Below are positions 1 to 64,000 of a stretch of 64,000 nt of DNA, one piece after another. The translations under genes and the position numbers were made by a program. Source of the DNA: a virus (Duplodnaviria > Caudoviricetes). Below the pieces are notes generated by a model. It saw only the letters and a program-made list of their open reading frames with translations, was not told where the DNA came from and did no database searches. The DNA lies in the IMG/VR virus record IMGVR_UViG_3300011774_000001, positions 128,001-192,000 of that record. One strand, written 5' to 3'. How positions within the stretch are numbered: position 1 is the first letter of the stretch; the number at the start of each line of letters is the position of its first letter.

Positions 1-8752: not shown

Positions 8753-9253
8753 ATGTTCAAAACCAGCGCCGAGGGTAGTAGCTACGCATCTACCACGACC
8801 AAGCGCGTGGAAGAAGTTGATAAGGGGTGCTTTGTATTGGAGCACGTCTCTACGGGGAAAGTTATTGTGGGTGTCTCCGAGCATGTCACTGTCGAGGTTA
8901 ATCGCAATCTCGACAGTCTGTACGGTGAAACCCATAGCAACAAACACCTGAACGAGGTCTGTAAGCGAGACCCAGAAGTAAGAGTTCATGTGTACCCTAC
9001 TAAGACTGTCCGGCAAGCTGAGAAGCTGGCTAAGGAAATCAAAGACAGCGTGGAGCCTAAGTATCTTTTTCTAGGGGACAAACCAGAGAGGAAGAAACCA
9101 TGCCCAGCAAAAGTGAAAAGCAAGCCCGCACCATGCGCGGAGCAGCCCACGACAAAGAGTTCGCGGACAAAGTCGGCATCCCCCAAGATGTCGCCCGAGA
9201 ATACGTCGAAGCCGACCGTAAAGAGCGGGACAAAAAAGAAAGCAAGTAAGTGA
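8753..9253 (+). CDS. degenerate GIY-YIG-like protein
   Basis: KGCFVLEHVSTGKVIVGVS...HSNKHL matches the GIY-x10-YIG / HxNxxL layout with substituted catalytic residues. Confidence 0.6.
   Translation: MFKTSAEGSSYASTTTKRVEEVDKGCFVLEHVSTGKVIVGVSEHVTVEVNRNLDSLYGETHSNKHLNEVCKRDPEVRVHVYPTKTVRQAEKLAKEIKDSVEPKYLFLGDKPERKKPCPAKVKSKPAPCAEQPTTKSSRTKSASPKMSPENTSKPTVKSGTKKKASK
9100..9249 (+). CDS. 49-aa small phage protein MPSKSEKQARTMRGAAHDKEFADKVGIPQDVAREYVEADRKERDKKESK, nested in the previous ORF
   Basis: GAGGA SD and ATG at 9100, TAA at 9247-9249; resembles a widespread phage family MPSxSxKQxxxMxxAAHxxxFAxKVGIPQxVAxEF. Confidence 0.75.
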   Translation: MPSKSEKQARTMRGAAHDKEFADKVGIPQDVAREYVEADRKERDKKESK

Positions 9254-9304
9254 CTGGCGCCGGGGCAACCCGGCGTCTTTCTATATGTCGTTATGGAGAA
9301 TACC

Positions 9305-9673
9305 ATGGAATTCACTCGCACTCAGATTGCTGCTGCCCTCAAGGGTATCAACACAGCCATCAATACCAGTGTCCCAGAAAGTCCTGAGACCCAGATCAGC
9401 ACCCAAATCACCGTGGCCCTGCAAGTGGATGACAATCGCGGGAATGATGTTGTTGCCCGTGGTGTGGTTCTTGAAGGTGAGACCATTGATGAGGTCTCCC
9501 AACAGTTGTTGAACAGTGCCTTTGACAAGGCCATCCGCGGCTGCACAGTTATCCATGGTCTGAAAGAGGGCGATGCTCTCAAGAACCAGGCCTTGTACAA
9601 ACGTGTAGTGATGATGGACGAGGCTATCCGTGCTCGTGCTGAATACGTTGCCGAGATGGGGGAGAACCTGTGA
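9305..9673 (+). CDS. hypothetical protein
   Basis: GGAG SD before ATG 9305. Confidence 0.75.
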   Translation: MEFTRTQIAAALKGINTAINTSVPESPETQISTQITVALQVDDNRGNDVVARGVVLEGETIDEVSQQLLNSAFDKAIRGCTVIHGLKEGDALKNQALYKRVVMMDEAIRARAEYVAEMGENL

Positions 9674-10074
9674 AGGAAGCATTTAAAGCAAGTGCAAAGA
9701 ACTTCTTCAACTGGCTCAGCTGGAGAAAGGTTCGTCGGGCCTGCTACTGGCTTCTGTTTGCTTGGGTGCTGTTGTTTGGCCTGAGCAGCTGTACGATGAA
9801 GTGGGTCAAGATGAATGCCATTTCCTCGTACATGAAAACGTTGGACCCACAAGAACTGCGGGACACCGTTAACTGGCGTCGTGCCAACTGGATCAACACC
9901 TGCGTCAACAATGGTGCGGCGGGTGTGTTGGGTGGGGCTACCATTGCAGCCGATGCCATTGAGGCATGTAAGCGCACTGGCTTCGAATTGTTCCCGGAAC
10001 AAGACTGGGCAGCATTGGCCAAAGCCAACCGTAACGAATCGTACGAACAGTTTCTTTGGGATACCCGTCCATGA
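9670..10074 (+). CDS. hypothetical membrane protein / possible lipoprotein
   Basis: GTGA coupling; TM segment ending LSSC. Confidence 0.7.
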   Translation: MKEAFKASAKNFFNWLSWRKVRRACYWLLFAWVLLFGLSSCTMKWVKMNAISSYMKTLDPQELRDTVNWRRANWINTCVNNGAAGVLGGATIAADAIEACKRTGFELFPEQDWAALAKANRNESYEQFLWDTRP

Positions 10075-10397
10075 CGCGCAGTAAGTTTGACCTGACCATC
10101 TGGCATAAGCTGGGTATCTACATCGGGCTGCTGATGATCATTGTGGGTGGGTTGATGTACATCCCCACCTACGTGCACCACAAGTTGGAAGCCGAGAAGC
10201 ATGCCCGTGAACAGGGTAATCCGATCTGGCTGGAAATGGACAACGTCCGCAAGCGCAAAGCTTACTTCGACGAGTGTCGCACCATGCCCAAGTTGCCGGG
10301 CGACATTCCAAACGTTACCTGCCTGGGCGAAGCCAATAACCTTTACCCAGATCGCAACTGGAAACAAGTTGCTGCAGACAATCTGAAGGGGAAGTAA
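10071..10397 (+). CDS. hypothetical membrane protein
   Basis: ATGA coupling; N-terminal TM segment. Confidence 0.7.
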   Translation: MTRSKFDLTIWHKLGIYIGLLMIIVGGLMYIPTYVHHKLEAEKHAREQGNPIWLEMDNVRKRKAYFDECRTMPKLPGDIPNVTCLGEANNLYPDRNWKQVAADNLKGK

Positions 10398-12008
10398 ATG
10401 TACTACCAGATCAAGAATACTGGTGTTCCACAGTTCAGCGCTTTCCGGGTTACTCGTGCTAACTTCACCGGCGAGGCTTTCGACAATGCTCCGTTCGAAG
10501 GAGATACCGGTCACAACTGGCTGGAAATCGCGATGCGCGATGGCGTGGTATCGTTGGTGCCTAGTGGTGAAACCACGTACGCGGTGTGGGGTGTGCGCAC
10601 GCCTGATGGCGAGATTATGTTGGCGTCTCCGGGCGACTACATTATTCAAACCATGGATACCTACGCCATTCACGTCTGCCCAGGTCCTCTCTGGGAACTT
10701 CTCGCCGAACTCGTACCGGAAAGAGAGGCGGAACCGCTCCCTACACCTGAAGAAGTGGAACAGGCGGTGATCGATGCCCAAGGTCGTGTTGAGCGCGCTT
10801 ACGAAGTTCTGGAGGATGTTCGTCGCAAGGTTCTCTACGGTAACAACGTGAACTGGGGTGAGTTGGTCGAACAGTTCAAGCGGGATGTTGAAGCGGTCTT
10901 GGGTGAGCATGTGCCTGAAGATTTCGAAGACCTCAAGGCCAATCTCAAGATGTGTTCTGACGGGCACGCTGGCATTCACCCAATGGACCCAAGCAAGATC
11001 AACATGCGTCACCTGGCGATGGGTACCCATCGACTGGCCTACAACTGGATCGACGGTGCGGGCGCTGCAGTCATGCAGCAACAACTAGCCTTCGCCAAGA
11101 ATGTATTCGGCGAGCAGAAGCCCGATGGTTGGGAGAACACCGAGAAGCACATCGACGAATGTGCCGAGCGTGAAGATTTTGTAGCAGGTGTTCCCAGACA
11201 AGATCTTCAAAAGACCAAGATCGCTCGCAAGGCTCAGGGTACCAGAGACTACTGCGTGGCCATGTACCACAATGGGGGAGATCTTTCTCCAGCTCAGTGG
11301 GAGAAGGTTCGCTGGTCCATGGCTTGGGCCAAAATGATTCTCGGTGACCCGGTCAGTGAAAGCGATGATCCGATCTACGATGAGTTGGCCAAGCGCGCGC
11401 AATATGGTGAGCACAGGCCACGGGAAGCTGCTGCTGAGAACTTCTTCCCAACCATCACAGCGGAGCCAGCGCAGGAAGTTCCACCGGGCGCAGGCTTTGC
11501 CGCATTGAAAGGTGCGGTAGATCAGCGTGAAGCTGACGATGACCTGGCCTTCCAGATGAACGAATACTGCGACCAAGCCCATCGGATGTTCGAGCGTCTG
11601 AAAACAGGTGAGCAGTTCGACTGGAAAGGTTTCCATGCTGTGGGGTTGGAGATTGCTGACCCAGAAAAGTTGGATCAGAGCCTGGTGTTCTGCAAGGTTG
11701 TGTTCATTGCGGAAGTGTTGTCTCACCAGCAGAATGTAACCCATACCGACTACTTGGTGGCGGAGACTCAGGCAGGCATTGTCCGGCGTCAGCGCGAAGA
11801 CAAGTACAAGGCATTGGAGTACGTCAACACTGCTCGGATGTGGATCTTTGAAACTGCATCTACCGAAGAGCGTGACTGGTGGGACATGGAAAAGAAACTG
11901 ATCTGGGCCAAGGTCATTCTGGCGATTCATGAAGAAACGCCTGAAGACTTCGACCGCATCGTCAAAGCCGTATCTCACATGATCGGCTCTCATCCTCTGG
12001 GTGAGTAA
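10398..12008 (+). CDS. hypothetical multidomain protein with N-terminal PGDYII motif and internally repeated helical modules
   Basis: 536 aa ORF; WAKMILG / WAKVILA repeat. Confidence 0.8.
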   Translation: MYYQIKNTGVPQFSAFRVTRANFTGEAFDNAPFEGDTGHNWLEIAMRDGVVSLVPSGETTYAVWGVRTPDGEIMLASPGDYIIQTMDTYAIHVCPGPLWELLAELVPEREAEPLPTPEEVEQAVIDAQGRVERAYEVLEDVRRKVLYGNNVNWGELVEQFKRDVEAVLGEHVPEDFEDLKANLKMCSDGHAGIHPMDPSKINMRHLAMGTHRLAYNWIDGAGAAVMQQQLAFAKNVFGEQKPDGWENTEKHIDECAEREDFVAGVPRQDLQKTKIARKAQGTRDYCVAMYHNGGDLSPAQWEKVRWSMAWAKMILGDPVSESDDPIYDELAKRAQYGEHRPREAAAENFFPTITAEPAQEVPPGAGFAALKGAVDQREADDDLAFQMNEYCDQAHRMFERLKTGEQFDWKGFHAVGLEIADPEKLDQSLVFCKVVFIAEVLSHQQNVTHTDYLVAETQAGIVRRQREDKYKALEYVNTARMWIFETASTEERDWWDMEKKLIWAKVILAIHEETPEDFDRIVKAVSHMIGSHPLGE

Positions 12009-12010
12009 CA

Positions 12011-12050
12011 GCATAACTCCCGCCCTCGAAAGGGGCGGGAGCCTATGTCG
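12011..12050. terminator. hairpin terminator, probably bidirectional
   Basis: GCATAA-CTCCCGCCC-TCGAAAG-GGGCGGGAG-CCTATGTCG. Confidence 0.75.
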
Positions 12051-12100
12051 TCATCTATTAATTTTTGGCCTAATGGTAAAGCCAATTTGGAAAATGTGCC

Positions 12101-12982
12101 ATGAACATTGTCGCTTTGAAAGCAGCCAGGAACGATCTGGTTGCCAATGTGTTTGCTAAGATCTTGGGCGATTGGTCTGAGATCCCTGGTCTGCGTACCT
12201 GGAAGACTAACTTGGAAGTGGCCTATCACCACACCAAGCGGATGGGTACCACTATCGGGTTGTTCAGCAACCTGCCTGGTAAGTTGGGGCGTGAGAACTT
12301 TGAACAGCCGTTCTTTCAAGTACAGGCTGAGAAGCTCCCATTCAAGCTTACAAACGTCGAAGGGTGGAAGGTCAACTTCGGTCTTAACGAATACCTAAAA
12401 GAGCGCTACAGCGAATGTGCGGCGTTGCTGGTACCGTTCCTGACGTACGCAACCGTGCTTTACCACAATCGACAGAATCAACTGTGGAGCGTGGAAGTAG
12501 GCAACTGGCGTAAGGGTGAGCCACTTGTGGTAAACTTTGCCAGTGGCAAGAGTCTGGTCAAGTTGGCGTTGTACGGTCACGTGCTCATGCGCGATGTAGA
12601 TCTGATTGACCTCTACACGGTCAAGCCTACCACTCTGTCATTGCCAGACGTAACCCAGGCCCAAACGTCGGTGATGGATACTTATTCCGATGAGCGTATC
12701 ATTCACGAGTTGATGGCCAATCGTCAGGGTAAGCCCATTTTCTTTGGTGGGCAGGATCGGGTGGTTGGGACATACGACAATGTCCGACTCACTCAGGACG
12801 GCATTACCCTGGACGCTGCGCTGATCGACCCGAACGAATGGTCCAGCGGTGGTATGCATGTGGCGGTTATTCCTCGTCAGCGTCATGATACGAAACGCAG
12901 CGGACGAAAGTACACCAAGCGTTACATAACCCCACACACTGAACTTGAGGTCAGACTTCTGGCCACCAATAAAAAGGAATAG
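12101..12982 (+). CDS. hypothetical protein
   Basis: 293 aa ORF. Confidence 0.75.
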   Translation: MNIVALKAARNDLVANVFAKILGDWSEIPGLRTWKTNLEVAYHHTKRMGTTIGLFSNLPGKLGRENFEQPFFQVQAEKLPFKLTNVEGWKVNFGLNEYLKERYSECAALLVPFLTYATVLYHNRQNQLWSVEVGNWRKGEPLVVNFASGKSLVKLALYGHVLMRDVDLIDLYTVKPTTLSLPDVTQAQTSVMDTYSDERIIHELMANRQGKPIFFGGQDRVVGTYDNVRLTQDGITLDAALIDPNEWSSGGMHVAVIPRQRHDTKRSGRKYTKRYITPHTELEVRLLATNKKE

Positions 12983-12984
12983 CC

Positions 12985-13491
12985 ATGCTGTACATCTACG
13001 GGGAAGCACACTTTCAACCCGAATCGGTCAAATTCATTCGAGACGAGATCGAACGTATCCGCCCTCACGTTTTGATTCACGAGTTGGTTAACGATGCTGT
13101 GCTGTCCGTCCGGGATGTCAAGGCACAGTTGTCCCACTGCGATGGCAAGGACTGGTGTGACCCAGATGTCAACATCGACATCTTCCAGTTGGCTGCCAAG
13201 CTGAAGATCCCTCTCATGGGGTGTGACCTGTCCAAGGCACAGCTGCAACTGAATAAGGCCTACCCATTGGCCGAGCAATTCGCCCTGCGCGAGAAACGCA
13301 TGCTGGAGGTCTTGCGCGTGGTACCTAACTCTCGGTTCGCCCGAGTTGTTTGTGTGGTGGGTGACATTCACCTGCGCACTAAGCCCAACAAAGACTTGGG
13401 TGAGGCATCTGTACTCGCCCAGGCTATCAAAAATAAATCCCTCAAGGCAGACGTTGTCCGCTGCCCAGAGCAATGGAGAGAAGCAGAATGA
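12985..13491 (+). CDS. TraB/ChaN/TIKI-superfamily-like protein
   Basis: IYGEAH, LIHE, REKRM and VCVVGDIH motif layout. Confidence 0.55.
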   Translation: MLYIYGEAHFQPESVKFIRDEIERIRPHVLIHELVNDAVLSVRDVKAQLSHCDGKDWCDPDVNIDIFQLAAKLKIPLMGCDLSKAQLQLNKAYPLAEQFALREKRMLEVLRVVPNSRFARVVCVVGDIHLRTKPNKDLGEASVLAQAIKNKSLKADVVRCPEQWREAE

Positions 13492-13943
13492 AAAAGCGAT
13501 TCCCTGTTCACATCCCTAACTACCTGAGCATCAAAAGTCCTCAGTGGATCTTTGACGAAATGGTCAAGGGCAACCACATTCATCTCTGCAAGATTGGCCT
13601 GTACCTTGGTGATGAACCATTCTTGTCTTCCGCCAAAGATCTGGAACCGAAGGCAGTTGATCTGGATACCCCGGTGCCTAGCACCTCTGCTCTGTCTCAT
13701 CGCCTGCGAGTTGTGGCAGAGATCAAGGACTTCGCTTTGGAAGGCGACAAGATCTACATCGACGTAGAAACCATCGAAGGCTTCTCCGTGGAAAGCCCTA
13801 ACTGGGAAGCTGCGTGCAACTATACCCCATTGGGTGCCGACCCAGGGAATTACCGCATGCACATCGTTCTCAAGAACATCGGTGGGGACGATCTGTACGC
13901 ATTGTCTCCAACGATGATCGAGGTGGCAGATGTCGCTCCTTAA
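13488..13943 (+). CDS. hypothetical protein
   Basis: ATGA coupling, GGAG SD. Confidence 0.7.
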   Translation: MKKRFPVHIPNYLSIKSPQWIFDEMVKGNHIHLCKIGLYLGDEPFLSSAKDLEPKAVDLDTPVPSTSALSHRLRVVAEIKDFALEGDKIYIDVETIEGFSVESPNWEAACNYTPLGADPGNYRMHIVLKNIGGDDLYALSPTMIEVADVAP

Positions 13944-14226
13944 GTGGTGGGCTAAGCGTCGTCTGCGAAAGCATGCGACGTACATCCGCTGGCTACGCAT
14001 TCAAGTGCTGGCCAAAGAAGTCATGCAAGAAGGTATTGCCATAGACGACCGGTACAAGGTTCGTTGTGGCTGGTGTAACTGCGAGGAGTGTGCCTGCGAC
14101 ATGGGGCGCAATCGCCGGCTCAAAGCAGTTCGCGGTGATCTACAGGCGATTCATACCGAATACCATCTCACCCTTAAAAACGGTGTGGGTGTCATTGATG
14201 ACCTGGAGGCAAGGCTAAATGATTAG
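13930..14226 (+). CDS. small Cys-cluster protein
   Basis: GAGGT SD; CGWCNCEECAC. Confidence 0.7.
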   Translation: MSLLKWWAKRRLRKHATYIRWLRIQVLAKEVMQEGIAIDDRYKVRCGWCNCEECACDMGRNRRLKAVRGDLQAIHTEYHLTLKNGVGVIDDLEARLND

Positions 14227-14488
14227 TAGACTGATCCATCGCTGGCGTGTGGGGCGGATGCTAAAACAACTGGACCGTGAGCATGTTGCTGAACGGGCTC
14301 GGTTCCTGGAGAAGATCAAGAAGGAAGGGTTTACTCTTCTGGACGATTCTCAGGTGGTCTGTGATCACTGTGGGGCAAACTGTGGGCAGTGTGGCATTGG
14401 GGTGCGTGCGCACCGATTGACGCAGCAATACGACGTGCTCAATGCCGCACATCAACTTACGCGTGAATCCTTCTTACGGAATGTCTGA
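14219..14488 (+). CDS. small Cys-cluster protein, paralogue of previous gene
   Basis: CDHCGANCGQC in an equivalent position. Confidence 0.7.
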   Translation: MISRLIHRWRVGRMLKQLDREHVAERARFLEKIKKEGFTLLDDSQVVCDHCGANCGQCGIGVRAHRLTQQYDVLNAAHQLTRESFLRNV

Positions 14489-15072
14489 TGGCTAAGACTT
14501 ACGCTGGAGTGGGGTCAAGGGATACCCCGCAGGACATTCTGGACATCATGTACCGAATGGCCAAAGTGTTGTGTGACCTTGGATGGATAGGTAACTCCGG
14601 CGAAGCCCCTGGTGCGGATTGGTATTTCCATCAGGGGGCCAAAGCCAGTAGTAACTACGGTCCGGGGGCGTTCAATGCAATCATCCCTTGGAACGGCTTC
14701 AAATCGCAGAACGAAGTCAAGGTGTATCAACACGAGGGCAACAACATTTACGTCATGCCGCGCAGACGCAGTAAGCGGGCGGAGATGTTGGGGATTGGGG
14801 CAAGGGGTACATACGCCGGTCTGAACACACCGGGCAAGATTGCACTGCATTCCCGCAATGCGATGCAGGTCTTGGGCATGGATCTGATGAGCCCTGTCAA
14901 GTTCCTGATCTGCTGGGCACAGCCTGTGGGCAAACAGGGCAAGGTGAAGGGTGGTACCAACACAGCAGTAGCGTTGGCACTGCACTTCGGTATCGACGTA
15001 ATTAACTTGGCGACTCCGAACGGATTGAACAGGGCAATGACATTCCTGGAGGAGTATGAGGAGGCAGCATGA
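14488..15072 (+). CDS. DprA/Smf-like (SLOG) phage protein
   Basis: YAGVGSR, SGEAPGAD, HSRNAMQVLG, GGTNTAV. Confidence 0.85.
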   Translation: MAKTYAGVGSRDTPQDILDIMYRMAKVLCDLGWIGNSGEAPGADWYFHQGAKASSNYGPGAFNAIIPWNGFKSQNEVKVYQHEGNNIYVMPRRRSKRAEMLGIGARGTYAGLNTPGKIALHSRNAMQVLGMDLMSPVKFLICWAQPVGKQGKVKGGTNTAVALALHFGIDVINLATPNGLNRAMTFLEEYEEAA

Positions 15073-15158
15073 GTGGTCATAAACCAGAGCCGTGTACGCC
15101 ACCCTATCATCCACCGCCACCAGATCCAGAGCCGGTTCCGGCGGATAAGGGGAAGTAA
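15069..15158 (+). CDS. 29-aa proline-rich peptide MSGHKPEPCTPPYHPPPPDPEPVPADKGK
   Basis: GAGGAGG SD; ATGA overlap upstream; its stop directly abuts the next ATG. Confidence 0.55.
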   Translation: MSGHKPEPCTPPYHPPPPDPEPVPADKGK

Positions 15159-15506
15159 ATGGCAAAGAAAAGAAACAGTGAGCAGGTCATCCCGCGTAGT
15201 GTAATCATTGAGTACGACGAAGATGACCTGCCATCGGAGGCCAAAGTTGCGGAATTCGTAATGGACGGCATCCACCAGTTTGAATGGGAGGGTGACTTGA
15301 AAGACCCCTACATTCGGGCAAAAAAGGTTGTTGGCTATCTGCGTGACTTCCTGTGGGGCGATGGTTACTTACACGCATCTGTCGTTCCCCGCGACGGAGA
15401 TAAGACTCTGCCAGAGGGTTGGCGGTCTACTCACGAATTCAAAGCGATGACGAGTCCAAGTGGACGAATCATTAAACTCGTTCTTATGCCACGAGAGGTG
15501 GAGTAG
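15159..15506 (+). CDS. hypothetical protein
   Basis: ORF in operon. Confidence 0.7.
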   Translation: MAKKRNSEQVIPRSVIIEYDEDDLPSEAKVAEFVMDGIHQFEWEGDLKDPYIRAKKVVGYLRDFLWGDGYLHASVVPRDGDKTLPEGWRSTHEFKAMTSPSGRIIKLVLMPREVE

Positions 15507-15508
15507 CT

Positions 15509-15736
15509 ATGGCTAACGAAGCGTGGCGGGAGTGGTGTAAGGGTTGTCGGCACATCAACGACCAGACACCCTCGCAGCACTGTTACATGTTTCGCGATCA
15601 ACCAGAACACACCTGTGCACAAAACACGGTGACTATGGAACAGGCTAAAAAGGACGGCAAGGTCCTTAGCCTTCATCAGGTGTCCGAGTTGGACATCGCA
15701 GAATGCGTTGGGAGAAATAACAATGAATTCCAGTAA
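15509..15736 (+). CDS. small Cys-containing hypothetical protein
   Basis: GGAG SD; CxxC...C...C. Confidence 0.6.
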   Translation: MANEAWREWCKGCRHINDQTPSQHCYMFRDQPEHTCAQNTVTMEQAKKDGKVLSLHQVSELDIAECVGRNNNEFQ

Positions 15737-16538
15737 CAACGTCGACAACATTCGCATCATTGAACCAGACAAGGATGGCTACTTCTCTTTGACCGACGCC
15801 AGTGTCTGCGAAGTCGGTAACGGCGATTTTGTCTTCTTGGGTTATCGCCTCATGCATCTGAACTACGACAGCCCGTGGAGTAAGAAGACCTACGTCGCCA
15901 ACCGCATTTCAATTCAAGCGGCCTACGACTGGTGCAAGAAGGGTGCTGACGGCGTCTATTACGGCGAGTTCAATCATCCGAAGCTGTATGACGAGGCTGC
16001 TTACCCTACCCAGTCGGCCAGATACGAGCGCCTGCAGGAAATCTCGGCTGCCGATGCGGTGGTTCGTTTCGACGACACCTTCGTACTGTTTGAACACCGT
16101 GGGGAACTTATTCTCCCAGGTCCATGGGTGATGGGGTCGTTCACATTACTGTCGAAGAGCCTGAATGGCAAATACCTGATCGACTACCTTAAAGGTGGTG
16201 GGCGCTTCCGGCTGGCGCTGCGCAGTCTGACCAACAATGGGGATTGGGGAAGTAACGATCGAACCATTGGCCAGATGATCACCTTCGATGTTATCACCGA
16301 GGAGATGGATCAGGCCAGTGAAGCCGCTGAGGCCCAGCGCCGTAAAGAGCGTGAGGAGGAACGGCTGGCGCAGAACAAGCGCGATGCGGAAGACCCCTCC
16401 CTGAATGCTCCGTTGGAGTCTCCTGAGAAACCTGTGGTCAGCGACAAGGTCAAAGCCTTGATTAGTCGTACACTGCCTTCTGGTTACGACGAGATAGCCG
16501 AGCCACAACAGTTCCTCGAAAAGCGCGACGGCGAATAA
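15723..16538 (+). CDS. prohead protease-like (T4 gp21 / phiKZ gp175 family) paralogue, probably inactive
   Basis: YGEFNHP, LALRS (family form FSIRS), ITFDVI. Confidence 0.55.
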   Translation: MNSSNNVDNIRIIEPDKDGYFSLTDASVCEVGNGDFVFLGYRLMHLNYDSPWSKKTYVANRISIQAAYDWCKKGADGVYYGEFNHPKLYDEAAYPTQSARYERLQEISAADAVVRFDDTFVLFEHRGELILPGPWVMGSFTLLSKSLNGKYLIDYLKGGGRFRLALRSLTNNGDWGSNDRTIGQMITFDVITEEMDQASEAAEAQRRKEREEERLAQNKRDAEDPSLNAPLESPEKPVVSDKVKALISRTLPSGYDEIAEPQQFLEKRDGE

Positions 16539-16547
16539 CTCAAACTC

Positions 16548-16568
16548 AAACCTAGATCATTGAATTGA
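16548..16568 (+). promoter_or_regulatory. phage promoter motif, copy 3
   Basis: AAACCTAGATCATTGAATTGA. Confidence 0.7.
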
Positions 16569-16612
16569 GGGCTGTACAAAGTCCTCTTTCATTCATGTAA
16601 AGGAATTTATCC

Positions 16613-17641
16613 GTGTCTGAACTTAACAAAGCTGGACCAGAAACCCCGCTCGGTATCATTGCGTCCGTGTTGACCGTACCGCGTGCCGAACTGGATCGTC
16701 TGGGTTTCGAGGGCAAAGACCCTCGTGAGATTCAGGATGAGCTGTTGGCTGCAGAAAAGCACATCGAACAGATGGTACTGCGCAAACATCTGCCCGATGT
16801 GTTGCTACCTGGAGATCTGGTTCGTCTGATTCAAGACAGTCCAGAATCTCAGTACGTGCTCGTCCATCGGCCAAAGCCAAAGCCTGAAACCGTACGCCAA
16901 CTGACCATCGTGCAGGCGGTCAACGCATTGATGCGTGCGACTGGCAACATCAATCACTTCAGCAAAGAACAGGCTGATGTTGATCACCTGCAAAAGACTT
17001 TGCGTGAAGTCTCAGCGTTCTGGCCTGGCTATGGCTCTGTGATGGCCGAATCGCGCATCAACCTATTGCTGGCTGGTCAGGTGATCAAGGATTACTTCCC
17101 GAACATCGTGACTGGCTTCCCTGGCCTAGGGCAGCGTGCAACCGACCTTATCAAGCGCATGCTGGTACAGCTCGACGGTGTTGATTCCAACGGTGATATC
17201 CCAGAGCGTGTGCGTGGTACCTATACCACTCAGACCTTCTGGCTGGAAGTCATTCGCAAGGCTGAAGAAGCTCAGGCGCTGTGGCACGAGATGTACAACA
17301 TCGAAGTTGAGCGCAAGAAGAACCCAGGCAAGGTTCGGGTCGGCAAGCAGTGGATGGAATACGGCTCAGTGTTCCTCGACGGTAACCAAACCGAGATGGT
17401 GGTGATCAACCATCAGACCCTGCCGAAGCAAACACTGGAACTCAAGGCGCAGGGTTTCGAAAACACACTGGCGCAAATGCCGCGCGAGTTTGCTCAGCCT
17501 GCGATTGACGTGGTCAACTCGTTGGGCGGCAACATGTTTGCAGCAGTGTGCCGCGCTGGCATGGCCCGCATTGCGCATGAAGTGTCTGTCTGTCAAGAGG
17601 CCTTTGAAAAGTCTCAAGCCAAAGAAACTCAATCGGAGTAA
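16613..17641 (+). CDS. hypothetical protein
   Basis: 342 aa; AAGGA SD with GTG start. Confidence 0.8.
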   Translation: MSELNKAGPETPLGIIASVLTVPRAELDRLGFEGKDPREIQDELLAAEKHIEQMVLRKHLPDVLLPGDLVRLIQDSPESQYVLVHRPKPKPETVRQLTIVQAVNALMRATGNINHFSKEQADVDHLQKTLREVSAFWPGYGSVMAESRINLLLAGQVIKDYFPNIVTGFPGLGQRATDLIKRMLVQLDGVDSNGDIPERVRGTYTTQTFWLEVIRKAEEAQALWHEMYNIEVERKKNPGKVRVGKQWMEYGSVFLDGNQTEMVVINHQTLPKQTLELKAQGFENTLAQMPREFAQPAIDVVNSLGGNMFAAVCRAGMARIAHEVSVCQEAFEKSQAKETQSE

Positions 17642-17643
17642 TC

Positions 17644-18312
17644 ATGGAAAAGTCACCGGGCGTACCTGTAAATCCTTTCGATGGTCCAGAGTTTGACGAG
17701 TCCATTAAGGACACGCAGAACGCCCTGACTCGGATTACCGAAGATCTCAAGTCACGCAGCTGGAATAGATCTGAACCTACTCAGGAAGGCGGGTTGATGG
17801 TCGGCCCTGGGTCCCCGCTCTATGGTCGGCGGGTCATGCGTGATCCAAAAGAACTGTTGGCCAGTTTCCCAGCTGAAATGGTTGAGGAGATGAAGGTTGA
17901 GCTAGCAACTAAATGGGCAGGAGGTATCATGGCAGAAAACATGCGCACGGCACACTGCGAGTTGCCAGAGATCAAGGGGGTGATGACCAGCAATGGTCTT
18001 TACATACCGGTTCACCCAAAGAACCTTAACGACTATGAGGTCTCTGCGTTGGGGTTGAAATATAACCTCTACCCAGCGGGCCAAGTACCGGAAGACGAGC
18101 GGGCAAATCTGGAGGCATGGCTGGAAAGCAATCGTGGCAAAATAGCCTGGAGCGCTTCCAATGTCTCCAAGGAAGATATGGACAGATTGAGGAACGGCAC
18201 ATTGGCGATACGACGGGTGCCTGGAATCAGGTTGAAGATCAGCGTCCCCACCGATGCTGCCTTTTACGAAGATCAATCAAAATCTGCAGAACTACGCGAA
18301 CAAGAGGAATAA
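17644..18312 (+). CDS. hypothetical protein
   Basis: GGAG SD. Confidence 0.7.
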   Translation: MEKSPGVPVNPFDGPEFDESIKDTQNALTRITEDLKSRSWNRSEPTQEGGLMVGPGSPLYGRRVMRDPKELLASFPAEMVEEMKVELATKWAGGIMAENMRTAHCELPEIKGVMTSNGLYIPVHPKNLNDYEVSALGLKYNLYPAGQVPEDERANLEAWLESNRGKIAWSASNVSKEDMDRLRNGTLAIRRVPGIRLKISVPTDAAFYEDQSKSAELREQEE

Positions 18313-18315
18313 GTT

Positions 18316-19005
18316 GTGTCCAAGGCTAAGAAGTTCTTTGTTGAATCTGCTAAGCAAGCAGCGGCCGCAAAGATAGAAGAAGAGAAACGTTTGGCTGCTG
18401 AAAAGAAGCGCCAGGAAGAAGAAGAGAAACAGGCTCGGCGGGATTACCTGCTGGAGAACCCGTACACCACTCTCGACACTCTCCTGATTCTGGCACTGAT
18501 GGAAAAGTTTCATGGCCAAGTCAACTTCTCAGGGAAGCCTCAGAAATGGCTGGACAAGTTGTGGGAGATCAAGGACTACGTGGCCCCGGCTGTCGTAACC
18601 ACGATCGTTCAACCACTGCTCAAAACCCCACTACCTTTCAAAGAACTGACAGGTATGGTGGATAACTACCTGACCCTGGGTACCGCCACCGAAGACTTCA
18701 TTGCCCAGAAGTACCACGGCATGCTGATCTACGAAAAGCAGATCTATCCGATCAAGCTCTACGTGGAAGAAGAAGTTGGGTACAAGTGGGTAACGACCAA
18801 CGAAACACAGATCATGCGAATGGCCGCTCACGTTGCTTGTGAGATGTTCGATCTCGAAACGATCCAGTGTCACGTTATGTTCTTCGCAGCGTTCAACATG
18901 TCTGGTCGCATGGCGTCCGTAGGGCATCGCCGTGTCGACATCAAGGAGGCCTTCCCAGATCAGGATGAGGCCAACGTAGTTAACCTGGTTCGAGTGGTGG
19001 CGTAA
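18316..19005 (+). CDS. hypothetical protein with N-terminal charged helix
   Basis: GAGGA SD with GTG start. Confidence 0.75.
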   Translation: MSKAKKFFVESAKQAAAAKIEEEKRLAAEKKRQEEEEKQARRDYLLENPYTTLDTLLILALMEKFHGQVNFSGKPQKWLDKLWEIKDYVAPAVVTTIVQPLLKTPLPFKELTGMVDNYLTLGTATEDFIAQKYHGMLIYEKQIYPIKLYVEEEVGYKWVTTNETQIMRMAAHVACEMFDLETIQCHVMFFAAFNMSGRMASVGHRRVDIKEAFPDQDEANVVNLVRVVA

Positions 19006-19418
19006 TGGCAAAGATCATCTGTGCGTTCCCCGGTACCAGTAGCGGTGCCCTACTCGTTCTTCTTAAGTATCGGAAGGATGGTCAGGTTATCGATCGAGAT
19101 TGGTCCGGCGCGATCAAGGACATAGAACGCAAGGTGGAAACCACGGACGTCCTTATCCTAAAGGCTGTTCCGTGTGTGATTGACAAGTTGATCTCCCTCG
19201 GGGTGGAGTTTGACTTGGTGTACCCAGACCCTGTGCTGTCCCCTACCCGTTTCACCTCTATCCTTGCGATGGAAGGAATGCGGTTGGCTGAAATTCATGA
19301 CGCCATTCACAACTGGCGCAATGACCTGCAAGTGTTGCAAAGTTACAGACAACCGAATGTAACTCACATCGTTCTCGACGAAGGACAATCCATCGTTGAC
19401 ACCCATGGAGTAAAGTAA
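19005..19418 (+). CDS. degenerate small P-loop kinase-like protein
   Basis: KIICAFPGTSSG (family form IISAFPGxGKS), IDRD, LVYPD. Confidence 0.55.
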   Translation: MAKIICAFPGTSSGALLVLLKYRKDGQVIDRDWSGAIKDIERKVETTDVLILKAVPCVIDKLISLGVEFDLVYPDPVLSPTRFTSILAMEGMRLAEIHDAIHNWRNDLQVLQSYRQPNVTHIVLDEGQSIVDTHGVK

Positions 19419-19419
19419 T

Positions 19420-20085
19420 ATGGGCGAAGTAGTAGAAATTCGTAAAGGCGTATTGGAGATTCAGAACCGACACGCTCCTGGCAAACTGCGCGGCTTCTAC
19501 CGTGCGCTTTGTAAAAGTCATCAGGCCGCTGGCCGTGGTGGTTGGTCGTCTGCGAATATGCTGACGGCAGCCATCATCAAACAAATGCTGGACCACGGCA
19601 ACAAGCTGTGGTGGGACTTGGTCGATCTTGAGTTTGGATCGCTCACTTCCCCAGATAGTTCCAAGGATGAAATTGGCATCCGTACCCTGGCGGGTGAAAC
19701 CTTCAATGGTGTCCCTAGTCAACCGTTCATAATCGCCATGGCGGTTACCCACCAGAACGGCATTCGCCAAGAGATTCACGAGTGCTTCCAGAGCATCACA
19801 CCGGCTGAGGTCAATGCTCGGGTAGCAGAGATGCTGTCTGATCGTGACTTCCCAACAGGTGGTCTGGACCCGATGATGCTGCGTGTGGGGGATGCCATTG
19901 CCATGACTAATCTCAAAGTCGAGTCTGTTCTCGACAAACACAGCCACATCAAGCTGAACCTGCAAGACCCGAATGAGGAAGGACATTTCACTTCCTACAC
20001 GGTGTACATTTATCCCGATACCCTGCGCAAGGATATCGATCTCATCAAAGCTTCTCTCGCTACCCAGGAAGGAAAAAAGCAATGA
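19420..20085 (+). CDS. hypothetical protein
   Basis: GGAG SD. Confidence 0.75.
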   Translation: MGEVVEIRKGVLEIQNRHAPGKLRGFYRALCKSHQAAGRGGWSSANMLTAAIIKQMLDHGNKLWWDLVDLEFGSLTSPDSSKDEIGIRTLAGETFNGVPSQPFIIAMAVTHQNGIRQEIHECFQSITPAEVNARVAEMLSDRDFPTGGLDPMMLRVGDAIAMTNLKVESVLDKHSHIKLNLQDPNEEGHFTSYTVYIYPDTLRKDIDLIKASLATQEGKKQ

Positions 20086-20363
20086 GCGTCTCTGTCAATC
20101 AACTGCAGGCTGAAATCCGTGAAGTGGAGGGCGTCGATGTTGTCGTCCATTCGGCTAAGCCTGGTGAGATGTTTCCTTCCTACAAAGAGCAGTGGCACAA
20201 AGGTCTGAGCAACGAGCGCACCCTGTCGGCATTCAAGCGTCGACTGGAGCACTGTCTGCGCGGTCATAGCTACGGCATCAACAAATCCGATGGCAACAAA
20301 ACGCAAGGCGCTGGCAACATCTACATGGGCACCATTCGTGGTGTCGAAGTAGCGAAGGCATAA
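20082..20363 (+). CDS. small hypothetical protein, paralogue of 29119..29415
   Basis: VxxLxxEIxxxEGVxVxxH motif. Confidence 0.75.
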   Translation: MSVSVNQLQAEIREVEGVDVVVHSAKPGEMFPSYKEQWHKGLSNERTLSAFKRRLEHCLRGHSYGINKSDGNKTQGAGNIYMGTIRGVEVAKA

Positions 20364-20398
20364 GTGCTGCCCCCTCCCTTCGGGGAGGGGGTTTATGC
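20357..20398. terminator. hairpin terminator with TTATGC tails on both strands
   Basis: GGCATAA...GCCCCCTCCC-TTCG-GGGAGGGGGT-TTATGC. Confidence 0.8.
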
Positions 20399-20433
20399 TC
20401 CACCATTTTTTCTTTTTGTTTCAACCGATATTC

Positions 20434-20454
20434 AAACCTAAAGTATCCATTTGA
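20434..20454 (+). promoter_or_regulatory. phage promoter motif, copy 4
   Basis: AAACCTAAAGTATCCATTTGA. Confidence 0.75.
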
Positions 20455-20481
20455 ATGTACCCTCATTAAACGGAGTTTACC

Positions 20482-20763
20482 ATGAAATTGTTTCAAGCCC
20501 TGTTGATCTCTGTGATGTTCTCTCAGAGTGCCTTGGCTATGTCGTCGGACAAACCCCACATCAGCGTAGACCGACTCATTGAGTTGGCTAAAGATCAGGG
20601 GCTGGCGGTTGCTCAGTGTCGTTATGGGCTGTGTCGCGATACAGAAGATGGCTACTATGTGAGCATCCCTGGTGCGGGCAAAGACGGCTACTATGCCTAC
20701 GACCCATTGACCACCACCCCATCTGAAGGCTTTGGCTCAGACCTGCCTGAGAACAAGGAATAA
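20482..20763 (+). CDS. small exported protein
   Basis: Sec signal peptide MKLFQALLISVMFSQSALA. Confidence 0.75.
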   Translation: MKLFQALLISVMFSQSALAMSSDKPHISVDRLIELAKDQGLAVAQCRYGLCRDTEDGYYVSIPGAGKDGYYAYDPLTTTPSEGFGSDLPENKE

Positions 20764-20765
20764 TC

Positions 20766-21800
20766 ATGAACGCAAACACGCTCTTCCAGCGAGCAGCGAG
20801 TAAGTCAAAAATCCTGCGCCGTGAAGAATCGCTGGGTTACATCGAGCCTTGCCTCGATGCCCTGGCTAAGCAGAAGACCTTTCAATGGCTGGGGGTCGAT
20901 GATCAAGACGACGTGATGGCCTGCATTCGTGAAATGCGTGCAGGCTTTGATACAGCCATTCACCATTACACCCAATACGGTCGAGCGTACATGCCCCTTA
21001 TTGAAACCTCGATTGCACACAGCATCTCGTGGTTCTTTGTGGCGGCCTACGTGATGATGACCCGTGGTGGCATTTACCAGTCCCGAGTGGGCAGTGTGAT
21101 GCGTGGGTTCTTCGGCAACGCTCAGGCGGTGGTGGCCGTGTCCAATACCCTGCTGGATCTGGTGCACGATCATCGCAAATGGTCCAAGGGTGAGTCTGAG
21201 TTGGAACGTGTCTGCATGCTGATGGGGATTCCTTATCAGCCGATCCACATGTTCCCAGACCACGACGACGTTCTGATGGTTGCCAACATCGTTGGCTTCC
21301 GTCGGGGTGAGGTCATGTCGTGCAAAGGTTACGAAGGCTTTGACGATGCAGTGATCAACGATGAGGTGGAGAACTATGTTCCGCCTAACGTGTTCGGACT
21401 ACTGGATGAGGATCAAGGACAACTGCTGCGCCGTTCGTATGTCTTCAACTACAATGCCGTGCGCACCATGGTTCCGTATTACCTGACAGTGCCTGTGCCT
21501 GAAGGCAAGGATGTTGAGGTCGTTCATGCGGCCTTGATTGCAGCGATGTGCGTAAAGCCAGACGACACCGACCCTGGTATTCAAGATGACATTCGCGAGA
21601 TGTTGGCTTGGACCAGACGGGGTAGACTGAACCCTATCCCATTGATGCGTAGTGACAATCTGTCCAATCGCATGCAACAGCGGTTTGGCTTTCATTTGAC
21701 GGTGGAACGTAACAATCCCTCGCAAATGCAGTTGTTGCACATGGTCTCAATCTTTGCGTTGAGTTTGACTCCAGACAACCCGTACCTCGGTGTTAACTGA
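20766..21800 (+). CDS. hypothetical protein
   Basis: 344 aa, AAGGA SD. Confidence 0.8.
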   Translation: MNANTLFQRAASKSKILRREESLGYIEPCLDALAKQKTFQWLGVDDQDDVMACIREMRAGFDTAIHHYTQYGRAYMPLIETSIAHSISWFFVAAYVMMTRGGIYQSRVGSVMRGFFGNAQAVVAVSNTLLDLVHDHRKWSKGESELERVCMLMGIPYQPIHMFPDHDDVLMVANIVGFRRGEVMSCKGYEGFDDAVINDEVENYVPPNVFGLLDEDQGQLLRRSYVFNYNAVRTMVPYYLTVPVPEGKDVEVVHAALIAAMCVKPDDTDPGIQDDIREMLAWTRRGRLNPIPLMRSDNLSNRMQQRFGFHLTVERNNPSQMQLLHMVSIFALSLTPDNPYLGVN

Positions 21801-21886
21801 GTACAGGTTGGAGATACCCGATGGCTTATGCTGTGATTGACGCCAACTCAATCGGGTCTAACTCAACATAGGAGCGATCGGATGGT

Positions 21887-22420
21887 TTGCGCCTGACGAT
21901 CTGTGACAATATGCCAAAACAAACCAAGATCTTCTACACCTCCAGCATGGGGCAGGGGAGTGCAGAGTTCACCTTAGTTCAGGATTACACTGGACGAGGT
22001 GTTTACATCGGTAAGCGTAAGCTGGCTGACGACAAAGAGCTGGCTCTCTACCATGAGCAACTGCTTGCCGACCGCATGACTATTCCAGAGGGTACTTCCT
22101 ATGTGACGGTCATGCGCCCCTTCGTGATGGGCGATCTCATCAACGATGGTCCTGATCTGGCCAAGAGCCTGTACGCGACCATCGAGAATCACATGGACGC
22201 AGACTTCAATCGACGGAAGGCTGTGGTCTGCGAACGAGTGTGTTATGTGGGCACCGACTTCGCTGGGCGGCTGGATAAAATCCGGCCACTGCTGAATGCT
22301 TTCGATCGAGAGATCATTCGCCACAAGTTGGCAGATGCTCTTCTCAACAACCTGCCGGTCAACAGTCGTTATGTGTTTGACCGCTATCAATTGCAACGCT
22401 TGAGAGAACTCAGGGGGTAA
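21887..22420 (+). CDS. hypothetical protein (start uncertain; in-frame upstream mini-ORF 21821-21871)
   Basis: ORF; see finding on the in-frame TAG. Confidence 0.7.
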   Translation: MRLTICDNMPKQTKIFYTSSMGQGSAEFTLVQDYTGRGVYIGKRKLADDKELALYHEQLLADRMTIPEGTSYVTVMRPFVMGDLINDGPDLAKSLYATIENHMDADFNRRKAVVCERVCYVGTDFAGRLDKIRPLLNAFDREIIRHKLADALLNNLPVNSRYVFDRYQLQRLRELRG

Positions 22421-22422
22421 GG

Positions 22423-23520
22423 GTGAATCAATACGAATATCTTCAGCTCATGCTGGGGGCCAAGTATCAGTTGGAGAAGGACGATCTTCTACTGATCACG
22501 GCAATCGCAACGGTTCTGCGTGGTCGCAACATTGAGGTGACCTTTGCGTCGGCTCCATTGTTCGGTCAACTGAACGGTGAAGAAGGGCACAGTGAACGCC
22601 ACCAGCTTTACAAGGTGGTGACTCAGGGCATGGCGTACTGGGAACTGACTCAGGCGCTGGGCGGTGTGGACAACAAGTATCGCGCTGCCAGCTACCTGCG
22701 TGAGATCATGAACGGTCGTGGCGGTACCCCAAGCATCCGTAAGGTTGCCATGGTGCTGGTTAGCGAGTGGGAAGTGCCTGCTCCTCCACCTGTGTCTGCA
22801 GAAGACATGGCCGGCACTGACCGTCAGGATGAAGCTCGTCCTGCACACGATGGCTGGCTTGCCACTGGCAAGTACAAGGTTGAAGGCGAGGAAGGTGAAA
22901 AGACCTACGACCTGGACGCCAAGAACGGCGAAGACGGCGAGCCTGCCGTGGTCACCATCGCTCGTCTGATTCGTGCGTCGTGGGACCCTGTGCTCAATCA
23001 GGTTGATCCTGTCCGTCTGGAAAAGGTCAGCCTCATGTTGGGTCATGTTCTGATGGGTGAGCGTCAGCAAATGATCGCTCAGCTGGAAGAAGCGAAGAAA
23101 GCGGCCAAGCCAGAACCGGTCAGCATCTGGCCGAAGAACAAAGAACACTGGATCTTCGATGCGCGTTACTCGGCCCTGCAAGCGCCGTGGGCTCTGAACA
23201 AAGACTACCCTTGCCGTCAGGCGATCGAAGACGTTGTTCGTAGCGCAGCACGCTTTGCGGTGTCTCGTGCCAGTGGCATGGGTAACAGTCGTGTGTTCAA
23301 CATTGAAGGCTTTGTCGAAAACGTTGTCCTCGGCCTGTTTGGCGATGGTACCAACGAAAAAGACTTCGACTTCAGCAAACTGGTGTTCCGTGAAAAGACA
23401 CCAGCAGCGGAGGCGGCAGGTACCACCATCCACTTTGAAGCACCGCTGGAAGCAGCCGCCACGCCGGCACCTGCTGCAGAACCTGCAGGGGGCGAAAGCG
23501 AGGCTGAAGTGGGAAAGTAA
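22423..23520 (+). CDS. hypothetical protein, short (non-frameshifted) form
   Basis: 365 aa; ends G-GGA-AAG-TAA. Confidence 0.8.
   Translation: MNQYEYLQLMLGAKYQLEKDDLLLITAIATVLRGRNIEVTFASAPLFGQLNGEEGHSERHQLYKVVTQGMAYWELTQALGGVDNKYRAASYLREIMNGRGGTPSIRKVAMVLVSEWEVPAPPPVSAEDMAGTDRQDEARPAHDGWLATGKYKVEGEEGEKTYDLDAKNGEDGEPAVVTIARLIRASWDPVLNQVDPVRLEKVSLMLGHVLMGERQQMIAQLEEAKKAAKPEPVSIWPKNKEHWIFDARYSALQAPWALNKDYPCRQAIEDVVRSAARFAVSRASGMGNSRVFNIEGFVENVVLGLFGDGTNEKDFDFSKLVFREKTPAAEAAGTTIHFEAPLEAAATPAPAAEPAGGESEAEVGK
23511..23517 (+). promoter_or_regulatory. -1 ribosomal frameshift slippery heptamer GGGAAAG
   Basis: In-phase G GGA AAG immediately before the stop; -1 frame open for 75 codons with no start of its own. 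Confidence 0.75.
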
Positions 23521-23744
23521 GTGCTGAGGTAGCCAGTAAGGTATCTGCAGCATCCAACTTCCCTCAGGCTCCAGTAGAAACAGCAGAAGAAACCATTCTG
23601 CCAGTCAGTGAACGTGGGGCACCTGCCAGTACGCCATTGATTGAAAAGCTGCAAGCCCAAAAGACTGCGGCTAAACCCGTAGCCAAGAAGCCAGCAGCAA
23701 AACCTGCAGCAAAATCGCGCACCGCGCGCAAACCTACCAAGTAA
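23517..23744 (+). CDS. -1 frame extension (75 aa, Ala/Lys/Pro-rich with KPAA repeats) of the 22423 protein
   Basis: VSAEVASKV...TAAKPVAKKPAAKPAAKSRTARKPTK*; exactly fills the gap up to the terminator. Confidence 0.7.
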   Translation, partial: VSAEVASKVSAASNFPQAPVETAEETILPVSERGAPASTPLIEKLQAQKTAAKPVAKKPAAKPAAKSRTARKPTK

Positions 23745-23751
23745 CACATCT

Positions 23752-23784
23752 GGCTCACTCCCGGTCGGGGGTGGGCCTTATGCC
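23752..23784 (+). terminator. hairpin terminator with TTATGCC tail
   Basis: GGCTCACTCCC-GGTC-GGGGGTGGGCC-TTATGCC. Confidence 0.8.
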
Positions 23785-23799
23785 ATCGGAGAGAAACAC

Positions 23800-25080
23800 A
23801 TGAATTCTACTCGTCACAAAATCGCAGCTGGTGTTTACCTGACCCAACTCATGTTGCGTTGTCAGATCAGCGACATGGCGCACACCTTGAACGTTGCCGA
23901 CGAGGCTTCGTTCCGCAAAGAAGTCTTCCATGGTGACGCCCAAGACCAGAACAGAACTCTGGCCGCCCAATGCTGGTCCACAGTGCGGGCGATCGCTTTG
24001 GGTCATCGTGGTTTCCTGCAGGCCCTGCGCTTGCACGAAGACCTCTTTACCCCAGGCGTGCTGGCGACACTTACTCGCCACCTGCTCAACGACCCTGATG
24101 TCGATTGGAATGACGTGGGCTGTTTCCTGGCTGGCACGGCTGAGCAGTTCAAGTTGGATATCTTGCTTAACAACCACTTGGAGCGCCCCATCTCGCAGCA
24201 GACAGGGAGTGCTGTTCGCGAGGTGTTGGAGCAGGCTGCAAACATCTTTGACAATGCTCGGACCTATAACGAGACCTTTGTCAAGTCTTCTGTGTTCCGC
24301 TATGCTGATCTATGGACTCGGATGTTCCACAATCCGCGGGAGCTGATGCGTGCCCTGGACGAGGTGGGTATCAAGCAGGGTCCTGATGATTCCGAAGACG
24401 TCAATGCAGTGGCCAACATCATGGGTGGTGAACCTGATGGTGTGTTCGAGGCTTTCTGTATTCGTCACAGCCTGGGGTTGGAATCTGCCAAGGCCTGGGA
24501 AGAGCAGATGGTCACTTGGGGCTACCGCGAATATGCGGGGGCCACTCGCGGCATGATGGCTGATGGTCGTGCTGAATTCAAGACATTCATGGCCAGTGCC
24601 GTTGCTGCCGGCTATCCTGTCTACATTCAGGACAAGCACCTGTCTGACTTTGAAGACTTGTTGATCAAGATCCCTGGCGCCACCACCGACGAAGAACGGG
24701 ACATGGTGGAAAACCTAATCCACTGCATCGCACCGATCCTGTACTTTGAACTGTGTGAACATGGCGTGCGTCGCTCTGCTCGCTGGCGTGGTATTCGCCT
24801 GTCCTCCTACTACGAAGAAATGATCGATGAGCTGGAGAACTATGAGGGTTCTGGTTGGCTGCCATTGGTTCGTCTGGAAACCATGCGCTTCGCCAATCGT
24901 CGCTTTGATCGGCAAACCATCTTCACCCCGTATGAAGAAGAAGCCTTGAAGCAGATCGAGAAAGCCAAACTGTTGGCCAGCAAACCTCAAGCAACCTTCC
25001 GTCACACCTACCTGGTTCAGGAACTGCTGCGCGTCATTGAAGACGACTTCTATCACCTGAACTTCTTCGGCCACAACTAA
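23800..25080 (+). CDS. hypothetical protein
   Basis: 426 aa, GGAG SD. Confidence 0.8.
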   Translation: MNSTRHKIAAGVYLTQLMLRCQISDMAHTLNVADEASFRKEVFHGDAQDQNRTLAAQCWSTVRAIALGHRGFLQALRLHEDLFTPGVLATLTRHLLNDPDVDWNDVGCFLAGTAEQFKLDILLNNHLERPISQQTGSAVREVLEQAANIFDNARTYNETFVKSSVFRYADLWTRMFHNPRELMRALDEVGIKQGPDDSEDVNAVANIMGGEPDGVFEAFCIRHSLGLESAKAWEEQMVTWGYREYAGATRGMMADGRAEFKTFMASAVAAGYPVYIQDKHLSDFEDLLIKIPGATTDEERDMVENLIHCIAPILYFELCEHGVRRSARWRGIRLSSYYEEMIDELENYEGSGWLPLVRLETMRFANRRFDRQTIFTPYEEEALKQIEKAKLLASKPQATFRHTYLVQELLRVIEDDFYHLNFFGHN

Positions 25081-25124
25081 CGGCATAGCCTCCCCTCCCT
25101 TGCGGGAGGGGAGGCCTGCTTACC
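25081..25124. terminator. bidirectional terminator between convergent genes
   Basis: CGGCATA-GCCTCCCCTCCC-TTGC-GGGAGGGGAGGC. Confidence 0.85.
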
Positions 25125-25136
25125 ACTCTTTTTTTT

Positions 25137-27779
<2,643 letters not shown>

Positions 27780-27786
<7 letters not shown>

Positions 27787-28022
27787 TTCTCCAGTTTGGC
27801 TTTGACCAGTGTCAGATGTTCACAATTCGCCACCAACACCTCTTCGCTAGACGTGTATGTGGTAAACACCACCATGCTCGGGAAGTTGGTGGGGCGACCA
27901 TCCAGTCGCTCGTGACTATCGTGTTTGTCGAAATGCTTGACTGCCTGATCGAAGCCTTTTGCATTCTTTACGACATACACTGGACCGTAGATGTGTTCGA
28001 AGTTTGCTTGACTCATACTCAC
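27780..28022 (-). CDS. hypothetical protein
   Basis: GGAG SD; overlaps the next gene. Confidence 0.65.
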
Positions 28023-28082
28023 TCCAACGCGTTTAGAAAAGAAGCTAGACTATCTCCCACATGCTTGCCGTTTTAAGTGTTA

Positions 28083-28113
28083 GCATAAAGGCCTGCCTCG
28101 TTGGGCAGGCTTT
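28083..28113 (-). terminator. hairpin with TTATGC tail on the - strand
   Basis: GCATAAA-G-GCCTGCC-TCGTTG-GGCAGGC-TTT. Confidence 0.7.
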
Positions 28114-28500
28114 AGAATGTATTTTTTCTCAACAGATGATTCTTACATTGTGAATACTACTACTACTACAAAGGGACTGCGTCCCCTAGGGACGATTATT
28201 CCCGTTGGCGGCCTCCTGCGGAGTCCTACCCAGGACGAAGCGCTCTTTACCAGCCATCTCCATTCCTTCCAGTCATTACAATGTCTAGTAACGCTGCTTC
28301 TTCTTTATCCTTCCCATTAACATATACCTACCCCCCTTGGGGTTGAATGAATTAGTTTTTTTCTTTTCTCTTTGCTTCTCTCCCTTTACTGGGGGGCCTC
28401 TCTAGCGAGAGGCCAAATGGGAGGTAGCTTTTATTTTGAGCTTCGCTGTAGAGCAAGTGCAAATCCGCGGGTGGGCGCGGCGGCGCGGTCGCCTCGATTG
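28114..28500. other. compositionally atypical non-coding region (origin-like or ncRNA)
   Basis: (TAC)5, overlapping GGGAC/GTCCC palindromes, pyrimidine tracts, GC-rich block. Confidence 0.4.
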
Positions 28501-28511
28501 AACCTAAGTTG

Positions 28512-28532
28512 AAAACTAGATCATCACTGTGA
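28512..28532 (+). promoter_or_regulatory. phage promoter motif, copy 5
   Basis: AAAACTAGATCATCACTGTGA. Confidence 0.65.
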
Positions 28533-28587
28533 GGCGCTATCTTAGAGTATCTGTTAGCACCCACCTAAAAAATCCGGGAGAAACCCC

Positions 28588-29055
28588 ATGGGACGCACCG
28601 TTAAGATTCATGGCTTTGATTCCCCGCGCCTCGGCCGGCTGGAGGACAGCATTGTTGTGCGCTGGAAGGAGGCGTTGTTGATTGCCTTCCCCGGCACTCG
28701 TGTGTGGGAGTATCTGGATGGGATTCCAAGCGATGACTGGGATGTCGATTACTCTCCGGCACTCTTTACCCGCTTTACTCCACACATTGAATACCAGGAC
28801 CTGTGGATCACTGATTACCTGCATTGCCAGTATTGGGATGCGGTGATGGTGGTGGGTCTGCATCCTGGTGTGGTAGTTGCATTACCCAGTGGGCCTGATA
28901 CACTTAAGGCACTGCTGTTAGGCAAGGAGCGGTTGCATGAGCTGTACCCAGAGTTGCGCATTCTGCGCGAGAACAACTGGATCAGTAAAGTGCAGTGGCC
29001 AGTAACAGAAGTCATGCAGATCCCTGATGTGCATTGGCAGCGTCACAACTTTTAA
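28588..29055 (+). CDS. hypothetical protein
   Basis: GGGAG SD; followed by a terminator. Confidence 0.7.
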   Translation: MGRTVKIHGFDSPRLGRLEDSIVVRWKEALLIAFPGTRVWEYLDGIPSDDWDVDYSPALFTRFTPHIEYQDLWITDYLHCQYWDAVMVVGLHPGVVVALPSGPDTLKALLLGKERLHELYPELRILRENNWISKVQWPVTEVMQIPDVHWQRHNF

Positions 29056-29096
29056 GGAAAGCCCGCCTAGGAATAGGTGGGTTTCCATTTATGCCC
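29056..29096 (+). terminator. hairpin terminator with TTTATGCC tail
   Basis: GGAAAGCCCGCCTA-GGAA-TAGGTGGGTTTCC-ATTTATGCC. Confidence 0.75.
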
Positions 29097-29118
29097 TTTG
29101 GGCGATTAGGAGATACAC

Positions 29119-29415
29119 ATGAAAGCTAGCGTTAAGACCACCGTAGCAGAACTCACCAATGAAATCTGGCAGCGTGAAGGTGTCCGGGTTATCATTCATA
29201 CCAAGAGCAACTACGTCTGCTACAACTATCGCTACTCGCGTGCGTTGGACGAGGCGCACACCATCGCTCACCTGCGCAAGCGTGTGCAGAAGCGTTTGGA
29301 GAAGATGTTCACGATCATGCCTGAGTACACGATCGTACTCGGCGACGGCGCCATCAACCCACGTTCGGACATGCGCATGTCGCGTGCTCGTAAGTCTTAC
29401 AATCGAGCGGCCTAA
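29119..29415 (+). CDS. small basic protein, paralogue of 20082..20363
   Basis: AGGAG SD; VAELTNEIWQREGVRVIIH. Confidence 0.8.
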   Translation: MKASVKTTVAELTNEIWQREGVRVIIHTKSNYVCYNYRYSRALDEAHTIAHLRKRVQKRLEKMFTIMPEYTIVLGDGAINPRSDMRMSRARKSYNRAA

Positions 29416-29417
29416 TC

Positions 29418-30269
29418 ATGATCGCTAAGTTGAACATCCTTTTCATGGGCCATGGCGTTTATTTCATGGACGCCAATAACAGTGCCCGCACCACATTGGT
29501 CCACTGCATGGGTCGTGTGTTGTTTGAACACTTCACTCAGGAATGGGGTGCCAACAATGCTGAGCTGGCTCGGGCAATCCGCGAGGCTGACAATGCTCTA
29601 ATGACGGTCACCGTCCAGGCTGAGAAGATGTACGAGACACTCATGTCGGACGCCCCGATGTATGAGGCTGATCGCCCTGGACGGGGCTCTCTGCTCGCCG
29701 ATGCCCGCAACCCCAACGCCGGGCGGCCAGCGATGCAGTTTAATCTGCAATACTCCAACGAGCCAAACCGCATCATTGCCAAGTCGTTGTATGACGCAGC
29801 CCACCACATTGCGTGGTACAGCTATGAGAGCATGGCGGGTGCTCCACGAGATCGGTTGGAAAAGTTGGTACGGGGTGAGGTGCAAAGCAGTATTGATTCA
29901 GAGATTGTCTCTGGGTTGAACTCGCCAAGCTTCTTCGACCTGTTTGGCCGTGAACCAATTCTGTTAACGGCGTTCGCAGGCTTTGAAGCCAACCTGCGTA
30001 ATCGTGGTTTCCGTGAGGACCATTTGTCGTTGGTATGGGAAGACATCGATAAGGATGGCACCGTTCAACCACAACCAGCCTCCAAGTATCTTTCTGACCG
30101 ACCTCTGAAAGATATCAAGGACATACTCTGCCATCTGGGGATGAACGAAAGTGACGCAATCACCTTCGCCACCAATCTGGGACAAGCTGGTCTCAGCATT
30201 GGCACCGATCTTCACAACGAGATCATCCGCGACATCCGTGGACTGCTCATCAACAAAATCAAACACTAA
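29418..30269 (+). CDS. hypothetical protein
   Basis: 283 aa ORF in operon. Confidence 0.8.
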   Translation: MIAKLNILFMGHGVYFMDANNSARTTLVHCMGRVLFEHFTQEWGANNAELARAIREADNALMTVTVQAEKMYETLMSDAPMYEADRPGRGSLLADARNPNAGRPAMQFNLQYSNEPNRIIAKSLYDAAHHIAWYSYESMAGAPRDRLEKLVRGEVQSSIDSEIVSGLNSPSFFDLFGREPILLTAFAGFEANLRNRGFREDHLSLVWEDIDKDGTVQPQPASKYLSDRPLKDIKDILCHLGMNESDAITFATNLGQAGLSIGTDLHNEIIRDIRGLLINKIKH

Positions 30270-30285
30270 TTCCGGGGAATCGATT

Positions 30286-31080
30286 ATGGGCATTGCAGAA
30301 AACGTGAAGGACAAAAAAGAAAACACCCGCCACCATCAAGAGCGCATGCGGGTTATCCAGATCATGGCGCCCGTGAGCTACGAGTTCAGCCCAGATCGCC
30401 CTCCTCAAGCGTTCGAACTGGAAGTGGGTTTCACCGACCATCACCGTGGGCCAACTGCTCCAGTGCGGTTTGAAAGTGCTGACCTGTTGTTCAAGGAACT
30501 GCATCCTTCCATCGATCGTCAGGACCTGCTGCCTAATCTGGGCAAGCCGTTCTTCTTCGTGAATCAGGTTTACATGCCGCATGACTACCGGCCAGAAACC
30601 CATCACGTTGAACTGTTCCTGCCAGAAGGCCTAGTTCGCGGCTACCTGAACATCTACAACAGCCTGGGCTACCAAACCCGTTCGACCTTCCGGGAAACCA
30701 CCCCGCGGTCTACGGTACTGGACCTACTGGCACTGGTCGCCTTCCACAACACCCTGAGCCTGGACTGGTTGTTTGACCCAACCATGTCTGTCAAGGAGTT
30801 CCTCAAGCACATCGGTTTGGGCGATGATGAAGAGGTCAAGAAGGGCAATGAGCGCGAGCGTGAAAGCTTTGCCGCTACCAGCGCTAGCCCGTGGATCAAC
30901 ATCCGTCAGGACGTAGACCGCGCCATGCGCAATCGTGATCCTCGCGGTGGCCAGATGCATCGTCAGGGCGACAGCATCGCATACTTCTACGCCGAGAACC
31001 TGCTGCCAATCGATCCAACCATCCGCCAAATGCTTCAGCTGCCGGCGGCCACTCTCGTTAACTACGTGCCAGGATTCTGA
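30286..31080 (+). CDS. hypothetical protein
   Basis: GGGGA SD before ATG 30286. Confidence 0.75.
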   Translation: MGIAENVKDKKENTRHHQERMRVIQIMAPVSYEFSPDRPPQAFELEVGFTDHHRGPTAPVRFESADLLFKELHPSIDRQDLLPNLGKPFFFVNQVYMPHDYRPETHHVELFLPEGLVRGYLNIYNSLGYQTRSTFRETTPRSTVLDLLALVAFHNTLSLDWLFDPTMSVKEFLKHIGLGDDEEVKKGNERERESFAATSASPWINIRQDVDRAMRNRDPRGGQMHRQGDSIAYFYAENLLPIDPTIRQMLQLPAATLVNYVPGF

Positions 31081-31081
31081 C

Positions 31082-31276
31082 ATGAACGATCATTTCAACA
31101 AAGCATTCGCCGACATCTTTGGCAGCGCTCAGCTCGACCCAATGCCGAAGAACCCAGGCAATGCTTCACGTACCCGCATGTACCCAGGCGCAACGGGTGC
31201 GCGCACTCCGGTGACACTCAAAAGTGGTCACGATTCTCTGACCTCTGCGTGCCGGCAGCATAAGGGCCAGCCGTAA
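31082..31276 (+). CDS. small hypothetical protein
   Basis: AGGA SD; ATG 1 nt after the upstream stop. Confidence 0.45.
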   Translation: MNDHFNKAFADIFGSAQLDPMPKNPGNASRTRMYPGATGARTPVTLKSGHDSLTSACRQHKGQP

Positions 31277-31291
31277 GGCCGGCCAATGTGC

Positions 31292-32113
31292 TCAAAGCAA
31301 TCCACCCACCATGGATTGAATATGGTCCAGGTGCGACAGTGGGTCGACCAGGATGGATACCTTTTCCCACTTCTTCATCTGCTCTTCGTAGAGTTCGTTG
31401 GCATCTTGATAGCTGTCAACGATTTCCTTGAAGCGGCCGATGGACATACCACCCGCGATCTGGGCTTCATCCATTGGGATGACAATGTTGTTGTAGATGT
31501 ACGCCTTAACAGCGAACTCGCACAACTTCTTGAAATGCTTCCAGGCAGCTGGTGGTACGTGGGACAGGGTGGCATCGTTTTCCAACTGGCAGTCGAGGTA
31601 CAGTGTACCCGCCAGACGCAGAGGGGAACGAATCATGATGACGTTATCACCAATGATCTGGATATTGCTATCCGACATCAGAGGCATGGCGTCACGGGAT
31701 TGCTTCACTGCCCGCATGGCATCTACCAACCCACTCGACGCACCAAACTGCATCGATACCGAACCACCCAATGCACCCGTAGGCGTACCGGTTACCATGG
31801 CGTAAACCGCGGTGATCGATCGCCCATTGGTACGGGACTTCGGAATGGTCAGGACCAAACTCCAGTCGTCTTGTTGCTCTTGCACCAGGCCAACCAGAGA
31901 GACCAACTCACGTTGACCACTGATGAGGTTGATGCCGGGCAGAACACGGCCCTCAATTACCTTTTCACGGATAACGTGATCGATGCTCACCACCGGGGCA
32001 TTTCGGCGTCCCCAAGTCTCCCGGCGGATAAGATCATTCTGGAATGCCTCTTTGAGGATGGGCATCGGAATGATGTGCTTCAACTCATTGAGCGTGTGCT
32101 GAATGGCGTTCAT
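31292..32113 (-). CDS. conserved phiKZ-like protein encoded divergently from PhuZ (putative structural)
   Basis: MNAIxxxL...IPxxILxxAF N-terminus and position typical of phiKZ-like phages. Confidence 0.7.
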   Translation of the reverse strand: MNAIQHTLNELKHIIPMPILKEAFQNDLIRRETWGRRNAPVVSIDHVIREKVIEGRVLPGINLISGQRELVSLVGLVQEQQDDWSLVLTIPKSRTNGRSITAVYAMVTGTPTGALGGSVSMQFGASSGLVDAMRAVKQSRDAMPLMSDSNIQIIGDNVIMIRSPLRLAGTLYLDCQLENDATLSHVPPAAWKHFKKLCEFAVKAYIYNNIVIPMDEAQIAGGMSIGRFKEIVDSYQDANELYEEQMKKWEKVSILVDPLSHLDHIQSMVGGLL

Positions 32114-32207
32114 GATTTAAACCTGCAATGTCCGTTAGGTATTTATTAGCTAATACATGTTGATGAATGCCTCATCTACCCCAAAGTGTTACACAAGGAG
32201 CAACACT

Positions 32208-33248
32208 GTGACTGCAAAAGTAAACATCCTCGCGTGCGGCGGCTTCGGTCAAAACATTATGTTGCTGCTGGCCAAGCGTGCTTCGTTCAAAGATCTGGCA
32301 CCGGCGCTGAGCCTGCATGCCTTTGACACCTCGAAGTCGAACCTCAAACGTTTCGTCGGTACCGAAATCGAATCCAGCGTCACCAAGCACCTGGTCGAAG
32401 GCGTCGACGGTTCCGGTAAGCTGCGTGCTGAAAACCACGAAGCCATCACCCAACTGGCCATCGACACCGTCAACAGCGGCAAGATCGAAGAAGGTCTGTG
32501 CATCATCGTTTCCTCGGCCTCCGGTGGTTCGGGTTCGAAGTTCGCTGACGACCTGCACGAACAGCTGGCCAAACGTGGTCGCCGTGTGATCTCCATGATC
32601 CTGGGCACCGACGAAGACGCCGAGGCGCTGGGCAACACCCTGAAGACCATCAAGACCTACCGCCACAAGGCCAGCCTGGGCGACAAGAACTTCGTCATGT
32701 TCTACGGCCAGAACCGTTTCCCGGTCGAAGGCGAAGACGGCAAGACCTACATCGACGAGGCACTGGCCGACGAGCTGTTCGTGACCAACCTGGAAGACAT
32801 CCTGATGATCGGCCACCCAGAGAACAACACTCTGGACACGGCAGACCAACTGCGCTTCCTGAACTACCGTAACGGCAGCGAAGACAAGGGCCAACTGCGC
32901 TTCCTGTCCCTGGTCAGCCGCACTGCCGAGCAGGACTTCCCAACCGACGAAGACGTACCGGTATCGGCGCTGTCCCTGCTGGCCAAACCTGGCATCACCC
33001 CGCAGTTCCCAATGGGCACCGGCTACTCCACTCGTGGCGTACTGGGCAGCTCGCTGGGCTTTGCTGAAGGCGTGGTGGAAGTACAGTTCCAACTCTTCTC
33101 CGGTCGCACTGGCAAACTGGCCAACCAACTGGACAAGCAGCAGAAGCTGTACGACACCATCCAGGCCAAGCAAGCGCAGAACAGTTCGGGCGATGATTTC
33201 AAGCGCTCCGACAAGGACAAGGTCTCCGAGTCCAACGCGTTCCTGTAA
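32208..33248 (+). CDS. phuZ: phage tubulin PhuZ
   Basis: ACGGFGQNI, DTSKSN, GVDGSGKLR, SSASGGSGS tubulin signature, LDTAD T7 loop; AAGGAG SD with GTG 32208. Confidence 0.95.
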   Translation: MTAKVNILACGGFGQNIMLLLAKRASFKDLAPALSLHAFDTSKSNLKRFVGTEIESSVTKHLVEGVDGSGKLRAENHEAITQLAIDTVNSGKIEEGLCIIVSSASGGSGSKFADDLHEQLAKRGRRVISMILGTDEDAEALGNTLKTIKTYRHKASLGDKNFVMFYGQNRFPVEGEDGKTYIDEALADELFVTNLEDILMIGHPENNTLDTADQLRFLNYRNGSEDKGQLRFLSLVSRTAEQDFPTDEDVPVSALSLLAKPGITPQFPMGTGYSTRGVLGSSLGFAEGVVEVQFQLFSGRTGKLANQLDKQQKLYDTIQAKQAQNSSGDDFKRSDKDKVSESNAFL

Positions 33249-33261
33249 TACCTGAGCATGG

Positions 33262-33289
33262 GGCCGGCCTTCGGGCTGGCCTTTATGCC
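33262..33289 (+). terminator. hairpin terminator with TTTATGCC tail
   Basis: GGCCGGCC-TTCG-GGCTGGCC-TTTATGCC. Confidence 0.85.
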
Positions 33290-33464
33290 ACTACTCTTTT
33301 TTTTTTGTTAAACCACACCGGCTCTTCTAATGTATTGAAGTCATGCCGATCGGTCAGGGATTGGTAACTGGTTTTTCACGGGCCAGTGGTTTCAAGCACT
33401 TGATTATCCGCCTCCCTCCGGGGAGGTTTTTTTTTTTTGCCGTCGTTTTATGGAGACACCCCAA

Positions 33465-33836
33465 ATGTCCTACATCCTTACCGGTGAGTCCAACCCTCAC
33501 TTCCCGCTGCGGGCGCTTATTCTGGCTCCGGCTCTGCAGTCCGACCTCGTTCTGAAAATCGCCCCAGGTGGCGCGGTCGAGAAGGTTCTGCGCTTCATGG
33601 GTACTCACCACATCGACAACGTTGATCGTTCGAGTGAAGCCGAATATGCATACAGCGCCCAGCGCCGTCAGGTGGCTCGCTTCTTCGTTCTGGAAGACTC
33701 TGTCCAGGGCCAGTCCTGCGTTCATAACCACTACGACATCGAGATCACTGAACAGTCGCTGGAAAACGAGTTGTTCGCTTTCATCCCCCTCGTTATCGTT
33801 CAGCACTCGACGGAGGGTGCAGGGGCCGACGTATGA
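33465..33836 (+). CDS. hypothetical protein
   Basis: GGAG SD. Confidence 0.7.
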   Translation: MSYILTGESNPHFPLRALILAPALQSDLVLKIAPGGAVEKVLRFMGTHHIDNVDRSSEAEYAYSAQRRQVARFFVLEDSVQGQSCVHNHYDIEITEQSLENELFAFIPLVIVQHSTEGAGADV

Positions 33837-34189
33837 TCCCCCGCACGGTCTTTGGCCGCGACGAACATGGTAACGAAGTAACGCCACTCCAACTCGACTT
33901 CGGTAAGCAGTTCACCTTAGGTCAGTTGGTGTTGGCCAGTCATGTTCCAGAGACCATGATGTTCAAGGTGCAGACCAATGGACGTCCTGGTCAGATGATG
34001 CAGTACGAGGGCACTGGTCCCCTGCGCCGTCATGGTTCTCAGGAGCCCGGCATTATCAACAACTACGCACACTTCACCCCGTACATCCGCAAGGGTCCTG
34101 GCGTGTGGGTGCTTTCCAATAGCGAGACGATCTCTGTCCCGCTGAGTAAAGAAGAGCTGATGAGCCTTTATCAGTTCTACAAACTGTAA
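33833..34189 (+). CDS. hypothetical protein
   Basis: ATGA coupling. Confidence 0.7.
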   Translation: MIPRTVFGRDEHGNEVTPLQLDFGKQFTLGQLVLASHVPETMMFKVQTNGRPGQMMQYEGTGPLRRHGSQEPGIINNYAHFTPYIRKGPGVWVLSNSETISVPLSKEELMSLYQFYKL

Positions 34190-34200
34190 CGGAGAATGCA

Positions 34201-34647
34201 ATGGATCTGTTTCAAGGTAGCAAGATGATCGCTGCTCAGGCGATGACCCTCGGCGAGTACAACAAGTACCGTGGCTGGACCATCCCTGAGAACGAAGACC
34301 CGGCCCGTGAAGGTTACCTGGTCGAGTACATCGGCAACAATGACTCCAACCACCCAGAGCACAAGAGCTACATCTCCTGGTCGCCGAAGAAGCAGTTCGA
34401 CGATAGCCACGTCAAGGCCGGCGGTCCAGAAGCCCTGACCTATCCTCCATTCGTGCAGCGTCTGCTCGGCGAGCGTGCTGAACTGAAAAGCGATCTGGAA
34501 AAGCTGCAGGCCTTCCAGGGCACCGAACTCTGGCAGAAGCTGCCGGACAACGTGCGCTCGCTGATGACTCGTCAGGACACGCTCATGTGCAGCCTGCTCG
34601 ACATCCTCGATCAGCGCGTGGAACTGGCCCTGCCTAAGGAGGCGTGA
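34201..34647 (+). CDS. two-domain protein: YISWSPK domain plus crAss001_48-like helical domain (candidate immune-signal sponge)
   Basis: EGYLVEY...YISWSPKKQF; QRLLGERAELxxxLEKLxAF...LMxRQ...M...ILxQR. Confidence 0.7.
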   Translation: MDLFQGSKMIAAQAMTLGEYNKYRGWTIPENEDPAREGYLVEYIGNNDSNHPEHKSYISWSPKKQFDDSHVKAGGPEALTYPPFVQRLLGERAELKSDLEKLQAFQGTELWQKLPDNVRSLMTRQDTLMCSLLDILDQRVELALPKEA

Positions 34648-35060
34648 TGCGTCACATCCTCCTGTTGGGCTGCTTCTCTGTTCTGGAAATGGCGCGTGGT
34701 GAATACGACAAGCGTCGTGGTCAAGACACTGGCCCAGATGCCGACGTGGAAGGCTACCAGCTGACCAATGTGGCCACCGGTCAAGTTCACTGGCAACGTA
34801 AAGAAGAAGTCGATCGTTCCAGCACTGCGCTGCCCGATAACTTTGCTGACTATCGTCCAGAAGATCGTCCGTGGATCGCCGAACGTGCTTTGCATGCTCA
34901 GCGTATCGTGGAGCTGGAATCCGAGTTGGCCCGCCGTAAACTGCACTACCAGCAGAACGGTACAACCGACACGTTTGCCCAGAACTTCATCGAACCCCAC
35001 ATCGAAGCGCTCAAGCAACGCGTGGCCGAATTGACCGATGCGATTCGCTGCATTGACTGA
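34644..35060 (+). CDS. divergent tandem paralogue of previous gene
   Basis: MARGEYDKRRG...EGY...HWQRKEEVD versus MTLGEYNKYRG...EGY...SWSPKKQFD. Confidence 0.65.
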   Translation: MMRHILLLGCFSVLEMARGEYDKRRGQDTGPDADVEGYQLTNVATGQVHWQRKEEVDRSSTALPDNFADYRPEDRPWIAERALHAQRIVELESELARRKLHYQQNGTTDTFAQNFIEPHIEALKQRVAELTDAIRCID

Positions 35061-35209
35061 CGTCCCTATTATGTGTGGACATCTGTCTGCGTACGGTCGC
35101 GGTTAGCACTTCTTAGCCTGGCAGCCTTTGGGCAGCAAACGGCAGGATCAACCGCTCAGCCTGCCCACCCTTCGGGGTGGGCTTTTATGCCCCCATGCTA
35201 GGAGCCCCC

Positions 35210-35410
35210 ATGTCAGCCATCTTTCGTTGCGTCAAATGCAATCATGTTGACCACATGGAAATCCGCTACCCCTGCGGTGAAGACATGAACGTCGATCTAC
35301 ATCCTACCCCACTCATCTGCACCATCTGTGCTGGTCTACCCTGGCACAACCGAATGACCCGTCAAGTGTACAACCCAGAGCTACATGACGTCGTTAATCC
35401 ACCTACTTAA
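35210..35410 (+). CDS. small Zn-ribbon protein
   Basis: AGGAG SD; CVKC...CTIC...WH. Confidence 0.7.
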   Translation: MSAIFRCVKCNHVDHMEIRYPCGEDMNVDLHPTPLICTICAGLPWHNRMTRQVYNPELHDVVNPPT

Positions 35411-35549
35411 AGTTCTACGGCTTCATCCAATTTATTGGTGAAACTCACGTCGTGTTGCTCCTTAACGACCTGAGCCTCCTGGACGAGCGACCTGCACTCT
35501 TTGGGGGAGTGCTGCGACGAGCTTGTCAACTGAAGTCCTGTGTGCGGAA

Positions 35550-35592
35550 GGCATGAGTCTCCTCCCTCGGAAGGGGAGGAGACCTTATGCTG
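35550..35592. terminator. hairpin terminator with TTATGC tail
   Basis: GGCATGA-GTCTCCTCCC-TCGGAAG-GGGAGGAGAC-CTTATGC. Confidence 0.8.
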
Positions 35593-35720
35593 CTAGATGG
35601 CTCTGGAAGGGCCCTAGAAAACGAATTATAACAGAATGGTACCACGCTATGGTTTAGGCCTATAAAGCCTCTCTAGCGCAATTCTGGAAGCCTACGCTCA
35701 ATGCGATACGAGTCGTTTTG

Positions 35721-35741
35721 AAACCTAAATTATCAAATTGA
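35721..35741 (+). promoter_or_regulatory. phage promoter motif, copy 6
   Basis: AAACCTAAATTATCAAATTGA upstream of the small-gene array. Confidence 0.75.
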
Positions 35742-35762
35742 TAGTGGCCCTGGACGTTTGCT

Positions 35763-36101
35763 ATGAGATTTTCCCCAATCCCAGATGACCACGTCACAGT
35801 TCTGTTCAATGTTACCGAGATCGATGAGGAGTTAAACCAGATTGGCCAATCGGTCAGTATGGATGACTACCTTGCTTGGATCTTCATTGAACTAGGGTTC
35901 CCCGTCATTACCCCACCCTGGATGGCAGAACCTCACTTACCTTTTATAGCTCGCCAAGTGCGCCAACACCAGTTGTCGGATATCCGGCTGCTGTTAGGCA
36001 AGGTTTTACACAAGGCAGGTTGGAATGGTCAGGAGCTGTTGGTGTGCGTTCAAGGTCGTGCTTATTGCTCGATCAGTTTTTTCAAGGAGCGTGCTGGATG
36101 A
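35763..36101 (+). CDS. array protein 1 (hypothetical)
   Basis: VTVLFNVTEI ... ELLVCVQGRAYCSISF. Confidence 0.7.
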   Translation: MRFSPIPDDHVTVLFNVTEIDEELNQIGQSVSMDDYLAWIFIELGFPVITPPWMAEPHLPFIARQVRQHQLSDIRLLLGKVLHKAGWNGQELLVCVQGRAYCSISFFKERAG

Positions 36102-36676
36102 ACTTTATATTTGACCTCGGCGAACAACTGGCTGAGTTACCTGCGAATATCCCGCAGGGAGACTTCAATCAGACGCTGGGTCTACATATGTTGGAACGGC
36201 GGCATTGGATGAGCTTTCTTGTGGAGGACGCTCGCGAGTGTCTGAAAGAGAAAGTCTTCGGCGGTATGAATGACCGTGCCAAGCGCATGGCCAAGCTGCT
36301 GCGTCAACTCGCTTCAGATTGTGGCGAGGAAGACCTGGCTAAGTTCTTCAAGCTGGCGATTGAAGCGTCAGAAGAAGAGCCTGTGATCGCAGAGCGTAAC
36401 GGTGATGGGGTGGTGACCTCCGAACCATTGAGTGCGCCTGCTCAGTACATGGAAGACCTGGACGACCTGCTCGATGACGTATTCTACGAAATCGGTGCGG
36501 AGATTCAGGAGTTCGTCAACGGTTTCTACGTCAAGGGTGATCTGTGGTCGGTGGATGCAACGCCGAACTCGAATCACATGGTCTTTACTTTCTGCTGCCG
36601 TCGCTCTGCTGTTGAAGCTGCCGTGCTAGCGTCCGGTGGCAAAATGCGAGATTTCGTGCAGCACCTAATCGGATAG
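36098..36676 (+). CDS. array protein 2 (hypothetical)
   Basis: AAGGAG SD; MNFIFDLGEQ ... WSVDATPNSNHMVFTF. Confidence 0.75.
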   Translation: MNFIFDLGEQLAELPANIPQGDFNQTLGLHMLERRHWMSFLVEDARECLKEKVFGGMNDRAKRMAKLLRQLASDCGEEDLAKFFKLAIEASEEEPVIAERNGDGVVTSEPLSAPAQYMEDLDDLLDDVFYEIGAEIQEFVNGFYVKGDLWSVDATPNSNHMVFTFCCRRSAVEAAVLASGGKMRDFVQHLIG

Positions 36677-36684
36677 GTGTCACC

Positions 36685-37167
36685 ATGCTGTACACACCCG
36701 GACCAATAGAGCCGCCTCCTAGCTTTAAGTTGGTCATCAATCTGGAGGAGATTCTAGGTGGGTTTCATTACGACCTGGAAGATCCGCGGTTCGCTGCCAT
36801 CGCGTCTCAGTTTGAAGGCGATACGGTTGGCTACATTGCCCGTGGGTTGATTCACAACCTGATGGGTATTCCAGGCGGCATGACCATTGACGATGCTTCC
36901 CGGTTCTTTCCTTACGAACTGGTAGGCATTGCCAAGGTATTCATCGAACGCTTTTGGATGGCATTGTCTGGTGACGTTGCCAAAATGGAAGCCATGATTC
37001 GCCACACCAACCCAGGTAAATCGTTCGAGGCCAACCGAGTACCGGCCCCAATGGTTGAAGGCTATTACAGCTTGACCATCTGGTACTACTGGAAAACCCC
37101 AGAGATGGTGGCTGCCGAGAATTACATGGAGCTGACCGAAGAGGAGCCAGAGCTACTCGGCTTCTAG
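36685..37167 (+). CDS. array protein 3 (hypothetical)
   Basis: KLVINLEEI ... YSLTIWY. Confidence 0.75.
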   Translation: MLYTPGPIEPPPSFKLVINLEEILGGFHYDLEDPRFAAIASQFEGDTVGYIARGLIHNLMGIPGGMTIDDASRFFPYELVGIAKVFIERFWMALSGDVAKMEAMIRHTNPGKSFEANRVPAPMVEGYYSLTIWYYWKTPEMVAAENYMELTEEEPELLGF

Positions 37168-37175
37168 GAGACGCA

Positions 37176-37598
37176 ATGCAGAGAGAGGTGCGTTGGGATC
37201 TGGGTGAGATGCTGGGAGAAGCGGACTTTGCCTTAAAGGGTCGTCCGCTCTCAACCAATCAAGCCTTGAGAGATCTCGTTGCTGACATGGCTTCCCTGGC
37301 CTTGCGCGACATCAGTACCGGTACCAATAACTTCCTGGACGAGTTCCTCGAAAGCAACGTGGGTTCTGAGCATCATTACCTAGCGTTGTTCTTCCGTAGC
37401 CGTGCAGCACAGTGGTATCAGGAGATCACCTCGTTTATCAACAAAGCCAGCCATGAGTTTGATTGGTTTTCGATAGACGACATTACTCAAATCACCCCAA
37501 CACTTCTGAGGATCAAACTGAATGTTGGGTACTACCATGAGAATCCAGACGCATGTATGGACATTACCGAATTTCCATCGACCTCAATGAGTCGATAG
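37176..37598 (+). CDS. array protein 4 (hypothetical)
   Basis: AGGAG SD; EVRWDLGEM ... ITQITPTLLRIKL. Confidence 0.75.
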   Translation: MQREVRWDLGEMLGEADFALKGRPLSTNQALRDLVADMASLALRDISTGTNNFLDEFLESNVGSEHHYLALFFRSRAAQWYQEITSFINKASHEFDWFSIDDITQITPTLLRIKLNVGYYHENPDACMDITEFPSTSMSR

Positions 37599-38146
37599 CA
37601 GAGATCCGGCAGATTCTGTCGGCTGTCTCTGGCGAAACGTACAACGATGAAATGACCACCCGCGCCTGTGCACACTACAAGCAATTAGCGCTTGTGTGTG
37701 CCTGTGCATTTATGATGTCGCCTGTTTCGCTGAACCTAAAGGATCGGCAAAAGCGACTCCAAGTGCGCAGCAGCATGAGTGAGAACATTCAGTCGGTGTA
37801 CCCCATGTTTGTAGGTGAGCAGCCCGCATGGGACTATCAGGAAACGGTTACGGTGGTCACTGAGCTGGCGATCAGCTTTGTGCAAACCATGATCTTCTTC
37901 AAACCAGAACTGCTGTCAATCATCGGCCTGTCTCATCTGTACGTGTTCACCCCATTGAACATCGGCACGGACAATGCCCCGACCACCGATAAGTTTGATG
38001 GCATGAGGCCACTTGAACGTTATCGGGAACTGAGGAGACTGGATAATCTAGGAGCGGGTACAGATGTTGTTATCCGCGAACCAGATAACCAACTGAGCTT
38101 CACTCTCTGGGTGAGGCCGCCTCCCACAGCAAGGTTACTAACGTGA
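37553..38146 (+). CDS. array protein 5 (hypothetical)
   Basis: RISIDLNES ... VVIREPDNQLSFTL. Confidence 0.7.
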   Translation: MYGHYRISIDLNESIAEIRQILSAVSGETYNDEMTTRACAHYKQLALVCACAFMMSPVSLNLKDRQKRLQVRSSMSENIQSVYPMFVGEQPAWDYQETVTVVTELAISFVQTMIFFKPELLSIIGLSHLYVFTPLNIGTDNAPTTDKFDGMRPLERYRELRRLDNLGAGTDVVIREPDNQLSFTLWVRPPPTARLLT

Positions 38147-38583
38147 TGGGTGTAGAATTCTACGAACAACAACGTCGCTTCTTTAGGGAACAATGGGGAC
38201 AGGATAAAGTGATCCTAAGACTCTCACGAGAGGACAGCTGCTTTGATCTGGGCATGGAGGTTGGTAATCTGGATGCCTACTGCCAGACGATCATTGAAGC
38301 AGTCATCGAGGCCATCGCCATGGAACGTCGTAATGCACACTACGAGTATCCGGGCACCGCGGCGTTGCAATACCTAGTGGGGTACGAATGGTTGGTCGCC
38401 AAATTCTCTTGGATCGTGGGTAACAAGTTCGATCACGAGAGAATCATACCTGACCTTGTGCTGGTGTATAGCTACATTGCGGACTATATCGACTCGACCT
38501 TTGAAGATTGGAACCGCGAGTGTCCAACCTGTATCCGGTTCACCTTAACCCCAGGCTTCTTTGAATTTGAGATAGGTGAATGA
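38143..38583 (+). CDS. array protein 6 (hypothetical)
   Basis: KVILRL ... IRFTLTPGFFEFEI. Confidence 0.7.
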   Translation: MMGVEFYEQQRRFFREQWGQDKVILRLSREDSCFDLGMEVGNLDAYCQTIIEAVIEAIAMERRNAHYEYPGTAALQYLVGYEWLVAKFSWIVGNKFDHERIIPDLVLVYSYIADYIDSTFEDWNRECPTCIRFTLTPGFFEFEIGE

Positions 38584-38999
38584 AGAAACTTCTGATCATC
38601 GATCTCATGGAGGAGATCAACGAATACGCTGGCGATGTCCCGGAGGAATCTTGGGACTACGACAGTATGTTGTCTGAGTATGGAACACCCGATGAGCTGG
38701 CGATGAGTGCAGCTACCGGGTTCTTCGGCTATCTGGGTTCGGATGATCCTAACCATGATGAGGAAGAAGAATTTGACGAGATGGACAAGTCGATTGGGTA
38801 TGGCTGCGTCATAGAGCCCCCAGACCAGTTTTGGTTCGACGTGCACCATAATCTGAATAACTTCAAGGATACCCTAGTGGCACAGGGCCTAGTCCACATG
38901 AGCGATTTAAGCTTTAGTGGCGGACGGTTGATCATTGAGGTGTCCAACGAAATGGATATGGCGAAGCATCATGACAGAGTCCAACCCCCCAGAAGCTGA
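38580..38999 (+). CDS. array protein 7 (hypothetical, highly acidic)
   Basis: LLIIDLMEEI ... LSFSGGRLIIEV. Confidence 0.75.
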   Translation: MKKLLIIDLMEEINEYAGDVPEESWDYDSMLSEYGTPDELAMSAATGFFGYLGSDDPNHDEEEEFDEMDKSIGYGCVIEPPDQFWFDVHHNLNNFKDTLVAQGLVHMSDLSFSGGRLIIEVSNEMDMAKHHDRVQPPRS

Positions 39000-39435
39000 T
39001 GAGCAATCGGCAAGAGATCCAAACAAGGCTGCTTGGCAGCATGATTGTCCGATTGAGTACGAGATTGATCAGACTGCGGCAGTGGTAATTGTCGAGTCTG
39101 AGGTGTTGGGGGTTATCTACGATCTCCTGCGCCGTAAGCGCATTCGTCTGGGTGTTCCAGAGGATGCGCCCGAGCATGTGTGGTTGTGCAAGGTGTCTTT
39201 CGCCATTGGCAGAGTCCTTAACGACTATCACATGGAAGACTTCCGGGACACCAACTGCCTGGCTATTGGTTCTCTGCTCATGAATGAGCTGATGGATGAC
39301 ATTCGTGAGAGCATGACTTGGATTGCCAACGTGTACTGGGAAGACGTAATTGGCTTCTCCGTGATCAGCGGCACCACCAAAGTCATGCTGCACTTTTCTG
39401 AAGAGGATTTGAACCATGGCGGTATCGCTCCGTAG
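38971..39435 (+). CDS. array protein 8 (hypothetical)
   Basis: VVIVESEV ... FSVISGTTKVMLHF. Confidence 0.7.
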   Translation: MTESNPPEADEQSARDPNKAAWQHDCPIEYEIDQTAAVVIVESEVLGVIYDLLRRKRIRLGVPEDAPEHVWLCKVSFAIGRVLNDYHMEDFRDTNCLAIGSLLMNELMDDIRESMTWIANVYWEDVIGFSVISGTTKVMLHFSEEDLNHGGIAP

Positions 39436-39829
39436 TCTTACAGTCAATACCAAAATCAACTTCACCATTGCCATGCAGGTCGGCGACCGCTCCGTGTATA
39501 ACTCGTTCACCTATCTGGGTGAGTCGGGTTACGCATTGGCAGCGTCCGTCAGCGGTGACCTGCGTGCTCTGGTGGCCAGCACCAAAGCCTATTTCCGGCC
39601 AGGCTCGCTCAAGGATGAAACCAAGATCACGTACATCGTGGTCAAGGAATCCGAGAGCAGCAAGCCGGTTGTTATTCCTGAACCACTGTTGGATCTCGAT
39701 TCGCTGGTGGTTGCAGGCAATGAAATTCACGAGATTGTTATCCGCGATGCCATGACTGCCCAACAGATCCAACAGATCCTGGTCGGTAATGGCATCAAAG
39801 ACTTCTCGATCAATACGCGACAGGTGTAG
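39416..39829 (+). CDS. conserved phiKZ-like beta-rich (SH3-like) protein
   Basis: GAGGA SD; INF..., D..K.TYIVVK, P...D.DS pattern recalled from jumbo phage core genes. Confidence 0.6.
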   Translation: MAVSLRSLTVNTKINFTIAMQVGDRSVYNSFTYLGESGYALAASVSGDLRALVASTKAYFRPGSLKDETKITYIVVKESESSKPVVIPEPLLDLDSLVVAGNEIHEIVIRDAMTAQQIQQILVGNGIKDFSINTRQV

Positions 39830-39831
39830 CC

Positions 39832-40188
39832 ATGACTGCCCCTGTCAGGATTGATGGACCTGTGAAGATAAGTCCTGACTGTCGGGTTGATCTCAATGAG
39901 CACCTCAAAGAGATCGACTACCACAAGCGGGGCTTTGACATTGGTTTTAAGGTAGCCGCCATTGAACTGGACACCGATGTGTTCAGTGTGGAGGAAACCA
40001 CAGAACACGTGATCTCCAGCGTGGGTAGTTTCAACTCGTCGTTCAGCTTTGAAGCAGACGATGATGAGATACCAACCATCCGCCATGTTGACTTTGCGTT
40101 AGGGCCTGGTAATGATCTTTTCCTTTTGGCATGCGATGCCAGGGTTAAGTCCATTACCCTGTCCTACGTGGACATCACTCCCCTCTAA
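39832..40188 (+). CDS. hypothetical protein
   Basis: AGGT SD; ORF in operon. Confidence 0.65.
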   Translation: MTAPVRIDGPVKISPDCRVDLNEHLKEIDYHKRGFDIGFKVAAIELDTDVFSVEETTEHVISSVGSFNSSFSFEADDDEIPTIRHVDFALGPGNDLFLLACDARVKSITLSYVDITPL

Positions 40189-40216
40189 TTTTTTTTTGTC
40201 TCAAAACAGGTGCCCC

Positions 40217-40843
40217 ATGACCCGTGAAGTCAGATTGAATCCCCGCCTCCATTCCATCATGATGGAGTCGTTGGAAAACGAAGACGCCAGCGGCCAGGCG
40301 ACGCAGGAAGTCGAACATGTTTTCTACGGCAAGATCTCCGATGCCAACCAGCTCGCAGAACTCGCCAAGCAGCCGTTCGTGACCAAAGTCCTGCAAGAAC
40401 AGTCGCAAGGCAAACTGGTTACCGGCACCGATGCCAGTCAGGCCGTTACGCTGCGTGTGCGCCGTCTGAACCGTAAAGACTGCGTGATGACCCGCAAGCA
40501 GTTCGTGGAAGGCCAAGCCGGCATGGCTGAAGTCACCCGCGAAATCAATGAAGGTCTGTACGACTTCATGGCCGAGTGCTTCGGTCAAGGCATGGCCAAG
40601 ATGCGTTACATCATCGCACCTGAAGGCCAGAAGAAGTTGGAATTCGACGTGTTCCTCGACGCCCATGGTAATACCTTGGGTTATGCGAAGTTCGACTTCG
40701 AAGTCACCAGCCCAGACGACGTGGTTCCGGCTCTGCCAATCACCCTGACCGAGCTGAAACACCTCAACCCGTACAACTGCACCGACGTGGATCGTGCTGC
40801 ACTGCGCGAGTTCATGAACCAGATGACCTTCAAAACCGTCTGA
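40217..40843 (+). CDS. CYTH-like (triphosphate tunnel) protein
   Basis: EVEHVF, TLRVRR, VMTRK, KMRY, LEFDVF, KFDFEV. Confidence 0.65.
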   Translation: MTREVRLNPRLHSIMMESLENEDASGQATQEVEHVFYGKISDANQLAELAKQPFVTKVLQEQSQGKLVTGTDASQAVTLRVRRLNRKDCVMTRKQFVEGQAGMAEVTREINEGLYDFMAECFGQGMAKMRYIIAPEGQKKLEFDVFLDAHGNTLGYAKFDFEVTSPDDVVPALPITLTELKHLNPYNCTDVDRAALREFMNQMTFKTV

Positions 40844-40935
40844 CATAATGGCCAGCCCAATGGGCTGGCTGTTGTGCCGTCGATTAGAAAGAGCCGGGGA
40901 CATTAAGTAGTCTCGCACACATAAGACAATTCCCC

Positions 40936-41361
40936 ATGGACACATCACTCGTAGCAGTTGTACCGCTGGCCGAAGTGGTTGATGATTTCTTAGCCTTTTT
41001 ACGCCTAGAGTGCAATCTAGGCGATCTGGCTGGAGCATTGCCAGTAGGCTATATGGTCCAAGAACTTGAACACATCGCCAAGGGCGCTGTGAACAGAAGT
41101 CACGTCAACATGCATGAGCACATGGCTCGTACTCGTGACATCTTTAAATCGTTTAGCAAAGAAGCGGCAGAGCAAGCCGATGATCTGGCAGACGAACTTT
41201 ACATTCTTCTTCGTGCCGAGTTGCCCCAACAACTAGGCAAGGACAAATCGATCTACACCGTGCGTAAAGATGGCAATGCCCTTTACATCAATCTGCTGGC
41301 ATCCAAGGATGCGTGGGCGTACGGAATAGATCCACAGTCGATTATCGATCAGGTACTTTAA
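40936..41361 (+). CDS. array-like protein 9 (hypothetical), coupled to DNA polymerase
   Basis: VAVVPLAEV ... YTVRKDGNALYINL. Confidence 0.7.
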   Translation: MDTSLVAVVPLAEVVDDFLAFLRLECNLGDLAGALPVGYMVQELEHIAKGAVNRSHVNMHEHMARTRDIFKSFSKEAAEQADDLADELYILLRAELPQQLGKDKSIYTVRKDGNALYINLLASKDAWAYGIDPQSIIDQVL

Positions 41362-43748
41362 TGGATCACTTCCTGCTGTCTTCCGAGCAGTACCAGCGGG
41401 ACCTTAACGTGGTCCGCACCTACATGAACGACAACGCCTGGTACCTTACCAAGATGCGTGGCCGTGACTTTGAATACAACGTCGAGTGGATTCGCAAGAC
41501 GATCGGTAAGGACGGGAAGTTCCCCATCAAGAACCCGTTAGTGACCATTGTTGATAAGGACAAGAATGGTGACCGTTTCATTCGTAAGGTAGGTTATCTC
41601 AACTACCTCAAGAACATCGTAGCCAAAGACCTCATCTGCGCCCCCTCCATGACCACCTACGTGCGTCCTGAGGTGCGACAGTCGCTGATGGGGGTCTACA
41701 TCAACGGTAACTTGGCATTGCGCTCTGGGGCTAAGCACGAGTCCCTGGAAGCCAAACTCTCTGCCGACAGCTACGGTGGTGAGATCTTCAAGTTGATTGG
41801 TGACCGTGAGGCGGAGGGCTGGACCATGCCTCCGTTGACGCCTGAGCTGGAAGCCAAGTTGGCTGACCTGGAACAGAAGTATGGTTACTACTACGACGTC
41901 TCTGAAATTAAGAACAACGAGCAGACCTCGCACAAGATCTTCAACAACGGGATCTCGGGCATGCAGACCATCGGGTCTACTCCGTTCGTTCTGGTGTCTG
42001 CTCACTCCAGCTTGACCTCGGGCTGCCGTTCTGCCGTGTCCTACGGTAACGCCACCATCGAGCGTTTTGTTTCAGGTAGCCGTCACTACTGGTCGCCTGA
42101 GGTGGTGATCACACAGATCCTGTCTATCTGCCGCGGTACCGACTACGAGAAGTTCGGTGCAGTGATGGAGAAGTACAAGCTCTACGTGCCGACCTTCGAC
42201 GACATCATTGACGCGATCCGTTATTCGACTGAACTGTATTGGACCCACGAAGACTCCATGGAAGAAGTCGGTGAGTTGGTTCAGACGCTGACACCAATGG
42301 AGCGTGCTGCGTTCCTGTACACCGGTGACATGTTCCACCTGCGTAAACACAACGAAGAGTTCATGCGGGAGTTCTTGAACGAGTTGTCTGCGGCTAAGAA
42401 AGGTACGCATCCTGATCCAATCCCGGTCATCAAATCGATGGACGGTGACCACAAGGCATTGGCCCTGATCCTCTGTGCAGAAGTGACTGCCGGTAAGAAG
42501 GTCAAGGATCTCATCGCCTCGGGTGATCAGCATGCTCTCTCGATGCTTGCACTGACCTATGAAAACATCATGGGTACACTCGACAAGTACGTGGACCTGA
42601 TCCAAACCTTCTGGACCACACTGAACGTTCCGCCAAACATCAGCCGTACTCGTGACATCCGTCGCCGTTCGGTTGTAGGTTCCGACACTGACTCCTGCCT
42701 GTTCACAGTGCGTGAGTGGGTCAAGTGGAAGAATGGTGCGGCGAAGTTCGACCAACCTTGCCAGGCAACATGGCACACGGTTGTGTTCATGGCGTGTCAA
42801 ACCGTGACCCACTCGCTGGCTTGCTTGTCTGCCGGTATGGGTGTGCGTGGTGAGGACGTCAAGAAGTTGGCTATGAAGAACGAGTACGCCTTCTCGGCAT
42901 TCGGTCTGACCAACATTGCCAAGCACTACATCGCCTCCATGATCGCTCAAGAAGGTGGTGTGTACTCCAAGGCCAAAGGTGAAATCAAGGGCGTGCAGTT
43001 TAAGGACTCCAACTCGCCTCCTGAAATCATTGAAGAGTCAAACGGTTACATCAGTTCTGTAATGGATTCGTTGTACCGTACCGGCGACTTTGAGATCATG
43101 CCGATCCTGAAGTCCATGGCCAAGACCGAGGCAGATGTAACTGAGTCCATCAAGAAGGGTGACACCCGGTATCTGAAAGCTGCCTATGTGCGGCCTAAGT
43201 CTGACTACAAGAAGCCGATGTCGTCACACTACTTCCACTACGAACTGTGGCAGAAGGCATTCGCTCACAAGTACGGCCCTGCTCCGGCATTGCCTTACCG
43301 TGCGGTGAAGATCTCGGTGGGACTCAAGAACAAGACCGCCATCAAGCGGTGGGTAGAGGGAATCGAAGACCCAATCATGCGTGCAGCTCTGGAAGAGATC
43401 TACGTGTATGGTGAAGGTGGTGGTGCCAGTGAAGAAGATGATCTGGCTCCAGGTGAGGTTCGCGATATCAAGGAAGAAGAAGGCGATGTAAGTGAAGACG
43501 ATGCCCCAGAGAAGGAGAAAGAAAAGGATGACGGCACTGGACCTAAAAAGCCTAAGGCCTCCATCAGTTCCTTCCTCATGCCGCTGGACATCGTATCGAT
43601 CAACGGAATCCCAGAAGAGATCCTGCGAGTGGCTAACCTGCGCCGTCAGTCCTACACGACGGTCAGTCCATTCTACTTGACAGCTGAAACGCTGGGCCTG
43701 CCAATGATCAATGCGAACCTCACGAACCTCTTGTCAGATACGCTGTAA
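41361..43748 (+). CDS. family B DNA polymerase, catalytic subunit (phiKZ gp50-like)
   Basis: KIFNNGISG (motif B), SDTDS (motif C), MKNEY, KHY, EIKGV; position upstream of chimallin. Confidence 0.88.
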   Translation: MDHFLLSSEQYQRDLNVVRTYMNDNAWYLTKMRGRDFEYNVEWIRKTIGKDGKFPIKNPLVTIVDKDKNGDRFIRKVGYLNYLKNIVAKDLICAPSMTTYVRPEVRQSLMGVYINGNLALRSGAKHESLEAKLSADSYGGEIFKLIGDREAEGWTMPPLTPELEAKLADLEQKYGYYYDVSEIKNNEQTSHKIFNNGISGMQTIGSTPFVLVSAHSSLTSGCRSAVSYGNATIERFVSGSRHYWSPEVVITQILSICRGTDYEKFGAVMEKYKLYVPTFDDIIDAIRYSTELYWTHEDSMEEVGELVQTLTPMERAAFLYTGDMFHLRKHNEEFMREFLNELSAAKKGTHPDPIPVIKSMDGDHKALALILCAEVTAGKKVKDLIASGDQHALSMLALTYENIMGTLDKYVDLIQTFWTTLNVPPNISRTRDIRRRSVVGSDTDSCLFTVREWVKWKNGAAKFDQPCQATWHTVVFMACQTVTHSLACLSAGMGVRGEDVKKLAMKNEYAFSAFGLTNIAKHYIASMIAQEGGVYSKAKGEIKGVQFKDSNSPPEIIEESNGYISSVMDSLYRTGDFEIMPILKSMAKTEADVTESIKKGDTRYLKAAYVRPKSDYKKPMSSHYFHYELWQKAFAHKYGPAPALPYRAVKISVGLKNKTAIKRWVEGIEDPIMRAALEEIYVYGEGGGASEEDDLAPGEVRDIKEEEGDVSEDDAPEKEKEKDDGTGPKKPKASISSFLMPLDIVSINGIPEEILRVANLRRQSYTTVSPFYLTAETLGLPMINANLTNLLSDTL

Positions 43749-43761
43749 ATAACCGGGACTG

Positions 43762-43782
43762 AGACCTAGATCATTCATGGGA
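43762..43782 (+). promoter_or_regulatory. phage promoter motif, copy 7 (inside an inverted repeat)
   Basis: AGACCTAGATCATTCATGGGA. Confidence 0.55.
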
Positions 43783-43837
43783 TAACACCCTGATCTGTGT
43801 CAGTTCCGGGAGTTACATTAACGTAAGGGAGGGGTTT

Positions 43838-44134
43838 ATGAAAGGTTATTTTCATTGGAGTCAAATTAAAGTTTTAACAATCGGTAGAGCACTGGACGGA
43901 AGTCACGATCCCGTCTTCCAGGTCACACTGGAGCCTGGTGCTGTGCAATCAATGTCGGCAGACGTTGCGGGGCCAGACGCCCATCAGCATCTGTACGTGT
44001 TCAGCGAAAACAACAAGGACTTTTATTCTTACCTGCAAGGGGAAGATAAGGTCGACGACAAGTACGCTTACCGCGAAGTCATGTCCGACCATCTGAAGTT
44101 CAAGCAATCGGCAGCCAAGGCGAAGAAGGCATGA
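43838..44134 (+). CDS. hypothetical protein
   Basis: GGAGGGG SD. Confidence 0.7.
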   Translation: MKGYFHWSQIKVLTIGRALDGSHDPVFQVTLEPGAVQSMSADVAGPDAHQHLYVFSENNKDFYSYLQGEDKVDDKYAYREVMSDHLKFKQSAAKAKKA

Positions 44135-44328
44135 ACATCATCCCAAGATACACCTCAAGCTGGGGTGAGGCACTGGGTGTTATCATGCTTGCAGTGGCCC
44201 TGCTGATCATCTGTGCAACATTCGCTGGAGCAGCTCTGTTCATGCTGTGGCTTGTCTGGCCGCCAATCCCGGTGGCTTTGGTTTGCTACATCTTTGATTC
44301 ATGGCTGTATGAAAGAAAAAATAAGTAA
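44131..44328 (+). CDS. small membrane protein
   Basis: ATGA coupling; long hydrophobic segments. Confidence 0.7.
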   Translation: MNIIPRYTSSWGEALGVIMLAVALLIICATFAGAALFMLWLVWPPIPVALVCYIFDSWLYERKNK

Positions 44329-44370
44329 CGGCATAGCTGCCCGGCCATTGGCCGGGCAGTGCTTTATGCC
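44329..44370. terminator. bidirectional terminator
   Basis: CGGCATAG-CTGCCCGGCCA-T-TGGCCGGGCAG-TGCTTTATGCC. Confidence 0.8.
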
Positions 44371-45458
44371 ATTGCTTGATCAATCAATGCATCAAGTTTG
44401 GCGACCACATCTTTGTAGGTGCGGTTGTCCAAAGCGCTGGACATGCCATTGGCACTGATAATGCGAACGAAGATCCGACGGACATCATTCGTTGGATACT
44501 CACGACCACGGTCAGGCGCCATGTTGGACAATGCCCAAAGGTAACGAAGCAGGTTGTAGCGGGAGATAACCAAGACCCACGTGACCTGTGCTGTCGGTGC
44601 GTAGTTACCCACAGAGGTAGCACGGCCCAAACTGCCAACCAATGGAACCGGCAGCGTTCCAATGAGGTGTTCGAACTTCACCTTCTTGTCCATCATTATT
44701 CGAGTAAAGGTCTCGAAGATTTTTTGACCAGCCTCTGTTCTGTTGATGTAACTTTTCGACAGACGGATGACTTGGTTGTTGACAGGGTTACCCTCGGCAA
44801 TCGCACAGCAGCGGTTCATGATGGCAATGGCGTACTGGCTGAACTTCAGCTTAGGTAGCACATGCATACTCACGAACATCTGAGGTGAACGCTTGTCGGG
44901 GTCCGCACTGGCGAGCTGCTCTCGCATCCAGAGAGTGTACTGCAGCATCAGCAGACCCAGGTCAATCTCAACCACGTCAAAGCCAAGCCCAATGAGATCT
45001 TCGCTTTCAGCGCTGCTCCCTAGGGTGAGGTTGGTCGAATCGTGACTCAGGTATCGAATCGCTACCATGTCGGTGTAAGGCGTGTTGCGGGTCACACCGC
45101 GACGAAAGGGCGACTCCCCGAGTAGGTAGATGGTCCGGTTACCCGAATCACCAATGTGCATGCGACCGTTGTTTGTCTGAGCAGTGAAGCCGAACGTCAT
45201 GGCAATCTCGTTGCTGAGAAAGCTACAGCGTCGGTAGATGTCTTCCACTGTTCTGGACAGGTCGTAGCCTGCCTTCTGGGCAAGCGTGGTTAAAAGGCTA
45301 ACCATCCAATGGTCTGGCGGTACAGAGCTGACATCTCGGTTCCGCCAATCGATGAAGCTTTTGATATCCTGTTCATAGTTGCTGATGAACTGATTGGATG
45401 CGCCCACCGGCGAAGCAGCAACCTCTTCCGGCAAAGATCCGCTGGTGAGATCAAACAT
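44364..45458 (-). CDS. conserved core protein encoded divergently from chimallin
   Basis: 364 aa, AAGGA SD; synteny with phiKZ-like genomes. Confidence 0.75.
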   Translation of the reverse strand: MFDLTSGSLPEEVAASPVGASNQFISNYEQDIKSFIDWRNRDVSSVPPDHWMVSLLTTLAQKAGYDLSRTVEDIYRRCSFLSNEIAMTFGFTAQTNNGRMHIGDSGNRTIYLLGESPFRRGVTRNTPYTDMVAIRYLSHDSTNLTLGSSAESEDLIGLGFDVVEIDLGLLMLQYTLWMREQLASADPDKRSPQMFVSMHVLPKLKFSQYAIAIMNRCCAIAEGNPVNNQVIRLSKSYINRTEAGQKIFETFTRIMMDKKVKFEHLIGTLPVPLVGSLGRATSVGNYAPTAQVTWVLVISRYNLLRYLWALSNMAPDRGREYPTNDVRRIFVRIISANGMSSALDNRTYKDVVAKLDALIDQAMA

Positions 45459-45620
45459 CGTGGGAGTCCTTTAAAAGGTGTGAGAAAGGTCAAAAGATAG
45501 ACCAGTGTATTTTTCTCGCACGGGTGTACCTATGGTATAGCTCAAAAGCGAATCGCGCCGTGCAGGTGCATAAACCCTTTGCCGCCAGTTTAAGAAATTG
45601 ACTGGAAACAAGATGATCTG

Positions 45621-45641
45621 AAACCTAGACTATCAATGTGA
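45621..45641 (+). promoter_or_regulatory. phage promoter motif, copy 8 (chimallin promoter)
   Basis: AAACCTAGACTATCAATGTGA. Confidence 0.8.
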
Positions 45642-45697
45642 ATAGTCTGGGGATTAGCTATTCATTGGCCAAGTTTAATCCCATCAAGGAGACGGCA

Positions 45698-47728
45698 ATG
45701 CCCGTTGAAAAACGCGGCGACGCTTCATCCGGGAACATCATGGCGGAGGCTTTCAAGAAGGCCACTGCTACGAATCCCGAACCGTCGCCAAAACAGGATG
45801 AGACACCTGCAGCGTCTTCCGCTGCGGATATCCGCCCTGATCCGGTTGTGGCTAAAAAGCCTCAGCCTGCTCCACGACAACCGCAAGCCCAGCAACGCGA
45901 AGCTGTTGTCGAACAATCCAATCACGTGAATAAGGACAGCGTTACCATGACTCAAACTGACTTCTCCCAAGGCCGTCGCGGCGCGGACAACAAGACCTTC
46001 ACCCTGAACGACATGGGTTCGAAGCGTCTGCGTCCTCTCAGCCGTTCCGCCGGCTCGGTGCGCGCCAAAGAACTGGCGACTGCAATCGAGAAAGAGCTGA
46101 AAGCTGGCCTGAACCAGGATGGCGTGTCGACCTGGGCTGTCCAGATCCTCGACGCTTCCCAGCTGAACCTGCCGACTTCCGCGGTCGTGCTGCTGCAAAC
46201 CGTCGTTGCCGAAAACACCGACCACATCGCCATGTACTCCTTCATGATCGATGGCCCGGACATTCGTCTGTCGCCACGTGTCGACAAGGTCGATGGCCGT
46301 CCGTACGAAACTCCGGTTGTGATCGGCGACATCTACAACAGCCAGGACTACATCACCCGCGCTGAAGAGCTGGTGAAACAGGCCCGCCCGAACAAGACCA
46401 TCAATCTGGTCGACGCCGGTGCATCGGTCTTCCCGGCCACCTACAGCATCGAGCAACACGGCGGTGTGTGGGACCTGCTGTACAAAGCAACCATGGCCCT
46501 GTTCAACACCATGAACAACCAGGTTGACCTGGCTACCGAACCTGCCTACACCCTGGCCGGTCGTTCCGCTGCAACCGAGCAACTGGTTGGTCGTCTGAAC
46601 TTCTCCGGCGAGAAGTACATCGACGAAGTTGGCCACCCTCAACGTCACGATGTCGTGATCGAGATGGATTCCGTGCGTCACCAGGCAGGTCGCGACTTCT
46701 CCGGCAACTCCAGCAACGTGACCAAGGTCGCGGGCTTCATGGAGCCGGTTTACGCTCAGCCTGATCCACAGAACCCAGCCAACAACCAGCCGTTCCTCAA
46801 CCAGTTCGTGATCACCCAGCTGGCTTCCGGTTACGACGCGATCGAAACCGAAATGACCATCCTGGCGCTGGTTACTGCGACCATGGTTCAAGTGCGCAAT
46901 GGTTGGGCTGACGCCTACCTGCCACGCTACGCCAACCAGGGCAAAGAGCTGAACTACCGCGACGTCGGCGCGCTGGGCTTCTGCATGCAGGACGCCAAGC
47001 GTATCGATACCAAGGCTGCCAGCTTCAAGGAAAACTTCGGCCAGTTCATGCGCGACTACTTCCGCCTGAACCAAGGCGTGATCTTCTCCATGGACATCCC
47101 TGAAGTCGGTCCTGATGCGTTCATCACTGACATCTTCCGCGCTGCGGCCGGTGGCAATGGCAACGCAATCGCAGCTCTGACCCAGGCCTGCGACAACCTG
47201 ACCGGCGGTGTGTACAGCCAGAAGGTTGCTCAGTATGGCGGCGGTTTCCCAATGTTCATCGACACTGGCAACCGTATCCACAACGGCTTCTACGTGAACG
47301 AAGCTGGTGAGCTGCGCGACATCCGTGACATCGACATGCTGGCTGTTGCCAACGTGCTCGGCAAGACCAACCCGCAAGCGCTGGTCGACTACGCTGACTC
47401 CTACGTTGCATCCACCGGTCAGGCGGCTGTGCGTATGTCCAAGCGTCTGGCGATCATCGACGACGTGCTGCAAGGTCGTCAGGTCATCACTGGCTACAGC
47501 GGTCGTTACATCATCGGCCCAAAATGGCTGCAGATCATCTCCGAAGCTTGCCAAGCGTGCAACCTGGTCGTTAACCCGGCCAACATGGTTCACGGTCTGG
47601 GCTCCGGCGCAGTTCTGGGTGGTTACGACTACGCTGCGTTCGCTGCTGGCGGCGCTGGCGGTGGCGTGTTCAACGGCGGTGGCAACAGCAACCCACAATC
47701 GGCTTACGCCGGTCGCGGTCGCTGGTAA
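45698..47728 (+). CDS. chmA: chimallin, major phage nucleus shell protein
   Basis: About 680 aa, strongest codon bias in the window, disordered termini; motifs GHPQRHD, RDVGALG, RIHNGFY, LRDIRDIDML; lies between DNA polymerase and nvRNAP beta-prime as in phiKZ (gp50-gp54-gp55). Confidence 0.88.
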   Translation: MPVEKRGDASSGNIMAEAFKKATATNPEPSPKQDETPAASSAADIRPDPVVAKKPQPAPRQPQAQQREAVVEQSNHVNKDSVTMTQTDFSQGRRGADNKTFTLNDMGSKRLRPLSRSAGSVRAKELATAIEKELKAGLNQDGVSTWAVQILDASQLNLPTSAVVLLQTVVAENTDHIAMYSFMIDGPDIRLSPRVDKVDGRPYETPVVIGDIYNSQDYITRAEELVKQARPNKTINLVDAGASVFPATYSIEQHGGVWDLLYKATMALFNTMNNQVDLATEPAYTLAGRSAATEQLVGRLNFSGEKYIDEVGHPQRHDVVIEMDSVRHQAGRDFSGNSSNVTKVAGFMEPVYAQPDPQNPANNQPFLNQFVITQLASGYDAIETEMTILALVTATMVQVRNGWADAYLPRYANQGKELNYRDVGALGFCMQDAKRIDTKAASFKENFGQFMRDYFRLNQGVIFSMDIPEVGPDAFITDIFRAAAGGNGNAIAALTQACDNLTGGVYSQKVAQYGGGFPMFIDTGNRIHNGFYVNEAGELRDIRDIDMLAVANVLGKTNPQALVDYADSYVASTGQAAVRMSKRLAIIDDVLQGRQVITGYSGRYIIGPKWLQIISEACQACNLVVNPANMVHGLGSGAVLGGYDYAAFAAGGAGGGVFNGGGNSNPQSAYAGRGRW

Positions 47729-47951
47729 GAAATTCGGTCGGGCGCTTTGTTCCCCTTAGCGCCTGACTGGATCGGCTGGATAGCCCCAAACAAACTGCGA
47801 CTATCGAGGCTGGCTCCTCCTGGGGATTCACTATCCGGCAAATTAGGTCGACGCAAATGCCTCTCAGCCGAAGGCTGAGAAAAGATCAAGGGTAGGCTGC
47901 CCTGCGATCGATCGGGTATAGCCCTCCTTCGGGAGGGCTCTACTTATGCCC
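47729..47951 (+). other. structured 3' UTR / candidate RNA element of chmA, ending in a terminator
   Basis: Four consecutive stems followed by AGCCCTCC-TTCG-GGAGGGCT-CTAC-TTATGCCC. Confidence 0.55.
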
Positions 47952-47964
47952 TCAATTCTTTTTT

Positions 47965-49482
47965 ATGGGAGATTCGGCTGTGGGACTACATGCCTACATC
48001 GTTGACCATAAGCAGATCCTCGAACAACTCGAAGAACCGCCGCTTGTAGTCAATGACCTGAATCTTGACTTCGGGACCAAAGAAGGTAAAGATCAGCTGG
48101 CCATGTACCTGTCGTTTCAATTCGACGGAGACATCATCCCAGCGGTACCTACCTGTCTGGGCGGCCATATCGGCGGCGAGGACAAGCTTGGTGTCAAGTG
48201 TGAGATCTGCGATACACGGGTAACCAGCCTCGTGGACCGCGCGGTAGATCAGAGCGTCTGGATTCGTCCACCGGAAGGTGTCAACGGATTCATTCATCCT
48301 GAAGTCTGGAACATTCTGTCTCCTAGACTGACCCCACTCAAGTCGTTCTCGATGATGAGCTGGGTGTGTGACCCCAACTACGGTGAACAACTGCCAGCGT
48401 TCCAGGCGGTACTCGATGAGTACAAGAAGGTGCACAAGCGTGGGTTGAACTACGTGTTGGAACATTTCGATGATGTGATTCGTTTCATCATGACATCGAA
48501 GCTGTGTAACAAACTGTCGCTACAGGACAAGACCGACATTCAGTTGTTCTTGCTGCAAAACCGCGACAAGGTAGTGCAGAAGTATTTGCCGCTGCCTAGC
48601 TCCATCTTTGTGGTGTCCGAAAAGACAGCGATGGGTACTTACGCTGACGAGAAGACACCTGCCCTGTTGGATGCGATCTACATGATCACCTCCACCTACG
48701 GATCGGCTATTGCGCTGAACCAACGGCAACGCGAATCGCATGCTGCCAGGTTCATGGCATCCATCGGTCCGTGTTATCAGGCAATCTGTACCAAGTTCAT
48801 CGGCAGTAAGTATGGCCTGGTTCGCCGTCAGTTGATCGGCAGCCGTCTGCACTTTACCGGCCGAGCGGTGATTACATCCATCAGCGATGCTCACCATTAT
48901 GAAGAGCTGCATGTACCTTGGGCCTTCGCTGTACAAATCCTGGAACCGCATCTCCAAGCGAAACTCATGCGTCGAGGTTTCTCGGCCAACGATGCGCTGG
49001 AGTTCCTGGAAGACAACACGCTGCAATGGCATCCACTGCTGCGTGAAATGTTCGACGAGTTGATCGCCGAAGCACCGCCTATCGATGACTTCCCACCGGG
49101 AATCTTCGAAGACATCGACGAGGACCCATCTCTGCTCCGAGGCATTCCGTGCCTGCTGCAGCGTAACCCTTCGTTGACTCGTCTGTCGGCTCAGTGCCTG
49201 CGCATCACCCGAATCAAAGACGACGTGGAAGATTACACCATTTCCGTGTCCAACATGATTCTGGTCAGTTACAACGCCGACTTCGATGGCGACGAACTGA
49301 ACTTGCTGCTGTGCCTGGACAAGAAGATGTTGTCTTGGTTCAACCGTTTCCGTCCACACTTGGGCATGCGTTCGCTGCGTGAGCCGCGTTCCCTGTCTGA
49401 CAACCAGAAGATCCACGCACCAGTCGCTGCTACATGGGCGCACTATGTGCATCACTCTGAACGCCGAGAGACCGTTCATTAG
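47965..49482 (+). CDS. non-virion RNA polymerase beta-prime N-terminal/catalytic subunit (phiKZ gp55-56.1-like)
   Basis: NADFDGD catalytic motif, GSRLHFTGRAVI, QRNPSL, Zn-binding CEIC; real start may be GTG 47980. Confidence 0.93.
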   Translation: MGDSAVGLHAYIVDHKQILEQLEEPPLVVNDLNLDFGTKEGKDQLAMYLSFQFDGDIIPAVPTCLGGHIGGEDKLGVKCEICDTRVTSLVDRAVDQSVWIRPPEGVNGFIHPEVWNILSPRLTPLKSFSMMSWVCDPNYGEQLPAFQAVLDEYKKVHKRGLNYVLEHFDDVIRFIMTSKLCNKLSLQDKTDIQLFLLQNRDKVVQKYLPLPSSIFVVSEKTAMGTYADEKTPALLDAIYMITSTYGSAIALNQRQRESHAARFMASIGPCYQAICTKFIGSKYGLVRRQLIGSRLHFTGRAVITSISDAHHYEELHVPWAFAVQILEPHLQAKLMRRGFSANDALEFLEDNTLQWHPLLREMFDELIAEAPPIDDFPPGIFEDIDEDPSLLRGIPCLLQRNPSLTRLSAQCLRITRIKDDVEDYTISVSNMILVSYNADFDGDELNLLLCLDKKMLSWFNRFRPHLGMRSLREPRSLSDNQKIHAPVAATWAHYVHHSERRETVH

Positions 49483-49490
49483 GAGACAGC

Positions 49491-49874
49491 ATGAATCAAT
49501 TGGGCCCCAACCTGACCAAGATTCTGCAAGAGCAACAAGATCAAGCCGATGAAGGTATCCGCGACCTCATCGGTGATACCGCGGGTGTCAATGCCATCGT
49601 CGATGGTGTTGCCGTGGTAATCCTGGAAAAGATGGCCATGGCACAAGTCGTGGCCACTACCAGTGCGCTGGCCGCAGGCACTCCCCTGGATGTGAGTAAG
49701 ATCCAACAGGGGCGGGTTAAGCTTGTAGAGGGTCTGCTGATGATGCTGGAAGGCCAAGACATGTTGGTCGACTACATCGGTGAAGATGAGATCCTGGGCG
49801 ACGCTGACTTGCTGGATGTTCTCCGCGAGTTCATCGCCTACAACCAACCCCCATCCGAGGAGCCGGAACAATGA
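49491..49874 (+). CDS. small helical hypothetical protein
   Basis: AGGAG SD. Confidence 0.75.
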   Translation: MNQLGPNLTKILQEQQDQADEGIRDLIGDTAGVNAIVDGVAVVILEKMAMAQVVATTSALAAGTPLDVSKIQQGRVKLVEGLLMMLEGQDMLVDYIGEDEILGDADLLDVLREFIAYNQPPSEEPEQ

Positions 49875-50290
49875 GTCGTTTGGAAAAGTACACCGACCTG
49901 CACCGCTACGCTACCCGTCTTGCCGAAGACGATCTGACCGAGGCTTCTGATGAAGCGGCCACAGTTGCATTCGCCATCGGCCAGGTAACCTGCGCAATCG
50001 GTAGCACCATCCAGGGCGTCGCTGAGCGCATCCACAACTCGAACGATGAACCGGCCAAGCAAATGTTCTACGCCGGTCTGTCTGACATCACCGAGCGTCT
50101 GGCTTCTATCGGTGAAGACGTGGGCGTAATTGCAGCACCATTCGCCGACCTGCGCGAAGGCGATCACGAAGTGGACAAACCGCTGCGTGAAGACGCGAAC
50201 ATGTTCGACGACAAGCACGCCGAAACGATTCTGTTCCAGGCGCAGCAGTTCATCGGCGAACACCTGCACGAGGGTCGTATCAGTGAGTAA
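49871..50290 (+). CDS. small helical protein, paralogue of next gene
   Basis: MSRLEKYTDLHR. Confidence 0.8.
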   Translation: MSRLEKYTDLHRYATRLAEDDLTEASDEAATVAFAIGQVTCAIGSTIQGVAERIHNSNDEPAKQMFYAGLSDITERLASIGEDVGVIAAPFADLREGDHEVDKPLREDANMFDDKHAETILFQAQQFIGEHLHEGRISE

Positions 50291-50741
50291 CCTCGCCCGC
50301 TATACCAACCTGCATCGCATGACCACTGATCTCAATGTGGAAGCTGAAATCGAGAAAATCGAAGACAGCCCCAGCAGCGAAGATCGGCAAGTGGTTGCCG
50401 CCGTTGGCGCAAGTGTCATGGCGCTCGGCATGGGTATGGTTGAAATCGCTGGCAACCCAGAAGTCAAGGACGAGGCCATCGATGGTCTGCTGGCCACGGC
50501 TGCTGGTGTGGCACCGGTAACGGCCAATGGTTTGGAAGCAATGCGCGCTGCTGTACCAGAAGCTTTGGACGGCGACGACGTGGCGATGTTCGGCATCATG
50601 GGCATGGGTCTGCGTGAAGTGGTTGCTTATCACCAGGACCGCTTGACCGGTACCCGCAAGATTCAGAACAGCTCCATCTCTGGTATGACGCTGCCGAAAG
50701 ACAGCGACGAGCCGGTAGATGAAGAAGAGCCAATTGATTGA
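50283..50741 (+). CDS. small helical protein, paralogue of previous gene
   Basis: GAGGG SD with GTG 50283; MSNLARYTNLHR. Confidence 0.8.
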   Translation: MSNLARYTNLHRMTTDLNVEAEIEKIEDSPSSEDRQVVAAVGASVMALGMGMVEIAGNPEVKDEAIDGLLATAAGVAPVTANGLEAMRAAVPEALDGDDVAMFGIMGMGLREVVAYHQDRLTGTRKIQNSSISGMTLPKDSDEPVDEEEPID

Positions 50742-50750
50742 AGGTGAAAA

Positions 50751-51392
50751 ATGGCACAGGTCATTTACGGCGGAGAGAACGTCATCAACGAGCTGGTGTA
50801 TGGTGCTCGTTCTGACGCTCTGATTCAGGAGCTGAAGAACCACATCAGCATCCAGAATCCAATGCTCAACGAGCAGGGCCGGATGTACGCTCAGCAATCT
50901 GCCCAGATCTTCGAAGAGGTGTCTGGCTGGGATGCTGTGCGTGCTGCGCGTAAAGCAGCATCTGCGGTCGATGGTTATGTTCAGAGCAATCAGCTCGTTG
51001 TGATCAACACGGTAGAAGGGTTGCAGGTCGCACCTCCACGCACTCAGCGTTGGATCATGTGCGAACCCAATACTCGACAGTTCTATCAAGAAGGTCGCAT
51101 CGACGGTTACTCGGACAGCTACGTGGATATCCAACCTGCGGCTATCGGTGCCAATCATTACGATTGGACGCTGGCAACCAATGGTCTGGTGCGTGGTTAT
51201 GAGTACGTCAATGAGGAAGGCGAGGATCAAGTTCGGTATGAGCATACTCAGATCCAGCGAGAACTCGCGTCCTGGGACGAACCGCTCAGGCCACGCAACG
51301 TGGTGGACATCGCCCGCATCCATCAGGTGCAACGTCTGAACCTTGTAGAAGGTGGGGACGACTTTACCAGCCGGTACGGTGGGAAGATCTGA
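50751..51392 (+). CDS. conserved core protein (phiKZ gp59 / Imp3-like by synteny)
   Basis: LQVA...QRWIMCEP.TR, DGYSDSY, IG..HYD, DDFTS. Confidence 0.65.
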   Translation: MAQVIYGGENVINELVYGARSDALIQELKNHISIQNPMLNEQGRMYAQQSAQIFEEVSGWDAVRAARKAASAVDGYVQSNQLVVINTVEGLQVAPPRTQRWIMCEPNTRQFYQEGRIDGYSDSYVDIQPAAIGANHYDWTLATNGLVRGYEYVNEEGEDQVRYEHTQIQRELASWDEPLRPRNVVDIARIHQVQRLNLVEGGDDFTSRYGGKI

Positions 51393-51462
51393 ATGAAGAT
51401 GGGGGCGGCCTTCGGGTCGCCCTCATTTTTATGACACTATTTTTTTTTTGCCGGAGATGACC

Positions 51463-51888
51463 ATGCCAACGAATGCGTATCCAGCCCTTGATGGGTGGAT
51501 CACTGCCGTAGACCGAAAGTGCGATCGCATCCTCATGGATACCTTCGCAGCCGACCAAGCCCAGTCGAACATTTTCCTGGGTAACGTCACCAGTATTCAG
51601 TACATCATCTACTCCAATGGTCAGGACATCATTGGTGCAGGTAATGAAATCGCTAACGCATTGCAGCGTCTGTTCTTGCGTTACTTCGACGCCGCTATCT
51701 TTACCGCCAAGGTCACCGAGTTCAAAGACAAGTCCGGCCGTTACGACATCGCCCTGACAGGTCAAGTGATTCAAGATGGTCGTCGTTATGACTTCGGTCG
51801 CCAGGTGGAGTTCGCCAACGGACTCATTGTTAAAATCATGACAGACAGTGGGGTGTTGCTATGGTCGCCGAGTCTGGTGATGGCGTAA
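51463..51888 (+). CDS. conserved phiKZ-like core protein
   Basis: GGAG SD; GWI...K.D...QSNIF.G..TS motif; synteny. Confidence 0.7.
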   Translation: MPTNAYPALDGWITAVDRKCDRILMDTFAADQAQSNIFLGNVTSIQYIIYSNGQDIIGAGNEIANALQRLFLRYFDAAIFTAKVTEFKDKSGRYDIALTGQVIQDGRRYDFGRQVEFANGLIVKIMTDSGVLLWSPSLVMA

Positions 51889-52190
51889 AGGCGATAAAGG
51901 TTGGGGTGATTGCCCACGTCCATCCAAATAGCAGGACAGCATTGGTCATTTCAGCCCTGCGCGCGATGCGGGATGTTGAAGTGGTGGAGCTGACTGAAAA
52001 AGACGTACTCATCGTCGACGATGGTATCTGTCCCAAACTGATCGACCAGCTCAAGGACTACCCAGAGTCTACGCTGTACGGTAACGAGATGATCTCACCT
52101 TATGCGAGCATGGGTCGTCGAGGTAAGGGCGAAAAGAAAAGAGACCGGGCAATGCAACGCCGGTTCTACGGAAGAGGTAATTCATTTTGA
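51861..52190 (+). CDS. hypothetical protein with basic C-terminus
   Basis: Fills the gap between core genes and overlaps both. Confidence 0.55.
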   Translation: MVAESGDGVKAIKVGVIAHVHPNSRTALVISALRAMRDVEVVELTEKDVLIVDDGICPKLIDQLKDYPESTLYGNEMISPYASMGRRGKGEKKRDRAMQRRFYGRGNSF

Positions 52191-52885
52191 ACGACTTGAA
52201 CAACGACGAGTTGCAAAAACTCAACGAACGTAACAACGCCGTTGCAGCGCTGGCAGACAAGATCCCTGCTGGCATCCCCTACGGCGTCCGTGAAGCCATC
52301 GCAGAGCTTAAACTCTCTGGACTGGGGGAGTTAGCGCGGGTCAATGAGTCAACCTTCGTACACGAGGTCCTACCGGCCTTAACGGGTGAAGAAGGAACCC
52401 TCATCGACTTCAAGTGGTGGGGCTTTCGTATCGGTAGTCCTTTCAAGGGCTTCTACATCGTGGAAGACAATGATCCGTCGACCATTCTGTTTGAGGTTCC
52501 TCCACTGCTGGACAGTAACTTCAAACTACGTCCTGCAAAGTCCCCACGGGACACGGTACGTGAAGCGGCGGCCAACTATCAGAACCGTGCCTACAACCGC
52601 CCTCATCAGGCTAAGAGCGAGTTTAACGACGCGTTGCGTGCTCGCCTTGACTTCTCCGAGACAGGGCGTGCCGCCAAGCACATGCTGATGTTGGACAAGA
52701 TCTTCATCCACTACGGAAAACCCTCTATCTTTGAGAAGGTTACCGACCCAGTCGTCTTGGCTGAAGTTGAACGCCTTAAGAAAGAGCAGGGTGATACGTC
52801 CGCCACTCCCGGTGCGACTCCGTCTACTCCTGTTGAACAGACATTCAACGAGATGGACTATTCCGATGAGGGAATGCTCGATTAA
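52187..52885 (+). CDS. conserved phiKZ-like core protein
   Basis: GAGGT SD with TTG; E..FV..VLP, W...IGSP, LFEVPPL. Confidence 0.75.
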   Translation: MNDLNNDELQKLNERNNAVAALADKIPAGIPYGVREAIAELKLSGLGELARVNESTFVHEVLPALTGEEGTLIDFKWWGFRIGSPFKGFYIVEDNDPSTILFEVPPLLDSNFKLRPAKSPRDTVREAAANYQNRAYNRPHQAKSEFNDALRARLDFSETGRAAKHMLMLDKIFIHYGKPSIFEKVTDPVVLAEVERLKKEQGDTSATPGATPSTPVEQTFNEMDYSDEGMLD

Positions 52886-54065
52886 TATTGGCAGTACGAG
52901 CGACGTCCACATGGGGCATCCACGTACGCCCTCTGAGTTAATCTCGGAGAACTTCAAGACGTATATCCTCCCGGACAATGCTGTCACCGCAGAGCTGGAT
53001 ATCTTCCTCATCTGCGGTGACTTCTGGGACCGTCTGTTGAATCTGCCAGATAAAGATGTGTACGTGGCCCGCATGTTGTTGGTTTACATCCTGCTGGTGT
53101 GCGCCAAGTACCGAATCATTCTGCGGATTCTGGAAGGCACTCCCCGTCACGACCGTAAGCAGTCGAAGATGGTGCAAGAACTGATTGATATCATGAAACT
53201 GGATATCGATTACAAGTACATGGATGGTTGCCAGATCGAGTACATCAAAAGTCTCGACATCAATGTGCTGTACATTCAGGACGAATACGGCACCCCTGAA
53301 AGTGCTCTGGCTGATTTCAAAAGACTGCTGGCAGAAAAGCAGTTGGAGAAGGTGGACATTGCCTGCATGCACGGGCAGTTCGAACACCAACTCCCAGACG
53401 TTGAGGGAGCAAGGCATAAGTGCCATGTCGCTCGCGAGTATCTGGCTCTGGTGCGTTACGTGATCTTCATTGGTCACGACCACAGGTTCAGTGAGTTCCG
53501 CTTACCGGAGTTCAACAGTGTCATCATCGCACACGGTTCAGCTGACCGCCTGATCCATGGCGAGGAAGAGCCTAAGGGTTCTGTACGGGCATTGATCGAT
53601 CAGAAGGGGAATGTCAACATTACCTTCGTCGAGAACAAAGGGGCGATGGACTATCGCACGGTTGACGTAGCAGGTCTTTCGACCGACGAAGTGATGCTCC
53701 TGATTCAAGGACTCAAGCTGCGTGATGGCAGCTACATCCGGTTGAAGGGCGACATCTTCGATAAAGGACTGCGGATGATTCGTCATCTGCGCAAAGATTT
53801 CCCGCAGTACCGTCTAGACCCTCTTCCCATCAAAGAGAAGAAGCGACAGTTAGAGGAAGTGAAAATCTCTTCTACCTACAGACCGCCACAGATCAGTCAG
53901 GGCAACGTGACTGCATTGGTGGCGGATTGGTTAGTGCGCCACGGATCTTCCGAGGATGAGGTGAAGGACTGTGAGGACCACTTAAATGAGCAAATCAACT
54001 CAGGCGCTAGCCGCCAGGGAGCAAGGGCAGTTCCCGATTTCCAAGGGTACCAGCTTGGCCATTGA
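52866..54065 (+). CDS. SbcD/Mre11-like metallophosphoesterase nuclease
   Basis: SDVH, GDFWD, EGTPRHD, MHG, GHDH motifs. Confidence 0.88.
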   Translation: MRECSINIGSTSDVHMGHPRTPSELISENFKTYILPDNAVTAELDIFLICGDFWDRLLNLPDKDVYVARMLLVYILLVCAKYRIILRILEGTPRHDRKQSKMVQELIDIMKLDIDYKYMDGCQIEYIKSLDINVLYIQDEYGTPESALADFKRLLAEKQLEKVDIACMHGQFEHQLPDVEGARHKCHVAREYLALVRYVIFIGHDHRFSEFRLPEFNSVIIAHGSADRLIHGEEEPKGSVRALIDQKGNVNITFVENKGAMDYRTVDVAGLSTDEVMLLIQGLKLRDGSYIRLKGDIFDKGLRMIRHLRKDFPQYRLDPLPIKEKKRQLEEVKISSTYRPPQISQGNVTALVADWLVRHGSSEDEVKDCEDHLNEQINSGASRQGARAVPDFQGYQLGH

Positions 54066-54858
54066 GTCATTGGCTAACCTGATCCCTGACCGAGACCACA
54101 TCAAGCCTGTTCCGATTGGCCAGATTGATGTGGTGCTGGTGAACATCCGTACGATCTATCGCAACATGTTGGGTGGGTTGAAAGCTGCTGCCAAGGAATT
54201 GGTATTGGCCGAAGACCTGCCAGACTACATCTTCCAGGAGATGGAGCAGATTCGTGCGGCGGTCACCAAGATCAGTAACAGTCGAGTGGAGACGTACTTC
54301 TATCTGTGCACCTACCCAGACCTGAAGAAACGTTTCCCCGAAGCTCAGCTGATCGAGCCTACCACCTTAAAGCAAAAGGCGGCTAAGGACATGGAGGACA
54401 AGGTGATGAAAGCCATGGTCGCCAGTCCTCAGTTGTACGGCTACCCCAAGATCTTTGAGTATCTTGTGGAGGGTGGTAAGTTGGAGAATGACCGGGTGGC
54501 TATTCTGACTCACCTACCCTTGGACTTGGTAAACCGTTACCAGTTCAAGGAGATGTATTTGCTAGAGAGCAACACTGGCGCATTCAAAAAGCCCAGCGAG
54601 TTCAACAGCAAGTTCAAGGTAAGACCAGAAGGCACTCACCTGCCGTTCTCTCTGTTCACCCTGCAGATCTTTGGCGATGGCGGCAAGATGTTTCAGCCGA
54701 TGTTGTCTGAAGTTACAAGCTTTGTGGCAGAGCTGGCCAAGAGCAATCGCTGGACGCCACTCACCACCGCAGAGAAGATCAAGTACAACCTTGATAACGC
54801 TCCGCACAACAAGTTTTCCACGTTTCTCAAAACACTGCTACGGGGCATTAAAGCGTAA
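53986..54858 (+). CDS. conserved core protein (phiKZ gp66-like by synteny)
   Basis: ISKGTSLAIESL, NIRTIYRN, THLPLDL, LLESNTG, QIFGD. Confidence 0.75.
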   Translation: MSKSTQALAAREQGQFPISKGTSLAIESLANLIPDRDHIKPVPIGQIDVVLVNIRTIYRNMLGGLKAAAKELVLAEDLPDYIFQEMEQIRAAVTKISNSRVETYFYLCTYPDLKKRFPEAQLIEPTTLKQKAAKDMEDKVMKAMVASPQLYGYPKIFEYLVEGGKLENDRVAILTHLPLDLVNRYQFKEMYLLESNTGAFKKPSEFNSKFKVRPEGTHLPFSLFTLQIFGDGGKMFQPMLSEVTSFVAELAKSNRWTPLTTAEKIKYNLDNAPHNKFSTFLKTLLRGIKA

Positions 54859-54914
54859 CCATTCACGGTTATTGTTTGTGACCCAACACACTTAATTTTC
54901 CAAGGAGCAACCCC

Positions 54915-55655
54915 ATGTCCGGCGGCAACGCAGCCCGTACTTCCCTCCCCACCGCGCTGATCGAATTCCGTCTGCGTCTTACTGCCGACAAGTTGCCAGA
55001 AGGGCGTAAGAACCCTAACCTGGAAATCAACGTCGACAAAAAGAACGGCGTATCCATCAGCTGCAATACCGGCATCTTCGGCGCCGACAATGCTCAGATC
55101 CGTATCAACGGCACCATGGGTGCTTTCGAGTTCGGCCTGATCAACATGTACGCCGAGCAGATCTTCTCCAAAGAAGCCGGCTTCAAGTTCCCACTGGTTC
55201 GTCTGTACGGCCCGCGTAAGAAACGCACACCACAAGACGCCGGTAAAGGTCTGGACTGCGTTGTACTGGTCGGCAAAGACGCCAACGGTACCTGCTTCAT
55301 CTCGGTCATGCGCAAAGACGCGCCGCAGGTCAAGTTCGTGTTCGCTCCTGGCCGTTGGGCAGAGCTGGCCGATGCTTCGACCAACCAGCCGCTCAACATC
55401 ACTGAAATGTCCAACTGGTACTCCCAGGCCTGGGCACGCACCATGGCTCCGCTGGTCGAGTACGCTCTCAACCTGAAGGTCTACGACTTCCGCGAAGAGA
55501 ACGACAACAACGGTGGTGGCAACAACCAGCAGGGCAACGGTCAGAACAACTGGCAGCAGCGCAACAACCAACAGGGTAGCCAGCAACAAGCTGCCGCTCC
55601 TGCAGCTGCAGCCAACAATGACTTCGGCGGTTTCGACGACGACATCCCGCTGTAA
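54915..55655 (+). CDS. chmC: nucleic-acid-binding protein, ChmC / phiKZ gp67-like, with N/Q-rich tail
   Basis: Immediately upstream of the gp68-like subunit; beta-rich domain plus low-complexity N/Q/G tail; strong codon bias; assignment by synteny. Confidence 0.65.
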   Translation: MSGGNAARTSLPTALIEFRLRLTADKLPEGRKNPNLEINVDKKNGVSISCNTGIFGADNAQIRINGTMGAFEFGLINMYAEQIFSKEAGFKFPLVRLYGPRKKRTPQDAGKGLDCVVLVGKDANGTCFISVMRKDAPQVKFVFAPGRWAELADASTNQPLNITEMSNWYSQAWARTMAPLVEYALNLKVYDFREENDNNGGGNNQQGNGQNNWQQRNNQQGSQQQAAAPAAAANNDFGGFDDDIPL

Positions 55656-55738
55656 GTAAGTGAGTGAATGGTGGGCCAAACAGGCCTGCCATTTATGCTC
55701 CTAGTTAGAAAAGTTGGCATAGCGATCAACTAGATTTG

Positions 55739-55759
55739 AAACCTAAATTATCAACCTGA
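55739..55759 (+). promoter_or_regulatory. phage promoter motif, copy 9
   Basis: AAACCTAAATTATCAACCTGA. Confidence 0.8.
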
Positions 55760-55803
55760 GCATCCCCCAAGATGTTCGTTATTCAACTAAGGAGCCCTCA
55801 CAC

Positions 55804-57327
55804 ATGGAGATCTTGATTGAAGGTTATTCTCCTACGGGAGCCTTCAAACGGGTTGCCATCGTCAACGATGGTAAAACGATCTCGTGGAACACGCAGACTT
55901 ATTCCAAGCTGAAGTTCCACAATGCGGCTGTGATCTTCAAAGAGATCAACGAGCTGTGGGCAAAGAAGACGCCTGAAGTTAAGGCAACTATCTTTGCGGC
56001 TTTTGAGGAGATCCATCAACACCTCACAGAGCCAGAGGACAACCAACAACAGGTCGAAAGACTGGGCGTGTTGGTAGCAACAATCTACAAACACTTTACA
56101 GCCAAAGATGCCGAAGATATCGTCAACAGTTTGAACCTGACGTATCCAAGCTCGATGGCCGAAGACTACAGCACCATCCCCGATAATGGTCGTACACATA
56201 CTCGGGCGGACTACCACAGACTGGTTCAGTTGGCGATTCGCCTGCGTCCCATGCTGCCGGTGTTCGGGCAATACATTCACACGTTCCTGGATCAGCCGGG
56301 CTCCCAGTATCGGGAAACCAGCGCGGTCAAGATTCTGAACGACACGGATGTACTGAGGATGCCAGCTGTAGAAAAGCTGGTTGGGTTCATGGAGGCAACT
56401 CTCAAGAACTTCCAGCATCAGGACTCGGCAATCCTGGGCGGCAAGCTGGGTTCTGCGGAGATGCCTTACTGGCTGGTCGCCAAGGCTATCTTCCGAAGGA
56501 TCGCTCCAGGGGAAGTGCACAGCGTGGATGATGTTTCTTCGATCATCACCAACGTGTACAACTTTGTGGTGAAGTCGACTCTCGACTCCATCCCAAGGAA
56601 CTTTGGCGGTACCAAGAACAAGACTCGCACAACCGAAGGCTCGGGCAAGGATGAGAACGTTTCGTTACTTGAAGCGATTCGTATCCGTGAACAGGTTTCC
56701 GGTGGTCGTCGTAAGGTGGTGGATGTTTACTCGCGTAACATTCTATTCACTGCGCGTCGAGTGGACCTCTCTGTACCAGAAGAAAAGGTAACCGAGTGCT
56801 GCAGACCAGACATGGTTCGCATCAGTCGTCCGGTGCACGATGTTCAACGTGTGCTTGCCTGCTGGGTGATGTCCCGTGGCCAACCGCCATCCCACTACGA
56901 CCTGCTCAAGCGTGAGCCTGTGTATCGTTTCATCGGGGCAGCCCAAGCCCTGCTGTGGCACTGGGGTTACCTGGAGTTGGCAGCGTTGATGGAAGCGGTA
57001 CCTGTGCAAGATCTGACCATGGCTCCCGCTGCTGCTCTTTGGGCACGCGAAGAGCTGAGCAAAGATCGGTTGGAAAAGCTGCGTGCTCGTTATCCCTACA
57101 CGACGCAGTTGACCCGTGGTAGCCAGAACCCCGACGAGGCTATCAAGGGTGTTGTGGAGAATGCGGAACTTGCCCGCATGATTCACAGTGAAGAATGGGT
57201 CCTGGACAAAGACTCGCGGTTCTACGATCTCGTAAACCACAACGAGCAAGGACATCTGATCCTGTCCCCAGGTTTCCGCAACACAATCGCTGACCTGCAA
57301 CTCGAAGTGTCCTCGGGTACGTGGTAA
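55804..57327 (+). CDS. nvRNAP fifth (promoter-specificity) subunit, phiKZ gp68-like
   Basis: About 500 aa; F.EIN, DY..L..LAI.LRPM.PVFG.Y, AQALLWHWG motifs; synteny. Confidence 0.75.
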   Translation: MEILIEGYSPTGAFKRVAIVNDGKTISWNTQTYSKLKFHNAAVIFKEINELWAKKTPEVKATIFAAFEEIHQHLTEPEDNQQQVERLGVLVATIYKHFTAKDAEDIVNSLNLTYPSSMAEDYSTIPDNGRTHTRADYHRLVQLAIRLRPMLPVFGQYIHTFLDQPGSQYRETSAVKILNDTDVLRMPAVEKLVGFMEATLKNFQHQDSAILGGKLGSAEMPYWLVAKAIFRRIAPGEVHSVDDVSSIITNVYNFVVKSTLDSIPRNFGGTKNKTRTTEGSGKDENVSLLEAIRIREQVSGGRRKVVDVYSRNILFTARRVDLSVPEEKVTECCRPDMVRISRPVHDVQRVLACWVMSRGQPPSHYDLLKREPVYRFIGAAQALLWHWGYLELAALMEAVPVQDLTMAPAAALWAREELSKDRLEKLRARYPYTTQLTRGSQNPDEAIKGVVENAELARMIHSEEWVLDKDSRFYDLVNHNEQGHLILSPGFRNTIADLQLEVSSGTW

Positions 57328-57353
57328 GCAATCTCTTTTAAGGAACAAGTGCT

Positions 57354-58958
57354 ATGAACAAAGGCGTAAAGATTCTCTCCATTCTGCTGGCTGAAGCCCC
57401 ACCTTCTCCGCAGTTGTTCGTGCGTCCTTGGGAAGTGCGTTGGGAAGATGGCTATACTGACCAGCTGCTGGAAGCTACCAACGATGGTAGCAACCTGTCC
57501 GCCAGCGCAATCCGTCAGGTCGCCACAGAAATGCTGGTACCGGCAGCTGCCCATGCTGGTGCTGTAAACATCGCTAACGGTTTCGGCTTTACCCGCGGCA
57601 CTGTGACCATGGTTGTCGAGACCGAAGACGTAGGTGGTCGTAAGACCCAGGAGATCATCTCCGGCTACACCGACCATCTGGGCATCGGCGGTACGGACAC
57701 CAACCCGATCTTCAACCCAGAGATGCGGTTGTTCTTCAACCACATGGGTACGCTGACCATGACCCCTGGTAGCGGTCACGATGGCTACGGGATGTATCAG
57801 TTCGGCAACGCTACTGAGATCCTCACCCCGATGACCGGCTGGGATAGTCAGAACGAGATCCCAATCGTCAACCGTCAAGCAGCCACCATGCGTCCAAAAG
57901 ACGTAATGGCTAGCCTGGGTGAAGGTGCATTCGCTGGCATGGGCATGCATGACCCAGCGGGTCAGTCGAAGGTCAACGGCGCTCCAGTGCTCGGCAACAC
58001 CAGTTATCAGTTCGGTAGCCGTGCCAAGCGTTCGAGCTTCGACAACAACGTGGCCACCGAGTTCGTGTCTCGCGTCTTCACCGGTGTACGTGACACCATG
58101 CTGGACAACTCTACTGATCATCGCCAGTACGGCAATGCTCTGCAGAAGGCCAGCGAGTCCAAGTACATCAACGAGCCGATGACCTCGAACTCTGCAATGA
58201 TGCTGCTGCTTCAACGCCGCAGTCAGTTCCAGCAAGAGTGGTCCGTCACTCTGCAAGAGCTGATCAACATCGACCACACCATCCCAAGCCGTATCCAACC
58301 GATCAAGCTGACCGTGCAACAACGTCAGACCTTCGGCGCGATCATGAGCAACACCGATGGTTGGAATGAAACCAGCTTTGAAGGTCAAGTGGCTCAGCTG
58401 GCTTCGCTGATCATGCCCAACGCAATGGCCAAGTTTGCTCTGGGTCATCTGCACTTCACTGCACACACTGAAACCCTCGACGGTTCGGTGGACGTACGCA
58501 TCATGAACTTGGCGGGTATCGCTCAGGGCATCGATCCACGTACGGTGGTGAACATGATCAAGCAGCACCTTGCGTTCGAGGTGTTCCCTGCACTGACCAT
58601 GGGTCGCTTCAAGATCCACATCGAGGCCAACATTTCGTTGAACCGGATCTCGTCGATCACCGTGGGTGTTAACGGTGGAATGAAGAAACCGTTCCCGATC
58701 GCAAGCTACTGCTCGGCGCTGTACAGCCCGTGCTTGGCTCCAAACGTTGGGGTGCTGGAAAAGGTTGCTACTGACCTTAGTGGTGTGGCGGCAACGCTTA
58801 CTGCAGCGGCAATGAAAAGTGGTCCAGGCATTATCCTGCCTAGCCATGAACCTGCGCCGATGATGGACTATGGTAGCGGTGGTATTTCCGCCACTCCACT
58901 GTCCCAAGTCAACTTCACCAATCCAGGCAATGTGCCTGGCGGTGGTCTCGGATTCTGA
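57354..58958 (+). CDS. picA: nuclear import factor PicA/Imp1 (phiKZ gp69-like)
   Basis: Follows the gp68-like gene; I.NG, GYTD, P.MRLFFN and MRP.DV motifs; similar size. Confidence 0.7.
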   Translation: MNKGVKILSILLAEAPPSPQLFVRPWEVRWEDGYTDQLLEATNDGSNLSASAIRQVATEMLVPAAAHAGAVNIANGFGFTRGTVTMVVETEDVGGRKTQEIISGYTDHLGIGGTDTNPIFNPEMRLFFNHMGTLTMTPGSGHDGYGMYQFGNATEILTPMTGWDSQNEIPIVNRQAATMRPKDVMASLGEGAFAGMGMHDPAGQSKVNGAPVLGNTSYQFGSRAKRSSFDNNVATEFVSRVFTGVRDTMLDNSTDHRQYGNALQKASESKYINEPMTSNSAMMLLLQRRSQFQQEWSVTLQELINIDHTIPSRIQPIKLTVQQRQTFGAIMSNTDGWNETSFEGQVAQLASLIMPNAMAKFALGHLHFTAHTETLDGSVDVRIMNLAGIAQGIDPRTVVNMIKQHLAFEVFPALTMGRFKIHIEANISLNRISSITVGVNGGMKKPFPIASYCSALYSPCLAPNVGVLEKVATDLSGVAATLTAAAMKSGPGIILPSHEPAPMMDYGSGGISATPLSQVNFTNPGNVPGGGLGF

Positions 58959-60349
58959 TGGGAAACAACATGGAAAACACACTGGAAAAGACGCTCAACT
59001 TTCTCACCGAGATCCTGACGTCGTTAGGCTGTACAGTGCGAGGCCGGATGATCCTTATCGTCACTGAAGACGGTGAGTATGAAATCCAGGTCGATGGCAA
59101 GACCATGGTACTGCCCACGCCGGAGACGCTGAAGCTCTCCAACTGGGACAAGGAAATCGCCTTCTGGCCACTGTGCGAAAGCACGTTGCGTGGTGAGTCG
59201 GAGATCCAGCACGAAATCCTGTCCATGGTCAAGGGCGCGGTAAACGTGCGTTTGGCTGCGCTGATCTGGGAACTGTTCAAAGTTGCCAACAGCGAGGAAT
59301 GCAAGGCGAACAAACTCACGCCAGAACAGGCTGAGTTCCTGCCACACATTCCAGGCCTCGATGCAGACATGGTCAAGCGCATGGGCAAACTCGTGTTGGG
59401 TGTAAACCCGGCCGATTACAAAACCAGCCTGATCCACATCAACCTCAAGCGTCGTACCAAGATCAACGGTCAGCCGTTTGACCGTGCGTGCCTGGTTCGC
59501 TTCCCTCTGGCCGAGATGGAACGCAAGGAGAAGCCATTCGGCGTCGACCTGCGTGTCAAGGACATGGATGCACTGACCAACCTGCTGGACTACATCTTGC
59601 CTGAATGGCAGATCGAAAACAGCTACAGTCGTGGCACTGACAGTAAGGTTGCTCCGTACTTCGTGGCAACGCTGCTGGCCTACCAGAACATCAATGCCCG
59701 TATCACCATGCTGGCCCAGCGCTTCGAACCAACCTTCCCCAAGTTCGGGGCATTGGTCAACGAAGACAACTGGGTAGAATGCATGGACGACCTGCATCGC
59801 ATGCGCGATTGCATGCCGAACCTGCCGGGCAACGATGGTGCTGTGGTGCGCAACAACGCAGTCAACGAAGCACCGGTGATCAACAACGAGCCTCGCGCTC
59901 CGCGTGCAGTCCCAATGCAGCAACAACCACAGCAACAACCTAAGCAGGAAACTCTGCCATGGGAAGAGCAAGGTGCGCAATCTCCTGCCCCTACTCGTCG
60001 CGTTGAAGCTGATGACGACGTGGTCGAATACGTGCCTCGTCAAGCGCAGCAACCACAAGCTGGCCAGATCCCTCTGGGTCAGCCAGCCTACGGTGCTCCC
60101 GGTACGATCCCTGCTGGTTATGGAAACAATGCTCCGGTCAATGGCCCAAGCTTTGCGGAAATCCAGCGTGCTCGTCAAGGCGGTAACGCCGCTTACATGC
60201 AGGTTAACCAACCTGTCCCTGTAGGTGGTAGCCCGTTCGGTAGTGATGCGCGTGTCGACACCACCAACAATACGGGTGGTTACAGTGTTGGTTACGTGAA
60301 CTCCGGTGCAGCTGGGCAGTACAGCCAGCCATCGGGTCGCGGATACTGA
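58958..60349 (+). CDS. conserved core protein (phiKZ gp70-like) with disordered Q/P-rich C-terminus
   Basis: LPT...L, F.PLCES..RGES, APYF motifs; synteny. Confidence 0.75.
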   Translation: MGNNMENTLEKTLNFLTEILTSLGCTVRGRMILIVTEDGEYEIQVDGKTMVLPTPETLKLSNWDKEIAFWPLCESTLRGESEIQHEILSMVKGAVNVRLAALIWELFKVANSEECKANKLTPEQAEFLPHIPGLDADMVKRMGKLVLGVNPADYKTSLIHINLKRRTKINGQPFDRACLVRFPLAEMERKEKPFGVDLRVKDMDALTNLLDYILPEWQIENSYSRGTDSKVAPYFVATLLAYQNINARITMLAQRFEPTFPKFGALVNEDNWVECMDDLHRMRDCMPNLPGNDGAVVRNNAVNEAPVINNEPRAPRAVPMQQQPQQQPKQETLPWEEQGAQSPAPTRRVEADDDVVEYVPRQAQQPQAGQIPLGQPAYGAPGTIPAGYGNNAPVNGPSFAEIQRARQGGNAAYMQVNQPVPVGGSPFGSDARVDTTNNTGGYSVGYVNSGAAGQYSQPSGRGY

Positions 60350-60395
60350 CGGCATAGCCCCTCCCCTCGCAAGAGGGGAGGGGAACTATCACGGC
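60350..60395. terminator. bidirectional terminator
   Basis: CGGCATAG-CCCCTCCCCTC-GCAA-GAGGGGAGGGG. Confidence 0.85.
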
Positions 60396-60400
60396 GGTTA

Positions 60401-60751
60401 TTATTTTACCACCTTACTGCGAGATGTAACGTACAATCCCTTAAGTCGGGTATACGAGTCTCTCGCAGGGATGTACAACACGGTGGTATTCTGGTCGAAC
60501 TCAGTGGGACTTTCCATGTCACTCAGTCGCATGATCGCAAAGTGGTACTCAGGATGAATGCTCTTGGCTGAAAGATAGCCGTAGAGGTCATACTGGTATT
60601 TAAAGGCATCGTGGTTGTCGACTGCGTGGACTTCAAACCGACCATCCTGACGGAAGTAAGCCCGATGAGTTTCGATCATCAGCCTGAAACCGTCTTCATT
60701 GGTAAAGGTGTCCGGCACTGGGGTTGCCAGTTTACGCAAAGGCGATCCCAT
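60401..60751 (-). CDS. conserved small phiKZ-like protein (possible LysM-like structural protein)
   Basis: AGGA SD; E.H, DLYGYL, IMRL...SP..F, LYIP pattern. Confidence 0.65.
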   Translation of the reverse strand: MGSPLRKLATPVPDTFTNEDGFRLMIETHRAYFRQDGRFEVHAVDNHDAFKYQYDLYGYLSAKSIHPEYHFAIMRLSDMESPTEFDQNTTVLYIPARDSYTRLKGLYVTSRSKVVK

Positions 60752-60780
60752 GGGTTAGTTCCTGCAGGTAATGGAATTTG

Positions 60781-60801
60781 AGACCTAGATTATCAAGTTG
60801 A
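60781..60801 (+). promoter_or_regulatory. phage promoter motif, copy 10
   Basis: AGACCTAGATTATCAAGTTGA upstream of nvRNAP beta. Confidence 0.8.
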
Positions 60802-60881
60802 AGGTCGTTTGGCTTTCATATGTTAGGCTTTGATTAGGACGAGCACTTCAGTCGTCGTGGTCAAAAGGAGATAGGATCAAT

Positions 60882-62990
60882 ATGCCCCGTTCAAAGGCGA
60901 ATCAACTGCATCCTGAGTTTCTCTCGACGCAGAACCTGAACCCTTTTGCGGGTAATGACTCGGCCTCGCGTAAGCAGATGATGGCGGGCAACATGCCCCA
61001 AGCGTTGTCCCTGCTTAATCCAACTCGTCGTATTCTCATGACGGGCATGGAACCTGAGTACGCGAAATACGTGTTCAAGATTGAGATGCCGTGCGACGCG
61101 TTCGTCATCGATGTCATTGACCGAGTCACTGCCAGCAATGTTAAAGGAGCTTTGAAGCGCAACCCAGAAACAGTTGTGATCTACGAGGACATCAACACCG
61201 GCGAAGTTGGGGTTATGTACATCCCCGAGTATCTGTCGTTCCATAAGCGATTTGGTTTCGAGCTTGTGAAAGTTCCTGAAGCCATGGCGCTACTGGTTCC
61301 AGGGAACGGCGTCCCCAAAGGTACTGTCTTTGCCAAACCTGCTACTGTAACGTCGGAAGGCGAGTACATGTACGGGCGGGAGCTGTCTTGCGTCTGGGCT
61401 ACGTTGCCAGGGGTAATTGAAGACGGCGGTATCATCTCTGAATCTGCTGCACGCAACATGTCGACTTACATGTACGAGGAGCGTACTGCCTCCTACGGTA
61501 AGTCTGAATACCCGCTGAACCTGTTCGGTGACGATGAAGTCTATCGCATGTGTCCAGACATCGGCGGTATTGTGGGTGACGATGGTATCCTGATGGCATT
61601 CCGTCGCAAGCGTGACATGATGGGTTCGGTTGAAATGACCCCAGAACGTCTGCGCAAGATCGACCGCATCTCTGATCGTCAGATCAAGGTGCCGCCAGGA
61701 TCAGAGATCGTCAACATCACTGTCCAACACGATGGTGAGGCTCGGGTTAACAACACGCCACATGGCATGGAATACACCCCAGCCCGTTATGACGATGCAC
61801 AACGGCGCTACTATCAGCGGATCATTGCCAAGTACCGTGAGCTGGAGCATTCTCGCCCTGGCGAACAACTGGTGCTGTCGCGTGAGTTCCACCGCCTGGT
61901 TGTAGAAGCGCTGGTGTACATCAACCCGTATCACAAGGGTGGTCGTAAGCTGTGCTACCGTAAGGTAGAGCTGGATGACTGGCGCATCACTGTAACGGTT
62001 CGCAAAGAGATCCGTGCGGGTATGGGGATCAAGATCACCTGTACTCACGGCGGTAAAGGCGTAATCGTCAAGGTGATGAAAGACGAGGATATGCCACGCG
62101 ATCAGCATGGTCGTATCATCGATCTGGTCATGGACCCGATGTCGCTAACCAAGCGGATGAACATGGGCCGAGTAATCGAACCCCGTATTAGTTCTGTCTG
62201 CATGGAATACACCCGACTGCTGCGTGAAGAGTTGGGTCTGCGCGACGAGTTCACCGATGAGTTCGTAGCTCGCACCGCTATCCAGAAAATGGACAGTGGT
62301 AAACAGGATGAGTTCTTCAAGCGGTTCATGAGCTTCTACGAGCTGATCAGTCCACGCATGCATAAAGGCATCGAAAGCTACAAGGACTTCGATGTCACAG
62401 GTCACCTGACAACGGTGGCTTCACATGGCATGCAGCTGTGGCTACCAACGGACAACCCGGTGGTGTACTCGGATATTCTGCCTCGACTCAAGAAAGAACA
62501 TCCGTGCAACTACAGCAAGATTACCTGGCGCAATGCGAAAGGTCGTGTGTTCACCAGCCGTAAAGACATGGTGATCGGTTCCATCTACACGATCATGCTG
62601 GAGAAGATCGCCCGAGACATGGCCGCCGTATCCTCGGCTAAGCTACAGATCAACGGTGTTCCATCCAGGATTGCAAACAGCGATCGCTACAGCACTCACA
62701 TCCGTATGCAGCCCATGCGGTTTGCGGGTGAGACTGAAGTGCGCCTGATGCTGATGGCTATCGGTGGTATGGCAACGCGGGACTTGCTGGAACAAACCAA
62801 CAACCCCGACTCGCATGCCATCGTGTACGAAAGCATCTTGCTGGCAGAGCAGCCCACCAACATCGATGAAGTCATCCCGCGGGACAAGTTCCCTGCGAAC
62901 GGACATCGGATCGCCAGACAGATCAAAGACCTGCACCTGTGTGCGGGTATCGCGTTTGAGTTGATCCCCGACAACATCCCAACTGAGTGA
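60882..62990 (+). CDS. non-virion RNA polymerase beta C-terminal subunit (phiKZ gp71-73-like), uninterrupted
   Basis: DSASR.QM...NMPQA, IEDG..IS, GIKIT..HGGKGVI, KRMNMG, MRFAGETEVR. Confidence 0.93.
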   Translation: MPRSKANQLHPEFLSTQNLNPFAGNDSASRKQMMAGNMPQALSLLNPTRRILMTGMEPEYAKYVFKIEMPCDAFVIDVIDRVTASNVKGALKRNPETVVIYEDINTGEVGVMYIPEYLSFHKRFGFELVKVPEAMALLVPGNGVPKGTVFAKPATVTSEGEYMYGRELSCVWATLPGVIEDGGIISESAARNMSTYMYEERTASYGKSEYPLNLFGDDEVYRMCPDIGGIVGDDGILMAFRRKRDMMGSVEMTPERLRKIDRISDRQIKVPPGSEIVNITVQHDGEARVNNTPHGMEYTPARYDDAQRRYYQRIIAKYRELEHSRPGEQLVLSREFHRLVVEALVYINPYHKGGRKLCYRKVELDDWRITVTVRKEIRAGMGIKITCTHGGKGVIVKVMKDEDMPRDQHGRIIDLVMDPMSLTKRMNMGRVIEPRISSVCMEYTRLLREELGLRDEFTDEFVARTAIQKMDSGKQDEFFKRFMSFYELISPRMHKGIESYKDFDVTGHLTTVASHGMQLWLPTDNPVVYSDILPRLKKEHPCNYSKITWRNAKGRVFTSRKDMVIGSIYTIMLEKIARDMAAVSSAKLQINGVPSRIANSDRYSTHIRMQPMRFAGETEVRLMLMAIGGMATRDLLEQTNNPDSHAIVYESILLAEQPTNIDEVIPRDKFPANGHRIARQIKDLHLCAGIAFELIPDNIPTE

Positions 62991-62995
62991 ATGCC

Positions 62996-64000
62996 ATGTC
63001 ACTGATGGTTATCAATGGACGTGAGCTGCTAGGCATGCGTCCTGAGCGCGTCAATGATTGGCTCATGGCAAAGGGCTTGGCAGAAGACGGAAAGCTTCTG
63101 CTACAGCTCGATGATGGGCAACATGAGTCATCGGTACAGCGGGTGGTTTACTCCACCTTCTGTTGGAACTTTCAACGGATCTGGAAGAACACGGCACTGT
63201 GTGGTCGCCATACGCTTCTTTATCCAGCCCGCATTACCTCCAACAGCCACCTGCGGTTGATGGAGCACAGCTACTGGGATACGTTCGACACCTACCTTGA
63301 AGCGGGTGAAGAACTGGATCTGGAGTATCTGGACCTGATCGGTTGTAAGTCGGCTAACGCCATTTACAACTACGCGGTGAACGAACTGCAAGAGTGGATC
63401 GAAACGCTGTCGCTCGACGATTACTCTGACGTGGTTGAATCACCCGAGATCAAAAAGGCGTTGGATACAGTAGAACCCAACCGTCGTTCCGTGGCAGAGT
63501 GTCACGACAACATCGGTCGCCTGCTGATGAATTCGCCTGATCTGGAAAAGAACACACTGGCAGAGTTCTGCCGGTCTAAGTTCATCCAGAACGGCCAGGT
63601 ACTGCAGTGCATTGGTCCTAAGGGCTATCCCACTGAGATCAGCTCGGGTTACTTCCGTCATCCGATTCTGAACTCGTTCTTGACAGGTCTGAACACGCTG
63701 TACGAAAGTGCGGCTGAGTCTCGCTCTGCTACTAAAGCGATGTACTACTCAAAAGACCACGTTGAGAAAGGTGAATACTTCCAGCGTAAGATGCAGCTGG
63801 GTGCGTTCCCTGTGGCACGGTTGTTCAAGGGCGACTGCGGATCTACCAAGTACCTGCAGATCACGATGAGTGAAGAACTGCTCTACGCGTTCGCCGGTAA
63901 GTACCGGCTGATGCCTGAGACCGGTAAGCTCACTCCCATCTGGAAGAACAGCCGTGAACTGATCGGTCAAACGATCCTACTGCGTTCCTCGATTCACTGT
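62996..64000 (+). CDS. non-virion RNA polymerase beta-prime C-terminal subunit (phiKZ gp74-like), 3' truncated by the window
   Basis: Open frame from ATG 62996 (MSLMVINGRELL) to the window end; QVLQCIGPKG, AESRSATKA, EYFQRKMQL, GDCGST, LRS motifs. Confidence 0.88.
   Translation, partial: MSLMVINGRELLGMRPERVNDWLMAKGLAEDGKLLLQLDDGQHESSVQRVVYSTFCWNFQRIWKNTALCGRHTLLYPARITSNSHLRLMEHSYWDTFDTYLEAGEELDLEYLDLIGCKSANAIYNYAVNELQEWIETLSLDDYSDVVESPEIKKALDTVEPNRRSVAECHDNIGRLLMNSPDLEKNTLAEFCRSKFIQNGQVLQCIGPKGYPTEISSGYFRHPILNSFLTGLNTLYESAAESRSATKAMYYSKDHVEKGEYFQRKMQLGAFPVARLFKGDCGSTKYLQITMSEELLYAFAGKYRLMPETGKLTPIWKNSRELIGQTILLRSSIHC

Follow-up and report, generated by a model that had tools for sequence, protein, structure and literature searches.

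The gene at positions 22423-23520 of the window (the whole 64,000-nucleotide stretch analysed here, taken from a 230,984-bp IMG/VR virus record) raises the question of whether its product always ends at the stop codon of its own reading frame. An earlier reading of the letters alone, called here the sequence-only reading, had proposed that a programmed -1 frameshift appends a histone-like KPAA tail to a non-tail protein. The site was examined in the window, in related DNA and in the protein family, and a programmed -1 ribosomal frameshift at the heptamer G GGA AAG is, with high probability, the best reading of the locus.

Proposed slip site and open -1 frame

The zero-frame open reading frame (ORF; 22423-23520, + strand) starts with GTG, encodes 365 aa and ends GAG GCT GAA GTG GGA AAG TAA, so that the protein terminates in EVGK. 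In the AF2 model of the body, which was of middling quality (pLDDT 72.7, pTM 0.35), a folded part of approximately residues 1-322 was followed by an acidic, Pro/Ala/Glu-rich disordered linker (residues 323-365, pLDDT below 50). The net charge of the zero-frame product was -14. The slippery heptamer G GGA AAG, which has the form X XXY YYZ, occupies 23511-23517 on the + strand, and its phase was computed from the start codon: (23511-22423) mod 3 = 2, which makes the first G the third base of a codon and places the heptamer in phase, as the sequence-only reading had said. The zero-frame stop TAA (23518-23520, + strand) abuts the heptamer. A TGA at 23505-23507 (+ strand), two codons 5' of the heptamer, shuts the -1 frame, also in agreement with the sequence-only reading. 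Because this TGA closes the -1 frame upstream and the TAA ends the zero frame, entry into the -1 frame is confined to 23508-23520. The + strand of the window has two copies of the string GGGAAAG. Stop-codon readthrough was considered as another way past the TAA and was rejected, as the zero frame meets a TAG three codons beyond it.

Read from 23508, the -1 frame gives SGKVSAEVASK...KPVAKKPAAKPAAKSRTARKPTK and then TAA. Counted from the heptamer, the extension (23511-23744, + strand) comprises 77 codons (GKVSAEV...RKPTK) followed by the TAA at 23742-23744, and the predicted trans-frame product has 440 aa. The extension contains a linear motif, ILPVSERGAPASTPLIEKLQ (23595-23654, + strand), and its tail end is the basic, K/P/A-rich segment KTAAKPVAKKPAAKPAAKSRTARKPTK (23661-23741, + strand). 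Over its final 30 residues, the trans-frame product is rich in K, P and A and has a net charge of +10. Codon usage was scored with a model trained on 75 long ORFs of the window's genome. The extension scored +0.23 in the -1 frame and -0.62 and -0.68 in the other two frames, which have 4 and 5 stops over the same region; the body scored +0.62, that is, stronger than the extension, and GC3 was 0.41 in the extension versus 0.60 in the body, both of which count against the frameshift reading. The description of the -1 frame as protein-like up to its TAA was upheld in that the frame is open and the codon score is positive only there. No ATG or GTG occurs in the open -1 frame. Its single TTG, at 23637, has no Shine-Dalgarno (SD) sequence that could be seen before it, in line with the earlier statement that the frame lacks an SD and ATG of its own.

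Eight nucleotides past the extension stop lies a terminator-like, 11-bp G+C-rich hairpin (23752-23777, + strand; -24.1 kcal/mol, z -2.9), followed by CTTATGCC. A terminator had been claimed at this place; the hairpin is there, but no T run follows it and a simple terminator scan gives no + strand flag. Two related sequences, L002 and L003, retain the hairpin, their changes falling on both arms of its stem, and the combination of hairpin and CTTATGC recurs many times across the window's genome and looks like the phage's own punctuation signal. Since this conserved hairpin comes after the extension stop, the gene unit seems to end after the extension rather than after the zero-frame stop.

Chance expectation and conservation in related phages

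The whole 230,984-bp record was scanned for in-phase XXXYYYZ heptamers within the last 50 codons of ORFs of at least 100 aa. The scan returned 50 in-phase slippery heptamers, 12 of them with a -1 extension of at least 74 codons. Several of the other eleven lie within short ORFs overlapping longer ones or run into long downstream frames. A heptamer with an open -1 frame is, as a pattern alone, within chance. The pattern being common in one genome, the finding has to rest on comparison with relatives, and that comparison lifts the putative frameshift site well above chance.

Related DNA was sought in IMG/VR. Scanning with the single protein gave nothing; alignment-based scans returned only L002 and L003 and, subsequently, L004 and L005. 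Among 50,697 phage records, neither blastn nor tblastn matched the gene or its 426-aa neighbour. Two independent sources carry the lineage of the family protein P0004, namely L002 (an IMG/VR genome of 231,724 bp) and L004 (a 7-kb metagenome contig). These are 96% identical to each other over the gene, and each has 60% protein identity to the window. The comparison of the heptamer at the DNA level thus spans two diverged lineages only, and a closer relative, P0003, was judged from its protein. Both L002 and L004 read GCT GAA GTG GGA AAG TAG, so that the identical heptamer is in phase (at 5065 in L002 and 4065 in L004), the stop follows immediately, as TAG in place of TAA, and the same TGA shuts the -1 frame upstream. 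In the nucleotide alignment, the 17-nt island GCTGAAGTGGGAAAGTA, which holds the heptamer and the upstream -1-frame TGA, is identical in the window, L002 and L004. On its flanks identity is low, and the indels found there (42, 6 and 12 nt) are each divisible by three.

In both L002 and L004, no stop interrupts the -1 frame over 82 codons, which encode GKVEAGVAPQLASK...LPVSERGAPASTPLIERLQSQKTAAKPVAKKPAAKPRQPRKPADKKPTK, and the differences in extension length from the window are again multiples of three. The linear motif at 23595-23654 is near-identical in these sequences, with mostly synonymous changes. The basic end diverges between the window and L002, a further point against the frameshift reading. 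The sequence-only reading had named conservation of the heptamer and of the open -1 frame in related phages as a check, and both are kept at 60% protein identity.

Selection was estimated by the Nei-Gojobori method for the window versus L002. The body had dN 0.32, dS 1.16 and dN/dS 0.28. The whole extension in the -1 frame had dN 0.26, dS 0.88 and dN/dS 0.30, and its 42-codon core had dN 0.056, dS 0.505 and dN/dS 0.11. These values indicate that the -1 frame is under purifying selection, with a protein-level constraint at least equal to that of the body.

They also bear on the reading of the extension as a decaying remnant, in which an ancestral 1-nt indel cut off the tail, only the 365-aa form is made and the heptamer is coincidental. 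Such a history would fit the two family members, P0005 and P0017, that have no basic end and suggest that the tail may be dispensable, and a heptamer with an open -1 frame is not rare by chance in one genome, as the scan showed. A dead tail, however, would have collected stops, of which each other frame has 4-5, and the extension is open in both lineages at a divergence that leaves the body 60% identical (dS about 1.1). It takes in-frame indels only, has a dN/dS of 0.30 over its length and 0.11 in the core, and the heptamer sits within an identical island amid variable DNA. A remnant is highly unlikely on these grounds.

The frame structure could also stem from something other than the ribosome, either slippage of a phage RNA polymerase at GGGAAA or an artefact of assembly. 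Homopolymer errors are possible in metagenome assemblies, and phages encoding chimallin, as this one does, use unusual multisubunit RNA polymerases (subunits are encoded in the window) whose slippage behaviour is little studied. The runs here are just three G and three A; the runs known to cause transcriptional slippage are far longer. Because at least three independent assemblies (window, L002 and L004) have the same frame structure, an assembly error is not credible as the cause of the apparent frame change; P0003, present on 5 contigs, ends alike. A frame change in the RNA or in the assembly was judged extremely improbable.

A second possible frameshift in the window served as an internal control. 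This was A AAA AAG at 20073-20079, leading into the ORF at 20082-20363. It was rejected, as the heptamer is not conserved: the counterpart is GGA ACG AAG in L002 and GGA ACC AAG in L003.

Protein family and in-frame tails

Protein searches returned a small family, found only on uncultured phage contigs (up to ~232 kb). P0003, from a further assembly, is 93% identical to the window protein and ends EVGK; P0004, at 60% identity, likewise ends EVGK. The annotated products of this group end acidic, the net charge of the last 30 residues being -5 for the window protein, -4 for P0003 and -3 for P0004. Of 14 members that do not belong to the EVGK clade, 12 have an in-frame C terminus whose final 30 residues are K/P/A-rich and net positive, for example P0011 with ...APAKKPAPVKPAAKPAAKAATKK, the two without a basic end being P0005 and P0017. 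Several relatives terminate in KPTTK or QPTAK, comparable to KPTK in the extension of the window.

A link between the -1 frame and the family came from P0005 (435 aa, 38% identity in the body). Residues 353-388 of this protein were matched by the -1 peptide (E 4e-8; 43 aa aligned, 49% identity). The matched segment begins just after the shared body stops and is in the body's own frame, and the linear motif appears there in frame as VLPVEERGAPATTDLIKDLQ. When the trans-frame products were constructed conceptually, their alignment with the family was colinear across the linker and the small LP..(E)RG motif and into the basic end.

In a maximum-likelihood tree, rooted at midpoint only and with three long branches flagged, the three proteins ending at EVGK formed one clade (100/99), which grouped (94/96) with P0005, P0006, P0007 and P0010, whose tails are all in frame. 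The tail is, as judged from these alignments, an old part of the protein family that most relatives encode in frame, and one change from an in-frame to a frameshift-dependent tail would be the simplest history. With the tail in the -1 frame in this phage's clade, only frameshifting could keep it in use.

The homology of the tail also weighs on the possibility that the -1-frame ORF is a separate small gene, giving an unfused basic peptide of ~35-75 aa from a non-canonical start such as TTG or by termination-reinitiation after the TAA. The TTG at 23637 would yield a basic peptide of 35 aa, it is a TTG in L002 as well (5203), and the two coding parts overlap by the heptamer only, all of which would suit such an arrangement. 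In L004, however, the codon is CTG, a synonymous Leu change, the TTG has no SD, and no start codon lies near the TAA for reinitiation. The 42 codons 5' of the TTG are stop-free and conserved as protein in all three sequences. P0005 encodes a homologue of this stretch in frame, the LPVSERGAP motif included, and the tail of the relatives is joined covalently to the rest of the protein. A separate gene is very doubtful in view of this, and the programmed frameshift remains the preferred reading.

Phage and gene setting

The window encodes a chimallin (PF25677, E 1e-46), a divergent family B DNA polymerase, RNA polymerase subunits, an NAD-dependent ligase and a thymidylate synthase. The source is a jumbo phage that encodes chimallin and presumably forms a nucleus; it is only a distant relation of cultured phages, and its chimallin has at most 27% identity to theirs. 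No tRNA genes were found in the window's genome. The region that holds the gene is one of replication and nucleus-shell functions rather than a tail module. The gene does not stand between tail tube and tape-measure genes, as lambda G/GT-type chaperone genes do, and no homology to chaperone families was found. The earlier proposal of a programmed -1 frameshift outside a tail-chaperone context is therefore supported by the gene setting together with conservation, selection and tail homology.

Searches against Pfam and PHROGs gave no match for the body, the extension, the immediate neighbours or any of the 17 family members. A profile search of PDB sequences gave 0 matches, and the ESM Atlas gave no usable match for the protein. 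Structure comparisons by Foldseek (PDB and BFVD) and by VIA-align wide did not rise above noise; the best Z was 4.9, for a helical hairpin only. A profile search of the cultured chimallin phages FLC9, LucasX, RSF1 and Noxifer returned only a marginal match of the C-terminal subdomain, to LucasX gp235 (hypothetical). A small domain at approximately residues 236-310, with the pattern KDHW(I/L)(F/Y)...AA(R/K)(F/Y)A..RA(S/T)..G...(F/N)..(E/D), is common to many short uncharacterised proteins.

Proposed mechanism and candidate stimulators

In the proposed mechanism, the majority of ribosomes would read GTG GGA AAG and halt at the TAA, giving the acidic 365-aa form. A fraction would slip one base back, with the peptidyl tRNA-Gly re-pairing on GGG instead of GGA and the tRNA-Lys on AAA instead of AAG; alternatively, the P-site tRNA-Lys might slip alone while the stop codon sits in the A site. 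Slipped ribosomes would translate 75 further codons to give a 440-aa form bearing the conserved LPVSERGAP...LIEKLQ motif and the K/P/A-rich basic end. Both isoforms would then exist, possibly at the 'fixed ratio' that the sequence-only reading had supposed. The arrangement would let the phage add a tail-less form or keep the tailed form at a low level.

The predicted junction, ...SEAEVGK-VSAEVASK..., is the same for a tandem slip and for a slip of the P-site tRNA-Lys alone. As for the junction peptide suggested earlier for mass spectrometry, EVGKVSAEVASK, trypsin would cleave it after GK; VSAEVASK or any peptide of the tail would be diagnostic.

We infer the slippage, its efficiency and its stimulators, for which the adjacent stop and a downstream hairpin are the candidates. 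In the window, L002 and L004 alike, the zero-frame stop comes directly after the heptamer, and it is a possible 'shifty stop' stimulator. A stop abutting the slip site is a known stimulator of frameshifting in E. coli. The candidate stimulatory hairpin of the window (23521-23553, + strand) starts 3 nt past the heptamer and has a predicted energy of -13.7 kcal/mol, which is not significant against shuffles (z -0.14). In L002, a hairpin of unrelated sequence lies 4 nt past the heptamer and is stronger (-23.6 kcal/mol, z -1.9). The usual spacing between a heptamer and a downstream structure is 5-9 nt, so the 3-4 nt seen here are closer. An SD-like stimulator, GAGG at 23500-23503, was also considered and was rejected, being absent from L002. 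A search of Rfam gave no match at the gathering score of a family, only two sub-threshold chance matches on the opposite strand.

Possible role of the tail

The composition of the tail suggests, tentatively, a disordered polyanion-binding arm for DNA, RNA or polyphosphate; this reading has some appeal but falls short of being probable. The term 'DNA-binding, histone-like' is a reasonable guess rather than a finding. Like the AlgP and PhaF repeat domains and the C-terminal tail of histone H1, the putative tail is Lys/Pro/Ala-rich, strongly basic, C-terminal and predicted to be disordered. AlgP has 25 KPAA repeats, binds DNA and associates with polyphosphate granules (PMC9239181); PhaF has 9-22 KPAA repeats, and the repeat region of P. 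aeruginosa PhaF binds RNA (PMC12818456). In contrast to these long tandem arrays of 9-25 copies, the tail in the window has 2-3 KPxA units (KPVA, KKPAA and KPAA only) within 27 residues. No alignable homology to the KPAA domains of AlgP or PhaF was found, the likeness being one of composition only.

A more specific idea is that the frameshift might be a stoichiometry device of nucleus-forming phages, in which a major isoform would lack the tail and a minor one would be directed by its conserved LPVSERGAP motif and basic end to another place or partner (for example phage DNA or RNA within the chimallin shell, the import machinery or the capsid). A single gene of this clade would in that case act in two compartments, and the ancestor would have made the tailed form only. 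This idea is speculative and was considered unlikely.

The extension of 75 codons has practical consequences for annotation: because gene callers miss it, the database copies P0002, P0003 and P0004 all end at EVGK, without the conserved tail. The direction of change is unusually clear in this family, the tail being in frame in most members and frameshift-dependent in one nested clade, and the locus offers a natural example of how a recoding site can arise where a linker already joined a folded body to a disordered tail. With this locus, a gene that is non-structural and specific to one clade of chimallin-encoding jumbo phages would join the phage genes listed as frameshifted. Setting the short and long forms against a forced in-frame fusion would provide a simple handle on the role of the basic tail.

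Comparison with known systems

One close counterpart is the -1 frameshift of the lambda tail-assembly chaperone gpG/gpGT, which is said to go back to work of Levin, Hendrix and Casjens in 1993 and of Xu, Hendrix and Duda in 2004. The lambda gpG/gpGT frameshift is part of the test set in PMC10885494. The two loci share an identical G GGA AAG near the end of the upstream ORF, and in each a short form and a C-terminally extended form would come from one mRNA, with no start of its own for the extension. Unlike gpG, the window protein is not a tail chaperone, and its gene stands among those for thymidylate synthase, DNA ligase, DNA polymerase and chimallin. In the window the zero-frame stop abuts the heptamer, and the predicted extension is a disordered basic tail, whereas the lambda extension is a tape-measure-binding domain. 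Mechanism and heptamer would be classical, known from lambda G/GT, and frameshifts outside tail chaperones are already documented, for example in capsid genes (PMC10885494). No published link of chimalliviruses or phiKZ to a frameshift of such kind was found in the literature.

The tau/gamma frameshift of E. coli dnaX (Blinkowa and Walker 1990, cited in PMC10885494) likewise uses an X XXY YYZ heptamer with AAG at its end, and the -1 slip there sets the ratio between two isoforms that have different C termini. The slip at dnaX shortens the protein, whereas that in the window would lengthen it. At dnaX, an SD-like element upstream and a strong stem-loop drive the slip, whereas neither a conserved SD-like element nor a clearly significant structure was found in the window.

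Parallels outside tail chaperones are T7 gene 10A/10B and the major head protein gp5A/5B of Lactobacillus phage A2 (Garcia et al. 2004, cited in PMC10885494). In both, as is proposed for the window, a -1 slip near the zero-frame stop gives a minor, C-terminally extended isoform. These are capsid proteins of cultured phages with experimental proof, whereas the window gene encodes an uncharacterised protein in a non-structural context of an uncultured phage. The window gene further differs from the T7 and A2 cases in that its relatives encode the extension in frame.

The -1 extension of the frameshift gene differs from the protein body in base composition, with a GC3 of 0.41 in the extension (window 23520-23741) versus 0.60 in the body (22423-23517). 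The same contrast was found in L002, one of two independent assemblies of a relative with 60% protein identity (0.40 in the extension versus 0.62 in the body). Codons ending in A or T, for instance GCA, AAA, and CCA, are preferred in the tail.

Downstream of the gene, CTTATGC(C) directly follows a G+C-rich hairpin (window 23752-23784, plus strand). This combination, with a stem of 9-12 bp, is repeated throughout the 231-kb genome, mainly between genes; further copies are at window positions 15483, 31264 (minus strand), 35584, and 47943, with many more elsewhere in the genome. In L002 and in L003 (further related DNA), the hairpin behind the frameshift gene is retained, and both arms of its stem carry changes. 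No T run follows the signal, which looks like the phage's own terminator or terminator-promoter punctuation. L004, the other assembly of the relative, is 96% identical to L002 across the frameshift gene and the terminal hairpin, and identity is lost abruptly at GGGCCTTATGCCAT (L004 from ~4330; L002 5330; window 23790), beyond which L004 has another gene than L002. The break is a mosaic junction exactly at the hairpin-CTTATGCC signal.

A second heptamer, A AAA AAG, is in phase at window 20073-20079, one codon ahead of the stop of ORF 19420..20085, and its -1 frame opens into ORF 20082..20363. The site resembles a dnaX-type one, but a conserved frameshift was rejected here, as the heptamer is replaced by GGA ACG AAG in L002 and GGA ACC AAG in L003; the junction is an ordinary ATGA gene overlap. 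A crude scan of the whole genome record (G000:C1) turned up other ORFs that have a slippery heptamer in phase near their end (CCCTTTA, TTTTTTC) and a long open -1 frame, for example 87978-88964, 199648-201288, and 163763-164101 (all plus strand), some of which may merely continue into the next gene.

The C-terminal folded part of the frameshift-gene protein contains a domain of ~75 residues (residues ~236-310; window 23128-23352) with the pattern LPLPKDHWLY...R...AARYAVR.AT.NG..FDPDA.VQN...GLLGY, covered by no Pfam family. The domain also occurs in many short uncharacterised proteins, including P0018-P0028, where it is duplicated in one case (P0018) and located behind a weak MazG-like region in another (P0022), and gp235 (L012 2368-2973), a hypothetical protein and marginal profile match from the cultured chimallin-encoding phage LucasX.
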